DNA of 62,987 bases, the filler included, from Hyphochytrium catenoides (Eukaryota > Protista > Hyphochytriomycota): the NCBI GenBank assembly GCA_900088475.1. It is 8 parts of 8 records of this genome, joined end to end, with 100 filler letters (N's around TTAATTAATTAA, not from the genome) between each part and the next. Parts side by side here need not be neighbours in the genome. Positions count along the whole stretch, not along the records: positions 43,385 to 59,326 come from FLMG01002216.1; 7 more parts are not named here. The stretch is one strand, 5' to 3'. Positions 1 through 62,987 of the stretch are shown piece by piece. The notes under the pieces were generated by a model. It was not told the DNA's origin, did no database searches, and saw only the letters and a list, made by a program, of their open reading frames with translations. How positions within the stretch are numbered: the stretch's first letter is position 1; each line of letters starts with the position of its first letter. The position numbers and the translations under genes were made by a program.

Positions 1-2099
1 CCTCCCCACCTTATGTCCCTAATGTAATGTATGGTGGAGCCGTGGGTCTGTCTTTTTGTGCGCGGTGGGATAGGAGGATGGGGTCCGTCCCTTGTGTACA
101 CAACATCCCTACTGGAAGGGGTGGATGGGCCATGGCAAGGTCAGCGTGTGGTTCCTCCGTCTTTCTCCATACTTTTTCTCACCACTTGAGTGACTCTGTC
201 TAGTTCAAATGACTCCTCTGGCTCATGACAGCAGTACTCGCATTTGGTCTTTCTAGAGGATTTACATGTACATAAGGGGAATGTTTCATATCTTCTCGGG
301 GTCCTATATATGTATTGATCTCTTTGGTCTCTATCTCCAGATTCCCTCTGTCTCTTCTCTCAGATGGACAATGGCCTTCGGGAGTTACTGTGAGCCTTTT
401 GGTTCCTGCTGTCCGTTTTTTCCTTCTTTGATGGCTGAGGAGGTGACGTGGGAAAGGACAAGGGAGAAAGGAGGAGGAAAAAGGGACATCAGATCACTCT
501 CCTTCTTCCTTTGGGTTTTCCTTCTGTCTTTGTGTTATTCTGTCTTGTGCAGTTGGCCATCCTTGAGTGGGCGCAGTGGAAAACGAAGAACATATCAGAG
601 AACAAAATAAGAGGAGACAGACAGAGAGGGAGAGAGGCTGTGAAGCATGGATGCTGTCAACGGGAAAAGTCAACCCGAAAGTTGCAGGCCACATCAGGCT
701 AAAGTGACTACACTATGCCGTTTAAAAGGCGGTATCTACCATGACTTTTATACCCACAATTGGTTGCACCAACACAGTAGTAGTAAAGCTGCCGCCTTCT
801 TCGGTTTGTATTAGGCATCTCTAGGAGGTATATACCAATTTAATGGTGGTTCTTACCATTTAGAGCAAGAGAAATGTGAATACCAAGCACCACGGAAGAA
901 CTTCACATTCTAGGCCATGTTCTGTCCCTTGTGGTGAACTTGTTGACATTTGCAAGGCGACGTTCTAAGCTGTCATCAGACAAGCAACATTATTATTGCC
1001 TAACATTGCTTGTGTGTCATTCTTGACACAAGGACCCACAGAGGTAGTTTTTTAGGGGCCACATCAGAATGGCCTTTCGGAATCAAACTTTGTACGTGCT
1101 CTGTACTCTCTGCAAGGCCTCAGCTGGCTTTATTGGGCGATGACCTGCAACTGCTTGAAGAATTGAAGGATGACAGAGTTGCCAAAGAGTGAAAGGACAA
1201 TGAAAAGTTGGCCAGTGGGAAAGGCTGCGTTTTACTATCAGCTGGCCTGATGTGTGTAGGCTCACACAGTATGTACGGCCAAAGTTCAGTATAAGCTTGG
1301 CCAACGACCTTTCCACTGGATTTGGCTGTCCTGATTCTTTTCTACTGCTTTGTATTAACGACCTTGTTGATAGTCTTCCCGTGGTGCTGCTGTAGCAATA
1401 GTCTAAGGAAGCCATTCAGCTCCTAAGATCTAGACTTAGTCTCATACAAAAGAGACCACCCGTATCTTTCCTGAGCCTCATTGAGCCGGACAAAAGCGCG
1501 AGAACCGTTCAGAGATGCAGCTTCTGGGCTCCTGTCGTTCACTGCATTTCCTCCCTGATTGAGGCGGATAGACGGGACTGATGGCTGATGGTGGAGTGAG
1601 AGTGGATTTTTCTAGTTTATTCCAGTCTCTTATAAAAAGTTTTCTTACTTGTTATTAGGGGATTAAAAAAGAATTCTTCACAGCCATAGATCCTACTTAT
1701 TCATCACTCATTTTGTTTGACTCGTAAAAAAGAATGTTTAGGCTAAAACCACAAAAGTTTCATGTTAATTTTACTGTTCAAAACAACCTTGCTCTCAACA
1801 AAGCAAACACATCTCTGAGACGTTCTAAGATCAAAGTCGTTTTTTCCCGTTTTTTTAGGAAGTCAACAAATCAAACAATCTATGAACACTTCTATAAAGG
1901 GTTTCCTTTATAAAACGATTAATTGAGGCAATTAGTCTCAATAAAAGCACAATTAATCTATATAAAACAACAAAGACCCTGGCCACAAAACTGCTCTGCT
2001 AGCAAGAGATGATGGAGCTTGTCAGGGCAGACAAAGCCGGAAAGGTCCAAGATCGTCGCGTGTACAGGCGCTGGGAAGCTTAGAGACAAGAGGTCCAAG

Positions 2100-3450
2100 G
2101 TCCAAGCTTGTGGGGCCTACCGTAGGGCACGCCACAATGCAAGAGAGGCTCAGCGGCTTAGCACTTCCGCAGATCCAGCTTTGAACAAAGCTTTGTCCTT
2201 CTTCCTGCGGTTCCGGTCTGCAAAAGCCTGCAAGGGCCAGTTTCATCGGGTCTTCCTCACTCGCTGCGACGCCAGGGATGGGTATGGAATGGTTTGTTGG
2301 GCTGAAGAGAAAGAAGGAAGTCAGACCATTGTAGGATCGGTTGCTTAAGCGCTTAGCACGCATCACTCTTATCCGACCAACTTATTCTTAGCTTGTTGTT
2401 ATGTTCGTGGCCGTTCTCGCCACTCCTGCTCGGCTTCAAAAACTGCGCAGGTCAGCTTTTGTACAGCTTTCATACCTCGCACCTCTACTATGGCACATCA
2501 CCCACGGTACAAACAGGAACGTGAATGCGTGGCATCTTTCATCGAAGGAAAGAATGGATGGAGGCAGGAGCTTTGCCACGTATGCGAGTGGTCTATTTGT
2601 GCTTATTCTTCTTCTTTCTTGCGAGAAGGTGCTTGCACCCCTAACATCCTTGCACCCCTAACATCTCTGCAGCTCTTCTTGAGGATATGAGTAGGTCAAC
2701 GCGTTGTTGTTCAAGAGTGAGAGACAGAGGGCCTTAGTAGCCAGAGGCTTCCTATCATTGATTTCTTGAAGTGCGCAGCTGAGGGTGTTCGTAGTTCGTA
2801 ACTCTTCCACATGGTCCATAGCAAGGAAAGTAGTTAGTTCTACTGTTGGCTGGTTAAGGTAAGGTCTTCGTAGCTCTTGAAGTGCGCAGTTGAGGAGACG
2901 GGAGAGAGAGAAAGAGAGAGGGGCATAAGAGACGACAGAGGAAAGCGAGAAAGCCTCTCTACTTCACCTTTTGTCTTCTTGATTAAAGGCTTGAAAAGGC
3001 GGATGCGCGGAGTCTCTTCTCCCTCTTGGATTTCTCACCCCGACTGATCTCCATCATACAGCATTTTTTCCAAGCTGACGAAGAGGCCGAGCTTCATCTC
3101 AAGCTTCTCTAATAATAGGTCTGACTTGCCCTGTTGCAACTAGAAATCGCCAGCAGCTCACATTCGCATAGAACCAACGTGACGAGCGCTTCTGCGAAAT
3201 GAAGCGTTTGATCCCAGAGGACCTCCTTGTGGCTAAGAAAGAGAGATGCAAGGAGCAGACGCGTGGATAGGAAATAGCTAAGGAGAAGCAGAAAGAGAGC
3301 CCAAGAAGAGTGATAGACCATTGATAATAACCATGTTCCTTGCTTGAGATGAAAGAAGAAGAACTCTTTCATAGATGACCTTCTCCGCGCTAATGCAGTA
3401 GCACTGCGATATCGCCGCGAGGGAGTTTGGTTCAACGGAACGAATGAGCA
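2100..3450 (-). mobile_element. Possible highly degenerate non-LTR retrotransposon RT relic
   Basis: Collinear frameshifted remnants: KVIYERVL (~3375), PQGGPLG (~3225), FYANV (YADD-like, ~3165), LQ..KLGLFVSLEK (~3080). A weak CRLC-like knuckle lies near 2225. Confidence 0.4.
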
Positions 3451-6400
3451 CCGTGAGAGCCAACATTGACCGCAGTCGGGGTGAGCGATGACTGTTAAGT
3501 AAGCAATCGGTAAGGGGGAAACTGAGGCGTCAATAAGACGGCAAGGACCACAAGGAAGGCAAATAAAACTGAGTACAGAAAAGCAAGCTGCCACGGCTTG
3601 CCCTTCGGTCTAGACGAGGAGGAAGGCCTATCTCTGCGAGGATCTAGGGCGACCAGCCCTCCTAGTCATGGCCTAGAGAAGTCACAAAGGAGTGGTGAAC
3701 AAAGAAACGAAGGCAGAACATGCCCCTAGGAAATACACTGCTCGGTCCTCCGGGATGGCTTACTCAGCAGAACATCGTGCTGCGAGGGCCCTGCAGTACC
3801 CATTCCTCCTTTTGTTCTTAGGTCCCGCTTCTCTCCTTGTAACTTCTTCTCTAACCTCTCCCCATCTTTCATTTATTTATGAGATCGCTGTCTTCGAGGG
3901 TAGAGGTAGGGCATTAAAAAGGCAAAGTTAGGTGAGCTCTGGAGAAAAAGACGGATGATGGCTTCCAGCGCTCAATAGAGGTCCTGCTTCTTTATGCTAA
4001 CATAGACAGAGTTCGTCAAAGATCAGAGAACGCAATGCTTCTCCTAAGTCTTGCCTTCCTCAGATTGTTCAGCTTGAAGAACAAACTGAGCATTGGCGAT
4101 GCATTGCCGCTTCTGAAAAGAACAAGAGTTCGGCACGCGACTCTCTGGAAGGTGCGCTCTTGGTCTGGTGTAACTTGCAAGAGGATCATTCTCTTGAAAT
4201 TCTTACTACTATAGGGATAGGCTGATACGGTTCAGGGGTCAACCAGTCTATCTAACGGGGTCTCGATCTGTTGTTCTGAGGTCATCAATCTTAGATCATA
4301 AGAGTTTGTCCGAACGACCAAAGAGGAAAAGGGCTGAGTAGTAGAGGGATAAATGCTGGATAATATCTGCTACTCGCTGGCTCCGGATAGGCTTGTAGCT
4401 TAGGGTTGGATAGGGTGGAGAAAGAAGGTTGGAATCATTGAGCTCATCAGTGTCCCATGCAGTGACTCTCACCGCTTCTGAGTCTTTAAAGACGGTAGTA
4501 CTTCTCTGCTTACAATGGTGGTCGGCGCCAACATTTGTTTGTGTACTCATTGGCGGAGATAATAAGTGAATGGCCTACACTTTCTATTACTTTTTATCAG
4601 CAACAGAGCCACTGACCATCAAGATTGCCATCGACAGCAGAGGTTGAGTTCCCGTGGGAACGGAGAAAGATCTTCTTTGGAGAGTTCTCCAATCTTCGCC
4701 TGGCCCCTGCTGCTGCTAAGCCGTTCTTTCTTGTCGGAGATGATTGTGTAGTAAATGAAGGAAGAAAAGTCTAGAAAGATTGTCGCAGCTCTAAAGTACG
4801 GAGTTCGAAGCTACAGCTGCATGGAGCACTAATAACAGCCTCTTATTATAGATTGATGAGAGATGGCTTGTTAACCCTTAATACCTTGCTCATTGCCTGT
4901 GTGCAACCAAAGTCAGGACCAGTGTCTCTATCATAAAATCAAAGAAGCTGATGGAGAAGAAATAACTATATTTGGTGGCAAAGGACTCCTTGTTTTTCTC
5001 CTTCTTATTACTACTTCTCCTTCTCGCGGCGGGTTATGGTTTCACCGCTGTTCTAACCCTAGTAGGCACTACTTCAAACCTTTGCCGTCTTCCTCTTGGC
5101 AGTTGCGTCTCCTCGTTCATTTCACTCATTGTCCACCTCATCAAACTACTGGTTACCAAGGACCAGGCGACATCATTAAGCCTAGGATACCCGTGGCTGG
5201 TTCCCATCACGCATCCTCGTCACCTGCCGCTCTTCTTCTCAAAGTCAGAAAAAAAAGCCAGTTCAGTGTGTCATCGAGTCATCACACCACCGCTGCTGCC
5301 ACTGACGTACATGCAGAGAGCTTTATCATGGCCTTCCCATTACCATCGGAATGATTGAGCATCGCTGATCGCTGCTGCTGATCTCTGAAGACTCATCAGC
5401 AAGCATTCGACAGCATGAGCCGTTGCTTGTTGGTCGCCGCCGTCATCGTTCCCCGCGATCTTTCTTCGTTGATTGCCGCATCCTGTATAGGAAAGTATAG
5501 AGTAAATATACCTGATTTCGCTTGCTCTGAATAGGAATAAAAGACATAGATGCATTTGGATCGTAAATAATGGCCATTCGGGTACGAATGTATACAGTAT
5601 AAGTGGTGTAACGGTCAAGATGGAGTTGGGGAACAGAGAAGGCAGGGAGGTGATCGGTCACAAATCACAAACTATGGGGCTGCTACCTCATCAACCTGTC
5701 ATAACCTGTCAGAGACAGATCAAAGTAAACATATCCTCCCATGTGCAGGAGGCAGAATAAAACTATGCCATAAGTAGGCTCCTTCCTGAGACAGTGTGAG
5801 CGAGGTCCAAGACAGACTTGATAAGAGATATCTGACAGGAAGGACGATCATCTGTGTCATAAAAAGCCAGTGGTGTCCAAACAGCACCGGCTAGGCGAAT
5901 TCGCCAACGCCCATGAGTTTTTGTCCATGGGCATAACATTTCCTTGTAGTACAACGCTACAATGATAAAGGTAGCTCACTACCCCATGCATTCCTTTGGC
6001 CCCTGAGCCTACATATACAGCAGGCTGTTCAGAATGAATACCAGCAGTATTCTTGATGGGTATTTACACCTGGTACCCATTCCAGGGAAATCTACGGCCA
6101 ATGTAACCATTTTCACTGGCGCTTGCAGAGTGGTTGCGGTGACGCATAATCTTCCCAAAGTAGCGCAGATGTCTCTTTGCTTTTCGGAATTCGCTTGTGT
6201 TTGGCGTGAGAAACTCTTTTACGGCCCAGCGCCCGCTCGCATTCAGTCTGCAGATTCCATTTCAGAGCTTCGAAGCGTCTGCAGGCCAAGATTTTAGAGC
6301 CTGGATGCGAGGTACTTAAGAGATTCTGGCCTTGTTGGAGTCTGAAGACCTGATACAAGAGTTAATGCGGGCTGCGATGCCGCTGAAGTCGCTATAAGAT

Positions 6401-6862
6401 CATGGGATTATCTTGGGACAGGCAAATTGACGCAGCTAGATGGCGTCAGGTAAGGAGTGGCGAAGCGTATCCATTTGATGCTATCAAGCCCAAGAGACAC
6501 TGACACGTATGGCTTACATAATTCTTCTTGCAGAGAAAGTGGCGTGCTATTGACTGGGCATATCTTAATCACAGTGCAAACCCGATCTTCTTTGTTAGGC
6601 CAGTCTTTGACACCTTTGACTAGGTGGGTACTAATGACTCTGTCATCCCCCTTTTTTTTATGCGCTACGACTTCTTTGGTCCTTTGCTGTTGACGATAGT
6701 TACTCCTTCTCTAAAATGGAGTTTGTGATAGAGCTCTGATGGCGCTTGAGCAGGCTTGTTGGGCTGAAGAACGAGACCAAAACCTAGCCTAAGAAAACGT
6801 ACCAACAGAGCCAAGCGACAAGCATTCAACAACACACCCTCAAGTAACGACCACACACAAGC

Positions 6863-9652
6863 ATGTTTCAAAGGATAAGTGCAACGGGTTTTGCCAATCA
6901 GGTTCTCCTAAGGCAAGTCCCAAGGCTGCCCCTGGCGCATCGGGCGGCGAGTGCCCTTCAAATCAGCGGCAAGCGGACCCCACCAAACCTCAAGGGTCAG
7001 AAAATACTTCCCTCTACGCGAGGCAGCGTATCCGCGGCTGTAAACACGGCGTTGAATGTCCACAAGCAGAGCCCTATCCTCTCTCCCTTTGCCAGAAGAG
7101 AGCCTTATCCTTCTATTGAGTCTACTTCCGCTCCTACCCAGTCCGCCAACGTCGCTCTCCATATCAGAGACAAGCAGGACCACTTAGAGATATTGTGGTC
7201 TGATGGGCACGTCAGCACGTTCCATTACATCTGGTTGAGAGACAACTGCCGCTGTCCTGAGTGCTTTCACCCTGCGGCCAAGGAGAGAATGCTGGATACG
7301 CACTCTCTCACCCTCTGCTTGCGGCCGGAAGCCTTCTTTGTAAAGGAAAAAGAACTAAGAATCATCTGGCCTGCGCAAGGTAAGCATGACGATATGACAT
7401 GGACCTTTTCCATCGCATACGATACCTCAATTTTCCCTTAGTATACTCGGTACTTATGCTGAGAGCGGTCCATCAGGCTTGAAATAAGCACGAGACCTCT
7501 ATGCGTACACTGCCTTCTGTCCACCTTCCATCTAGTCATACTTTCTTGCCCTTCTGGGTTCCTCTGATGCGTTGTCTGTGCTCTGATAGGTGGTCCAGCG
7601 CATGGTCATGAAGGAGTCCTCCCACTGGAGTGGCTTCGCTCCCAATGCTACTCTCCCGCCTCGCTGCCTGCAACAGGGAGAGGGAAAGAAAAGAAAGACA
7701 TATTTGTATGGAGAACAAAAGACATTCAGGAGGAAGGAATGCCATTGGTTCAATATGAGGAGATAATGGCCAGTGATGAAGGAGTGCTTGGCTGGCTGGA
7801 AACGCTCAACTCGTACGGCTTCTGCATAGTCGATAAGGTGCCCCAGACATCCAAGAGGTGAGCCTTAAGGATGACACGCAACAATGGAACTTTGGTAGTG
7901 CTAGCGGGGAACCACCATAGCGAGAGCACACAACCTTGATTTTTCTTCAATGTGCATCTCCTACTCCTTCTTCTGCCGCTGTATACATCGGTATCACGTC
8001 TCTTTTGCCCTTAGGGTCCTTCAATGTCGCCTGCTCGCTGCACACTGACCTTGCTCTTTATGTACTGGTTCCACCTGTTCTCCGTAGATGTGAGGATGTC
8101 GCTCGCAGAATCTCATATCTGCGGACTACTTTCTGGGGTGACACTTGGGCTGTCAAAAGCGAACCAAACCCAAAAAATCTCTCTCTTACTGGTAGCGAGC
8201 TCCATCCGCATACAGACTTCGCGTGGGCGGAGACACCCCCAGGTAGGGAAGATGGGGATCATATCTGATTGTTCGGCTAACGTTGACATAAAACTGAGGG
8301 TGGAGTATATCCGGTTTTAACTTGATCGCCAGCGATCAGGAGAGATCTATGGGAAAGGACCGGGGCTTAGAGGCAGGAAGCTTAAGCGTTTTAGCGAAAA
8401 AGTTGCCACGCAAAGTCTCAAAAGAACCAATAGAGGCTTTGGCAAACGCTAGAATTGGGTTCAGAGAACGGTTGGGCGAGCGTCATAAGAATCTAAAATA
8501 GAGGAGTACATCAGAAACTTTATCAGGCACTGACTAGGACCACACACCTTCTGTGGTACAGGTCTCCAGTTCCTTCACTGCCAAAAGTTCACAGGTCCGC
8601 GTACCGTCGGCGGAGAGAGCACTCTGGTGGACGGCTTCGCAGTGGCCGAGCATATTAGGGAAACGGATCCTACAGTATTTGCTCTCCTTTCGAATGTTAA
8701 GCTTCCTTTCCAGTTCCAGGTGAGGACAGGAGACGTCAAGAGGGTCAGCTTGGGGTCCGGAGTTGCAGATGCTCCCTTGTTTCTGGCTTTCTCAGTTTCT
8801 TTTGCACTTAGAGTTTCTCTTTTGAGCAAGATGCTAAGAGTTAACACTTCCTTCCTTTCTCACTAGAGCGACACGCATAACTACTTCTATCACGATGTAG
8901 TCTTCAATCTGGACAGGGCAGGAGCCGTACAGAACGTCAGGTTTAACCAAGCAAATCTGGCGCCACTGGGTAAGCTTTGGATTAAGATCAGCATTATTCG
9001 TGCTTGGATGTCTTTGACTTCACACACATCCTCATCTCTTCACAGTTGCCGCAATTTTATTGCGCTCTTACACGGCCATGTGCTCGGCAAAGCGATTAGT
9101 GTCTCTCTCTTTCGTCTATGCAGTGCGCGCTACTTGGCTGCTGAACTAATTGCTCTTTTCTCTCCCCTACTGTCCAGACATAGCACCAGAGCTTGTCATC
9201 CCCATGTATCGGGCTCTTCATCTTCTCACTGCCTCTCTCCGGGACGCACGTTTTCTCTTGTCGTTCCGTCTGGAGGAGGGCCAAATGTTAATCTTCAACA
9301 ATCGAAGAATGCTTCACGGTCGAAAGGGTTACGACCCACGACAAACAGATCGCCATCTGGAGGGCTGCTACTTGGATGAAGACGAGTTTCTCTCTCGCCT
9401 CACCCTTTTGAGAAAGGCTTTCAATCCTCCATCTACACGTCCCTCCTCTTCCTTTCTCCAGGAAGCTCCTTTCTCTTCCGATTGGCAAGAGAGAGAGAGG
9501 TCAATGGTGCTCAGCAGCCAGGAGAGAGAGGGGATTGAGTGGAGGACACTGCCCTCAGGGGCTGTCGTTCCCTCTTGGAGCATTCCTCCTCCCTCCATTG
9601 TGACGCGTACTCACCCAGCGAGGACAAGGCCAAGGCCAACAGAAGGAGGAAC
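6863..9652 (+). CDS. Gamma-butyrobetaine/trimethyllysine dioxygenase-family 2OG-Fe(II) enzyme (GBBH N-terminal Zn domain + TauD/TfdA domain); at least 6 exons, 3' end uncertain
   Basis: GT-AG exons ~6863-7379, 7590-7857, 8088-8242, 8562-8719, 8867-8969 and 9178-9652 join in frame. Motifs: WLRDNCRCPECFH (Zn site), HPHTD (HxD), GLQFLHC, GGESTLVDGF, FNNRRMLHGR, RHLEGCY. Confidence 0.93.
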
Positions 9653-10120
9653 GTGAGTGCATCGTCTACTCTCTTTCTCTCTCCGATCCCTCTGCTTCTC
9701 CGGGGCGTAGTACAGAAAGGACGCCCTCACTCGGCGAGAGAGGAGGAGGAGGGGCTCGAGAGAGAGAGAGAGAGAGAGAAGATAAGAGCCGCTTCGTCAT
9801 AGTGATGGCCGTGCCATCCTATTATCGCTGAATAATGCGACACTACTGGCTCTTCAACATGTTTCCTCAATGTATCCACATTATCGTTAGCTTCTCAACC
9901 GACATCTAGAGGTAACAATGTTCTCTCTTTCTTTATTTCCTCTGCTCTCGCTCTCTCTCTCTCTCTTTGCGTTCATCAGCAGTAGTAGTTAGCTCAATGT
10001 AACTCTGTCTGCCGCGTTTCTCTCTCTCTCTTTCGTTCTCTCTCTCCCTCCTCTGGTAAGCAACAAATTGTTACTGCAACAATGTTTCGGTAGCCACGCT
10101 TCGCTTCCTTTCCTTCAGGA

Positions 10121-10151
<31 letters not shown>

Positions 10152-10755
10152 TGGTTTCCTTCTGTCTTTAAGCCTTCCGTTTTATCATTTGTTCGTTGTC
10201 TAGTTTTTATTTGGCCTCTGCGGACAATTGTGAGAATGCTTGCAAGTCATGGTTACAACTTTCCATTGCCACACTTAGTTCTCTCTTTTTTCCTCTCTCT
10301 CGTTTTTCCTTTCTCTCTGTTTCTCTCTCTCTCTGTGTTTCCTTATCTGTCTCTCTCTCTCCTCGGTTCCCTTCACGCGCAGCTGGTGGAAGATACACCT
10401 CTTGTCGCAAAGAATGAGAGGAACAGATCCGTCCCACCCTTTGCAGAGACGAGATGTGGAGTCGATTCTTTGGAAGATACGCCTGCAAATGAGAGTTATA
10501 GAAGAGAGAAATGGGAGAGAATGAGACAGAGATTGGAAACCCATGGACCGATAGAGAGAGAGGAAGAGACATATAGAGAAAGAGAATGGGCGTTGAAGTA
10601 CTTCCCCAGCTTCAAAGAAGCATGGTTGAAGTCCTCTCCCCTCTCTCTTCTCTCTCGCACTCCTCTCTCTCTCTCTTTCTTCTCTGACTCTCTCTTTCCT
10701 CCCTAACTCTCTTTCTTCTCTGTCTCTCTCTTTTGAGACCACCTCTATCTCTTCA

Positions 10756-10807
<52 letters not shown>

Positions 10808-11232
10808 CTCTCTCTTCGCATGTCTCCCATTCTTTGTCACCGCAAAGCACCGATGGTCCTAAAGGCGGTAACGGCCAAAATCGAAAGGACATGGAAAACT
10901 CTTCAAGGTTTCCGGAGCTATCGAAATATTTCTAGAACCGTCTTAGTAGCTTCTAGAAGTTTCTCGAAAGTTCCAAAAGAAGAAACATTCCAGGGCTGTT
11001 CGAAGCGATGTGATGGCTTTCAGAGATCAGAATGGCGATCAGAACCCAGTGGTGAGATGAAGGATTCCTTGTTGTGTGAAAGGAAAACAAAGGTTCATTA
11101 AATAAATGTAGGTGAATCATATTTTGTTAATATTCTCGATGAAATGTTTCGCCCGCCCAGCAGTTGTGGATGATGGACGCTTTGCGAAGCTTCATTTCTC
11201 CACTTCGCTTGCTCTTGGATCTCTCTCCCTCC

Positions 11233-11274
<42 letters not shown>

Positions 11275-11580
11275 TTCTCTTTCTCTCTCTCTCTCTCTCT
11301 CCTCGTAGCTCACTCCCGCTTTGCCAAGCTCTATTTGCTCTTCTCTGTTTCTCTCTTATAAAGGCTTGAATCCTCTCTCTCAAGAGCGACAGTCCCTGTC
11401 CTTGCTGCTGCTGTTCGCCAACGATCATTGCGCGCTCACTCTCTCATTATTCAATTTCTCTTCCAGATTAGAAGAGGCACGACGCCAAGAAAGACATAAG
11501 AAGACGCGACCTTTCAACCGTGAGAGACAGACAGAAAGACAGCGGAAACGCCCCATTTTACCGGGTTCTCCTTTAACCCT

Positions 11581-11680
11581 NNNNNNNNNNNNNNNNNNNN
11601 NNNNNNNNNNNNNNNNNNNNNNNNTTAATTAATTAANNNNNNNNNNNNNNNNNNNNNNNNNNNNNNNNNNNNNNNNNNNN
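11581..11680. other. Artificial contig linker
   Basis: N44-TTAATTAATTAA-N44, which puts stops in all six frames. Confidence 0.98.
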
Positions 11681-11689
11681 GGAGAGAGG

Positions 11690-11725
<36 letters not shown>

Positions 11726-12188
11726 AAAGATAGCAAGACTTGAGCTTCAACCTGCCCAAAAGACAAATGAGTCAAAAGCTTCTACTCTACAATCTTTGAG
11801 CGGCTTACAGAACGGAGATTCGGTGATTGTAACAATGTATGCAACTATATTAGGACATTATGTAGTAGAAGACCTTACTTTGTCCTTTTATATGTTGTTA
11901 CTTAGTCGCACTCCTACCAAGAAATGTCTGATATATTCGAAGCAAATCCGATTCGCGACTATCCTAGGAAATATGAGCATCATCTTGACCCAGATCTTTG
12001 AAGATCTGCAACTCCGCTCACGAAGCTCGGTCACTCCGCGCACTGACGATAATCTTCACTAACACAGAGCTCTAGATATGCTGCCTCTTCGCCGATGTAG
12101 ATGCTGAAGAATAAGGCGATGAGTCATTGCCTTGTTCACTGCCGGGCTTCTGGTGGAAGGAATTGATCAACTCCATACGAAGAGGGAG

Positions 12189-14001
12189 TCAGCTCTTGAA
12201 AGAGAGGGTAGAATGGGAAACATCGTTGTCCCTGTCTCCTTTTTGGTGCTGGCTAATGCTTCTTCTCTTTGGGCTTGACCTTGAAACAGCTAATATTTAG
12301 CAGGGTCGTCAACTCTTGGATAACGCCGACCACCTAGCTCGGGCAAGAGAGATTGAGGACGTGGGTTGAGGTCAGAGAGAGCCGTATTAGATGCGATGGG
12401 ACCCAAAGAGCCAGAAGAGAGAATGATCAAGTGAGAGAGAGGAGAGGAGCGCCCATGAGAGCTAGACAGACTCTGACAGACTGAACAGTGCAAGGTCTCA
12501 GAATCAGGACAGCTATGGGACTTAAAATAGTAAAGAAGAAAGAGGAAGAGAGATGAGAGAGTAGATAAAGGGATGGGTAGATAGATAGGTATAGAGAGGT
12601 TGACAGAAAAGACCGAGGGAAGTTGATTACGAAGCGACGCAAAGCACTTTACCATGTGCACATAGGGCACCAAGGCTAGCCCATAGAAGATCCATACAGC
12701 GTCTTCATTCTTCGCCTGCAAGGATTAACGAGGAAGCCGTTTGATTTAAGGTAAGTCGTAAGGAGGGAGTGACGCAGGCAGGAGATAATCGACATAGCAG
12801 GCAAAAGCCGAGAGGTGAAAGATAACGTAGACTCAGAGAGGGGAGAGAAGAGATGAGTGAAGAGAACGCGAGTGAGAGAGGGGCAAGAGAGGCCCAGAGG
12901 CAGAGGAACGACGCGGCAAGAAGAGGACGCGCAAGGGCGCTTGCCAGAAGGGCTAGTCACAGCACCTAGCGGGAATGAGCGGAGCAGTCGAGATAAAGAG
13001 CGAGGCCGAGGACAGGGAGAGAGAGAGACTTGAGAGCGGATAGGGCAGAAACGCAAACAACAAGAGACGATAGCGTTCTAAGGAAGGTACCAGGGGTAGG
13101 AAGCCCGATCCTATGAGGAAAGCCATCAGGAAGAAGGTAACCAGCGTCTTTCTCAGCAGCCAAAGTGGTTCATGGCACATGTGAGAGAGCATGATATGCA
13201 TCACCAGCTAAATACAGAGAGAGAGAGAGAGAAAAAAGGCGAGAGAGCGAGAGAACGAGAAAGAGGGTTAAGAGCGAGACTGAGGAGGAGGTTTTAATGA
13301 GAGACAGGCTGCCGAACCAGGACGGAGAAAGAGGGAGACGAAGAGGAGAGGGAAGAAAAGACGGACTGGCTGCTGAGACTAGAAGTAGGAAAAACATTTA
13401 ATCAGGGATCCCAAAGGGTACGTTAAGAGGGAAAGAAGAATTAGAGGCGCTGCCAGGCAGAATCATAACAAACTGCATGGTCCAGGAAACAAGCGGTCCT
13501 CGTATTTTGAGCAACATATATGGGGAGAGAGAGAGAGAGAGACAAGGAAGGAAAGCGGAAGAGGACGTACTCTACGCCTCTCCCTTAATGACAAAGCTAC
13601 CTTGCAAAAGATGAGGCCAACAGTCCACGTGATAAGCCGAGGATGACTTTCGAACGTTTCTCCGGAGAGAGAGAGAAAGAAGAAGCCACACAACAAGACA
13701 AAAGCACCAAAGGGAAGAAGGCCAATCAACGCGGCCACTCGTCCCTGATGTGTCTTCACCGCCGACATCACGTTCCAAACTGAGACCCAAAAGAGGAGGA
13801 GAAGATTAGAGACCGGAGCATCGAACGTCCTACGTAGCCATTGTAGAAATTGTGGAAGAAGGAAACGCAAGAGAGTGAAGCGGAGAGAGGGAGAGAAAGA
13901 CTCGTAGGAGACGACTAGCAGGGAGTACGGTGTACGCAGAGGTCCCCGGAAAAGAGAGAGAATGAAAGAAAGAGAGAGAGAGAGAGCGCGAGAGAGAGAG
14001 A

Positions 14002-14055
<54 letters not shown>

Positions 14056-15392
14056 AAGAAGGACAGAGAGATGGAGATATAAAGGCGAGAGAAGCGTAAT
14101 CTTCTTGCTCACCATTTCCGAGAATAGTAGGCACGAGGCCCAGAATAGTGAGTGCCACGAAGACCTCATTGTACTTTAGATTCAGAATCCCACTGTCCTC
14201 CGTCCACCAGGACGGATTCCTGAGAGCGGCATACATGTGCACCGTATACATAATAAAGAGACCCTCGTTGGGTCCGTTGATCGGCGGAAGGTCCAGTCTC
14301 CCTGTGTAATATTCCTCCCACGTAGCGAAGAAGAAGACAACCGCCGCACAGCCGAAGAGAGAAAACGACTAGGACAGAGAGAAAGAGAGAGACAGACAGA
14401 GATGCGAAGAGAGAGAGACAAGTGGGGAGAGAGAGAGAGAGAGAGAGAGAGTGAATGTGTGTGAATGAGAAGGCAGAAGAAGGTAGACCACCAAAGAGTA
14501 GCAGAGAAGACAGTATTGAACAATGAAGAGACCGTAAAGTGGAAGTGGAAATGAGATGGAAATGAAAAAGGAACAGGCAGGCTCGAGACCGTAAAGTGGA
14601 GATGGAAATGAAAAAGGGAACAGGCAGGCTCGAGGAAGAGTGGTAAAAGCGAAAGGGGAATATAAAGAGAGAGAGAGTGTGTGGCAGACAAAAGGAGAGT
14701 CAAAGAGAGAGTGAGAAAGAGGCGAGAGAGCTGCCCTAAGGCATAGCTAAAAGTATATTGGAGAGGGTTATAGAGAAGCCGTGGTAGGGTTACCTTCCAC
14801 GTAGGGCCGAGCTGCAGGGTAGAGGCCATTGTCAGTGCGCTTACAATGACGTTAAAGGCATCACAGCCATGGTCAAACAGCAAGCCTAAAGGACGAGGAG
14901 AAGGGAGAGTCGAGAGAGTAAGAGAGAACAAAGGAGAGAAGACGATATATGTAAGACCAAGAGTGAACGAAGCACGTGTAGTTAGAAGTTATCCCAAAAG
15001 AGAAGGAGAGAGGGGGAGAGAGAGAGAGAGAGAGACAGAGACAGAGAGAGACAGAGAGAGAGAGAGAGAGACAGAGAAAGGGAGGGATAGAAGAGAAGAT
15101 AGCCAGCCGGCAATTAACGGACGGAACGAGCCACTGAGGCACTTAAGGGAAGAGGTTGAAGTTCTACCACGTAGGGGCAGAGAGAGAAAAGAGATGAGTT
15201 ACAAAAAAGAAAAGAGACTGACGGCAACAAAGGAGAAGATAGGTACCGAGGGGCGAAGCGTTCCCTGTCTTTCTCGCCTGTTTGCCGTCCGCAACATCTA
15301 ATATCTAAGTTAAGGAAGAGATCCACCGGCATAAATAAGATGTGCCAGCATTTTTAGCACTTCAAGCCCCCTTTTTATGTTTCTCTCTCTCA

Positions 15393-15437
<45 letters not shown>

Positions 15438-16396
15438 TTTCTTATTCCTTGTTGGGTGAGTGACGTGGTATTGTCGAGCCCTGACTTACCTGATAGGTGA
15501 AGAGAGAGAGAGATGACAAGAGGTAAACCCAAGAAGGAGCGATGCCTTCCATTAATGGGCAGTACCTTAACAGAGCAGGAAGAGAGAGAGAGAGATGAGA
15601 GTGGGCAAAAAAAGAAAGAAAGAGAGGGCTGAGAGGAGGAAGAGAGGGTAATAGCGGGAGAAACAAAGAGGGAGAGAGAGGGAGAGGAAGAAAAGAGAAA
15701 AAGAAAGGCAACGACCAACTACGAAAGGGAAAGAGAGAGATCATGGAGCGCGGTTAGGTTTGTCTAAGGTAGCTGTCTGTGACGAGGATGGCAGGAGAGA
15801 GACGTACAAGAGCATGACAGGAGAGAGACTTACAAGAGCATGACTATGTGGGAGAAGATGACAAGGCCTAGTCCTGAGACCGTGATGGTATTCGGCGCCT
15901 AGCATGTGAAAGGGAGGAAGCACGTAACCCTCTTAGAAGATAGGGACAGGGGAACAGCCCCTATCTATCCCTTAACCAAGCAAGAAGAAGAAGCAGAAAA
16001 AAGAGAAAGGAGAAAGAAAGAAGAAAGAGTGAGAGTAAGAGAGAGAGAGACAGANNNNNNNNNNNNNNNNNNNNNNNNNNNNNNNNNNNNNNNNNNNNNN
16101 NNNNNNNNNNNNNNNNNNNNNACAGAGAGATGGCAAAAAGGAAGGCGGGAAGGGGGGGCAGGGGGGTTCCAGAAAGAGAGGGGGAAACCATAAGAAAGGA
16201 GGGAGACAGAGACAGAGAGAGAGAGAGAAACGGATGGTTCCTCTTAACCTACCAGCCACTCGGGGATCAGATGGTCCACCAAGAACTGGGCACTGGGCGA
16301 GACGATGTACTTGTAGAGCAAGGACGCGTCGGATCCCGCGTACTTATAGTCTAAGACATGTTTCCCGCCCACCTCGGAGATGTAGGTCAACCTCAT
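12189..16396 (-). CDS. Choline/ethanolamine phosphotransferase (CDP-alcohol phosphatidyltransferase, CEPT/AAPT-like), ~10 exons
   Basis: Spliced translation MRLTYISEVGGKHVLDYKYAGSDASLLYKY...PEWL|APNTIT...YQ|ILDVADGKQARKTGNASPLG|LLFDHGCD contains the full DGxxARx8GxxxDxxxD motif. It continues WEEYYTGRLDLPPINGPNEG and ends ...LNISCFKVK...FKS*. Confidence 0.93.
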
Positions 16397-16822
16397 CGTC
16401 CCGAGTCGTTTAGATATAGAGAGATCCGAGGTCAGTCTTTCTTCCTCTCTTCCCTGTTGGTTGCAGGAACCAAATGACCAGCTGGCATTTGGCAGAGACC
16501 GTCAGAACTTTACAGAGCTTGCATTCTGAAGCTCCAATATTGTACTGGAGTAATAATGAGAACTGCGATGAGTATCTTTCCAGGCGTGTGAGATTCTCTC
16601 TCTTCTTCCTCCTTTTACACTCTCTCTCTCTCTCACCCTCTCTCTCTCTCTCACTATCTCTCTCTCTCTGTCTCTCTCTCTCTGTCTCTCTCTCTTCCTC
16701 CTCTCCCTCTCTCTCTCTCTCTCCCTCTTCTCTCCTCTCCCTCTCCCTCTCTCTCTNNNNNNNNNNNNNNNNNNNNNNNNNNNNNNNNNNNNNNNNNNNN
16801 NNNNNNNNNNNNNNNNNNNNNN

Positions 16823-16855
<33 letters not shown>

Positions 16856-18032
16856 CGCGCTCTCGCTTTCGCTCCCTCTCTCTCGTTTTCACTCTTGCTT
16901 ATTCTCTCTCTTTCTTTTGCTCTCTGTTTCCCTTGGCCTCTCTTTCTCTTTTCTCACTTCAAGATTACCGTTACCGGGTCCACAATGGGTCCAGCCTTCC
17001 AGCTTGTACAGCTCCTGGAGGAGATCTGAAATAAATTTTGGTCTTATTTCCTTGTATTGGTGTGTATTACTACTTTCACAGACTTACCCTACCGGTCAGC
17101 TTAGCGCTCATGGGTAGCGGCGTATTACTACGGGTAAAGGAAAGTGAAGCCCTTCTCGTATTACTACCCACATCGAAGGGTATTGATTAGCAGGGTTGAC
17201 AGGTGCCTATTATTATGGAAGTAAGATTATCAACAACGGAGTCAGAGAAGGAAAGAGAGATGGGGACGAGAGCGAAATACAAAGATAGAGCCCCAACATT
17301 TGAGACAAAATAGACAGAGGTACTAGACGGACAAACAGAGAGAACAGAGAGACCTAGCCTCGAGAGAGGAGTCCGTACAAGTATAAAAGATGGACACGTG
17401 ACGAGACAGAGTCTCCTAAACAAAAACAAAGCGAGATACTGCTTGGGGGCGAAGAAACATTACCTCCTAGACAGAGCACCATTGAGATACCACAATGGCT
17501 CGCATAGTGTATTTACATTGGGGAGACAGAGTTTGTGAAAGAGAGAGAGAAAAGCAAGAAAGAAGCTTCACTTCTCTTTTTCCGGAAGTTGCCTTTGTCT
17601 TTCTTCTTTCTTCTGCTCTCTCTCTCTCCCTGTCTCTCTCCCTGATAATCCGCGATAACGAACAGAGAAGAAAAAGAAGCGCAGAAAGATCGATGTGACT
17701 TGAAGCTTTGCACTGCGGAGACAGAGCAGGCAGCAAGGCTTATAAAGAAGAGAGAGAGAGAGGAGAAGAGAGAAGAAAGAGACATTGCCTGGGAGAGTAG
17801 AGAGCCCAAGACACCAAAGGAGAGCAGCAGTGAAAGAGAAAGAGAGACAGAGACTGAGAGAGAAAGAGAAGATTGAGAGGATCTTTTCGGCGGTAACCTC
17901 CATTCCTCGCTAGGAAGGTAAAGGCGTCAGAGGAGAGGCGATAGGCGCGGGAGCGAGAAGGGGATTGCGCCAGAGTAAAGCAAAGTAGACTCATTTTAGA
18001 AAGAGACAGAGAGAGAGAGAGACACGGTCATC
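16397..18032. promoter_or_regulatory. Divergent intergenic region between CEPT (-) and ATG18 (+), possibly a bidirectional promoter
   Basis: Head-to-head start codons ~1.6 kb apart; no specific motif identified. Confidence 0.45.
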
Positions 18033-19285
18033 ATGAACCTCAGTCGCGAGCAGCAGAACGAGCTTCTCTTCGTTGGCTTCAACCAGGACTATGGTGCGCT
18101 CTTGGACCTCTTTGACTTCATCCTCTCTTTGCCTTTCTCTTGCTGATCTTTCTCGCTGTCTCCTTTGCTCAAGCATAGCAATCTATCTTCTCCTCCTTCT
18201 CTGTCTGGTTTTCTCCAAGTTCTATGGACAAAGTCTCCTTCCGAGCACAATCATTCTCTCTCTCTCCTCTCCGGCTCTCTTGACGGTTTGCTAGTCTTTT
18301 TCCTCTTCTGTTTCTTGCGCTTAAGGATCCTCCCTTTCTCCCTTTGTCTTGCTCTCCGCTGCCTCTCTGCTCTCAGGCTGCTTTGCATGCGGCACGGACT
18401 CAGGCTTCCGGATCTATAACTGCGATCCATTCAAGGAGACTTTCCGAAGAGGTTAGATTCTAATCTCTCTCTCTCACTCTCTCTCACTCTCTCTCTCTCT
18501 GCTTGGCTGTCTTTTTGCCTCTCCCTTGCTCTCACCATCGCTCTACTCGCTGTGTACCTCTTTGCGATGGTGCTTCCTTTTCTGTTAAGCTTATCTCTCC
18601 TTGCTCCACTATTTCATGCCACGTCTCAGCTCCATCTATTTTCCTGTCTCTCTTCACCCTTCCTCCCTCTTTTCTTGCTCTTTCTCCGATTCCTTTTCTC
18701 CTTTCTTGCTTGATGTCTTCGCTCTCACCCACACATACGCATTCTTTCTCTATCGTCTGATCAGAACCTGGTGCTCGTTCCTACCTGCTGCTCACTCTTT
18801 CTGCCTCTTCTTTCTTACCAAAGTCCCCCTCCTCTCTTCAATAGCTCTCTCTCTCTCTCTTTCTCTCTGTTCTCCTAACGTCCTCTTTTCCCTGACTCTT
18901 CCTTTCTTCCTTCTCCCTTTCTCTCTCCTTTAGACTTCCAGAATGGCGGGATTGGCATAGTGGAGATGCTCTTCCGTTGTAACATTCTCGCTCTGGTTGG
19001 AGGAGGAAGAAACCCGCGTTATCCTCCTAACAAGGTGAATCTCATGCAGAGAAGAGAGAGAGATAAAGAGATCAATTTGGAGAACGTAACTGAAGGGTTG
19101 GACGGGAGAGAGAGAGAGAGAAAGTAGAAAGAGATAGATGACAGAGCCAAACCAGTCGTCTACCTCAGAAGGGAGCTCCCGATCCCCTTTCTCCTCCTTT
19201 GACTCTTACACCTAAAGAACCTCTCTCACTCGTCTTCGCTCTTCTCTCCCTTCTCTTCCTCAAATGTGATCTCTCTGACGCTATC

Positions 19286-19336
<51 letters not shown>

Positions 19337-20671
19337 GGTCTACCTCTTTCTCATCTCTCTCTCCGTTCTCTCTCTCTCTGGAGTGCAGGTGATGATCTGG
19401 GATGACCACCAGAATCGCTGCATTGGAGAGCTCAGCTTCCGCAGTGAAGTGAAGAATGTGAAGCTTCGGAGAGACAGAGTCGTCGTTGTTCTCCAGAAGA
19501 AAGTTTATGTCTACAACTTTGGTGAGCTTGTGAAGCCCACCTCTCTTTTTCGCTCTATTTCTCCCCCTTTCTCTCTCACCTCGCTATGTTGCTGTTCATT
19601 CTGTCTCTCTTGACCTCTCCGCACCTCTTTCCCTTCTCCTTCTTCCCTTTTCTCTCTCACTCTCTCTCTCTCTCTCTCTCTCTTATGCCAAAGTGTTTAT
19701 TTAGAGAGTCTTGGTCTTCCTCAGGATCCTTTTTGTTCTTTTAACTAACCAACTAGCTCGTCAAACGCGATCCGTCACTTCTTCTTCTCTTATTATTAGT
19801 AGGCTTACGTCGTACTCTTTTCTCTCTCTCTCTCTGTCTCTCACTCTCTCTCTCTGTCTCCCTCTCTAGCTGACCTGAAGCTGGTGGACCACATCGAGAC
19901 CATTGACAACCCCAAGGGCTTGTGCTCTCTCTGTCCGAACAGCGCGAACACGGTGCTGGCCTGCCCTGGTGTTTCTAAAGGAACAGTGAGAGTGGAACTT
20001 TATGATATTAGAAAGACAACTCTCGTGTCTGCCCACGAGGCAGAACTCTCTCAGGTGAGGAAAGAGCGTCTGGGAGGAGGGAGGAAGAGATGAGAGAGAG
20101 GAGACAGAAAGAGAGAGAGTGATAGTGGTGTGGTATCGATGCATTCTTTTTTCTCCCTCTTTCCGCCCGCCTACTGACACTCACACTCTGTTTCACCTGA
20201 TACTCTTCCTCTCTCTCTCTGTCTCTCCCTTTCTCTTTTTCTCTCTCTCTGTGTCTTTTTCTTCGTCTTCTTCTTCTTTCATCTTTCTTCGTCGTCTTTC
20301 CTCTTGCTGTTTGTAGATATCTCTAAGCCTGGAAGGAACGAAACTGGCTACTGCTTCGGATAAAGGGACACTGATCAGGGTTTTTGATACTCAGACGGGG
20401 CAGCTGCAGCAGGAGCTCAGGTCTGTCGCTTGGGCTGTGTAGATGTAGACGAGGAACGGAGAGGGAGAAAGACACACGCACACACAGAGTAGAGAGAGAG
20501 AGAAAGAGAGAAAGAGAAATACGGACAGAGAGGGAGAAAGAGGAAGTTCGGCTGGTGAGGAGATGAGCAGTTTATGCAGAATGTCATAGTAAAGAAGGAG
20601 AGGCAGGCTTATTGACGCCTCCCAGTCACCGGATGTCTTGCCTGGCTGATTATACTCACTTCATCTCGCGC

Positions 20672-20709
<38 letters not shown>

Positions 20710-21044
20710 CTCATTCAAATGGTGTATGCAATGTGCCATTGTTTCCTGATCGCTCTCTCTCTCTCCATCAGGCGTGGGGCTGATAGGGCTGAGATCTACT
20801 CTATCTGCTTCAGTCCAAATGGTCAATATCTGGCTGCCAGCAGCGATAAAGGGACAGTCCATGTCTTCGTTCTCTCTCCCGGAGGAGGCTCTATGGTCAT
20901 GGGAGAGCCCAGACCCTCTCCCTTACCTTCTTCGTATGTCTAATCCCTGTTCTTCTGCGTCCATCTCTCGCTGCCCCCGTTGTCATCTCTCATCTGACGT
21001 CATTTCGCATCGCTTGTCTTGTCTTCGCCCCCTATTCTCTTTTT

Positions 21045-21076
<32 letters not shown>

Positions 21077-21912
21077 TCTTCTTCCTTTCGCTCTCTTTTT
21101 CCCCTTCTCTAGCACATAGAGTATGTCGATCGCTCTGATCTTGCGCTCCTCCTTCCTGGTCCTTCGCTTCTACCAGTCTCTCTCTTTTCCCTACCAGTCT
21201 CTATGCTTCTCTCTCCCCAATGGTTCTTCTTACTTGGACCTCTTCTAACCACTTAACTAATTCAGAAGTATGGAGATGACCTACCCTGGAGAAAACAAGG
21301 CAGACGAGAGCGAGAACTCAAAGTCCAGGTAGCACGCTCTCCGTGTCTTCCTTCCTCGTACTGCCCTCTCGCTTTTTCGACTCTTTCATCTCTCTTATTG
21401 CTCTTCTCCTCTCTCTCTCTCTCTCTCTGTCAGTCACTCATATCATTGTCGACAGCTTCTTATTATTCCTTGCTCAGTCTCCTACGCAGAAAGTAGGGAA
21501 GCCCCTGGTTTTTCACATCTGACCTATTTGTCTCTTTCTCTTCTCTCTCTGTCTCTCTCCTCGAATTCGTCTCTTCTGGCAGCCTTTCCTTTATGAAAGG
21601 ATTGCTCCCCAAGTACTTCAGTTCAGAATGGAGCTTTGCCCAGTTCAGAATCCCGGAAACGAGGTGCGGTTTCTCCGTCTCCTTTCTCTCCGATCATGAG
21701 TTCTCTCTGTTCTCTCTCCCTGCGTTCTTCTTCTAAGTTTTTGCAAGCAGGAGAGCGAGAAAGTAATAATCGTCTTCACTCTCCTTTGGCCTTTCTAGCT
21801 TTCTCTCTTACTCGTGTCTCTGATTTTGCGCCTCTTCTCTCTTTCTCTTTTCTTTTCATTCTCTTCTTTAGGACCATCTGCGCCTTTGGTAGCGAGAAGA
21901 ACACTATTATCG
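18033..21912 (+). CDS. ATG18: ATG18/WIPI3(WDR45B)-like PROPPIN WD40 protein; 10 exons seen, last exon not resolved (may lie in the N gap at 22203-22250)
   Basis: Spliced motifs FVGFNQDYG|[60 protein letters not shown]|RG (LRRG phosphoinositide motif), [24 protein letters not shown]. Confidence 0.95.
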
Positions 21913-22429
21913 GTAAGGTTTCTCGCCTAAGGCCACTTCCTTCTCTCTCTCTCTCTTCTTTCTTCTTTCCGTTCATCTCCTTTCCACTGTCTCATCTCTC
22001 TGTCTCTCTTGCTGTCCCTCTCTCCTTCAAATATCTCTAAATGATTCTAAATCCCTCTCTCCTTCAAATATCTCTAAATGATTCTCTCTTTCTCTGTCGG
22101 TTCTTTCCTCATTCTCTCTCTCCCTTTTTCCAGTAAAGTCTATTGACAGCTTTATCCTCCCCGCTGTCTAGCTTGGAATACTTACTCTAACACCACCCTT
22201 CANNNNNNNNNNNNNNNNNNNNNNNNNNNNNNNNNNNNNNNNNNNNNNNNCGGTCTGTCTCTCTCCTATCCTTCCTTTGGACTTGAAAACTCGATTTTTC
22301 TCTTTCTCTCTCTCTGTCGTTCTCTCTTTATCACCATCTTTTTCAGCTTTTGCCTTGGCCAGGTAGGTCGTGGTTTGTTATAATAAACGCTTGATAAATA
22401 TTACAGATAGGAATAAGAAAAATAGCGCA

Positions 22430-22461
<32 letters not shown>

Positions 22462-22709
22462 ACTCTCTCTTTGTATCTTTGTCTGTTTCCTCCTCATCCC
22501 ATGAGGTCCCAAGCCAACACCGTTAATTCCCTTTCTCTTCTAGTACAATATTTGCTCCTAGAGCACTGAAGTTGTACGAGAGAGAGAGACACATGTGCTT
22601 AAGCAGCAGCGTCTAGCCTTTCTCGCTCTCTTCTTTTGAGGTTTCGCTCTCTTGTACTTCTCTTCTCTCTCTCTCCTTTCTGGTTTCTTTTGGTCTTTCC
22701 GATTCTGAT

Positions 22710-23599
22710 CTATAAGACTCCTCTCTTCTTGAAGATGTAGAGGATGGAGGAAGAGATGACGGAAAAGACGAAGAGCACGATGACAATTAAGCGGTGGAAG
22801 ACGTTTGGACTCTCAATATTGCCAAACATCTTCCCATTCTCCTGCTGATGGACGTTCATGCCTGAGAGAAGAGAGAGAGAGAGAGGCACAAAGAGAAAAA
22901 GAACACAAGTGTTAGGAGGGGTGGCAGTCACCAAGAAGGAAAGAGTGGAAAAACAGGCTGAAGAGGTTTCCTTCTATCTTTACACTTTATATTCTTCCTC
23001 CCTCTCTCTCTCTCTCTCTGTCTTTTCTTCCATCTTCGCAGTTTCTCTCCATACGTGTGACTCTTTTCCTTTCTCTCCCTCTTTTACCTTCTCTCTCCCT
23101 CTTTCTTTCTCTTTCTCTCTCGCTTCTTCCCTCTCCTACGCTCTGTCTTCTCAATCTATTTCGTTCCTCTTTCTTTTTTCTCCCTCTCCATCTCTTCGCA
23201 ACACGTCTCTTCACATCTCTTCGCGCCTTCCCTCATATACTCTTTCTTTCCCCCCGCTCTCTCTCTCTCTCTCTGTCTCTCTCTCTGTTTCTCTCTCTCT
23301 CTCCTATCTCGGTCTTCCTTACCAAAGCTCCCCGTGATGATGCTGACGGCCGTGAGTCCCATACTGAGCACATTATAAATCAGCGTCAGCTTTATCAGAT
23401 AATTCCGTGCATAATCGAGACGGAGCTCGACTAGATCCTCCGTATCGTGAATCGCAAGCTTCAGCAAGCGGATCCGGGATTGGACGCTCTGAATATCTGA
23501 CAGGTACGCCTCAACCATCAGCTCAGAGGCCGTGGTGGCGGATGGATCGGAGCCATTGGAGCGGTCCTCATAGGCCTGAGGGTTCTCATAAAGCTGCGG

Positions 23600-23638
<39 letters not shown>

Positions 23639-24277
23639 GAGAGAGAGAAAAGAGAGAGAGAAAAGAGAGAAGAGATGAGAGATGAGAGATGAGAGAGAGA
23701 GAGAGAGAGAGAAAGCGAGAGAGAAAGAGAAGAGAGAGAAGAGAGAAGAGTGAGAGAGAGAGAGAGAAAAGAGAAAGAAGAGAGAGAGATTGAGTAGATG
23801 TGTGTGGATAGCGAGAGAGAGTCTGCGTGAGGACCAGAAGAGCAACGAAACCTAGAGGTACTCTGGGGGAGCAGTCTTTAGGGGAAAAGAGAAAGAGCGA
23901 GAGAGAAAGAGAGGGGAGATTTCACTCACCTCACTAAGGTACAGAAGAGCTAAGCTCTCTGTACTGTCTAACACCGTGTTCAGCGCTTCAATCGCCACTT
24001 GTGTCTAAGGGACAGACGAGGCAGAGATGAAGAGAAGACGCCGTGAAAAAGAGTGACAGCAGAAGAAAGGGAGAGATGTGGCAAGGAAACTAGGCAGACA
24101 GGATTTAGAGAGAGAGAGAACTCTAGGAGAACCTACTCGTCCCTTTACCTTTTTCTCTCTTCTGCTTTCAGTCTCTCTCTTTCCTGTTCGTCTCCTTCAT
24201 TTCTGCCTCTCTTCATCTCTTGCCTCGGTTCCCTCCCCTAACGATTTCTTTAGTCTCTCTTTTTCCCCCCTTCTCTT

Positions 24278-24311
<34 letters not shown>

Positions 24312-24498
24312 TTCTCTCCTCACCTTAGCCTCTAGCGCTGTGGCTGCCTCCATATGCTGCTTGAGTCTTCCCACCTTGTCTGCCTTGAGAGTCTTTACTC
24401 TCTGCAAGCTCTGCAGTGAATTCTGCACGGCGGGCTCCATCTCCGCCAGCAGACGAGTCAGCTCCTTCACTAGAAGAGAAAGAATCACCTCGTACGCT
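22710..24498 (-). CDS. MRS2/CorA-family Mg2+ channel, 5'-truncated at contig end
   Basis: Exons ~24498-24324, ~24005-23930, ~23595-23322 and 22861-22710 give ELMVEAY...IHDTEDLVELRLDYARNYLIKL...ITGSFG|MNV (GMN signature), then a second TM helix and KKRGVL*. Confidence 0.88.
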
Positions 24499-24502
24499 CT
24501 AA

Positions 24503-24534
<32 letters not shown>

Positions 24535-24559
24535 GGAGGGGGAGAGAGAGAGAGAGAGA

Positions 24560-24659
24560 NNNNNNNNNNNNNNNNNNNNNNNNNNNNNNNNNNNNNNNNN
24601 NNNTTAATTAATTAANNNNNNNNNNNNNNNNNNNNNNNNNNNNNNNNNNNNNNNNNNNN
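24560..24659. other. Artificial contig linker
   Basis: Same 100-nt N-TTAATTAATTAA-N pattern. Confidence 0.98.
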
Positions 24660-24826
24660 GGCGCCGCTCTTCAATCATTACCCCCATTTGATCTGTGCTA
24701 CAATCTTTCCTAAAGAGCACAGAAGAAGAAAATTATTGGCGCTTTCTTGCTCTCACCTTTGCTCTTTGCACCGTTGAAAGGTCATTCTTAGAGTGTGGGT
24801 GTAGAAGCCGATACAGCCAGGGATCG

Positions 24827-26202
24827 ATGAAGTCGTCGGTTCTAATAGCTCAAGAGCGGGCCCTCATAAGGAGGCTAGGGAGTGCTGGCTTAGCTCTTGT
24901 GTTGTTGGTGGTGCTGCAGCTTTCTTCATCAGCAAGTGCGGAAACAACTCCACGACATCATCTCCCCCCACCGTCAGCAGCGGAGCAGCATAACTTTGGT
25001 GAAGTCGTCATAGTAGGATTGGTCAGCGGGAACCCGTTGGCCAGCCGCCGAAGGGGCAGTGACCTCCACCACCGCGCTGCTACTAGCTTTATGTCATGAT
25101 GTCTCTAGAAAAGAGGCGTTTGAAGGGAGATCATGAAGATGATGATAACGACAGCATTTGCGAGCTCAGTGTCGCTACAGCAGCTTCAGATGAGATTGGA
25201 GCAACAACGGCGCATATTCAGGACCAAGAGTGTGAGGATGGCTACAAGCAAGCCGTGGCGGTGTGTGACAAGGATCCTGACGCCGTCAAAGGTTATTTGC
25301 GCTTCAACAAGCGTCTTATCACTGAGGACGGCAAGGTTTACGATGAGCAGTACCCAGCCAAACTTCCCTGGATTAACTGCTTCACTTGCGCCCCACCAGA
25401 AGCTGTAAAAACGGCAAACTACTTTCCTCTGCAGGTGACAAACCCACCCCCGGAAGACACCCCAGGCATGTGGGCAGGAGAGCTCTTTGACTACTATATA
25501 CGTGGGCCGAACGCAAAAAGATATATCTCTAGGGCCGACCCCCTATCCGGTTCTTCTACTTCCGTGTTTGATGACAGCACTGTTGGCTGCTGCAACAACA
25601 CGTATCCGCCCTCTTCTCGGGGTGAAGATGAGTGTGCGAAGGATTATCAAGTGAAGCCAATGGCAGTGTGCCAGCAGATGGCTGCCCAATGCTTTGAGAG
25701 ATGTGAGGCTGCCAACGCAACTGTTTCGGGAAGCGGGTGTTCCGGCGGGGCCAAGTTCTGTCGAGCCCATAACGTCGTTGAATGGAAAGAGAAATTGCGG
25801 ACGTCCTTCTCGGATAAAGACATAATGGCGACTTACGTCAACAACGAGTTTTATTGCCACTCCAGAGACGGAATCTACTACTCTGCAATATTCGCAAACT
25901 CTTCCCGATCGTACACCCTTGGCCAAAGCAAATGCTGCTTCTTTTCTGGCAATAATGAGATCTTGTTCACCTCATCCTCCGAAGCGGGCAGTCCAACAAC
26001 CGCTGCTGCTGCTACACCTCCTGGCACTTCACCCTCCTCTCATGCTAACGATGATGACGCTAAAGGTCACGCCCCTGCTCACGGTTCAGGCAGCATCAAC
26101 AGAGCTTCCTCTTCGTCATGTTTACACCTCCTGGTGACTCTTCTGATGTTTATATGCTCCTTTGACCGATCTCATATCGTTCTACCTTCTTTGGCCCACT
26201 GA
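24827..26202 (+). CDS. Secreted cysteine-rich, probably GPI-anchored surface protein of unknown family (one inferred 74-nt intron, or a frameshift)
   Basis: A signal-like segment LALVLLVVLQLSSSASA in ORF 24827-25099 joins the 368-aa ORF 25096-26202 if intron 25013-25086 (GTAGGA...CTAG) is removed. The product has ~17 Cys, an S/T/P/A stalk and a hydrophobic C-terminal tail. Confidence 0.7.
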
Positions 26203-27670
26203 CGGGTCTTTTAACTAACATAAGGCGCTTAGAAGATCGAAGACCTTATGTCCGAGATCTAACCATCTCGACGTTAGCCATGGCAGCTAGGCGAAGAAGT
26301 GGATTATAATGATGTCATAACCGCCCTAAACTAATAAAGGCAAGCAGTCTGTGTACATAGTTGTCGGCTTCATGAGGGCTGAACGTGATCTCACTAGAGC
26401 GACCACCTGCGCCCAAAGAAGTGACAGGCATACTACAACGCACTGCTTGAGGCTTTTTTCCTTCTTCCTGAAGTAGCGGTTGTGCTCTTCTCGGTCAGAT
26501 ATTCATCTTCACGACGCTCCATCCTTCTTTTGTGGCATTCTGAAGAATGACCCTTTGCCGTCTGGCCACCAACGTTGTGATACCCCCCGTAGCTTTTTAT
26601 CTTATCTCATGTACCTCTCATCTTATCGCCCTTGTCGCATATGAATGGCCTCATCAGCTGCTATATCTCTGCTGATCTGTGCTTCGCTGGGACGCTAACC
26701 AAGGTTCCTTCTTGGTCCTCCTCATCCTTCCTGATCAGCGTCCTCCATCTTCCTTCTTCTTAAGAGAACCTCCTTCTGCTTGACTTCCAACTGACCACGT
26801 TAAATTTCTTTACGCGCTAAAGATTTGGCTGTTGTCCTGCTGTAGCTCATCTCCTAAAGGCGCAAAAGAAGAAGCTGGAGAAGAGAGGCCGAGAAAGCAT
26901 TTCTCTAGCCTCCACTACTTCCCAATGTATCTGGTGGTGAGCTTCAACAACCATTGCCAAGTGGTTGTTCTTTTAATCGGGACCTTGACGACCCTTGTTG
27001 AGCAAACGAAGCTCCATTCTTCCTCCAAAGATGCCCCGTCCTCTGGTAATGGGGTCTAGCACACGCAGTCCTTGAGGAATGACCGGTCATTTCTCTTATC
27101 AACAGTAACGCCTTCTTATTGAGTCTAATCATATAAAAACCATAGTTTTTCCTCTCATTCTCATGGCGTCTGAAGAAATGGTGGAAGAGTAACCTGCTCA
27201 TCGCAGAGCGGGTGGCGCAATGAGGGAGAAGGAAGGCCATGGTGCAGAAGGAGGATGGAGCGAGCCTTAGTACGTACTGTTAAGGAGGTATTGCTGTTCT
27301 CATCATGCTCCACAGTGATGATTGAATGCATCATGATGCTAGCAGCACAATCAGTCCATCACCATGAAGAGGACGAGGTGCAATTATTCCTACAGAAAGC
27401 TTAACAATCTGCTGTCAGTCAATGACGACAACGGCTCCTATAAGGGCACATAGGATATCAATCTCACTGCTGCTTACAAGCAACAACTCAAACAATGAAC
27501 TATAACATTAACATTCGGATTCCCAGTTGGTACGTTGTAGCAGACAAGAGGCCACCAGCAGGAAAGGCGGAAGAAGAAAGGGATACTCTACACTAGCAGT
27601 GCTGTTCTTCTCTCATTCCAGATCCCCCTTTTGCTGAAGCTACTCACGAAGGGGTCCCCCCGCAAACAGG

Positions 27671-28753
27671 TCAGAACAGTCCGAATAGAGGTAACAATGC
27701 ACTGGTACCAGCAAGGACGACAGCAAGCTTCCTTGAGATATAGTAAGAAGCCGCCGCCGACTGTTGTTGTTCGTTGGTGGACATGGAAGTTGTAGGATCA
27801 GCAACAGTTTGAGGGGCTGTGGTTGGCGCTGCTTCTGTGCTTTTTTCCGTGTTGGTGGTAGGTTCTTCATTATTCAAAGTCCCAGGCTCAGAGGAAGGGG
27901 TCTCAGTCGACCTTCCATCTTCTGTGGCCGGCGCAGCAGTCGACCTTCCATCTTCTGTTGCCGGCGGAGAGCTGCTGGTGGGAGGCGTCCTAGTCTGACC
28001 GTCCTTGTTCTTCGGGAGTGCAGGAGCACAACCGCCCCCCTTCTTGCACTTATAGTCCTCACCAAAGCCAAATCGCCAAGAGCCAGACGCTGGGGCCGTA
28101 AAAGCAAAATAGCTCTCAGATGAGACCACCGTGAACGTTGCTTCCTTATTGCAAAGCATGCTTTTGTCTAGCTGGGCAAAGACAGATAGCTGGTAGAAAC
28201 TCTTGCTCGTGCTAATCACGGAAGTAGTTCCGCTAAAGGTCAGAAAGCCCTCCTCGGCCTCAACACGTAGATCCACGGTGGGGAAGTCCATGCCTGCGTC
28301 CCACTGAGAACGTGCTCCACTGACGGTGATGGGCCCCGATTGCATCTCACAGTCAGTCTTTACTTTTGCTTGGAATGCTAGGCGGCCTCCTCCTCCTCCG
28401 TCCTGCTGGATATAAACGGCCGCGGCTTTTCCACTGTTCGGTACTGGCCAAAAGTGCACCCCCATTGTACCGTAGTCCTGAGGGTTAATGGTGGAAATGG
28501 AAGCGTCGTTTCCCTCCAAAACCCCAAAGGTTGCTCGCTGATTCTGTCCATCGCTGAGGTAGCAGGTACCGTGTTCAGGTTGGCTGTCGTAGGTTCCGCC
28601 TGCTTCCGTACACTTCGCCTCGTCATACTCGTTGAATAGCACGTTAAACTCGTGAATACCTGCTGCTTCTGCTAGTATAGGGGCTTTTGAACCAGTAAGT
28701 AATGCGAGAAGGATCCCTGACACCATAGCAAGGCAGGATACACTTGCAACCAT
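27671..28753 (-). CDS. Intronless secreted GPI-anchored-type surface protein with S/T/P-rich stalk, unknown family
   Basis: 360-aa ORF with an N-terminal hydrophobic signal, a globular domain with paired Cys, PATEDGRST x2, a T/E/P-rich stalk and the tail QSAAASYYISRKLAVVLAGTSALLPLFGLF. Confidence 0.85.
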   Translation of the reverse strand: MVASVSCLAMVSGILLALLTGSKAPILAEAAGIHEFNVLFNEYDEAKCTEAGGTYDSQPEHGTCYLSDGQNQRATFGVLEGNDASISTINPQDYGTMGVHFWPVPNSGKAAAVYIQQDGGGGGRLAFQAKVKTDCEMQSGPITVSGARSQWDAGMDFPTVDLRVEAEEGFLTFSGTTSVISTSKSFYQLSVFAQLDKSMLCNKEATFTVVSSESYFAFTAPASGSWRFGFGEDYKCKKGGGCAPALPKNKDGQTRTPPTSSSPPATEDGRSTAAPATEDGRSTETPSSEPGTLNNEEPTTNTEKSTEAAPTTAPQTVADPTTSMSTNEQQQSAAASYYISRKLAVVLAGTSALLPLFGLF

Positions 28754-28794
28754 CCTGGTCTATTTGAGTTGTTTGTTCTGGGAAGCGGATGCGA

Positions 28795-28894
28795 NNNNNN
28801 NNNNNNNNNNNNNNNNNNNNNNNNNNNNNNNNNNNNNNTTAATTAATTAANNNNNNNNNNNNNNNNNNNNNNNNNNNNNNNNNNNNNNNNNNNN
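28795..28894. other. Artificial contig linker
   Basis: Same pattern; cuts IleRS mid-exon. Confidence 0.98.
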
Positions 28895-31355
28895 AAAAAG
28901 TATCTGGGCTGACCTGTGGCAAGCTCCATTCTCTGCACATTTTGAACGAAGAAGCGGAAGGCGTTGTACCAGGGAAGGAACACATCCTTCACAACCGAAA
29001 CTACACCCTCTTCCTACAAACAGAGAGAGGAAGACAAGCAACCAAACGACCATCATAAGCAAAAAGAGCCATCTATTTTCCTCTGCCTAAGCGGCATCCT
29101 TTTCCTCGCAGCACTCCTCTTTTTCTCTTTCTCTGGTCTCTCTCTCTTTCTCTCTCTCTCTGGCCTTTCTCTCTGGTCATCTCGCTCTTTGGTCTCTCTC
29201 ACTTCAGTCTCTCTTTCTCTCTCCTGCCCTCCTGTCTCTCTCCTCCTCCGTTCCTTTACTCTTCTCTCTGTCTCTCTCTCTCACACACCTTGAACTTGAG
29301 CGGCTCTGCCCTAACGACTGGAGAGTTGATCAGATAAAGTCTCAAAGCGTCCGCGCCGTGCTTCTCAAGAATCAAACGAGGATCTGGATAGTTCTTCAGA
29401 CTAGAGGAAAAGAGAGAAAGCAAGAGAGAGAGATCCAAAGAAGACAACGGAAAAGGGTTAGCATAGGGGCAAAAAGCAACGGAGTGAGCCTAAAGCAGAG
29501 AGAGAGAGAAGAGAGACACCTTCCCTCGCATTTCACTGTTATCAAGCTACCTGATACTCCTCTTATCTCTCTTTCTCATCTCTTGGCTCTGTCTTCTTGT
29601 CCACTTTCCTCCTAATTCCCGCTTCCGTTCTCTCTCTCTCTCTTTTTTTTTTCTCTCTCCCTCTCTCTTTCTCTCTCTCCTCCTCCTCCTTGATCTCTGT
29701 TTCCTCCTCTCTTCCTCATCCTTGCCCATTACTCTTTCGAATCCTCCTCCTCACTGTTTCTCTCTCTCTCTTTCCTCTCCCCTTTCTCTTTTCTCCCTTC
29801 TCCCTCCTCTCTCTCTCTCTTACCTCTTGCTCATCTTCTTCCCATCTGCGGCGAGGACCAGTCCATTTACAATGAGATTCTTGAAGGCTGGGCGGTCAAA
29901 GAGCGCGGTGGAGAGCACCATCAGCGTGTAAAACCAGCCGCGGGTCTGGTCCAGCCCTTCCGCGATAAAATCCGCCGGATAAATTCGCTGAAACTTTTCT
30001 TTGTTTTCAAAGGGATAGTGCTGTTGGGCATAGGGCATGCTGCCACTTTCAAACCAACAGTCGAAAACTTCCTCAATGCGGCGGAGATTTCCCTTTCCTG
30101 GAAGGCAGAGAGAGAGAGANNNNNNNNNNNNNNNNNNNNNNNNNNNNNNNNNNNNNNNNNNNNNNNNNNNNNNNNNNNNNAGAGAGAGAAGGTCAGAGAG
30201 CTTACAAGGCAGGAGGATGCGACCAAAGTGCCGGGATGGGAAAAAGAAGTAAGATGAGAGCCAGAATAGGCAGAAGGCCTGAATAAGAGAAAAGGTGAGA
30301 GTGAGAGAGAACTTCCAGGACCAAGTAAAAGTAGTGAAGAGACGAGACAAAGTGCCGGAGAGGGGACAGACAACAAAGAGAGGAAAGACGACCACTCAGC
30401 GGTGGCCAAGGAGAGGGAAGAAGAGCAATAGGGAAATCGGAGAGGATAGAGGGAAAGCTTTTAAGCGGAGAAAAGTGGAGAAGACAATGACACTATAAGG
30501 GAGAAGAGAGAGACGAACCTTTCTTCGAAGGGATGGTAACCTTGTCGATGAACTCTCTATGAAGATCGTCTCCAAGTCCCTTCTGTCCTGACAGTTCCTC
30601 CAGTTCAGCCACTGAACCCACACAAACAACCTCTTGGAAGTCATCGCTGAGGGGAGAGACGAGAGAATGGAAGAGAGAGAGAGAGTGGGAAGAAGTGCAT
30701 AGTAAAGTTAGAGGACAAAGTGAGACAATGAAAGAAACCGAGAAGAGACAAAAGGAAAAGGGACAGGTGCAAAAGAAACGAGTGCTAAGTCTGAGAGAGA
30801 ACGTGAGAGCGAGGACCATAGCAAGAGATGAAAGAGAGAAACTCAGGCAAAAGAGAGCCTCCTTTCTATCCCCGTCTTTCTCTTTCTCTTCCCTTCTCTC
30901 TCCTTCGTTCTCTTCCCTTCTCTCCCTCTCCTTCTTTCTCTTCCCTTCTCTCTCCTTCTTTCTCTCTCTCCCTTCTATCACTCTCTCACCTGACCCAGAG
31001 CGGCATGGGCGTTCCCCAGTATCTGTTTCTGCTAACATTCCAGTCCTGGGCGTCCTGGAGCCAGTTGTGGAAGCGTTTCTCTTTCACGAAGGAAGGCACC
31101 CAGAGTGTCTCTTTGTTATTAGCGATCAGACGCTCCTTGATTGCCGTAACCTAGAGAGAGAGAGAGAGAGAGATGGAAAGCGACAGACGTAGAGAGAGAG
31201 AGAGAGGAAGGAAAGAGAGAGAGAGAGAGAGTGAGGCAACAGCTTCTCCAACAACAGCGGAGGATCAAAGCGATGAGTACAACCAAGATAGAGGAAAAGA
31301 GACACAGTGTAAGGGTCAAGGGTTGGAGACAGGTGAAGGCAAATGAGAGCCACAT

Positions 31356-31388
<33 letters not shown>

Positions 31389-31486
31389 NNNNNNNNNNNN
31401 NNNGGATAAGAGTGCACAATCGTCCCTTTCACCAGCAGCCGACCCGCAGCCTTCAAATCCTCCATAATCTTCACATCAGCGTCCTG

Positions 31487-31517
<31 letters not shown>

Positions 31518-31773
31518 GGAGGGGAAGAACAAAGTAATAGAAGTTCAAAGCCATGGAGAGCGAAAGAAGAAGCATTCACGTATGAGAGGAACGGAGAAAG
31601 AGAGAGAGAGAGAGAAAAAGAGGAAACACCAACGCGAAGAATAAGGTGTGGAGAGACGCGATAGCAGAGAAAAGTGAGCCAGAAAAGATGAAAAAGATAA
31701 TCAACTATTATTAGAGATAGGGATAGACAGAAACTGACCAAAGAGAGGGAGAGACATCCATACAAACACATGG

Positions 31774-31824
<51 letters not shown>

Positions 31825-33679
31825 AGGAAGAGGGAGAGTCACAGGATCCTCCCTACCTTGACGTGCAGTCCCTTGTACTCCTTAACTCTTTCATCAAACT
31901 TCCCGTCCGCATCTACCGGGCACGGCACTTCTTCCTCTCTGGTGATCACGTCATGAGAGAGACACACGCGATAATCGTCTTCTCCAAAGGCAGGAGCCTG
32001 GTGAACCACGCCCACACCGCTGTCTTCCGTTACGTATTCGTCCTAGGGAGAGAGAGGAGAGATAGGAGAGAGAGAGAAAGGGATTCAGAGGGGTATCGTT
32101 ACAATGTGTTAGAGAAAAGAGAGAGAAGACATGGAGCTGAAAGAGGAGTGATTTCCTGAGCCCATGGACAAATGCAAATCGATAGAGAGAGCTGGCTGGG
32201 AAGTGGGGAGGAGGATGGGGGTTTGAGAGAGAGAGAAAGAAGGAAAAAGGGAGGATCCTTACCGTCATGACAAAGAAAGCATTGGTTCTCTCTTTAAAGT
32301 ACGGGAAGAGAGGCTCATACTTCAGTCCCTTCAGCTCTTTACCCTTGTAACGCTGAAGAATCTAATAGGAGAGAGACAGGAAAGGGAGTGTGAGAAAGAG
32401 AGAGAGAGAGAGAAACAAAGAAGAAAGTATGACACGGCTCCAGAACGTAGGTGGTACGATGGCTATCAATCTGAAAAGTGAGAAGGAGAGAGAGTCTCAC
32501 GTAAAAGACGAAGTAAAGAACTACGACGCTATTCATTAAGGGCCCCACAATCCTTTTCCGATCTTTCCTCCCTCTCTNNNNNNNNNNNNNNNNNNNNNNN
32601 NNNNNNNNNNNNNNNNNNNNNNNNNNNNACTCTCCGCCAGGGTAGTTTGGTTTCTTCATCTTGGGATAGACAGAGGCTAGCGCGCTGTTGGCCGCGCCAA
32701 GGATGTACTGCTTTCCAGTCTTTATGTCCTGTGAGGGTAGGGAAAGTGAAGAGGAGAAAGCAGAGAGAGAGGATGTGTTTGTGAGAGAGAGAGAGTGATT
32801 GGAGAAAGAGAGACAGAAAGGAAGAAATGGTAAGGGCTAAAAAGAGAAAGAGAATAGCACAAAGCAAGAAAGAAATATAGAAATGCCATAGTGTTAAGCA
32901 GTTGTGAAAGTAGACAAGAAAGAGAAGCAACACTAAAGTCCAAGTGCACCGATTGAGGACGCAGAGAAAGAACAAAGCGAACCAGAAAGAGGAAAAGCAA
33001 ATGAGAACAAGGAAGAGAAAGAGCAAGAGGAAGGGAGAGAAAGAGGAAGAGGAAGGGAGAGAAAGAGAGACAAAGAAGCTGAATGACACAGTCAAACGCA
33101 CCTTGATCTTCACGTACTCCAGCTCTGGGTGTACGCAGAGGCCAAGGTTGGAAGGAAGAGTCCAAGGAGTGGTCGTCCACGCCAGGAAAGCGGTCTAAAG
33201 ATAAACACGAGGAGGGAATGTGGAGAGAAGAGAGAGAGAGAGACCAGAGGGAGAGAGACACATAGACATGCAGAGAAAGGGAAAGAGAGAGAGAGGGAGA
33301 AAGGGACAAGTGAAAGTGAGTGACAGAATAGGCAGGGATCCAAGAGTTCGGTGTACGCGCAGATAAACCCAAACAATAAGACCCGGTGATTGCGAGAATA
33401 AAAGGAGAGAGAATGGGGAGGCGAGGAAGAAAGAAAGAGTAAAGAGAGAGAGAGACGGATAGAGAGACTGACCTCCTTATCATCCACTAGAGGGAACGTG
33501 ACGATAACAGCAGGGTCTGCGACGTCTTGATAGTTAAGATTCGCCTCGAAGTTGGAGAGAGGAGTCGTGCAGCCGGTGGAGTNNNNNNNNNNNNNNNNNN
33601 NNNNNNNNNNNNNNNNNNNNNNNNNNNNNNNNAACGAAAAGAGAGAGAGGGAACGGAAAGAGAGAGAGGGAAAGGGAGA

Positions 33680-33713
<34 letters not shown>

Positions 33714-34978
33714 TGGAACGGAAAGAGAGAGAGGGAACGGAAAGAGAGAGAGGCAACGGAAAGAGAGAGAGGGAAAGGGAGAGAGAGAGAGAGACAGAGA
33801 GAGAGTGTGAGTACTGAACCCTTGATTGTATTGGGTAGAAAGCAACATAGAGCGACTGTATTGGGTAGAAAGCAACATAGAGCGACAAGACGAACAGAGA
33901 AAGGGGACACACAGAGAGAAATGAAAGAGCAGAGTGAAGTTCTCAGTCGCTGCAGATAGCGAAAGTCATAGGATGAGGGAACATCCAGGAAGAGAGAAAG
34001 AGAGAAAGAGCGTTAGCTACTTACCCTTTTCGAAGAGCTGCTTGAACACCCACCAGACAGACTCCATATACCACGGCTCCATCGTCTAAAGCGACAAAGT
34101 GTCAGCTCTCTCTCTCTCCCCCTTCCATTACTCTCTGTTCCGCTCTCCTCACTCTCTCTCTCTCTCTCTCTCTGTCCATCTCCTCAGAGGTATGCAAGGG
34201 GAAGTAAACTTTTGGGGATGCAGGAAACTGGAGATAAGAAAGGATGAAAGGCTATATTGAAAGAGTATGCCATAAGAAGGGAGAAGCTTACGAGCGACAG
34301 ACTGACCAGAAAAAAAGGAGTGACGGACCTGACGAAGTAAAACGGAACCAAAGAGAAAGAAGGAAGACGGAGCGACAGAGACGGAGAACGACAAGAGAAG
34401 AGATGCAGAAAGAGTGAGAGAGAAAGGGAGAGAGAGAGACCGAGAGACATAAAGAGAGAGACGGAGAGATAGACATAAAGAGAGGGAGATAAAGAGAGAG
34501 ACGGTGAGAGAGAGAGAGAGAGAAACATAAAGACAGAGACGGAGAGAGAAAGAGAGAGACAGAGAGTGAGAGGAGCCTGACCTTATAATCATTCTGAAAG
34601 TCAATCCACCTGCCGATCCTGGTGACGGTGGCTTCCCATTCCTTTGTGTAGCGATCCACAATCCCGCGGCACTCCGCATTATACTTATCTATTCCCATCG
34701 ATAAAACCTAAATAAATGCAGAATAAAATAACATAAGACACTCCCTAGAGCATTAAGGGGCTTTAAGACTCTTAACCAGAAAATGAGGCACACAGAAAGT
34801 GCCACGCATAAAGTCTATCGAGATCAGCTTTTGGAAGAGAAAAAAGGGGTAATTGAAAGAATAAATCCGGATTAACTCTGATAAAAAAGGTTAAAAGATA
34901 ATTAAAAAGGAAGGCTGACCATGTCTCGGCCTGTGATCTTTAGCTTCTTGTCAATCTCAAACTCAACTGGCACACCTG

Positions 34979-35010
<32 letters not shown>

Positions 35011-35637
35011 AAAAAAGAGAGCAAGAGAGAGAAGAGAGGAAGAAAGAAAGAGAGAGTAAGAAAGAGTGAGGGAGAGACGGAAAGAGAGAGGAAAGGAGAG
35101 AGGGAGTGGGAAAGTGAGAGGGAGAAAAAAAAACGAGAGAGATAGAGAGAGAGAGAGAGGAAGTGAGCGGGACAATGTGTGATCGCGGGCGACAGACAGT
35201 GAGAGACGTTTGAATTCGATTGGCAGAAGAAGAGCAAGGCGAAGGTCTAAACAGCGGAAGAGGGAGAGAGACAGCGGAAGAGAGAGAGAAAAACTGGTTG
35301 GAGATAGCGCCTTCTCTTGTCAGGAAATGAAGAGGATATGACGCCACGAACTAAAAGATGCATAGTGGCAGAGAGAGAGCAGAAGACAAAATGCTGGCAG
35401 GAGAGTGCACGAGAAGAGAGATGCAGAAACAGGAGAGAGAAATGAGAGAGATTCGCGCAACTCAGAAAGAACCGAGAGAGAGAGAGAGAGAGAGGCGAGG
35501 TACGTTGAGAGGATGAGGAAAGGATAGGAGCTACAACATCGGAGCAAAGCAAAAGAAAGAAAGACTTGGTATAGTGTCAAAGAAAAAGGGAGAAGAGAGA
35601 AACTGATATCCAGGGAACGTAAACCGCGAGAGAGAGG

Positions 35638-35677
<40 letters not shown>

Positions 35678-35756
35678 GACACGGCTGTACTCACCATGAC
35701 AGTCCCATCCAAACCTTCTCTCTACATAATGTCCGGTCTGATGGGCGTACCGCGTA
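28895..35756 (-). CDS. IARS1: Cytosolic-type isoleucyl-tRNA synthetase, internal fragment (both ends cut by contig ends)
   Basis: Exons give [97 protein letters not shown]|SLKNYPDP and GADALRLYL. Confidence 0.97.
33827..33886. repeat. 30-bp tandem duplication in an IleRS intron, next to an AG-rich minisatellite (gagagagggaacggaaa)n
   Basis: tgtattgggtagaaagcaacatagagcgac x2. Confidence 0.9.
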
Positions 35757-35856
35757 NNNNNNNNNNNNNNNNNNNNNNNNNNNNNNNNNNNNNNNNNNNN
35801 TTAATTAATTAANNNNNNNNNNNNNNNNNNNNNNNNNNNNNNNNNNNNNNNNNNNN
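35757..35856. other. Artificial contig linker
   Basis: Same pattern; cuts IleRS mid-exon. Confidence 0.98.
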
Positions 35857-37799
35857 AGAGAGAGAGAGAGAGAGAGAGAAAAGGAGAAGAAGAGCGAAAG
35901 AAGAGGAGAACGCTAAAAGTTCCTGCTACAGAGGGAGACAGAGGATAAGAAGGTTGATGTCTGCTGATTGTCAGTGTGCTCATCACCTCATCAGCCCTGG
36001 CTGCACTAAGAAACGACAGGTAATCCAGCAATTGAACAGCAAGAGGGAGACCTAACTGAGAGACAGAACAGAATAGAGACAGAACAGAGAGACAGAAGAG
36101 AGAGACAGATGGGAACAGGGAGAGAGGGAGCCAGAACAAGGAGCCAGAATAAGGATGATTGGATAAAGGGAACTGCGACAAAATAAGGAGAGGGCTTGCC
36201 TTCGAACGGTTGACCTATACAGTCCTAGTGATTATACGACATCTTGGATAGGGGAATAGGTATATTGGAATGTCGAATTAGTCACAGCCTACCGATAATG
36301 AACTAAGTCGGGAGAGACTGTCGATAAGCCTAATATATTATGACCGTTAAGCAGTCCTAAGCTTATATGGCAGGAACTTTAGCCGTTCTCTCATTTACTC
36401 AGGTTTTGGACACTTGGTCTTGGAGCAGCAGTAGCTCTCTTCTTCTTCTTGAGGTTCTCATCACCGAATCCACCGCCGGCGGCTGATGACGAGGCCGCAG
36501 GAAGGCCTGCATGATATNNNNNNNNNNNNNNNNNNNNNNNNNNNNNNNNNNNNNNNNNNNNNNNNNNNNNNNNNNNNNNNNNNNNNNNNNNNNNNNNNNN
36601 NNNNNNNGAAAGATGGAGGAGCCCACTTGAACAGAGAGATAGCGAAGAATAAGACAAGACCACTTTACCATTCCTCTGCGTCAACACACCTCCTTACGCT
36701 GCTGCTGCTGCTGCAGCTTTTTTGTTGATTATTATTTAGCTTGCAGATCGCTACACATACTTGTACGTTGCATATCACTTGATCGAGTCTATTTCCTAGA
36801 TGATGTTGGTGCCTCCTGTTTTGTCTTTGGGAAGACTAATGCTGTTCTCATGCTAATAGTGCTCGTGCTGCGCTAGGCCTCAGCATGAGGCTAGGCACAA
36901 TCCTCTGGCTGATGTGTAGGCCGTAGAAAAAGTTGATAGCACAACTCTCATGAGTCGCGAGGAACATGAGGCGATAAGCAGAAGGCAATGGCGTCTGACT
37001 AAAAAATAATCGTTAGCAAGCAAGAACAGCAGCAGCACCTACTACCTTCTTCCAACCTTTAAAAGGTGATGCTGAATGCAGCTTGCTGAATATTAGAAGA
37101 CAGAGACGAACAAAATATCGCTAAGGAGAAGATGTTGCGCTTATCAGTCCAAGATGACAATTATCTGGCGACCAAAAGCATTATGATGATGATTATTGCT
37201 TTCCTACGGGCTACAGCTGTCTATAAGAATGTTCAATAAAGTGCCAATTTTTTAACCCGATAAGTTAGAAGTAGATGACCGCTTATGAAAGGAGTTCCGA
37301 TGATGTCAATTCTATGCTGCTAATCGGTAGAAGGAGCTCTGCTGCTCCCTTGGTGCAACCAGTAGGTACAAGGGAGCAACTGAACTCCTACTCACGATTA
37401 CCAGCAGGGAGGGCGTCCCGCCTATGATAGGCAAGGACGAAGAAGAAGAAAGAGTCAAAAGAACGCAAAGCAAAATATTCTTAGTAGCAAAAAGGTTCTT
37501 CCAAAGGAACCACCAAGCAGCTGCTGCTAAGTCTCCCATAACACTGTCCAATGACGCAGGAAGTAGCAGCAAAGCCAGCGAAGAATTTTTCAAGGAACCA
37601 AGCTGCTGCTAGTAGCTCTCATAACACTGTGCGTTGACAGCGTACAGCAATAGCAAGGTCATCACTGAAAGTTCTTCCACAAAGCAACCAAATTGCTTGC
37701 TGTGCCGTGCCTTGACAGAGTCAAGCAGCAGGGCGAAAGGTCCACAGGTAAGATCTCACACGGTCCATCTAAAAGCTCCCTTCACGAGAGTGCTGAGGC

Positions 37800-38460
37800 C
37801 TTCGCTCCATGCCTGGGACCCGGAATTCACTCAGCGGTCGGACCGTGCGGGTACTCTGAAGACGTTTCATCATAAACAGTGTCGCTAGCTCACCCAGGTA
37901 GCGAATGCTATCTTTATACCCATACGACCTTCCTCGCCACACAGCCCCCTGTGGGTCCAAGTCGATGTTCTGGGTGAGCCGGCTTATGGGGCGCTGAGCA
38001 CAGCAAGACCTGGACAGACACACACAAAACAGATGGAGATGGCACCCACAGTGCCCAGAGGAGTAGTGCAACAAGGACGACACCCAGCTCTATCTACATC
38101 TCAGGACCAATGGCGCTCGCAGGAACGGGTCAAGTGGAACTCACAATTGCGCCGCTTGCTCAAGAGTCTGGAGGTTCAGCTGAGGACCACGAGAAAGACT
38201 CGCAACGTGCAAAGGTTTAATGCTTGTTGATGCTAAACGTCGCTTGTTCTAAAGTCTTGAGGTTCAACAACTGAGAACCTTTGGGACTCCATAGCAAAGG
38301 AGGAGCAAGTTGGAATGCCCCTTGCCGTCCCGGTGCCAGTTGGTCTTTGAGTCTTAAGGTTGAGCTGGAAAATCGTAAAGTGAGAGGTATGACGATGGGC
38401 TTCTTTGTGAGAAGCCTTCTTCAAAGATAGAGAGATCCTCTTTCAACAAGCAAAATGCAC
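37800..38460 (-). mobile_element. Possible degenerate non-LTR retrotransposon RT relic
   Basis: In order: ISLSLKKASHKEAH (LDLKKAFDxVxH-like, ~38400-38436), RGIP (~38315), YKDSIRYLG (~37895-37918). Stops intervene and there is no intact YADD. Confidence 0.4.
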
Positions 38461-41400
38461 ATAGACGGTTGTAGGGGAGAACTGGAGGCACCAGCTGGTC
38501 AATAGCGAAAGTGGAGACAGCAAAGGCTGCCTCTCCCCGTGTGCCCTACCGGCACGCTGTCCCTCATGTTCCTGAAGAAGCTGCGTCCCCGCTATGCTGG
38601 GACTCTCAACTTTTATAATAATAGCCGATAAGGTGACCCTTCGACTAGCAACTAGGACGCCGAGGAGAAGGATCGCGCTAGGTTGGAGCAGTGGTAGTAT
38701 GAACCCGAGTTCATGGCTTCTTTGCGACCTTTCCCCCGGAATTCCGGCCGGTGTTCCTCGTCTCTGTCCGCAGAGTTCTATAAGAAGATCTATTCCGATA
38801 GCGGACGACATTTAGATGCCATGATGGTGACTTTAAGAAAGAAAGCAGGCAACAAGGAGCGGTAAGGTGGAGAATTTCCAGGATTATTATCCGCGAAGGG
38901 TCGTGCTAGCACTAGCTTTGTGTCGGTCTTCTCGTGGGAGAAGAAACAGCTGCTACGGGGTAATCTCGAAACTTCTGCCAGCACTGAGCCTTCGTTCAAT
39001 TTCTGTTGGCTACTACGTACGTATCAATCAAAAATTCAAAGTGAACAGAGTTTATAAGCCTTGCGACACTGCCATCTCCTCAGCCAGAGAGGGAAGGTGC
39101 CAAAGCTCAAAGACCACCCATGACGCGCCATGTAAAAACTTGGTGACACCCGATGTCCTCTCTCTTGCGCCATCAACGCCCTTAGAGCTTTGTGTCGCCA
39201 CAAGCCCAAGCAAGAAAGACGCAAGAAAAAAAGCGTGTACATACAGAAGTAGTTGAACAAACAAGCCACCTACTACCAGGCTGAACGCTACCAACGTCCA
39301 TTGCTACCGTTGCCAAGCACTCTCAGTATGATGAATACTATGGTTATTGTGTGATGGGAACAATGTCGTACAAAAACTCACCACCACTTGGCTAGTAGAG
39401 GCAAGGGAGGCAACTTGACGAAGAGGAAGAGGGCGGAGGAGTGATGAACCTGGCCATACTCAAAGACGGTTGAGTCATTCAAGGCCCGTCATGGTGGAAA
39501 GACCAAGGGACAAGCGGCAGGACCTATAGTATGTGAAGCAACAACCCACTAGCGAAAGGGTCTATCGAACTCGAGAGGAGAAGCGAGACTACCGTGCTCG
39601 TTCCCTGCGTGTTCCTAGAGCGATCGAACAGCCACGTGCATCGCTCGGCAAAACAGTATCGCGACAATATCTTGACGGCCATGGGGAATGGTGTCAGCCA
39701 CTGTAGGCTCTCAGTAGATGCGAAAGGTCCACGCTGCCTGGTCGGTTTATATTGTTGAAAGGGCCCAAGCTAGCAGGGAAAGCGACATTCTTAGGGTTGG
39801 TATAGATGTAAAACAGTAGTGCCACAGGACTACAGCGTCAAATGTAAGGGTAGGGAAGTTTTCAGAACTTCGTGATAATTGCTCGGGGCATCGACAGGGC
39901 TCTACAAAGCCTTGCAGGTGGATATTGTTTCCCCAAAGTTCCCATTATTTCTTTCGCGCTCTCAGGGTAGATCTACTGCATCTGCTCTTCCTGTAGGCCA
40001 GGCCCACTTGCCCCTAGGCCTCCTAGTACTATGAGTAGTAGACTCCATCCTACTTACTACCTGCGCTCCATCCTCGTCCGCGTCGCCGTTGTGTTCCCTT
40101 CGCCTCTTCCTCCTTCCCTTCAACCCTCGAGGTCTTCTCCCTGGTAACAAATGGAAGAAGCGGAGGGTACCGGGTACCGGGTAGTAGTTCTACCAGCCTC
40201 CTCGACCAATTGCTATTAATGTGGACTTACTAGTTCTACGGGGCTTCACTCTGCTGTCCAGCAGTCATCATTGCGTCATTGCTCTGCACATAGCGCCTGT
40301 CTCATCTATTAGAACACAGTCTGGTTGAGGAGTGAGGGCTTTCTATGCTGGCCCTCATCCCCTTTTGATTCCCGCATTGCAGCATTTCCGTCCAGGAGAA
40401 GAAGTTGGGTACCGTAGGAGTCAACAGGCTATACACTTGTTGGTCTCGGTTCTTGGTGGGAGGAGTACTATGTGGATCAAGCAGCAGCAGCATCCGTCCT
40501 TATATCATAATAACAAGTGCTGCCAGCAGAAGAGACCCTGATAGTATCATAAGTACTCCTCGAGCTCTTCATCCGCCTGCTTACAGAAGACCCACAGTGC
40601 CGTCGCCTTTTTCGCGTTTTCTTCTCTTCAGTTGTCATTCGTCAATTGGCTGACTGACATCATAGTGGGCACTGGATTCATTGCTATCGACAGGTTTCCC
40701 CGAAGGCGAAATGTGGAAGTACTGTCTCAAAAAAAGGAAGGAGCCTCTCAATCAGCTTCGGCGAAGGAGCGCGACATTGTGGCACTAGAGTCACTGCTGC
40801 TTCCAGTGGTTGGTCACCGTCTCCAAGTAGCCAATAAGATGTTCCGAGTCTCCCCGTGTCCAGTTTAGTGGTTGAGTCGCTAGCAATGTGAAATAGAACG
40901 TCACAGTGAACGATGAACTAGTCACGAGAACATATAGTGAGGATAGCAACACGAGCAAGTGAGACTTTGCTAAGCGCGACAACAGTTCTGTCCTCGATAA
41001 GAATGTGTTCTCCGGAGATGAGACAAGCGAGAGTGAGAGTCTCCTCTCATTATGTGTTTCCTTACATAAAGGTCTACCCTAGAAGATGCATCATGCTGTA
41101 GAGACAACTAAGCAAGACTAAAGAAGGAGGCTGAAGACAAGAGAGTTGAGAGGAGAGAAAACCTTCTCTTCTGAAAGCTCTATCACGCCATGACTGCTGA
41201 CTTGATACTTGCACCTCTTCTGCAAACCTAGGAAAGCTCTTCACAACTCCGTCTATTGTTCCTTAGAGCAAATCCTTGTGCGCTTGTGCCAAAGCAAGCT
41301 AAAGAGTTGAGGCAGCTCTTGCTAGGAACAACAGGATCCTGTACTGTTGCCTGTGCTACTATGCTTGGTTACGTGCCAAAGTCTTAGGTTTCCACGAAGT

Positions 41401-41890
41401 CCTAGCAGATGGGTAAGACCAAGACTCCGTAGATCAAAGGACACTCTTCACACTCCGTAAGGATATCGCTAGAGTTCTCTGATGTAACCTACCGGGATCT
41501 CCTTGTCCTTAACCATCTGTTACCGTATTACCGAGAAGAGGATGAGCAGCTGTATGCCCGATGATTCCAACAACAAGCATCCATCAGGCTCGTTTTCTGT
41601 TCAGTGCGTGGCCGAGCCGTGAAGCTCTCATTATCAACTACTAAGTCTCAAGGTGTGGCCACGCTTACTTCTCTATCATCATTAGCATTTCGTCCATGCG
41701 TCATGTCGATAGGGATTATCATCATCATACCATGTAACCTACGATAAATCGCCTTGTATTCCTTTAACATCCCGTCCTTCATAATTAGAACTACGCCGCC
41801 CGGCGGTTGGTCAAAGCTCATCGCAAAATAATCCTTTTTGCAAGATGATTAAGGCTTTCAGCATTGGGCAGAGAGAGGTGGCGTGGCGCG

Positions 41891-41958
41891 ACGATATCGC
41901 TGCAACCAGAATCTCATCGAAGGTACGATATCGCTGCAACCAGAATCTCATCGAAGGT
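41891..41958. repeat. Perfect 34-bp tandem duplication
   Basis: acgatatcgctgcaaccagaatctcatcgaaggt x2. Confidence 0.95.
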
Positions 41959-43284
41959 TGGCAGCAGCCTCAGTCCCCAATGTTATAGTATGCTAAACAT
42001 ATATTTGATTTTGCCATCTATCGCCGCACTGAATAATAAAAAGCTGGCAATGATAGTTGAAGAGGTGACTCTTCTGGCCATTGATGAAATGTAGTCTCAT
42101 CGCCGCGATAGACAACATTTATTTAACAAGGGCACATCGGAGCGCGGAGAGATCTAAGCCACCACTGGTGAATATGCAGGCTTTCCCTTTTCATTGTAAG
42201 GATATATCATCATGATGGCTGTAAAGAATAGCTAGTAGTATTGTTCCTTTGCTATGTGTTTGCCACCAGAAGAAGCGAAGCCCGCAGTTCAACTATGCAA
42301 CATATTGATGGTCGGATTGTTGCTCGTCAATTGGCAAGTAGTAGGACTGGAGAAGAGGAAGGAAATAATAAGCGCTAGCCTTTTGCTTCTTGGCGCGCCC
42401 GTTTCTGCATCATCTTCTACTCTTCTACGTCTGCTGCTGAAGGATCACTATAGAGGCCAGTTCGCAGGGTCCATGAAGAAGCACAGCTACGACGACGATG
42501 ACTTCACTCAGTGGCCGCTGGTGGCGCAAGAAGAGAAAGAAGAGGACGAGGCACTGTTTTTCAACCACCCAGGAACTAGCTTCCTACGTAGTAATAAGCA
42601 GCAGGTCTGGCGGATGAGATCTGAATAACTTACGGAAGTTAGTGGGAATCATTGATGCGCACAATACAGAGAACGAGAAAAGCCAGCAATAACAGAGGAC
42701 GACGTCGACGACGGAGCGATTATTGGAGGGGAGGCGCATGATGGGCGATGAGGATGATGATGATGAGAGATGACAGCAATGATTCTTCTTGAAATCGACG
42801 ACGACTGAGCGATTCCCATCGACGGAGGAGGAGGTCGAGCACCGAGGACGACGAGAAGCAAGGGACAGCACTTCTTCTCAGCCTCAACAGCAGCAGCAGC
42901 ATCGATGTCTTCTCCTCAGCTCATCCTCTCGAGCCAGCCAGCCACCACCAAGAAGAAGCGCCACTCTATCTTGATATCTTCTATCATCTTCCCTATGACA
43001 ACAACTACTGTTTCTAAGTTCTGGCCTGCGTGTTGTCTCATGAAGTACGGTACCAGTAAAGATCTTTGGTGACCTGATATTGACGTAGTTTGATCATTGG
43101 AAGGACTCTACGATAGCTTTGAGGTTCATGAAGAAACCTTGTAGATGTATCAGCTCATAAAACTCTAGGTCCTGAAGAGTTCTTTTGACATATTGCGCCC
43201 TAAGAATACCGCATTTTGGACTGGAGGGGTGGCGGGAAGGGAGAAACTGAAATTGTTCGCGCGAACTCCTGACCGGAGATCTGC

Positions 43285-43384
43285 NNNNNNNNNNNNNNNN
43301 NNNNNNNNNNNNNNNNNNNNNNNNNNNNTTAATTAATTAANNNNNNNNNNNNNNNNNNNNNNNNNNNNNNNNNNNNNNNNNNNN
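43285..43384. other. Artificial contig linker
   Basis: Same pattern. Confidence 0.98.
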
Positions 43385-43839
43385 GATGTCTGTCCCTATC
43401 TCGCCTTCATCGATCGTCTCCCCGATTGTCTCCCTTCCTTATCATTGCCCTCAACGGGGTGGAGGTTATGTAGCTCTTTTCCTCTTCTTTCTAGGACGCT
43501 ATTCCCTTCTTCTCTACTACCTTTCTGCCTAACTCTTAGACGTTCTCAACCTCTGGCTGCTTGTCCTTCCATGTCCACTGTCTTCTCTTGTTGTCCTTTG
43601 TCCGCGACAGGGGATGAGTCAGTGCCACGCCCGTAAGGACGAGGGAGACAAGTCTCTCTTCTCTTCTAGTGCCTGAGAAGGCAACTTTTTCTTTAAAAGA
43701 CGAGAACTGGAGGCCTGGGAAAGGGGAGAGGAACGACACATCATGGCTTAGCTCTGTCCTTCCTCTGTCCTAAGACTTCCAACCTTCAGCTTCAGCGCCG
43801 ACGGAGAGCGGGAGCTGTGCCTCCCGCGTGCTCTGGGTC

Positions 43840-46231
43840 ATGACAGGCACTAGCTCCAATGTCGTGGGATTAGTCTTGGTGAGACTCTAGTAGAGACTCC
43901 ACAGTCGTCTTGGGTACTCCTGCTTCTGTTTCCTCCTCTTTCCCCAGAGATGATGGCGCCCCGCGGTGCGCTTGATCTTCTCATTTGACTTAGGATGATC
44001 TTCTCTATTTCTGTCGGCTTCCGATGCCTATGTAACACCCTCCGTCTAACCTCACTCCCCCGGCGCTTAACCTCTCTCCTCCGGCGCTTAACCTCTCTCC
44101 TGTCCTGTCCCCATCCCTCTCAGGCCATAGTTGGGGCCATAGCCTCCAACTTCGGCGTGAATGTGCAGAAAAAGTCTCATAGCTCGAACGCTGAGCGGCC
44201 AGCGGACGAGCAACGAGTCTATTGGCGCCGTTGGTCCTGGTGGGGTGGCTTCTCCCTTGTCGTTGTGGGCGCTGTGGGCGACTTCCTGGCGCTCGGGTTT
44301 GCAAGCCAGAGTCTCGTGGCTGCCGTTGGGGGTAAGCTACATATCTAACAACTCACAATAGGTCACCTCTGCTCTGTGCCATCCTCTGCTGATGTGACCA
44401 TCAAAGGCTACAAGGGCTCTGCGCTACGTGTTCGCCCTCTTCCCTACCGCTTACCGCTATGATATACTTTCCGTTCGGCCGGTGTTAAGGGCTTAGCCCC
44501 CTCTATCAGCGCGAGCTCATCCTCTCCAGACGAATGATCTGTCGCGAGCTTTATTGCCTCTGCTCCTCCAGCAGCCGTTTTCCGCAACGGCGTCTTGACT
44601 CCAGGGCTTTCGTGGCTTCTTCCATATTTGATGTCAATCGCTCTGTTCCTTTCTTACATCTCGCTTCCTCGCCTGGGCGGACCTCCGGGAGCTTCGACCT
44701 CCCCAGCCGTTTGCCTCGTTGTCTCACCAGCGCCTTCGTCTTTAGGTGGCACTACTCTACTGGCGAATGTCCTGATCGGTCACTTTTTCAACAAGGAGAA
44801 GCTCCTTCGGAGCGACATCCTCGGCATTGCGGCCATCACCGCGTGCGTCATTATCACCGCAGCTATCGCTCCTCCTTCCAAGGACTATGACCTCTTCACC
44901 CTAAAGAGGCTGTTCCGACATCCTGCCTTTATCATCTACGTTGTCCTGCAGGGAGTGGTGCTACTCATCCTACTGATGATTGTGACAGGATGGACCGTGT
45001 ATGACTTCTTTCTCTCGCTCTGCAGTAAGTACGCTCTCCACTCCTGGCAATGATGGCCGAGTAGGTTTTTAGCGTCAAGGGAAGCGTGAGGCGACGAAAA
45101 GGAAGAAGCACCTTCGAACACATGGGCTAACCCCTTCATCCAACCTCCCACTCCTGCTTCGTTCAGGAAAGCTTGGGATTATCGCCAAGTCTAATGCTAA
45201 ACCAAGGGCAGCAGGAAAGAACAGCCACTCGCAAGATAAACCTAAGGACTCAGAGCTCTCAGAGGCGGGACTTAGCAAGCGAAAGGTTGACCACCTGCCC
45301 CCAAGCGGCAACCTTCGTCTGCCGACCGGACGCGAAAGAGCGAGCGAAAGACTGATGATGACAGATCCCGACACAGACGGGATACCATACTATTACGCTA
45401 TGTTCTCTGGCATGTTTGGTGCCATGTCCGTACAGCTAGGCGGCTGCACTGCTAAGGTCTTTCTCACGACGCTGTCCGGAGTGAATCAATTCATTTACTT
45501 TGAGACGTACCTCTTCCTTCTGGGCATGATCTTCACTATGGCAGTGCAGACACACTTCCTGAACAAAGCGCTAGAGCTAGGAGATGTGATGAGCGTCTTC
45601 CCCGTGTTCCAGGTAAGAAATTCTTCAAGAAGAGCCTTTCAAGCGCTCTCATGGAAGAGATTTGAAAGGATCTGCCTCATTCTATCTCAGTATAGACTCC
45701 TGCCTGACTATCCTGGCCATCCTATGATTCATTGTCCTCAGCATGTAATCCTCTTTCTTGACCTTTGCCCTATCTTGTGACTCTTTGGGTCTGCCCTCTC
45801 CTTTGTCTGGAGGGTTGCAACCGATCAGTCTTACGGGGACCCTATTCCGCCTCTTTCACTGTCTTCAAGATATTCTGGATTGGATTCTCTGTCGTCGGCG
45901 GCATCGTGTTCTATGAGGAACTGGAAAGCTTCACTGTCGTTCAGTGGGTGCTTTATCCCATTGCACTACTGCTAGGAGGACTGGGTAAGAGCTTCAATAG
46001 CACATATAGAACTGAGGAGACAAAGAAAAGAGTGATAAAAGAGAGAAGAGACACAGAGAGTGCCTGTCACAAGACGTTTGCGTCTAAGACTTGGGACTGA
46101 CTCTGTGTCTTCGACTAGGAATATATCTTCTCACTGCGCATGGCAATATACGAACCCCGGTCGTGCCACCCTCAGGAGACGATGAGCATATAGACGCAGA
46201 AGAGTCAGGACAGGACTATAAGCTGATGTAA
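43840..46231 (+). CDS. NIPA-type (DMT superfamily) Mg2+ transporter-like membrane protein, ~6 exons
   Basis: MTGTSSNVVGLVL|AIVGAIASNFGVNVQKK...WWGGF...GDFLALGFASQSLVAAVG|GGTTLLANV...QTHFLNKALE...VFPVFQ|IFWIGFSVVGGIVFYEE...GIYLL...DYKLM*. Confidence 0.88.
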
Positions 46232-46341
46232 CAAAGAGAAATAGCCTCTCCAGGCTCTATCATGTTACGTCAAAAGTCATGTCTTCTTCATTTGGGAAAG
46301 GACCTACGAGTTTCTACATCGCTGCCCTTCATCCTAGTTCT

Positions 46342-49300
46342 CTATATCTCTAGTTCGTCCACCTGAGTGAAGTAGGATGAAGACGCGTCACTAGGTCTCA
46401 CAAGGTCTATCTCTTCCTCGTCTGAGCCTGAGGACACCCGAGGAATAATCTCGTCAAAATCCACAACAGCGATGTCTTGGACCTTTTCTATGGCTTCTCC
46501 ACACGCTATCATGGCCTGCCCACCATAGAAGGCAACGTCTGGGTCTGGGTCTTTCGTTAGGTGATGCAGCGCTTCTTCTAACTCCTTAAGCTGCTCAGAT
46601 GAGCCGGTTGAAAGGAAGCAGGACAATAATGGTGAGGAGCAACGAAGAGATTGGTTGCGGAGGGCGGATGGATAGTCGATTTCGAGCAGTCTTGCGGACA
46701 GACCACCAATGTGAACGTATTGCCTGGAATTAGAACAAAGGAGAGAAAGAGCTCGAGCACGCAGCAGGTAGTATTGGAAGGCAGGAAGCAAGAGAGAGGC
46801 TTCAGAAGAAAGAAGACGTAACAGGCACCTCACCTCTGCATAACCGCCTAAGAAAGGACCCAGGACGGTAAGCTCTCTTGCAAGGACAAGGCGGACATTC
46901 ACGACCGCATCCTACAGCACCAGTGTTCAGATATACATGCTATGAACACAGGAGCTTGCTAACAGTGACTCTGTGGTGACTGCATTCCTACTCATTGCCC
47001 ATCGGTCTGTCCTACTTGGCCGACTCTTCCCTAGTCAATGAGCCTTGCAAGTCTCTTACCCGGCTTAGTGGCAAAATGTGCGCCCTTACAAAGTCCTTGA
47101 GTCCCGCAGCTGCCGAATACTTCGCAAGGGTTTCCTACAAGGGAGCATTTATAAGAGGAAGAACCGTAACTTTTAACGCAGTGGCTGCCAAATATGTACC
47201 TTAGTCTGTACTATGCCAAGAATGCGAAGCTTGTGATTCCTGTCCTTCAGCAAACTCTCTACGTGTGGAAGCACAAAAGGCGACCACTCCGCAAAGTCAG
47301 AGCCTTCCATGAGCCTAAGGCAGAGAAAGAAACAATATAATTTTAGTATGTCGGCAAGCTGAGGTAAGGTCCATAACTGCATGGAGAACAAAGCGGAGAA
47401 AGAAGGGGTGCCAGCGGACAACGGCCGACGCATGCATCTAAACAGAAGATATGCATTTAGGTCCGATATAAAGACGAAGCAGATAGATTTCAAACATCAC
47501 TCTTACACTTTGAAAATGGAGAACACGCCTTGCCGCACTTCGTGGACAGAGTCGTGCAGCAGCGAGTGAATGATGGGCCTAACGTGCAGCTCAAATGCAG
47601 ACGTCCCTAGCCACTTTAGCAACGGAGGAATGGCCTATATCCATAGAAGCGTGAGTCAGAAGCTGCCACAATTACCATCCTCCATCCCATGGTGAAGGCG
47701 CCTTCACTGCCTTCACAATTACCTCTACTAATGCCAATCTTGCCCTCCAATCTTCCTGGGCCCCAAGCTTCATCAGCGCGGGAAGAACTACCTCTGTAAA
47801 GGCATCCTTCTGGATCTCCTACAGTGAAAGACTGCGGTAAGCATGGTCTTGAGAGAGGCGGAGACAGGAGGGCTTCCTGACATGTCACTAACAGCTTAAG
47901 AAGAGATGACTAACGAGTGAATCAGGAACTGAGACAGCACGTTATTTCGGAGAGGCAATTGAAACGGAGACAAGTGAAGAGGGACTGAGGGCTTAAGGTT
48001 CGTTCTCTCGTACAAATCCAATAAGATCCAAATCGTCCGCAACCCGAATGGCGACTTTGGCGTTACTGTTCTCCAACATTTGTACCACGACCGGGACCAA
48101 GTGCTTGATGGAATCCTCCTTGCCTAAGAAAGCCGCCAAACTGCAGATTGTGGCCGCCAGAGACTAAGGAGAGCCGAGCACGACGAGATTATATGAGCGC
48201 GGGGTGAGATTGAAAATTAGGTAACACACAGGGAAGGGTAACTCGAAAGGAGTAAGCGTTCGCACAGAAAGTGTGGACTTTGAGTGGTTGGTACAGGCCC
48301 AGAAGCAGTGCCTTTACCAGCTGAGGTTGTTCCCTTTTGTCATCCAGTGCACCCTCAGCGACTGTAGGAAGTACAAGCTGACAAAAGTACTGAGAACCAA
48401 AAATTTGTGCCACAGAGATGACTATTCGCGCCGCTGCCGCTCGGGTCTCTGCGATGGAGTCCTAGACAAAGAGGGAGGCAGCAGATCGGAGAAGCCAGAT
48501 AAAAAAGGAGCCAAGAACGATCAAGTAAGCGTCTTTCCTAACTCCCATGTCAAGTGCACCACCGTGATCCGTACAATGACGATTACTCTCACCGCCGTAT
48601 CGTGGTGCGAGAGCTAACTCCCTTCTACCTCTGGTTCCTGCTAACTGCCATCATGGGTAAAGAGCCTCCTTACCTCTTTAAGTTGCCTGCAGTATAATGC
48701 ACATAATCTTTCTATCAATTCTTGGGCTTCGTAGGCCTTCTCCACGTCTGTTAGATCAAAATTCGCGTCGAAGTAGTCTGGAGATCCTGGTCCACCGTCA
48801 GACCCGCCGTTGCTTACGCTTGCTGACCTTTCCTTTGCGTCTGCCTCCTGGACTAGTGCCTGTGATGGGCGATACATAGGTACGCATAAGACATGCAGCA
48901 TGTCAGATATTCCCGACGGAATATTGTCAAGAGTAAAAGGGGAGTGCCGGTCAAGAGTTTAGCGAAGAATGACTAGAATGGACAGTGATGAAAGCGTAGA
49001 AAGCTGAGACGAAGTTGATAGTATCGACAGAGCGCTAGATGAACGATTTAATAGAAGACCCGGTAATGGAGAAGGCAGGTGAACCCCAGGTTTGAGGAGT
49101 GAGAAGGGTCCACACCTGTACATTTATCTCGTGGCAGAATCGCGTGAAATTATCGCATACAGCCCGTCGTACTTGCCAGTTTCTACCACAGAGTGGAAGC
49201 AGTGCGGTCCAAAAGAGCAAAGTGAGACTCGCTTGGAATGTCCCCATCAGGCAACTTCCCTCCTTACCTATCATCGGAGAATGCAACTAAAAGATCTATA

Positions 49301-52300
49301 AGCTTACGCCGTCTCAGTCTAAACATGGCCTCCTCATCATGCTTAGCCCTACAACGCCAAAGGAGGGGACCGAAGAGTTTTTCCACATGTTATAGTCAGT
49401 AGCGGAACCCAAAGGGATGACGGAGGCCTTGTTATCTTCTTACTTGAGACTCTGTTGGGAGGTCACCTTGCGGCCGTTTCGATCCAACACAGGCATGGCC
49501 TCTGAGTCACTTGCTCCACATCTATTCATTTTTGCAAGTTCAACTGCATAGCAGCGGATGAGTCAATCTACAATCAAGAAACCCAGGGAACGCCAACAGC
49601 ACTGGCACGAGGACTTTCAGATAAAGAAGGAAGCACTCACTGCGCAGGTAACGAGGGCAATGTCTAATCAACGGAATGTGGCCTCGGGTGATAAAAGGTG
49701 TCGGGTTGGTGCATAGCAAGGACAAAACCGTACCTAGGTACTCCACTGCCTCTCTTCGAGAGACATCCCTCTCAATAAATACAAGTTCCTCCAGGAGAGG
49801 AAGAAGCCAGTGCCATGCTGACTCATCGCAAGCGACGGATACCATCTGCCCTAAAGAACCCAGGGCTTCATCCAGCACCAATCGATCGTCATCTAGACAA
49901 GTCTAATACAGGGAGGCGAAAGCGGACGACGGGAAGAGGTAAGGCCTAGATCTTAGTCCCTACAAGCATAAGGAACACTCACCCTGGCAAAGATCCCTCC
50001 TAGGAAAGGAACGATTATATGCAAGCGACTACTGGCACCATTAATGAACTTAAAGTCTGTGCTGTACGTCTAAACAGGGACGAGTGGAGAAATGGAATGG
50101 TAAGTAAAGGCCCGACTACTTTGCTACATCGTCAAGAAGGTAGTAAAACCACGCCCTTCGTTAAGCCCTCATGGTTCATCCCCGTTGCTTCACCCCACAG
50201 TCTTGTTTATGGGGCTAGATGTGTATCACCTGCGGCATGGCCTGCTGCCAGCAATACAGGTCATGATCATCGAAGTCATCTTCAGTGAAACTGTACACTT
50301 TCGGCACCAGCGCACAGATCAGCATGGGCGTGAGAGAGCGGCTTGTCTCATAGCTGTGGTTAGATTATCAGGGAAAGTTTAAGAAAAATGAGAGAGAAAA
50401 GAGTAGGGCCGCAAGAAGAATGGTGGTGAGTAAGAAACAATGTCAGCGGTAGGACGTTAGATAATGCAATGTGCATGCCTGCTACTGCTCATTCTCTTCA
50501 GCATGGGGATGAAGTGGGTCCCGATTTGATATACTGAGAGAAACTCAATGATTCCGCAGAGAGTATCTCCAGCCTTCTTATACACGTCCTTCTCTCTGAC
50601 TGTGGAAAGAATCTCTATCACCTGGAACAGCACATGCGAAATGGAAAGCTTGCAGATCTCCATCGCATTAGCGTCTGACGAGGGCATGGAGACTGGTTAG
50701 CACACATTTAGGTCAACATGCCTCCTCCCTTCTGTCGGAGCCCTTCGCTGGCCTTCTTACCTATAGCAGCCAAGAGCCGAACCATATCTGAGCTACCAGG
50801 TGGTTGTGATATTAGGAATGGCAACAATACCGGCCGCAGGGCCCCGGTGCACTGCCAAAGAGTGAATGCAGTTTGATCAGAGTAAGCCAAGTGATGAAGG
50901 AGTGCGGAGACCGCCACCTTCCTAGCTATCGACTAGGACCAACTTTGATGAAGAGACAGACAAAAAAAGACTGGGCAAGGACACGGGACGAAGAGTGCCA
51001 TCGTATGGTGCTGCCTACCTGTAGTGCGGATTGGTCTGTCGGCCAGGCCAAATTGGCAGGGCACATAGTGAGTTGGTGCAGCCCCAAGAGCCAATACCGA
51101 ATGTTCATAGCTGCAGTCACAGTTCTAAAGCTCGATGTGTTGTTCAAAACCTGAAGCCCGGGAGGTAGGTTTGAGCATTAGTACGGGTGAAAGGATAAAT
51201 AATAAACATCATGAACGAACACAAGGATCCTTGACTGATCTCGCCCAGCATACCTTGTTTGACTTTCGCAATCGAGCCACCTCGCTCTTGCCTAGCCTAA
51301 GCATGTGCATCTTCGTTGGAAGAGGCGCCTCCTACAGGAACAGATAATGAGAAAGATTCAGTATGTTCATAGGTCCACGTAAAAAAACACATCTGAAGCT
51401 CTCAATAGGCCTGAGTGTCGCCCTTTCTCCTTACCTTGATACGGGTGAGTATCTCTATATGGTTAAACGGAGCCAGATTCACCCCATTGAGGGTAAGGAT
51501 CAAGCTATAAATGCAAGAATGAACCATTTAGTAGGCGCGATCAGGGTTGTATGACAGCAGGAGTGTGACATATGAGTGAAGTGATAGCAGTTGGCCAAAA
51601 ATAGAAGAAGAATGTTTTGTGACTATCCCGTCAGAAGAAAGATATGCTTGCCTTGGTACAGTAACTCCTGCAGCGCTTGCCGCAGAATGATCTTCAGTTG
51701 CCACGATGACGACAAAATCGAACATTCTCTCTACGGTCTGCAAAGCAATGTTAGGCCGTGTCTTTCACAAGCAGAGCTCTGTGGGTAAGGTTTGGGACAA
51801 AGGGTGACATGTGAAATATAACGCCAGATCAGCGCCACTTGAGGCAGCTGCGGCCATGGACAGCACAAGAAGAACGGTGTTGCCGGTATCCGGGAAGAGG
51901 GAGTCCATTCTCCTTCGCATCATAATAGAGAGCAAAAGAAGTACATCATCAAGAACGGACAGCAGCTCCTGACGTACCAGGCCCATGACCTTCTGATTCA
52001 TTGTGACGTGGTAAATGTCGCTCTTGTGTGGAGTGGCAAAGACAAAGCGGATGAACTCATTCTGATGTGACGCCTTGCGAACTATCCAATAGTACTGCTC
52101 CAAGGACTTGATCTTCACATCGTTGATCTGGGGGCAGCAGCACATTTGAGGTATCATTCAGATCTTTGGATAAAATGGGGCAAGCGAGTACTAAGGAGCT
52201 ACCCTCCACGCCCCACAAAGAGAGGAGGAACCGGGTAGATTAGATAAGTAGCTTGTAAGGGTGACCCTCTATTATGGGAGAAATTATGGCAGACTGCAAT

Positions 52301-54149
52301 GAATGCCTTACCTCCTTCAGTACAAGACCTGGTATAACTCCATATCGATATGGTGTGGAATCCGATTCCACTGCAGCCACTGTCACAGAGCTCCGCTGCT
52401 GATAGAGAGAGAGCGCGCGCGTCTCCGTAGCCTTCATCAGCACCAGTCGCCGCCCAGCCTTGCGACCTCCCTCATGTCCAGCCCTTTGAGGTATCCAAGG
52501 CGTGTAAGGGTCCAACCACTAAGGTGCTCATGTCAAACAGTCAAGAGTGCGAGGGTAACTTACCATGGCGCAGGATCAAGTATGATAATCCCCTTATCTG
52601 ATAACACAAGGCCAATAATGGCATGACGATGTCTAGCAGTAGATGAGAATAAGTTCCACTGTGAGTTTTTGATCAGGGATAAGGTCAAAAGGAAGATCAA
52701 TGGAGCGCGATTGGCTGATGTGGAGGTATTGAAGACCCTGAAAGTGTTTAGAAATCACCCAGGACCTCCACAGACGAACATTGAAGAGGTATACAAGCTC
52801 AAGCCAATACAGATCGATAAGAAGCACACAATCTTCTCCAAAAATGGCATATGGTGATCATTCCCACGATCATTCACGTGACATGCTCTATTGCTGCGAC
52901 CACCATCCGGCTCACCTGCTCTGGACTTCTCTCTCCCATTTGGCGAGGCCCGTCGCATCGGTATCCTTAAAATTGTCCACAGGGACGTGGCAGCAGCCCG
53001 TCTGCAGCACCCCAGTCAGTTTCACATCATGCGATTCCGCACACACAACGATACATCACAGAAACCGACAACGAGGGATACACACGGGAACCCTACAGAT
53101 ACTATCGAGCAGTAAAGGCTGTAGCGCTATGGAAGTAAAGTGAAGGTGAACCAAAGCAGGCAGCTTTCAAATACCTTCCCATAGTAGGAAATGACGATGG
53201 AATCTCCTTCACTCTCTGTCCGCAAAAGGAACGTCCCCACAGGCATGGTGCTGAGCAGGGATTCTATGTCAAGAGAGAGAGGTAAATGACCAGAGTCAAA
53301 CAAGGACTTTTTACAGGCAAACATGCGTAAATGGAGCCATACCTGCCGCTATCCTACTCATGCTTCCCACATAAAACTTGTAGATCGATGTTCGCTTCAG
53401 ACAGTCCAGCTATACAGACACATTCAGTCAGAACCCCCAGGGTTGAAATGACTTCGAAGGCGGAAGACGCAGCCAAAGACTCGGTCCATCAACTAGGGAA
53501 CAAACAGACCTTGGTCAGGGGCACTGGTGCAGCCTCTTGAATATTGAGGGGGTTGCTTGGCTTGCCAACTGAGCCCGAGTGGTTCCGGCCGTCGAGACGT
53601 CTTGGCTCGGAGGTCGCGCTGTGGGAGGACGGCACATGCTCATTGTCTCCACGGAGTGAACCACTGCGCTGACCCTTGGTGCCCAGCTTGCGGAATGTGT
53701 TGGCAAGCTTGCTAGCGATGTTGCCCTTTGCTTTGGACCTGTCAGACTGTCCTCGGAGAACAGAGAGAGAGAGAGCATGAGGGAGGGATATGATCGGGGT
53801 TACTAACCAGCATGGCTGGGGACTTCGACGCACCTCATCAATGCGCTCTTCTAGCCGTCTGCCTCGACTATGGGCTCTTGCTCTTTTCTCCTCATCGTCT
53901 TCGTCCGCTCTATCGTCCTCCCCACCCAGTCGAGCTGGGGGGCCTGTCTTAGACCTAAACTCTTGCAAGTAGGCACTCATTTGTTCTGGCGTGCCATTCA
54001 CTAATCAAGCTCTAGATCCGTTACATTAAGGTACAGTCTTTCGGCCCACCGTCCTCTGTGGCTCAAATGCCTGGCTGGCTGTCCCGCGGACGAGGAGAAG
54101 GGGGATAGCCAAGCGTTTATAAAGCTCTGTCCTTACTTGACAGCTTCAT
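46342..54149 (-). CDS. Multidomain SH2 - PDZ - PDZ - PP2A A-subunit(PR65)-like HEAT-repeat protein (start codon tentative)
   Basis: More than 20 exons splice in frame. SH2: FYVGSMSRIAAESLLSTMPVGTFLLR...CCHVPV. PDZ1: VAAVESDSTPYRYGVIPGLVLKEINDVKI. PDZ2: MGLTVER..VVIVA..SAASAAGV..LILTLNGV...NHIEILTRIK. PR65-like HEATs: THFIPMLKRM, LLPLLEEL, NWQVRRAV, ETRAAAA, EDWRARLALVE, DAVVNVRLVLA, LTKDPDPDVAFY. Confidence 0.8.
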
Positions 54150-55504
54150 TGTGAAAGCAACGGATCAGTTCCGCATTGCTCTGGCACCTTTGCTCGTCGC
54201 ACCCCAACGTCATACACACATTGGAACCGCTTGCACTTGTCAGATGGAGCAAGAAGTAGCAGCGGATCCTTTGCTCGTCCTACAGTCCTTCCAAGAAGCC
54301 TACCAATCTGAGCTTTGATCAAGCTCTTCTTTTCTCTCTCCAAGCCCGGACGCAGAGGCGAAGTAGCAGTGCGTCAACGCTGAGTCCCGTCAGTACTCTC
54401 AAGAGCTCGATCTATAGGCCTCCGCCCGCAAGCACATAGTCCTCCCGCAGCGTCAATCTGCCAATCTCTGCAGACATCAGGCTCATCTCTCATCGCTCAT
54501 CGCGGTTGAGAATGAGAAGAGACAGAGCAGGGAGACTGAAGTTGGGACGCGCTCCGCTGACACACAGCGAGTGAGGGTAACAGGGGAGGAAGAGCAGAAA
54601 GAGAGACCTGGAGAGAGAGCCAGAGCAAGTGCCAGAGATGACGAGAGTCAGGAGAGATACCCCAAGAGAGGTGGAGGATGGTGTAATAAGGGGTTGGGGG
54701 GCGAGACAGAGCTATGAAAGTCAGAGACAGAGCAGCGGAGAGATAGCAGGTAGCTGGGGTGTAGAGAGAGAGAGAAGGCTGAGAGAGACAGAGGGAGGAG
54801 ATGGTAGCGCCCTTCGTCAGCTTCTGGTGCAGTATCAGCCTTCAGGTAACCCAGTCCTTAACCGCCCTGCTACAAATCAGGCTGAGTTTCAATTCTATCC
54901 TCCTCCCATTCTTCCTAATCGTACGCCGGCTGGGTTGTCTAATGGGCTGATGGAGAGCCTCTTTCTTGCGCTTTCTTCCTCCTTCCCCTTCCTCCCTCCG
55001 CTCACTCTCTTTCGCTGGATTGTCTCAGCTCTCCCATCTCCGTTTCCTTGCCTATATCTCATCGCGCTCTGTCTCCTATTAGTTAGTTATTTAGACCTCT
55101 CAAAGAGATTGTTCTCATGGCTCTGTCTTCTACCTCCCATTCTGACTGTTTCCTTGCTATCAGTAAAAAAGGGCAGAATACTTGACAAAAGAAAAGCAAG
55201 AAAGCCGTTTTGGCTCTGTTCGGGTGCACACTGCAACACCCAGAACACGACGGACCACTATCCCATAGAGGATCAGGAATAGGAGGGAGAAAGTGATAGT
55301 ATGTCAGGAATCCAACAGCCATTTTGGCACTATCCCAGATGAAGCCCTAGCTAGCCCTTAGCGTTCCTGGTAGTTGATCAATCCTAGCAGCTATCCTAGC
55401 ACAGAGGGCTTCTGATAAAAACAGCGTCATCTTAGATAGTCGTATTTCTTATGTACAAACATCCAGCGGTCGCTACGGGACCAATACTCCAATAACCTCT
55501 AACT

Positions 55505-58500
55505 ATAATATAGACCGTATATGCCCAAAGAACCTAATATAGTCGTAACCGTTGAGGAATTGATGATGGTTTGGTGAGGTTGCTGCTGAGACATTATCTA
55601 TCCTCTGCTCTGAATCTGCATCCATCTCTGTGTCGATTCTCCTAACAATCACAATGGACTGAGCTCTTGAAGCTCGACGATTGGATGACTTGGAGGCCTT
55701 GACTCTTTGGTCGGATACATGGGAGACTCTAAGTGATGGCCATGGAGGCGACGGTGAGAGAAAGAGAGAGAGAAGCTCAGCGTTGAAGAACTCATCCTGC
55801 TGGATGAGAAGAAGGAAGAGGTGGCGGAGAAAGGGATTGTGTATGAGTATAACTGTTAGACGGTAATCTCTGTTGATGAGGAGCCTTGGGTCAGGGGAGC
55901 CAGTGCGGCTACCAGGTCCAGCATGAAGGCATGTTTCTCTTTAAATGGTCTGAGAGATTCCAGTTCCTCTAGGGGCAGAGCTTGTCGATAGTGGTCATCC
56001 TGATGTTGGCCTAATTGACTTTGCTCTCGCACGACTGCATGGACAATGTTGGCAGCTGCTGGCTCAGGATCCGTTTCGACAATTTCCGGTTCTTCTTCCG
56101 CCTCCTGAATCGCCAAGACTTCAGCGAACGTATCCACACTGATCTCAATGCTCTGTCCGCGCTAGATCCTACCTGCTTTCTGTTGCTCCATAATGTCTGT
56201 TTCTCTCCTAGGCTTTTCTTTCTCTTCTCCCNNNNNNNNACATGTCTGGAATGCAAGAAAGGAAAGAGAGTGTGCAGAGAAAGAGAGAGAGAGAAACAGC
56301 CACACGTACTAGCTCTAGCCGACGGTACGCCGCGATCTGTTCATCAACCACCTCTTTGAAGGACGTAAGCTCTATTATCGGCAATAACCACCTGTCGCGA
56401 CCAAAAAGGACAGTTAAAAGCGGAACAGAGATTGGCACTCTTCTCAGCCTTTCGTGCAAACTTACCTAGCAATGGTAGAGAGAGCTGAAGGGATCTGCTT
56501 CTCAATCTGTGAAAGTCTCATCCGGCTAAAGACCAGAACTGCCCTATTATCTGTCCTTTCATTGTCTAGGCTAGTAGGACAAGGTAGACCGCAGTGTGCA
56601 TAAGCAGATGTGACCCAGTTATTTACGTCTCGTTGCTCTAAAAGGCGCGTCTCCTGAAAGACAAAGGGAGATAGGGTTGGTCGAAAGATATAGAGGAAAG
56701 AGAAGGCAACCTACTGCAAGAGAGAGGGGAGCGCGGACCGATAATAGAATGTCCTCTGACTATCAAAATATCTGAAGAATGCTGTTTTACCTTTACCAAA
56801 GCGGCAAGCGTAACTTCCCTGTACTCTTGATGCTCATCTAAGTATTTGACACTACTTCCCCGTTCCTGAGATGGACGACGGGATATTTTGCGCTTTGGCT
56901 GGCTCTGGCTGGTTCGATAGTGCTAGAGAAGGCAGGACACATCCAGAGAAAGGTTTATGGGACAACACAAATGGAGACCCTTCCCCAACCCAGCAACCAA
57001 CCACCAACCACCAAGTGGCATTTACCTCTTCTGATAAGATATTAGCGAGCTTGTTCAATATCTCTTCCACTGCCACTTGGACGCGCATACAGGACAGGCT
57101 GAGGGGATCTTCCTCCTCAGGAGCGAATGGGAGAGTCGACCTAAAATAAGCGGCTGCCCCTTGCGCCGCTAAGAGAGCCAGGCTTGTTAGAGGCTGTACC
57201 CTGGATCGAACAAGATGCTCGGAGAAGCATTAGGTAGGACAGCGAAACAGTATACAGCCCTTCCCTTCACCCAATAAAAAATACTAAGTGAGACAGAACG
57301 CGTCTCCCGGCTTGGCAGAGTGGGTTTACCTTCACTTGACCCTATGCTCTTTCTGTTCCGTGCCGATCGTGAGCCTTCTGGAGCCTCCTCTTCCCGCTTG
57401 CGGGGCAGGAAATAGCCTAATCTCCTCATCCTCCAGTCCAACAAAACGCGGACCTTTTCCGCAGGTGACTTTTTGGAGGCCGAGAAAGAGGGGTGAAGCA
57501 TCTTTGAAAGCAAAGCCCGAGCGACGATGTCGTTGTCTGTCTTATTCTTGGCCCCATGATCAAGAATCTGAAAGCAAAGTTTGTCAATTGGGGCTAGCAA
57601 AAGATCAAGCAAAGCATCTTTTACCTCGACTGCAAAGTCCAAAAGATAATCCACAACGGCTCTGTTGATAGGAGGTAGGTTATCCAGTAGAAATATGATT
57701 TTCCCCTCATAATCACTGAACGACAGCTTGCCTCCTATGAAGCTCTTCTCTGTAGCTAGAAGGAGCTGCAACCAAGGAGAAAGTGCGTCTTATGGGCTTT
57801 TTGTAAGATAGGAGATATTTTTGCTGCCAGAAGCAAAATAAAACTGGCGTCGTGGCGACAAGACGCCGACAAGAAAAGAAAGCCCGGACATCTGCTACCT
57901 TGAGCGGGACTCATGAATAATCAATGGACGAGGAAAGCGTGCCTCACCTCAGGATCTAACCCTGGCCCAGGGGGTATGAGCGGCCGCGGCAAGTCTTTTA
58001 GCCACTTGACAAGGAGAGAGATGAAGTAGTTCGGATCCGAGAGGGAGGGATCTCGGAAATCCAGGGTATTGAGATCCTGAAGACGGGCCCCATCCAGATA
58101 AAACGAGGCAGAATGTAAACTTAGGTTTGCGTGGGAAAGCTTATACAGCCAACTCATCGGGGCTAGAACTGGCATGATTACCTGCAGGATATTGCTTTCT
58201 AATCTGAGCGTTTGAAGTAAACCTGGGAATGTGATTCCGCCTAACATTTATGGCGTCCAGACCAGGATAAATTAGGATGGCGGGGTAGTGCATGTTAGGT
58301 CAGGAAGTTCCTTTCGAGTGTTTCTGGGATCACCTACCCGTGTCTCGGATGAGCTGGCAGAGAAGTAAAAGGATGGTAGGTACGGGTCGGTCCTCGCTGA
58401 GCTCAAGATCCTCCAGGGGCTTTCCAAACGTCGTTACTAGTCCTGCAACATTGAGTTAGAGTAGGGCTTCTCATGTGTCTATGGTTGAAGCTTGCCCTCT

Positions 58501-59306
58501 TCCGAGGTTGCTGTCTGCCTTCCACCTCAGTATTTATAAACCCATCCCGTCCAAGGACTTCCATCTTACCCTAGGTCTAATTCTTTGATTATCCCCTTCC
58601 CATTGTATTTACTTTCAGGTTCTAGGCCCCATAAGTATCCTTACCTTGAAGCTCCAAAAGTTCTGGGCAGGGCCTCATTGTGACGCTAAAGGTCAAAAAG
58701 CCCCTACTAGCTGATAAGGTACTAGTCAGTTAGGTTGAGTGGTCTGGGCATATCGATAGCCTTTGACGGCGGCATATGGGCCAAGTTATGACTACGCCGT
58801 TAAGGAGCATGCCACACGGGAGTATCGCAATAGCAAAGGCAGAAAAGGTCACCTGTTTTATAGCTTGACACTTGACTTTGAGAGATTATTGTGCCACTCG
58901 CGACTTTTCCTAGTTCAGAGGCGAGAGAGACATCAAGGCTCATAAGAGCCTGTTTCCAAGAGTAGTTCGTCCCAAAAGTTCCACTATTGTGAGAGGTCTA
59001 ACAAAAAAGACAAATCGATCAGTAAACCAATACTGCATAATGAAAGAGAGGTTCTTCGTCTCATTACCACCTCAGGCTTCTGTGGCTGGGTGGTGGTCTT
59101 CATATTGTTTACAAGGCTCGTCACTGTTGCTGCATAAGGAAATAGGTGAGAGAGGGACAAACCACGACGGCAGCAGCCATTGAAATGTGATACGTACCGC
59201 CCTTCGACCCGTCTTCCTTGCCTTCGTCCGCCTCCGGATTCTGGGGTCCCAATGAGGACTTCGATGGGGACGATACCTGTTCAGGTCGACGAGTATCCCC
59301 ATCCAT
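55505..59306 (-). CDS. RhoGAP-like protein with Gln at the arginine-finger position; 5' exons and 3' end uncertain
   Basis: Exons ~58442-57455 give TFGKPLEDL..VPTILLLLCQLIRDTGGITFPGLLQT...SLLVKWLKDLPRPLIP...LDNLPPINRAVVDYLLDF..ILDHGAKNK, followed by helical/coiled-coil-like exons. Confidence 0.72.
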
Positions 59307-59326
59307 TTAGAGGAATGGGTAGAGGA

Positions 59327-59426
59327 NNNNNNNNNNNNNNNNNNNNNNNNNNNNNNNNNNNNNNNNNNNNTTAATTAATTAANNNNNNNNNNNNNNNNNN
59401 NNNNNNNNNNNNNNNNNNNNNNNNNN
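59327..59426. other. Artificial contig linker
   Basis: Same pattern; cuts PDI mid-exon. Confidence 0.98.
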
Positions 59427-59688
59427 GTGCAGTGGCGTCAAGCTTGGCAATGCGGATGCCCTCAGCCTTTAAGGTCTTTGCAGCCTTGGCATATTCAGGG
59501 GCTAGAGACTTGCAGTGGCCGCACCACGGTGCGTAGAACTCAACAAGGAGTGGCGAATGCTCCTTGATGGCATCCTTGAAATTGCTGTCAGTAAGAACGA
59601 GAACATCCTCGTCTTCTTCAATGTCAAGCCCAAAGGTGAGGCCGACGAAGGCAAAGCTCAAAGCGGTGAGGAACTTCCACGCGACCAT
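59427..59688 (-). CDS. PDI: Protein disulfide isomerase, N-terminal fragment (cut at contig end)
   Basis: Signal peptide, then VLVLTDSNF...[23 protein letters not shown]...IAKLDAT. Confidence 0.95.
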
Positions 59689-61779
59689 CCTGATGGAGAG
59701 CTCTCAGACTTCTCTCTCCTGAAAAATGTTTTTTATGTTTGGGGCTCTGCGCCTGAGCCAGAAAATTGTAAGTGATCTGATTCTTCACCAAGTCCAAGAG
59801 AGCGAGACCCAAAAGAGACAGAGAGCACTCGTCAGCCTGACAGAGGAGGAAGCAGGTACTGGCAAAGCCCCACTAAAGCCCTCAAACAAGAGGGAGAGTG
59901 AAGGGAGAGAGGCTGTGAGAGCCACAATCTGCAGCACAGCAAGAGCAGCAATCTTTCTGCCAAGTTCTTCTGCTAAAGGAGTTCACTGCCCGTCTGTCTG
60001 CCCTCGGCTTCGACAGTGCATTGTGCGGCTGACGCGGAGGAGAAGTAGTAGTATCCTCAGATTCTTAGATCCCATACGTATTATTCCTTGATGAAATATA
60101 GTAGGATGGGTGGGGAAGTGTAAGGAAGACTCCAAAGATGTTCTGTAACGTGGAGCTCTCACAGCGGCTGTCCTTATCCTGTATATTTATACTGATATAC
60201 TTACATAGAACTAGATTAGTTCGGAATAGTGTCATGGTGCGCATTCCGCTGAATGTGGGCTTTTATTTCGGAGGATTGTCCACATCGTAGGGTTCATTCA
60301 TCATAATCACGAATATTACGCTTATGACAATTTGCTATCTATGTCCCCTCTGTCTCATCTTGTTCCTGATGTGTACCTTGCCGGCCGTAACTCGCTTCAC
60401 TCGTTCTCTTGACGTTCTGGCTCTTTTTGCCCTTCCTCCAATTCTCATTCTCTCTTGTGTGCGTCTCTCTCTCTGCCTGTCTCTCTCTCGCTCTGTCTGT
60501 CCTTCTCTCTCTGTCTCTCTCTTTCTCTCTCTTTCTCTCTCTTCCCTCTTCTTTCTAGTCTCTGTCTCTCTCTCTCTCTCTCTCTTCTCTCTTCTCAGTC
60601 TCTTTCGCTCACTCTCTCACACTCTCTCTCTCTCTCACGAGGCAGTGTCTGATGCTTTATGATCATTGATCTCTTCTCGCTGCTCCCCTCTGTCTCTTAT
60701 CAAACGAATCTCTCTCGTCAGTCACCTCACACCGCTCGCTCTCTATCTCTCTCGCCAGCAGCAGTGTCTGCTTCTCCCCAACCTTCCTGACGTGGTCGGA
60801 CAGAGAAAGAGACCCCAAGGCCAGCATCATCAGCCCAAAATCAGCCTTATTGTCGACGTCTTTTCCTTCTTTCCACTCCTCCGTGATCTCCTTCCCTTCT
60901 GAATGATGCCTCATCACTCTGAGAAGACGCTTTCCACAGAGGAAGAAAGTTCAGATGAGCTAGAAAGAAGGCTCGTCGCGGCCTCGACGTCGAGTCTCAG
61001 AAGCTGCTTTTCTTTTGGAAGTTTCTCTGTTTGCTTTGTGGTCTTTTCTCTCTTTCTCTCATTAAGGGTCTCTCACTCTTCTGCCCCTCTTCCTTCTCTC
61101 TTTTCTCTATCTCACACACACTCTTTCTCTCTCTTTCGCCCGCCCGCTTGGTCTTGTTATGTGCACCCTAGGACTCTTCTTGCCGCCTTACATCTGATGC
61201 TCTCTCCTGCCGGTCGGTTGAGCCTTGTACGTAGCACCTTGACAACAAGCTGAGCTACAGAGTACCGCGTCCTTGCCACTAAGAGGTGCACGTATGACCT
61301 GACCTATCGACCACCAACAGTCCTGTCAGTCTGAGAGCACACAGCGAGATGAATGACAGAGCGGTTGAGTGTCTCCTGCAGCACTTTGTCAAAGAGGGCC
61401 CACCGGTGGCTCTCCTCTCTTGTGCTGCTTCCCCGGGTGCTGAAACCAGCGACAGAGGGAGAGAAAGAAAGTGGCTGATCCTCAGCTCCATCCTCACTCT
61501 AGCCCCCTCCTAGGATGACATTTTTTTGAAAGACCACTGTGATGCCCTTCCCCTCCCTTGCAGCCGAGCTACTTGCCCATCAGCGACGTACCTTGGGACA
61601 TACTTTTGACTTCCGCTCACTTACTAAGCAATGGCCGAGTAAATGACAGGTCTGTGTAGAGGATAGGTCAAGAGATTGGTAGCTCTGAGAGTGACAAGGG
61701 CAATATGTTAGCACAGCTCTGAAAAAGATTGACAGTGAGATGACAAGAGGGGACAACTGCGAAGACAGGAACAGGATAG

Positions 61780-61879
61780 NNNNNNNNNNNNNNNNNNNNN
61801 NNNNNNNNNNNNNNNNNNNNNNNTTAATTAATTAANNNNNNNNNNNNNNNNNNNNNNNNNNNNNNNNNNNNNNNNNNNN
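61780..61879. other. Artificial contig linker
   Basis: Same pattern. Confidence 0.98.
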
Positions 61880-62258
61880 GCAATAGGGAGAAAGGGAAGA
61901 CACAGTTGCTGTCTCCCCACTATTCCAATGCCGGCACACCTCAGGCATGAGAGTGAACGGCTAGCATGGGGCTAGGAGAACCAGTCACACTCTTTCACTC
62001 TCTCTCTCTCTCTCTCTCTCTTCCCTGCACTATACATTAGGACTTTTGATCGGCAGCTGGGCTAACAAGCTCTTCATCCTTCTGCGGCCTGGATGTCTTC
62101 CGTCCAAGCTGCCTCTCCTAACAGCCTAGAAGAACCGCAATTGCACAGCTTTGGGGTTGTTCTCTCTCTACTACTTTTAATGCTTGTCTCTCTCTCTCTC
62201 TCTCTCTTCTTCATGTCTCTCTTGTCTTCTTAACATCTCTCCCTTTTCAGCCGAAATG

Positions 62259-62776
62259 CCCTCCCTGCTGAGGGAGAGGGAGCGCCTTTATTTATCTCCT
62301 GCTCCCATTGTCAGATGACCAGATGGATGGACCTTTCTTTAAAGTCTAATATTAAGCTTCACATTTAGCGATATGTAGAGCAGGTCTTCCTTAGCCCTAT
62401 GAGCTCTCTCTCTCTCTCTCTCTCTTCCTCCCTCTTAGATGCGCCCTGGAATGATCCTAGAAGGCACTCTGCTGCCGTACTTCTCCCAGTGCACGCCATA
62501 CTTACTCTTGCACTGCGCGCAAGTGAGAGAGAGCAAAGAGGGAGAGAGAAGAGAGAGAGAACAGAGAAAGACGGAAGCGAGAGAGAGAGGAGGGAAGGAA
62601 GAGACATAAGAGAGAGAAAGCCAAGAGAAAGACGAAAGAGCCCTCCCTGCTGACGGAGCGCCTTTATTTGTTTCCTGCTCCTATTGTCAGATGACCAGAT
62701 GGATGGACCTCTCTTGAAGTCTAATATTAAGCTTCACATTTAACGATATGTAGAGCAGCTCTTCCTTAGCCCTATG

Positions 62777-62815
<39 letters not shown>

Positions 62816-62899
62816 TTAGATGAGCCCTGGAATGATCCTAGAAGACACTCTGCTGCAGTACTTCTCCCAGTGCACGCCATACTTACTCTTGCACCGCGC
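62259..62899. repeat. Two diverged direct copies of a ~260-bp unit (62259-62519 and 62641-62899), each with an internal (CT)n tract
   Basis: Shared sequence ccctccctgctga...ttgtcagatgaccagatggatggacct...ctggaatgatcctagaag...ccatacttactcttgcac. Confidence 0.92.
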
Positions 62900-62987
62900 A
62901 TCATCTCTGAAAGCTCTGTCCGTGAGGAGAAGACAGAGATAAAGCACGTAGAAGTAGGGCATGAAGTGCGTGAAGAGAGCAGGGACG

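Follow-up and report, generated by a model that had tools for sequence, protein, structure and literature searches.

The window analysed here, a stretch of 62,987 nucleotides joined from eight parts of the Hyphochytrium catenoides genome, carries, in the part taken from contig FLMG01002216.1, a candidate gene on the minus strand that runs from an ATG at position 53980 to a stop codon at 46342 (all positions are those of the window, and all features described below lie on the minus strand). The exon model was made by hand and comprises 28 exons; the 27 introns between them measure 65-283 nt, 25 with GT-AG and two with GC-AG borders. In a script check, the hand-built model showed no internal stops and phases that agree throughout, and the predicted product has 1,192 amino acids. 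The claim of an earlier note that a single continuous spliced frame exists on one contig was thereby borne out by a stop-free model of 1,192 codons, and the motifs quoted in that note were found on the minus strand where it had placed them. The gene is invisible in the ORF list because its exons are small, which agrees with the earlier statement that the ORF track misses it. An automatic gene model from a dynamic-programming finder based on codon usage was rejected, as too many exons were called, and the finder was dropped. A RhoGAP identity that had been considered for upstream ORFs had no support in Pfam.

The coding model (46342..53980) begins with exons 1-7 at 53980-53834, 53746-53510, 53306-53175, 53001-52916, 52632-52564, 52483-52312 and 52127-51978, and continues with exons 8-14 at 51737-51652, 51504-51435, 51331-51254, 51150-51019, 50932-50761, 50674-50479 and 50353-50230, exons 15-21 at 50069-49983, 49902-49734, 49543-49444, 49348-49268, 49182-49116, 48859-48674 and 48461-48318, and exons 22-28 at 48163-48014, 47818-47723, 47634-47507, 47314-47200, 47134-47060, 46911-46834 and 46593-46342. 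Exons 1 and 2 (53510..53980) encode a charged low-complexity N-terminal region (residues 1-128) to which a Pfam scan assigned no family. The position of intron 1 is uncertain because this intron is stop-free and in frame. A further first coding exon of 13 nt (54137..54149, encoding MKLS..) would add 11 residues; it is optional and unproven, with a donor of 9.1 bits and an acceptor at 54000 of -3.8 bits.

The exon map could be compared with natural variation, as contigs of another run with the same organism label (run X1) align with the window and are independent of the model building. Of the 40 SNPs listed within the gene (from 67 differences in total), 36 map to predicted introns and the four in exons are all synonymous (binomial p 9e-7); the eight indels within the gene likewise all map to predicted introns. 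The exon/intron map is thus backed by an independent run beyond chance, and the exons are under purifying selection. The exons of the SH2-like and PDZ-like region contain none of the 40 listed differences (67 in total), and the flanking introns contain many. The X1 contigs that aligned to the gene showed no joints, and a search for runs of any kind returned only DNA-labelled runs or runs of unknown kind, with no RNA run listed.

The SH2-like and PDZ-like modules

The SH2-like region spans exons 3-5 (52564..53306; residues about 129-224). An SH2 domain had been claimed for this region on the basis of two motifs, and the arginine of GTFLLR and the histidine of CCHVPV are indeed present, but the match to the Pfam SH2 profile (PF00017) stays below threshold, scoring 15 bits where the gathering cutoff is 21, and concerns only the exon with the FLLR motif (profile positions 12-40 of 77; E 0.028). 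This exon matches no other Pfam family, and its two top matches in the PDB are SH2 domains as well (E 0.2 and 0.7). In these alignments, GTFLLR in exon 3 corresponds to GTFLVR of SH2 structures, with the FLVR arginine (beta-B5) kept, and CCHVPV in exon 4 supplies the beta-D histidine, the spacing between the two motifs being as expected in the spliced model. The match spans about 40% of the domain, from helix A to strand C only, the helix-A arginine is absent in the alignment with 2rvf, and a pairwise alignment with the SH2 domain of v-Src (from an avian sarcoma virus contig) covered the FLVR strand only. The other exons of the SH2-like region gave no Pfam SH2 match. Splicing of the C-terminal half of the SH2-like region is ambiguous: an alternative exon at 52765-52660, combined with an exon 6 start at 52518, keeps the frame just as exon 5 does, and in either version one splice site is poor (in the alternative exon the donor, at -6 bits). 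By eye, the alternative exon resembles helix B of SH2 domains; it has no Pfam support, and by codon scores it cannot be told apart from exon 5.

Two PDZ-like domains follow. PDZ1 (52032..52458; residues about 233-313) is encoded by exons 6 and 7, with intron 6 inside the domain, and PDZ2 (51281..52019; residues about 318-400) by the last part of exon 7 together with exons 8-10, the last strand (MHMLRLGK) being encoded by exon 10. A profile built from the PDZ1 domains of the E. coli HtrA proteins DegQ, DegP and DegS was run on the spliced protein and recognised exactly two stretches, which coincide with the two predicted PDZ regions, and none elsewhere. The stretch in PDZ2 (residues 346-393) has an i-Evalue of 6.6e-4 (p about 5e-4) and that in PDZ1 (residues 241-289) an i-Evalue of 0.25; for the whole protein, P is 1.2e-4, and an equal score was reached in 1 of 3,000 shuffles. 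With 8.7 bits the model scores just below the genuine PDZ protein Prc (11.2 bits) and far above 24 non-PDZ controls, none of which exceeded 1.3 bits. When PDZ2 was used in phmmer, DegQ, DegP and DegS were the top three among 29 E. coli proteins, matched at their PDZ positions, and hhalign placed PDZ1 and PDZ2 together in register with HtrA PDZ1 (P 0.001). The internal similarity of PDZ1 and PDZ2 has a z of 2.6. As judged by eye, MGL occupies the expected position of the GLGF-type carboxylate-binding loop in PDZ2; PDZ1 reads ALSL there and contains no glycine. Single PDZ exons, each of which encodes at most half a domain, matched neither Pfam nor the PDB, half a PDZ domain as query gave only noise in the ESM Atlas, and in a genome scan for PDZ comparators, near-identical enterobacterial DegQ sequences were all that came up. 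Of the two PDZ-like domains proposed earlier, PDZ2 is thus supported by its resemblance to genuine PDZ domains in profile comparison, and PDZ1 is a weak candidate. A reading of 52157-51768 as HEAT repeats 1-2 with their own start codon was discarded; this stretch covers the latter half of PDZ1 and runs into the beginning of PDZ2.

The HEAT solenoid and the C-terminal tail

Exons 11-28 (46510..51150; residues about 410-1137, with the HEAT part proper at about 454-1137) encode a predicted HEAT solenoid that resembles PR65, the A subunit of PP2A. In exon-wise phmmer searches against the PDB, only PP2A A subunits were found, apart from designed repeat proteins, and five exons matched in collinear order: exon 13 matches A-subunit residues 82-134 (E 2e-4), exon 22 as the best exon residues 339-385 (E 1e-15, 59 bits), and exon 23 (47723..47818), which is HEAT repeat 11 and has WRAR for the WRVR of PR65, residues 392-421 (E 3.8e-5); weak matches link exon 24 to residues 421-456 and exon 28 to residues 546-579. 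Most exons gave no phmmer match to PR65. Repeats 1-2 (exon 12) are unrecognisable, which is why the count of 15 repeats is a deduction, and an assignment of exon 12 to repeat 3 was abandoned, since repeat 3 is exon 13. A Gly/Ser/acidic insertion lies within exon 20. Ridge motifs of the WRAR and D-x-V-x-V-R types are present, and repeats 11, 12, 14 and 15 are among the best conserved; in PR65, these four repeats hold the catalytic subunit, and the WRAR residues of repeat 11 presumably have a role in this binding. Sequence comparison of the single exons confirms, in collinear order, that the HEAT part is homologous with the PP2A A subunit. The alignment to PR65 that had been proposed by eye thus stands as far as the collinear matches are concerned, but not as evidence for a canonical A subunit: as most exons are undetectable by phmmer and even the best exon reaches only 59 bits, the HEAT part is, judged from its sequence, a divergent paralogue.

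Past repeat 15, the protein ends in an acidic tail (46345..46509) with the terminal sequence VDELEI. When a piece of the last exon was searched with HMMER against 1.84 billion representative proteins, only an 82-residue fragment of one relative was recovered, besides repeat noise; neither a homologue of full length nor an annotation turned up among these representatives. The fragment (P0001) comes from a contig of 921 bp in Logan run SRR22387817 and is 56-58% identical overall; it shows conservation of exons 27-28 and of the tail motif, RPSDASSSY and VDELEI being identical. Word-index searches with pieces of exons 11 and 12 and of the PDZ region yielded no match, nor did metagenome scans. The VDELEI tail is a putative PDZ ligand.

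One gene or two, and which kind of scaffold

The link between the N-terminal modules and the solenoid is intron 10 (51151..51253), which separates the last exon of PDZ2 from exon 11, the first of the HEAT exons, with phase 0/0 at the junction. In leave-one-out weight matrices, its donor scores 8.5 bits and its acceptor 7.9 bits, values that are reached by only 0.4% of decoy GT and 1.2% of decoy AG sites, so that both sites exceed the median of the gene and outrank about 99% of decoys, and the number of in-frame pairs as good as this one that is expected by chance is about 2e-4. In addition, one X1 contig (record 4) covers 50312-51517 including the junction and confirms the continuity of the contig independently. 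Because the splice signals are strong and an independent contig spans the junction, a single predicted gene is favoured over two genes, and we consider it likely. The alternative would be two neighbours on the same strand, an SH2-like/PDZ/PDZ adaptor gene with its stop at 51212 and a PR65-like scaffold gene starting at an ATG in exon 11, in which case the fusion would be an artefact of exon chaining or the two genes would be cotranscribed and then parted by trans-splicing. It is in agreement with such an arrangement that the solenoid is complete without the N-terminal module (its first PR65 match, exon 13, already corresponds to A-subunit residues 82-134), that in-frame ATGs in exon 11 (at about 51109 and 51070) could start a HEAT-only product, that read-through of the exon 10 donor leads to a stop after 14 codons, and that the run search gave no RNA run; also, an in-frame GT..AG pair is estimated to be expected by chance in such an interval if site quality is ignored. 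The chance estimate changes once site quality counts, however, as the donor and the acceptor of intron 10 are on par with the best introns of the gene. Two genes would also have to fit a 3' end and a promoter into about 100-140 nt, whereas about 1.7 kb separate the gene start from the end of the nearest minus-strand ORF upstream, the interval is intron-like in length (103 nt) and composition, the organism shows no hint of operons or of a spliced leader, and the splice sites lack a strong UUUUCAG signal of the nematode type. Two separate genes, whether joined only by the model or cotranscribed and parted by trans-splicing, are therefore unlikely.

If the locus is a single gene, its parts could still differ in function from what their names suggest. 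The HEAT part may be a scaffold of the PP4R1 type or of another PPP-family phosphatase, or a HEAT protein that has lost phosphatase binding. Only a minority of exons match PR65 and repeats 1-2 do not, sequence identity falls far short of what true A-subunit orthologues show, the exon 20 insertion and the 55-residue tail are absent from PR65, and as the PDB contains few other PPP scaffolds, PR65 would be the best match regardless. On the other hand, the matches are collinear along the whole A subunit and not confined to one repeat, and conservation is among the highest in the repeats that hold the catalytic subunit, where WRAR stands for WRVR, which makes this possibility a rather improbable one, though one to be reckoned with. 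Still less probable is that the N-terminal module reads no ligands, so that degenerate or merely similar folds would form the extension of a lineage-specific HEAT scaffold. The sub-threshold SH2 score that extends from helix A to strand C only, the helix-A arginine missing in comparison with 2rvf, the weak score and glycine-free loop of PDZ1 and the lack of Pfam or PDB matches of the single PDZ exons would fit such a decay, but the FLVR arginine and the beta-D histidine have been retained, PDZ2 has its MGL loop together with significant similarity to genuine PDZ domains, and the exons of this region are free of listed differences while their introns are not. The explanation that accounts best for the data overall, and that is probably correct, is one predicted gene for a protein of about 1,192 residues that combines an SH2-like module and two PDZ-like domains with a divergent PR65-type HEAT solenoid.

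Proposed function and comparison with known systems

From the N- to the C-terminus, the predicted protein would consist of a charged stretch, an SH2-like module with the phosphotyrosine-binding arginine, two PDZ-like domains, about 50 further residues, a complete but divergent PR65-type HEAT solenoid, and the conserved acidic VDELEI tail. A PP2A-family catalytic subunit might be held on repeats 11-15, and the N-terminal module, positioned at the end where B subunits dock, might serve as a built-in targeting subunit, with the protein's own C-terminal tail as a possible ligand of its own PDZ domains. Taken together, this would be a self-targeting PP2A-type scaffold that brings a Ser/Thr phosphatase to complexes marked by phosphotyrosine or C-terminal peptides, with VDELEI as an autoinhibitory clasp that is freed by competing ligands. 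We offer this full mechanism as a speculation of rather low probability. As the HEAT part is divergent, PP2A-type binding is deduced from a few conserved ridge motifs, and because its sequence has diverged far more than those of true A-subunit orthologues, PP2Ac binding cannot be taken for granted.

Like PR65 (PPP2R1A, PPP2R1B, Tpd3 in yeast), the predicted protein has a HEAT solenoid that is collinear with the A subunit from about residue 82 to the C-terminus, and the ridge motifs of repeats 11, 12, 14 and 15 are kept. PR65, however, consists of HEAT repeats only and is targeted by separate B subunits, whereas the solenoid of the candidate follows about 400 residues with one SH2-like and two PDZ-like regions, has an extra insertion and a conserved tail of 55 residues, and differs in sequence far more than orthologues do. 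PP4R1 (PPP4R1), the HEAT scaffold of PP4, is PR65-like, divergent and equipped with insertions, and in these general respects resembles the candidate; to our knowledge, it has no SH2 or PDZ module. A covalent link of reader domains to phosphatase activity, by which targeting and activity are coupled, is known from SHP2 (PTPN11), PTPN3, PTPN4 and PTPN13, but in these proteins the reader sits on the catalytic domain of a tyrosine phosphatase, and here it would sit on the predicted scaffold of a Ser/Thr phosphatase, which is another family and another subunit. NHERF1/EBP50, X11/Mint1 and tamalin are PDZ adaptors that are closed by their own C-terminal PDZ ligand, and the candidate shares with them the combination of tandem PDZ domains and a conserved hydrophobic C-terminus (..ELEI) in one polypeptide, but in the candidate a solenoid of about 700 residues lies between the PDZ domains and the tail, and self-binding is a purely conceptual proposal. 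Non-exhaustive literature searches revealed no report of an architecture that combines SH2, PDZ and a PP2A scaffold, in line with the earlier note, which stated that no such described protein was known to its author.

The value of the finding is limited by the fact that it concerns one locus, for which the run search gave no transcript, in one sparsely sampled lineage, and by the unusual domain combinations that are common in protists. In all described PP2A cases that we know of, specificity comes from exchangeable B subunits, and readers that are covalently attached to the scaffold would, if the prediction is true, be a different solution to PP2A targeting. Phosphotyrosine and PDZ-ligand signals would then be wired directly to Ser/Thr dephosphorylation in an organism of protist grade, and the fusion may be read, in the 'Rosetta stone' sense, as a hint of cooperation between SH2/PDZ adaptors and PP2A-like scaffolds.

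Gene model and variation within the locus

The piece 43385-59326 is eukaryotic DNA with a G+C content of about 50% and numerous short open stretches on both strands. On its minus strand, exons were chained by hand, base by base, using canonical splice sites, phase consistency and, where available, collinearity with known domains, and the resulting gene runs from an ATG at 53980 to a stop at 46342 its 28 exons being separated by 27 introns that are 65-283 nt long. The earlier note had claimed one continuous spliced frame joining SH2-like, PDZ and HEAT parts, and this has been borne out: a script that placed each exon via its end sequences read 1,192 codons in one frame without a stop. The introns comprise 25 of the GT-AG and two of the GC-AG type (51651-51505 and 50478-50354, minus strand, with the boundaries AAG/GCAAGC and CAG/GCATGC), and both of the latter are needed for the frame and for collinearity with PDZ domains and PR65, the scaffold A subunit of PP2A. 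An optional 13-nt exon at 54149-54137 (minus strand), which has a weak acceptor, would possibly add 11 residues.

No RNA run turned up for the organism; the locus is present in DNA runs under the same organism label and in a few soil and rhizosphere metagenomes. Contigs of X1, an independent run under the same organism label, were aligned to 48150-54149, and 40 of their 67 differences from the window were listed. As the pattern of variation is independent of how the model was drawn, it can be used as a check on the exon map. Predicted introns hold 36 of the 40 listed within-gene differences, and every one of the four exonic ones is synonymous (binomial p 9e-7). The eight indels within the gene are likewise confined to predicted introns. 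The SH2-like and PDZ-like exons contain none of the listed differences, whereas the surrounding introns are rich in them. This shows that the exons are under purifying selection. The X1 contigs also confirm the assembly at this locus, and a single contig (50312-51517) bridges the junction between the second PDZ domain (PDZ2) and the HEAT part. Intron divergence between X1 and the window is about 1% over 48150-54149. In several places one X1 contig gives way to two at half depth (about 200 versus about 400), which indicates either a heterozygous diploid or a run that contains two strains.

On the plus strand, a gene of several exons (43600-46100) encodes a magnesium transporter of the NIPA type (Pfam PF05653, E 3e-7 and 4e-9 for two exon ORFs). 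It runs towards the 3' end of the studied gene, and as the gap between the end of its last ORF (46100) and the stop at 46342 is only about 240 nt, the genome is compact. Between the studied gene and an upstream minus-strand gene lies a 217-aa plus-strand ORF (54629-55282) that matches no Pfam family and may be non-coding. The long ORFs of the upstream gene (57187-58247, minus strand), RhoGAP-like by eye, had no Pfam match even at E 5, and the region of that gene includes an assembly gap of 8 N (56232-56239).

Identity of the domains

Searches of PDB sequences with single exons of the HEAT part matched almost exclusively PP2A A subunits, and did so collinearly: exon 13 with A-subunit residues 82-134 (E 2e-4), exon 22 with 339-385 (E 1e-15), exon 23, which has WRAR where PR65 has WRVR, with 392-421 (E 3.8e-5), and, weakly, exon 24 with 421-456 (whole-sequence E 0.038) and exon 28 with 546-579. 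Exon 12, where repeats 1-2 are expected by position, had no match in PDB sequences. Judging from these collinear matches, the solenoid is homologous to PR65 along its full length but far more diverged than would be expected of an orthologue. The A-subunit-like scaffold proposed earlier thus holds as to homology, but when judged against PDB sequences the HEAT part is better filed as a PR65-like paralogue than as a canonical A subunit. Further features of the predicted protein that PR65 lacks are an insertion within exon 20 and an acidic tail of 55 residues. The exon 21 piece (48192-48461, minus strand) has a weak Pfam match to DUF6971 (PF22318; E 0.011, 16 bits versus a cutoff of 27).

As the coding sequence of each N-terminal domain is divided among two to four exons that differ in frame, the Pfam and PDB searches covered single exon pieces. 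Single PDZ exons had no match in Pfam or PDB. The spliced model was therefore compared with E. coli loci carrying degP, degQ, degS, rseP and prc, and with 24 genes lacking PDZ domains. With PDZ2 as phmmer query, DegQ, DegP and DegS were the top three among the 29 proteins, at their PDZ positions, and when the 1,192-residue model was searched with a profile of the three HtrA PDZ1 domains, only aa 241-289 and aa 346-393 matched. These correspond, in register, to the two PDZ domains that had been predicted (whole-protein P 1.2e-4, with the score reached by one of 3,000 shuffles). In the mixed set the model scored 8.7 bits, just under Prc (11.2) and far over all non-PDZ controls (at most 1.3), and hhalign of the PDZ1/PDZ2 pair with the HtrA alignment gave P 0.001. 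Of the two PDZ-like domains claimed before, PDZ2 is supported by these comparisons, and the identity of PDZ1 is weaker when taken alone.

For the exon encoding GTFLLR, SH2 is the sole Pfam family matched (E 0.028; 15 bits, where the cutoff is 21; the match covers positions 12-40 of the 77 in the profile), and the top two PDB matches are both SH2 domains with the same strand aligned; the next exon encodes CCHVPV at the correct distance. Downstream of it, two splicings keep the frame, one with exon 5 (52632-52564) and one with 52765-52660 and exon 6 from 52518. In both of them one splice site is poor, and codon scores fail to tell them apart. Exon 5 is slightly preferred in view of the clustered SNPs at 52501-52531. 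An SH2 domain, as earlier claimed, is thus suggested, albeit with a Pfam score under the cutoff and ambiguous splicing beyond CCHVPV. The SH2 comparator, an IMG/VR contig of 5188 bp, is of the avian sarcoma retroviral type: an ORF for SH3, SH2 and tyrosine kinase domains precedes an env ORF for avian gp85.

One gene or two

The HEAT solenoid would be complete without the N-terminal module, and exon 11 contains ATGs in frame, so that two genes, one for an adaptor and one for a scaffold, have to be considered. Such a split would leave an intergenic gap of only about 100-140 nt, and the interval between exons 10 and 11 resembles the remaining introns in length and composition. Exon 10 encodes the final strand of PDZ2 and is then followed by a donor of 8.5 bits, with the exon 11 acceptor of 7.9 bits 103 nt further; by matrices from the other 26 introns, these scores are reached by just 0.4% of decoy GT and 1.2% of decoy AG sites, and about 2e-4 in-frame pairs this good would be expected by chance in the interval. 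It is thus probable that PDZ2 and the HEAT part belong to one gene. Transcription from a promoter inside it, or an isoform consisting of the HEAT part, is conceivable.

Relatives and a possible function

When 1.84 billion representative proteins were searched by HMMER with the piece from the last exon, no relative of full length emerged, and a single 82-residue fragment (Logan assembly) of 56-58% identity did. It shares the tail motifs RPSDASSSY and, at the terminus, VDELEI without any change; its 921-bp contig includes exon 27 too, with an identical exon end. Searches with other exons and metagenome scans gave no further relatives, and the SH2-PDZ-HEAT architecture was not found in the literature searched, including one genome paper; sampling of the lineage is sparse.

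A PP2A-family catalytic subunit would be held by repeats 11-15, the best-conserved part. B subunits dock at the N-terminal end of PR65, whereas the studied solenoid is extended there by the SH2-like module and two PDZ domains, which would take the place of a targeting subunit within the protein itself. Its PDZ domains could plausibly bind its own C-terminus (..ELEI), which is conserved and hydrophobic, in the manner of NHERF1 or X11.

Follow-up and report, generated by a model that had tools for sequence, protein, structure and literature searches.

In the prevailing view, PP2A owes nearly all of its specificity to interchangeable B subunits, which are carried on HEAT repeats 2–8 of the scaffold, and HEATs 11–15 bind the catalytic subunit. 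To our knowledge, this scaffold is nearly invariant across eukaryotes. PP4 regulatory subunit 1 (PP4R1), whose HEAT array resembles that of PR65, is a scaffold for another PPP catalytic subunit. Its array is broken by long inserts, its N-terminal half has diverged and its C-terminal motif is PR65-like, and it provides a precedent for a change of partner in a PR65 relative.

A stretch of 62,987 nucleotides joined from eight parts of the Hyphochytrium catenoides assembly GCA_900088475.1 (the window) was analyzed, and a PR65-like gene was found on the minus strand of the part taken from FLMG01002216.1. The HEAT part of the gene was predicted as 18 exons (51110–46342) from homology and splice sites, and the complete model is given in Table 1. 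Its product is predicted to comprise, from the N to the C terminus, an SH2-like part, a PDZ-like region, a PR65-like HEAT array and an acidic tail. The introns (23 GT–AG and two GC–AG) are 65–256 nt long, the exon phases are consistent, and the lone stop codon is the terminal one. In codon log-odds the exons scored above the introns, and in 9 of the 10 upstream exons the frame of the model was the best of three. The least certain exon is 49543–49444 in Insert 2, which was picked because it was the sole in-phase link among four strong splice sites; its codon score was 0.18 per codon compared with an intron mean of −0.35. Judging from its predicted product, the locus is an intron-rich gene whose product is related to the PP2A scaffold subunit but has diverged strongly from it.

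It is quite unlikely that the model is an artefact in which the exons of HEATs 1–4 and those downstream are separate transcripts, alternative exon sets or a decaying fragment, which would leave no single long protein of the kind predicted. Such an artefact would be in keeping with a model predicted from homology and splice sites alone, with two GC donors, with the exon 49543–49444, which lacks homology support, and with codon log-odds that are lower in the N-terminal HEAT exons (−0.08 to +0.09 per codon) than in the C-terminal ones (0.2 to 0.5). However, all 25 junctions are phase-compatible and canonical or GC–AG, one frame of 1124 codons is open throughout, every exon scored above the intron mean (−0.35 ± 0.24), and a separate downstream gene would have no in-frame start.

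Table 1. Features of the predicted PR65-like gene, in window positions.
Feature	Position	Strand	Basis
Predicted full gene	46342..53324	(-)	26 exons, 1124 aa; ATG at 53324, stop at 46342-46344
Exon 1, SH2-like N-terminal half (..VGTFLLRTESEGDSIVISY..)	53175..53324	(-)	Pfam, ESM-Atlas, PDB
Exons 4-8, putative two-PDZ-like region (..GVIPGLVLKEINDVKIKSLEQYYWIVRKA..EFIRFVFAT..; ..LILTLNGVNLAPFNHIEILTRIKEAP..MHMLRLGK)	51254..52483	(-)	By-eye pattern, Atlas for exon 5
HEAT 1-2 slot, very divergent (..ALRPVLLPFL..SSDMVRLLAAI..)	50649..51124	(-)	Collinear MAFFT alignment
HEAT 3 (first match of the first-pass annotation)	50526..50648	(-)	H3 profile, 13.1 bits; PDB PR65
HEAT 4	50290..50525	(-)	H4 profile, 19.3 bits
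Insert 1, ~37 aa, between HEAT 4 and HEAT 5, an acidic part followed by a polar one	50019..50289	(-)	Insertion relative to family HMM
HEAT 5 slot, mixed H5/H2 features (..IVPFLGGIFARTCLDDDRLVLDEALGSLG..)	49828..50018	(-)	hhalign, joint profiles
HEAT 6 slot, HEAT-3-like repeat (..WLLPLLEELVFIERDVSRREAVEYL..; second match of the first-pass annotation)	49705..49827	(-)	H3 profile, 16.8 bits
Insert 2, ~62 aa (..ITRGHIPLIRHC..RYLRIELAKMNRCG..)	49327..49704	(-)	No repeat-profile or hhalign match
HEAT 7 (..KLIDLLVAFSDDRNWQVRRAVCDNF..)	48857..49326	(-)	Family HMM positions 237-274, 11.5 bits
Insert 3, ~35 aa, Gly/Ser/acidic-rich, between HEAT 7 and HEAT 8	48746..48856	(-)	
HEAT 8-15, collinear, insertion-free	46486..48745	(-)	One HMM domain, 170.5 bits, family positions 263-578
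C-terminal acidic tail, ~47 aa, past the canonical PR65 end	46345..46485	(-)	Translation of last exon

A family HMM was built from 101 PR65 sequences. The gene product scored 232 bits with this HMM, compared with 38–100 bits for generic HEAT proteins and at least 424 bits for the most divergent true members, and its best pairwise score was 148.6 bits. Single-exon searches with PF22646 (PPP2R1A-like_HEAT), a domain that spans three exons, gave no match, and no close ortholog of the gene was found among the matches listed. The C-terminal part runs to HEAT 15, as the first-pass annotation had stated: H11, H14 and H15 (H1–H15 denote the PR65 repeats and their profiles) scored 30.7, 20.2 and 23.1 bits, respectively, and exon 47999–48163 matched PR65 residues 339–386 with an E value of 1e-15. 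The acidic tail that follows has no counterpart in the PR65 family alignment. Across the array, the own profile scored best for H3, H4, H7, H9, H10, H11, H14 and H15, and H1, H2, H12 and H13 have diverged beyond assignment by single profiles.

The first-pass annotation had also described an N-terminal half in which HEATs ~1–3 are duplicated and HEATs ~4–7 are apparently missing. The two HEAT-3-like matches underlying this description (near 50620 and 49800) were confirmed. Exon 50463–50696 matched PR65 residues 82–135 in the PDB and exon 49660–49902 matched residues 61–116 (E 1e-4 each), and a model-free six-frame scan with per-repeat HMMs returned the same two HEAT-3 matches at 50636–50535 (10.2 bits) and 49812–49726 (12.9 bits). 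Upstream of them, the HEAT 1–2 slot scored about 0–2 bits on single-repeat HMMs, retained 6 of 16 (H1) and 8 of 18 (H2) near-invariant columns in the MAFFT alignment, and was aligned by hhalign to PR65 37–128 (m50–140, score 35.5). The repeats that had been thought missing were largely recovered. HEAT 4 is split by a GC–AG intron and has Y-E in place of W140F141; the segment THFIPMLKRM..YETSRS scored 19.3 bits with the profile of this repeat, and the HEAT 3–4 block as a whole reached 41 bits. The HEAT 5 slot has lost P179, R182 and R183. Single profiles gave it 5.7 bits for H2 and 3.1 for H5, hhalign gave 21.8 for H5 versus 18.7 for H2, and joint profiles over the HEAT 5 and HEAT 6 slots gave 34.7 bits for H5+H3 versus 27.7 for H2+H3. 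DRNWQVRR, which had been read as a HEAT-8-like sequence reached by a jump across a short linker, belongs to a repeat whose best single profile is H7 (10.8 bits) and is preceded by the ~62 residues of Insert 2; W257 is retained in this repeat, and S256 and R258 are altered. Neither Insert 1 nor Insert 2 matched the repeat profiles; with hhalign, Insert 2 gave no match and Insert 1 was best aligned to H1, without significance (P 0.39). Two of the inserts have roughly the length of a single repeat, which would be expected of leftovers of duplicated repeats and runs against a collinear order.

The order of the repeats was the same by two routes. On the family HMM, positions 81–233 corresponded to model residues 97–286 as one domain, positions 237–274 to 355–392, and positions 263–578 to 427–745, and MAFFT --add filled all 15 slots collinearly. 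Both placed three inserts in the array: one behind HEAT 4, one behind HEAT 6 and one separating HEATs 7 and 8. The HEAT 6 slot shares 15 of 39 residues with the H6 consensus in the MAFFT alignment. It is probable that the product is a very divergent PR65-family member with HEATs 1–15 in canonical order and three lineage-specific inserts, and that its second HEAT-3-like segment is the ortholog of HEAT 6.

Other results also count against this collinear reading. The two-repeat block m205–287 scored 27.4 bits on H2–3 versus 16.8 on H5–6, the block fell within the H2–3 clade of the maximum likelihood tree (support 98/92), and the HEAT 6 slot scored 18 bits higher with H3 than with H6. The first two, together with the hhalign scores of the block (43.2 for H2–3 versus 32.6 for H5–6), would be expected if a tandem duplication of HEATs 1–3 and a deletion of HEATs 4–7 had rebuilt the N-terminal half, and the alignment of Insert 1 to HEAT 1, not significant in itself, has the same direction. 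However, exon 49660–49902 could also be aligned to PR65 175–236 (HEAT 5–6), with 9.6 bits versus 13.0 for HEAT 2–3. True H5–6 blocks scored 15.2 ± 5.2 bits, and up to 26, on the H2–3 profile, and the first repeat of the block prefers H5 over H2 when modelled jointly with its neighbour. No duplicate of HEAT 1 was detected with repeat profiles or hhalign, and a HEAT 4 copy was likewise undetectable. The supposed copies were no more alike than shuffled sequence (local score 30, shuffles 27.1 ± 4.7, z = 0.6, 120 of 500 shuffles as high), no DNA-level repeat was found between them, and their intron positions differ. The AU test did not reject grouping of the block with HEAT 5–6 (p = 0.256). Because HEATs 4, 5 and 7 are present (HEATs 4 and 7 clearly so), all 15 slots can be filled collinearly, the copies are unlike and the AU test is non-rejecting, duplication with deletion is not supported, and we regard it as very improbable. 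PR65 repeats that lie three apart (2/5 and 3/6) are alike enough to mimic a duplication in diverged sequence, and caution is needed in such cases.

A narrower event, in which HEAT 6 alone was replaced or gene-converted by a copy of HEAT 3 between orthologous HEATs 5 and 7 (order 1-2-3-4-5-3'-7...15), fits several scores better. Joint profiles gave 34.7 bits for H5+H3 versus 16.7 for H5+H6, and 45.1 for H5+H3+H7 versus 28.7 for H5+H6+H7; the single profiles gave 16.8 for H3 versus −1.0 for H6, and hhalign 28.1 versus 15.8. Of 12 near-invariant H3 columns, 8 are conserved in the segment and 6 in the repeat at the true H3 position; of 7 near-invariant H6 columns, the segment has 3. Ordinary H6 repeats, however, attain an equal H3 score: among 101 bona fide H6 repeats, the H3 profile gave a mean of 7.2 bits and a maximum of 17.9, with 12 bits or more in 20, and vertebrate H6 reached 15.5 bits versus 16.8 for the slot here. 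The H3 excess is therefore mainly a penalty for lost H6 loop residues. In addition, the similarity of the segment to the gene's own HEAT 3 is marginal (z = 2.0, 24 of 500 shuffles as high) and is accompanied by neither DNA similarity nor common intron positions, and the AU test was not significant. Replacement of HEAT 6 is thus judged unlikely. Under the collinear reading, HEAT 6 would have kept the skeleton common to HEAT 3 in all PR65 (hydrophobic-hydrophobic-Pro..L..L....[ED]..VR..AVE) and lost its HEAT-6-specific loop residues, as other ridge loops of HEATs 2–7 would also have done.

In the upstream part of the gene, exon 1 scored 14.5 bits (E 0.038) with Pfam SH2, for which the cut-off is 21, in a search of single exons that each hold half a domain. 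All of its ten best named ESM-Atlas clusters were SH2 (top cluster 0.89, 170 shared features), its best PDB match was an SH2-type alignment (E 0.27), and it contains an FLLR motif, the SH2 counterpart of which holds the FLVR arginine. These results are suggestive of an SH2-like half-domain encoded by exon 1. The Atlas features of exon 5 led to PDZ clusters (top 0.90), and its ten best Atlas matches having a family were all of the PDZ clan. No Pfam or PDB match to PDZ was obtained for any upstream exon searched, and exons 4–8 other than exon 5 gave no match in Pfam, PDB and Atlas (exon 4 in the Atlas included); two PDZ-like domains in exons 4–8 are thus weakly indicated. The SH2-like and PDZ-like exons lie upstream of the HEAT array on the same strand and are phase-compatible with it, and the PR65-like gene may encode SH2 and PDZ-like modules N-terminal to the array.

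The predicted product has lost the residues at which regulatory B subunits are normally held. E64, E100, W140, F141, P179, M180, R182, R183, S256 and R258, which are 90–100% conserved among the 101 PR65 proteins, are all altered (E64 to M, E100 to R, W140 to Y, F141 to E, P179 to R, M180 to L, R182 to L, R183 to D and R258 to Q). Only D177 and W257 are retained in the footprint set E64, E100, W140, F141, D177, P179, M180, R183 and W257. The altered residues either belong to or adjoin the footprint of B56 and small t on PR65 (PMC1945078), or are positions where mutation affects the binding of regulatory subunits (E64G; PMC5017145). On the catalytic side, R418W abolishes binding of the C subunit (PMC5017145), and K416E has been reported to weaken it. 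W417, R418 and R420 of HEAT 11 are retained, and from these few conserved residues docking of the catalytic subunit may be retained. Against this, K416 is Asp in the divergent scaffold, and the excess of near-invariant columns kept in H11–15 (38 of 69) over H1–7 (37 of 82) is modest. Of the earlier proposal that B docking was rebuilt and C docking kept, the loss on the B side is thus borne out, and the C side is left with evidence in both directions. The companion proposal, that SH2/PDZ modules replaced the B subunits, gains from the phase-compatible exons, of which the SH2 match is sub-threshold and the PDZ matches are weak.

In the mechanism that we propose, HEATs 11–15 would still dock a PP2A-type catalytic subunit, canonical B subunits would no longer bind the N-terminal ridge, and the SH2-like and PDZ-like N-terminal modules would supply targeting in cis. 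A single polypeptide with an SH2 domain, one or two PDZ domains and a PR65 scaffold lacking the B ridge, able to target itself and to bring a Ser/Thr phosphatase catalytic subunit directly to phosphotyrosine or PDZ-ligand sites, its cis modules standing in for B subunits, is possible, if rather doubtful. If this were true, a relative of the scaffold would represent a natural experiment in phosphatase rewiring, and the reading of phosphotyrosine would be linked directly to serine/threonine dephosphorylation.

Compared with PR65 itself (PPP2R1A and PPP2R1B; plant PP2AA/RCN1), the gene product shares the all-HEAT array, and its best PDB matches are all PR65 chains. Its HEAT 11 still has the W-R-x-R motif, and its HEAT 15, in which 7 of 7 near-invariant columns are kept, still ends in the D.D.DV motif. 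It differs from PR65 in its three inserts, the 47-aa acidic tail, the replaced B-side ridge residues, and ~325 extra N-terminal residues with an SH2-like domain and PDZ-like sequence; SH2 and PDZ were absent from the Pfam lists of the 120 listed PR65 homologs and from the long matches checked. Among its best-scoring relatives (139.6 bits) is P0001, a PR65-family protein of 517 aa encoded on a metagenomic contig from TARA Oceans. In P0001, too, HEATs 7 and 8 are separated by an insert, which is similarly long and includes a GSDG-type stretch. However, P0001 is only ~30% identical to the gene product, has canonical HEATs 4–5 including WYTSR and DDT, lacks additional N-terminal domains within its short contig, and is an ordinary PP2A-A member on the family HMM (531.7 bits). 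PP4R1 was not recognized among the 37 representative matches, which are nameless, or the 120 listed homologs. The HEAT 11 motif of the gene product (WRARLALVE..P.L...LG) is presumably nearer to that of PR65 than to that of PP4R1.

The piece of the window that holds the PR65-like gene contained no long open reading frames, and the peptides recognized in the first-pass annotation lay on the minus strand, in short open segments between stop-rich stretches. The locus is an intron-rich eukaryotic gene with a G+C content of approximately 49%. An exon model was assembled from homology and splice sites, with predicted junctions throughout. The predicted introns of the HEAT part are 65 to 256 nt long and of the GT-AG type, with the sole exception of one GC-AG intron. 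Across the 25 predicted introns on the minus strand, GC-AG occurred twice, near 50478 and 51651 (donors GCATGC and GCAAGC, respectively); at neither site does any other donor preserve the reading frame together with the homology-based spacing. When codon log-odds were trained on the exons with the best support, every exon scored above background (introns, −0.35 ± 0.24 per codon), with lower values in the N-terminal HEAT exons (about 0) than in the C-terminal exons (0.2–0.5). The first exon of the HEAT part has an acceptor and lacks a start codon. A phase-fitting chain of exons upstream on the same strand reaches an ATG at 53324, giving a predicted single frame of 1124 codons, and the proposed frame had the top codon score in 9 of the 10 upstream exons. 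Two other starts were ruled out: an ATG at 51108, whose frame does not join exon 2, and an MHML motif at approximately 51305, which forms part of a PDZ-like strand and is preceded by a strong acceptor site.

Predicted features of the PR65-like gene and its neighbour (window coordinates)
Feature	Position	Strand	Description
Exon 1, SH2-like	53175-53324	-	FLLR motif; opens with the ATG; phase-compatible with the HEAT array, which lies 2 kb downstream
PDZ-like exons	51254-52483	-	two domains by reading; directly before HEAT 1; residues ~140-320
HEAT part	46342-51110	-	18 exons, 797 aa (m1-m797), predicted
Insert 1			after HEAT 4; ~37 aa
Insert 2			after HEAT 6; ~62 aa
Insert 3	48746-48856	-	between HEAT 7 and HEAT 8; ~35 aa, enriched in Gly, Ser and acidic residues
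Acidic tail			47 aa
NIPA-type magnesium transporter gene	44538-46097	+	Pfam Mg_trans_NIPA, 30-35 bits on two exons

By its sequence, the protein belongs with PR65 and not with generic HEAT proteins. HEATs 8–15 were aligned to the family HMM without insertions (170 bits), and the significant PDB matches were PR65 chains without exception. The whole protein scored 232 bits against the family HMM, compared with at least 424 bits for every true member retrieved, and is thus an extreme outlier. A representative search of a library of 1.84 billion sequences with the HEAT 9–10 exon gave nothing above 36% identity, and a metagenome scan with an 87-aa exon gave a single pattern match, which contained a stop codon and was discarded as spurious. 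No relative sharing the same architecture was found in either search. Pfam searches with single exons were uninformative for both HEAT and PDZ.

The first-pass annotation had described two peptides matching HEAT 3 of PR65, and this was borne out: the exon at 50463-50696 corresponded to PR65 residues 82–135 and the exon at 49660-49902 to residues 61–116 (E = 1e-4 in each case). A six-frame scan with HMMs of the individual repeats, derived from 101 PR65 proteins, located one HEAT 3 match at 50636-50535, with 10.2 bits, and another at 49812-49726, with 12.9 bits, and detected no HEAT 6 match. The HEAT slices used for these profiles were in register; their boundaries (8–46, 47–84, ... 556–589) follow the UniProt entry for human PPP2R1A. 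The same annotation had taken HEATs 1–3 to be duplicated and HEATs 4–7 to be apparently missing, with a short linker leading to a HEAT-8-like DRNWQVRR. However, HEAT 4 directly follows the first HEAT 3 (19.3 bits alone, 41 bits as a HEAT 3–4 block), DRNWQVRR is best matched by the HEAT 7 profile and falls on family-HMM positions 237–274, which places it in HEAT 7, and the gap between the second match and this motif is approximately 62 residues. A block duplication with loss of HEATs 4–7 is essentially excluded.

The second match still looks like a copy of HEAT 3, and the two-repeat block in the HEAT 5–6 slots (m205–287) like a copy of HEATs 2–3. With single profiles, m247–287 scored 16.8 bits for HEAT 3 and −1.0 for HEAT 6; the block scored 27.4 bits for HEATs 2–3 and 16.8 for HEATs 5–6, in agreement with hhalign (43.2 versus 32.6), and a maximum-likelihood tree of two-repeat blocks put it within the HEAT 2–3 clade with a support of 98/92. 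On the other hand, the full family HMM placed m97–286 on positions 81–233 as one collinear domain, followed by HEAT 7 and then HEATs 8–15, and MAFFT --add gave a collinear alignment as well, in which 15 of 39 positions were identical to the HEAT 6 consensus. True HEAT 5–6 blocks scored 15.2 ± 5.2 on the HEAT 2–3 profile (maximum 26.0). True HEAT 6 repeats scored 7.2 ± 5.1 on the HEAT 3 profile, 20 of 101 reaching at least 12 and vertebrate HEAT 6 scoring 15.5; 16.8 bits is therefore within the range of a normal HEAT 6. Judged on these profiles, what is unusual about the second segment is its loss of HEAT 6-specific signal, and not its HEAT 3 score.

Among chimeric profiles, HEAT 5 + HEAT 3 scored highest (34.7 bits, against 27.7 for HEAT 2 + HEAT 3, 16.7 for HEAT 5 + HEAT 6 and 12.0 for HEAT 2 + HEAT 6), which identifies the leading repeat of the block as HEAT 5 and leaves a single repeat contested. 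Comparison of the supposed copies with each other gave a local score of 30, which was not significant against shuffles (27.1 ± 4.7), and the gene's own HEAT 3 matched the second segment with z = 2.0. There was no repeat at the DNA level between the supposed copies, and their intron positions were unlike. Constraining the block to HEATs 5–6 cost 11.9 lnL units, a placement that the AU test did not reject (p = 0.256). We consider that the array probably diverged collinearly; a live but rather unlikely rival is that a copy of HEAT 3 took the place of HEAT 6 and of no other repeat. In the canonical PR65 alignment, repeats three apart are measurably alike (approximately 7 bits for HEAT 6 on the HEAT 3 profile and 15 for HEATs 5–6 on HEATs 2–3), and HEAT 11 averages 23 bits on the HEAT 7 profile. 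In a diverged homolog, such built-in likeness between PR65 repeats can look like an internal duplication.

The PP2A C subunit binds HEATs 11–15, whereas B56 and small t contact the intra-repeat loops of HEATs 3–7 via Glu100, Trp140, Phe141, Asp177, Pro179 and Met180 (PMC1945078). In addition, C binding is impaired by R418W and by K416E, and binding of regulatory subunits is impaired by E64G (PMC5017145). Under the collinear alignment, and at sites conserved at 90–100% in the family, E64 is replaced by M, E100 by R, W140 by Y, F141 by E, P179 by R, M180 by L, R182 by L, R183 by D, S256 by N, R258 by Q and K416 by D, whereas D177, V181, W257, W417, R418 and R420 are kept. From the replaced and kept sites, the canonical B ridge is predicted to have been lost and part of the C-site core to have been kept. 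The earlier proposal that B docking was changed while C docking was kept thus agrees with the loss of B-side residues and the retention of W417, R418 and R420, but not with the aspartate at K416. Retention of near-invariant columns differed modestly between HEATs 1–7 (37 of 82) and HEATs 11–15 (38 of 69).

SH2-like and PDZ-like modules ahead of the HEAT array are a lead rather than a result. Exon 1 scored 14.5 bits for Pfam SH2 (E = 0.038), below the threshold, and all of its top ten matches in an Atlas search were SH2. Tool support for PDZ consisted of one Atlas lead, for exon 5 (51978-52127; PDZ clusters, 0.90); Pfam, PDB and Atlas gave nothing on the other exons of the region. Neither SH2 nor PDZ was present in the PR65 homologs examined, and no relevant report of an SH2/PDZ-PR65 fusion turned up in the literature searched.

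The NIPA gene lies on the opposite strand to the PR65-like gene and converges on the 3' end of the latter; the sole database relative of one NIPA exon was a metagenomic fragment (58% identical). A RhoGAP domain perceived by eye in open segments at 57190-58455 (minus strand; LLVKWLKDLPRPLIPPG) was dropped, since Pfam gave nothing at E values up to 5. The stretches 53400-55400, immediately 5' of the proposed ATG, and 43385-45000, with strongly negative AT skew, are higher in G+C (54–56% versus 48–49%), and a run of 8 N (an assembly gap) lies inside the piece at approximately 56240.

P0001, a 517-aa PR65-family protein encoded on a TARA Oceans metagenome contig, and P0156 both sit on short environmental contigs. 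P0001 is otherwise an ordinary PR65 and carries, between HEATs 7 and 8, an insert that matches that of the protein described here in position and is similar to it in length. This shared insert may be a marker of common lineage, or the site may be a permissive loop.
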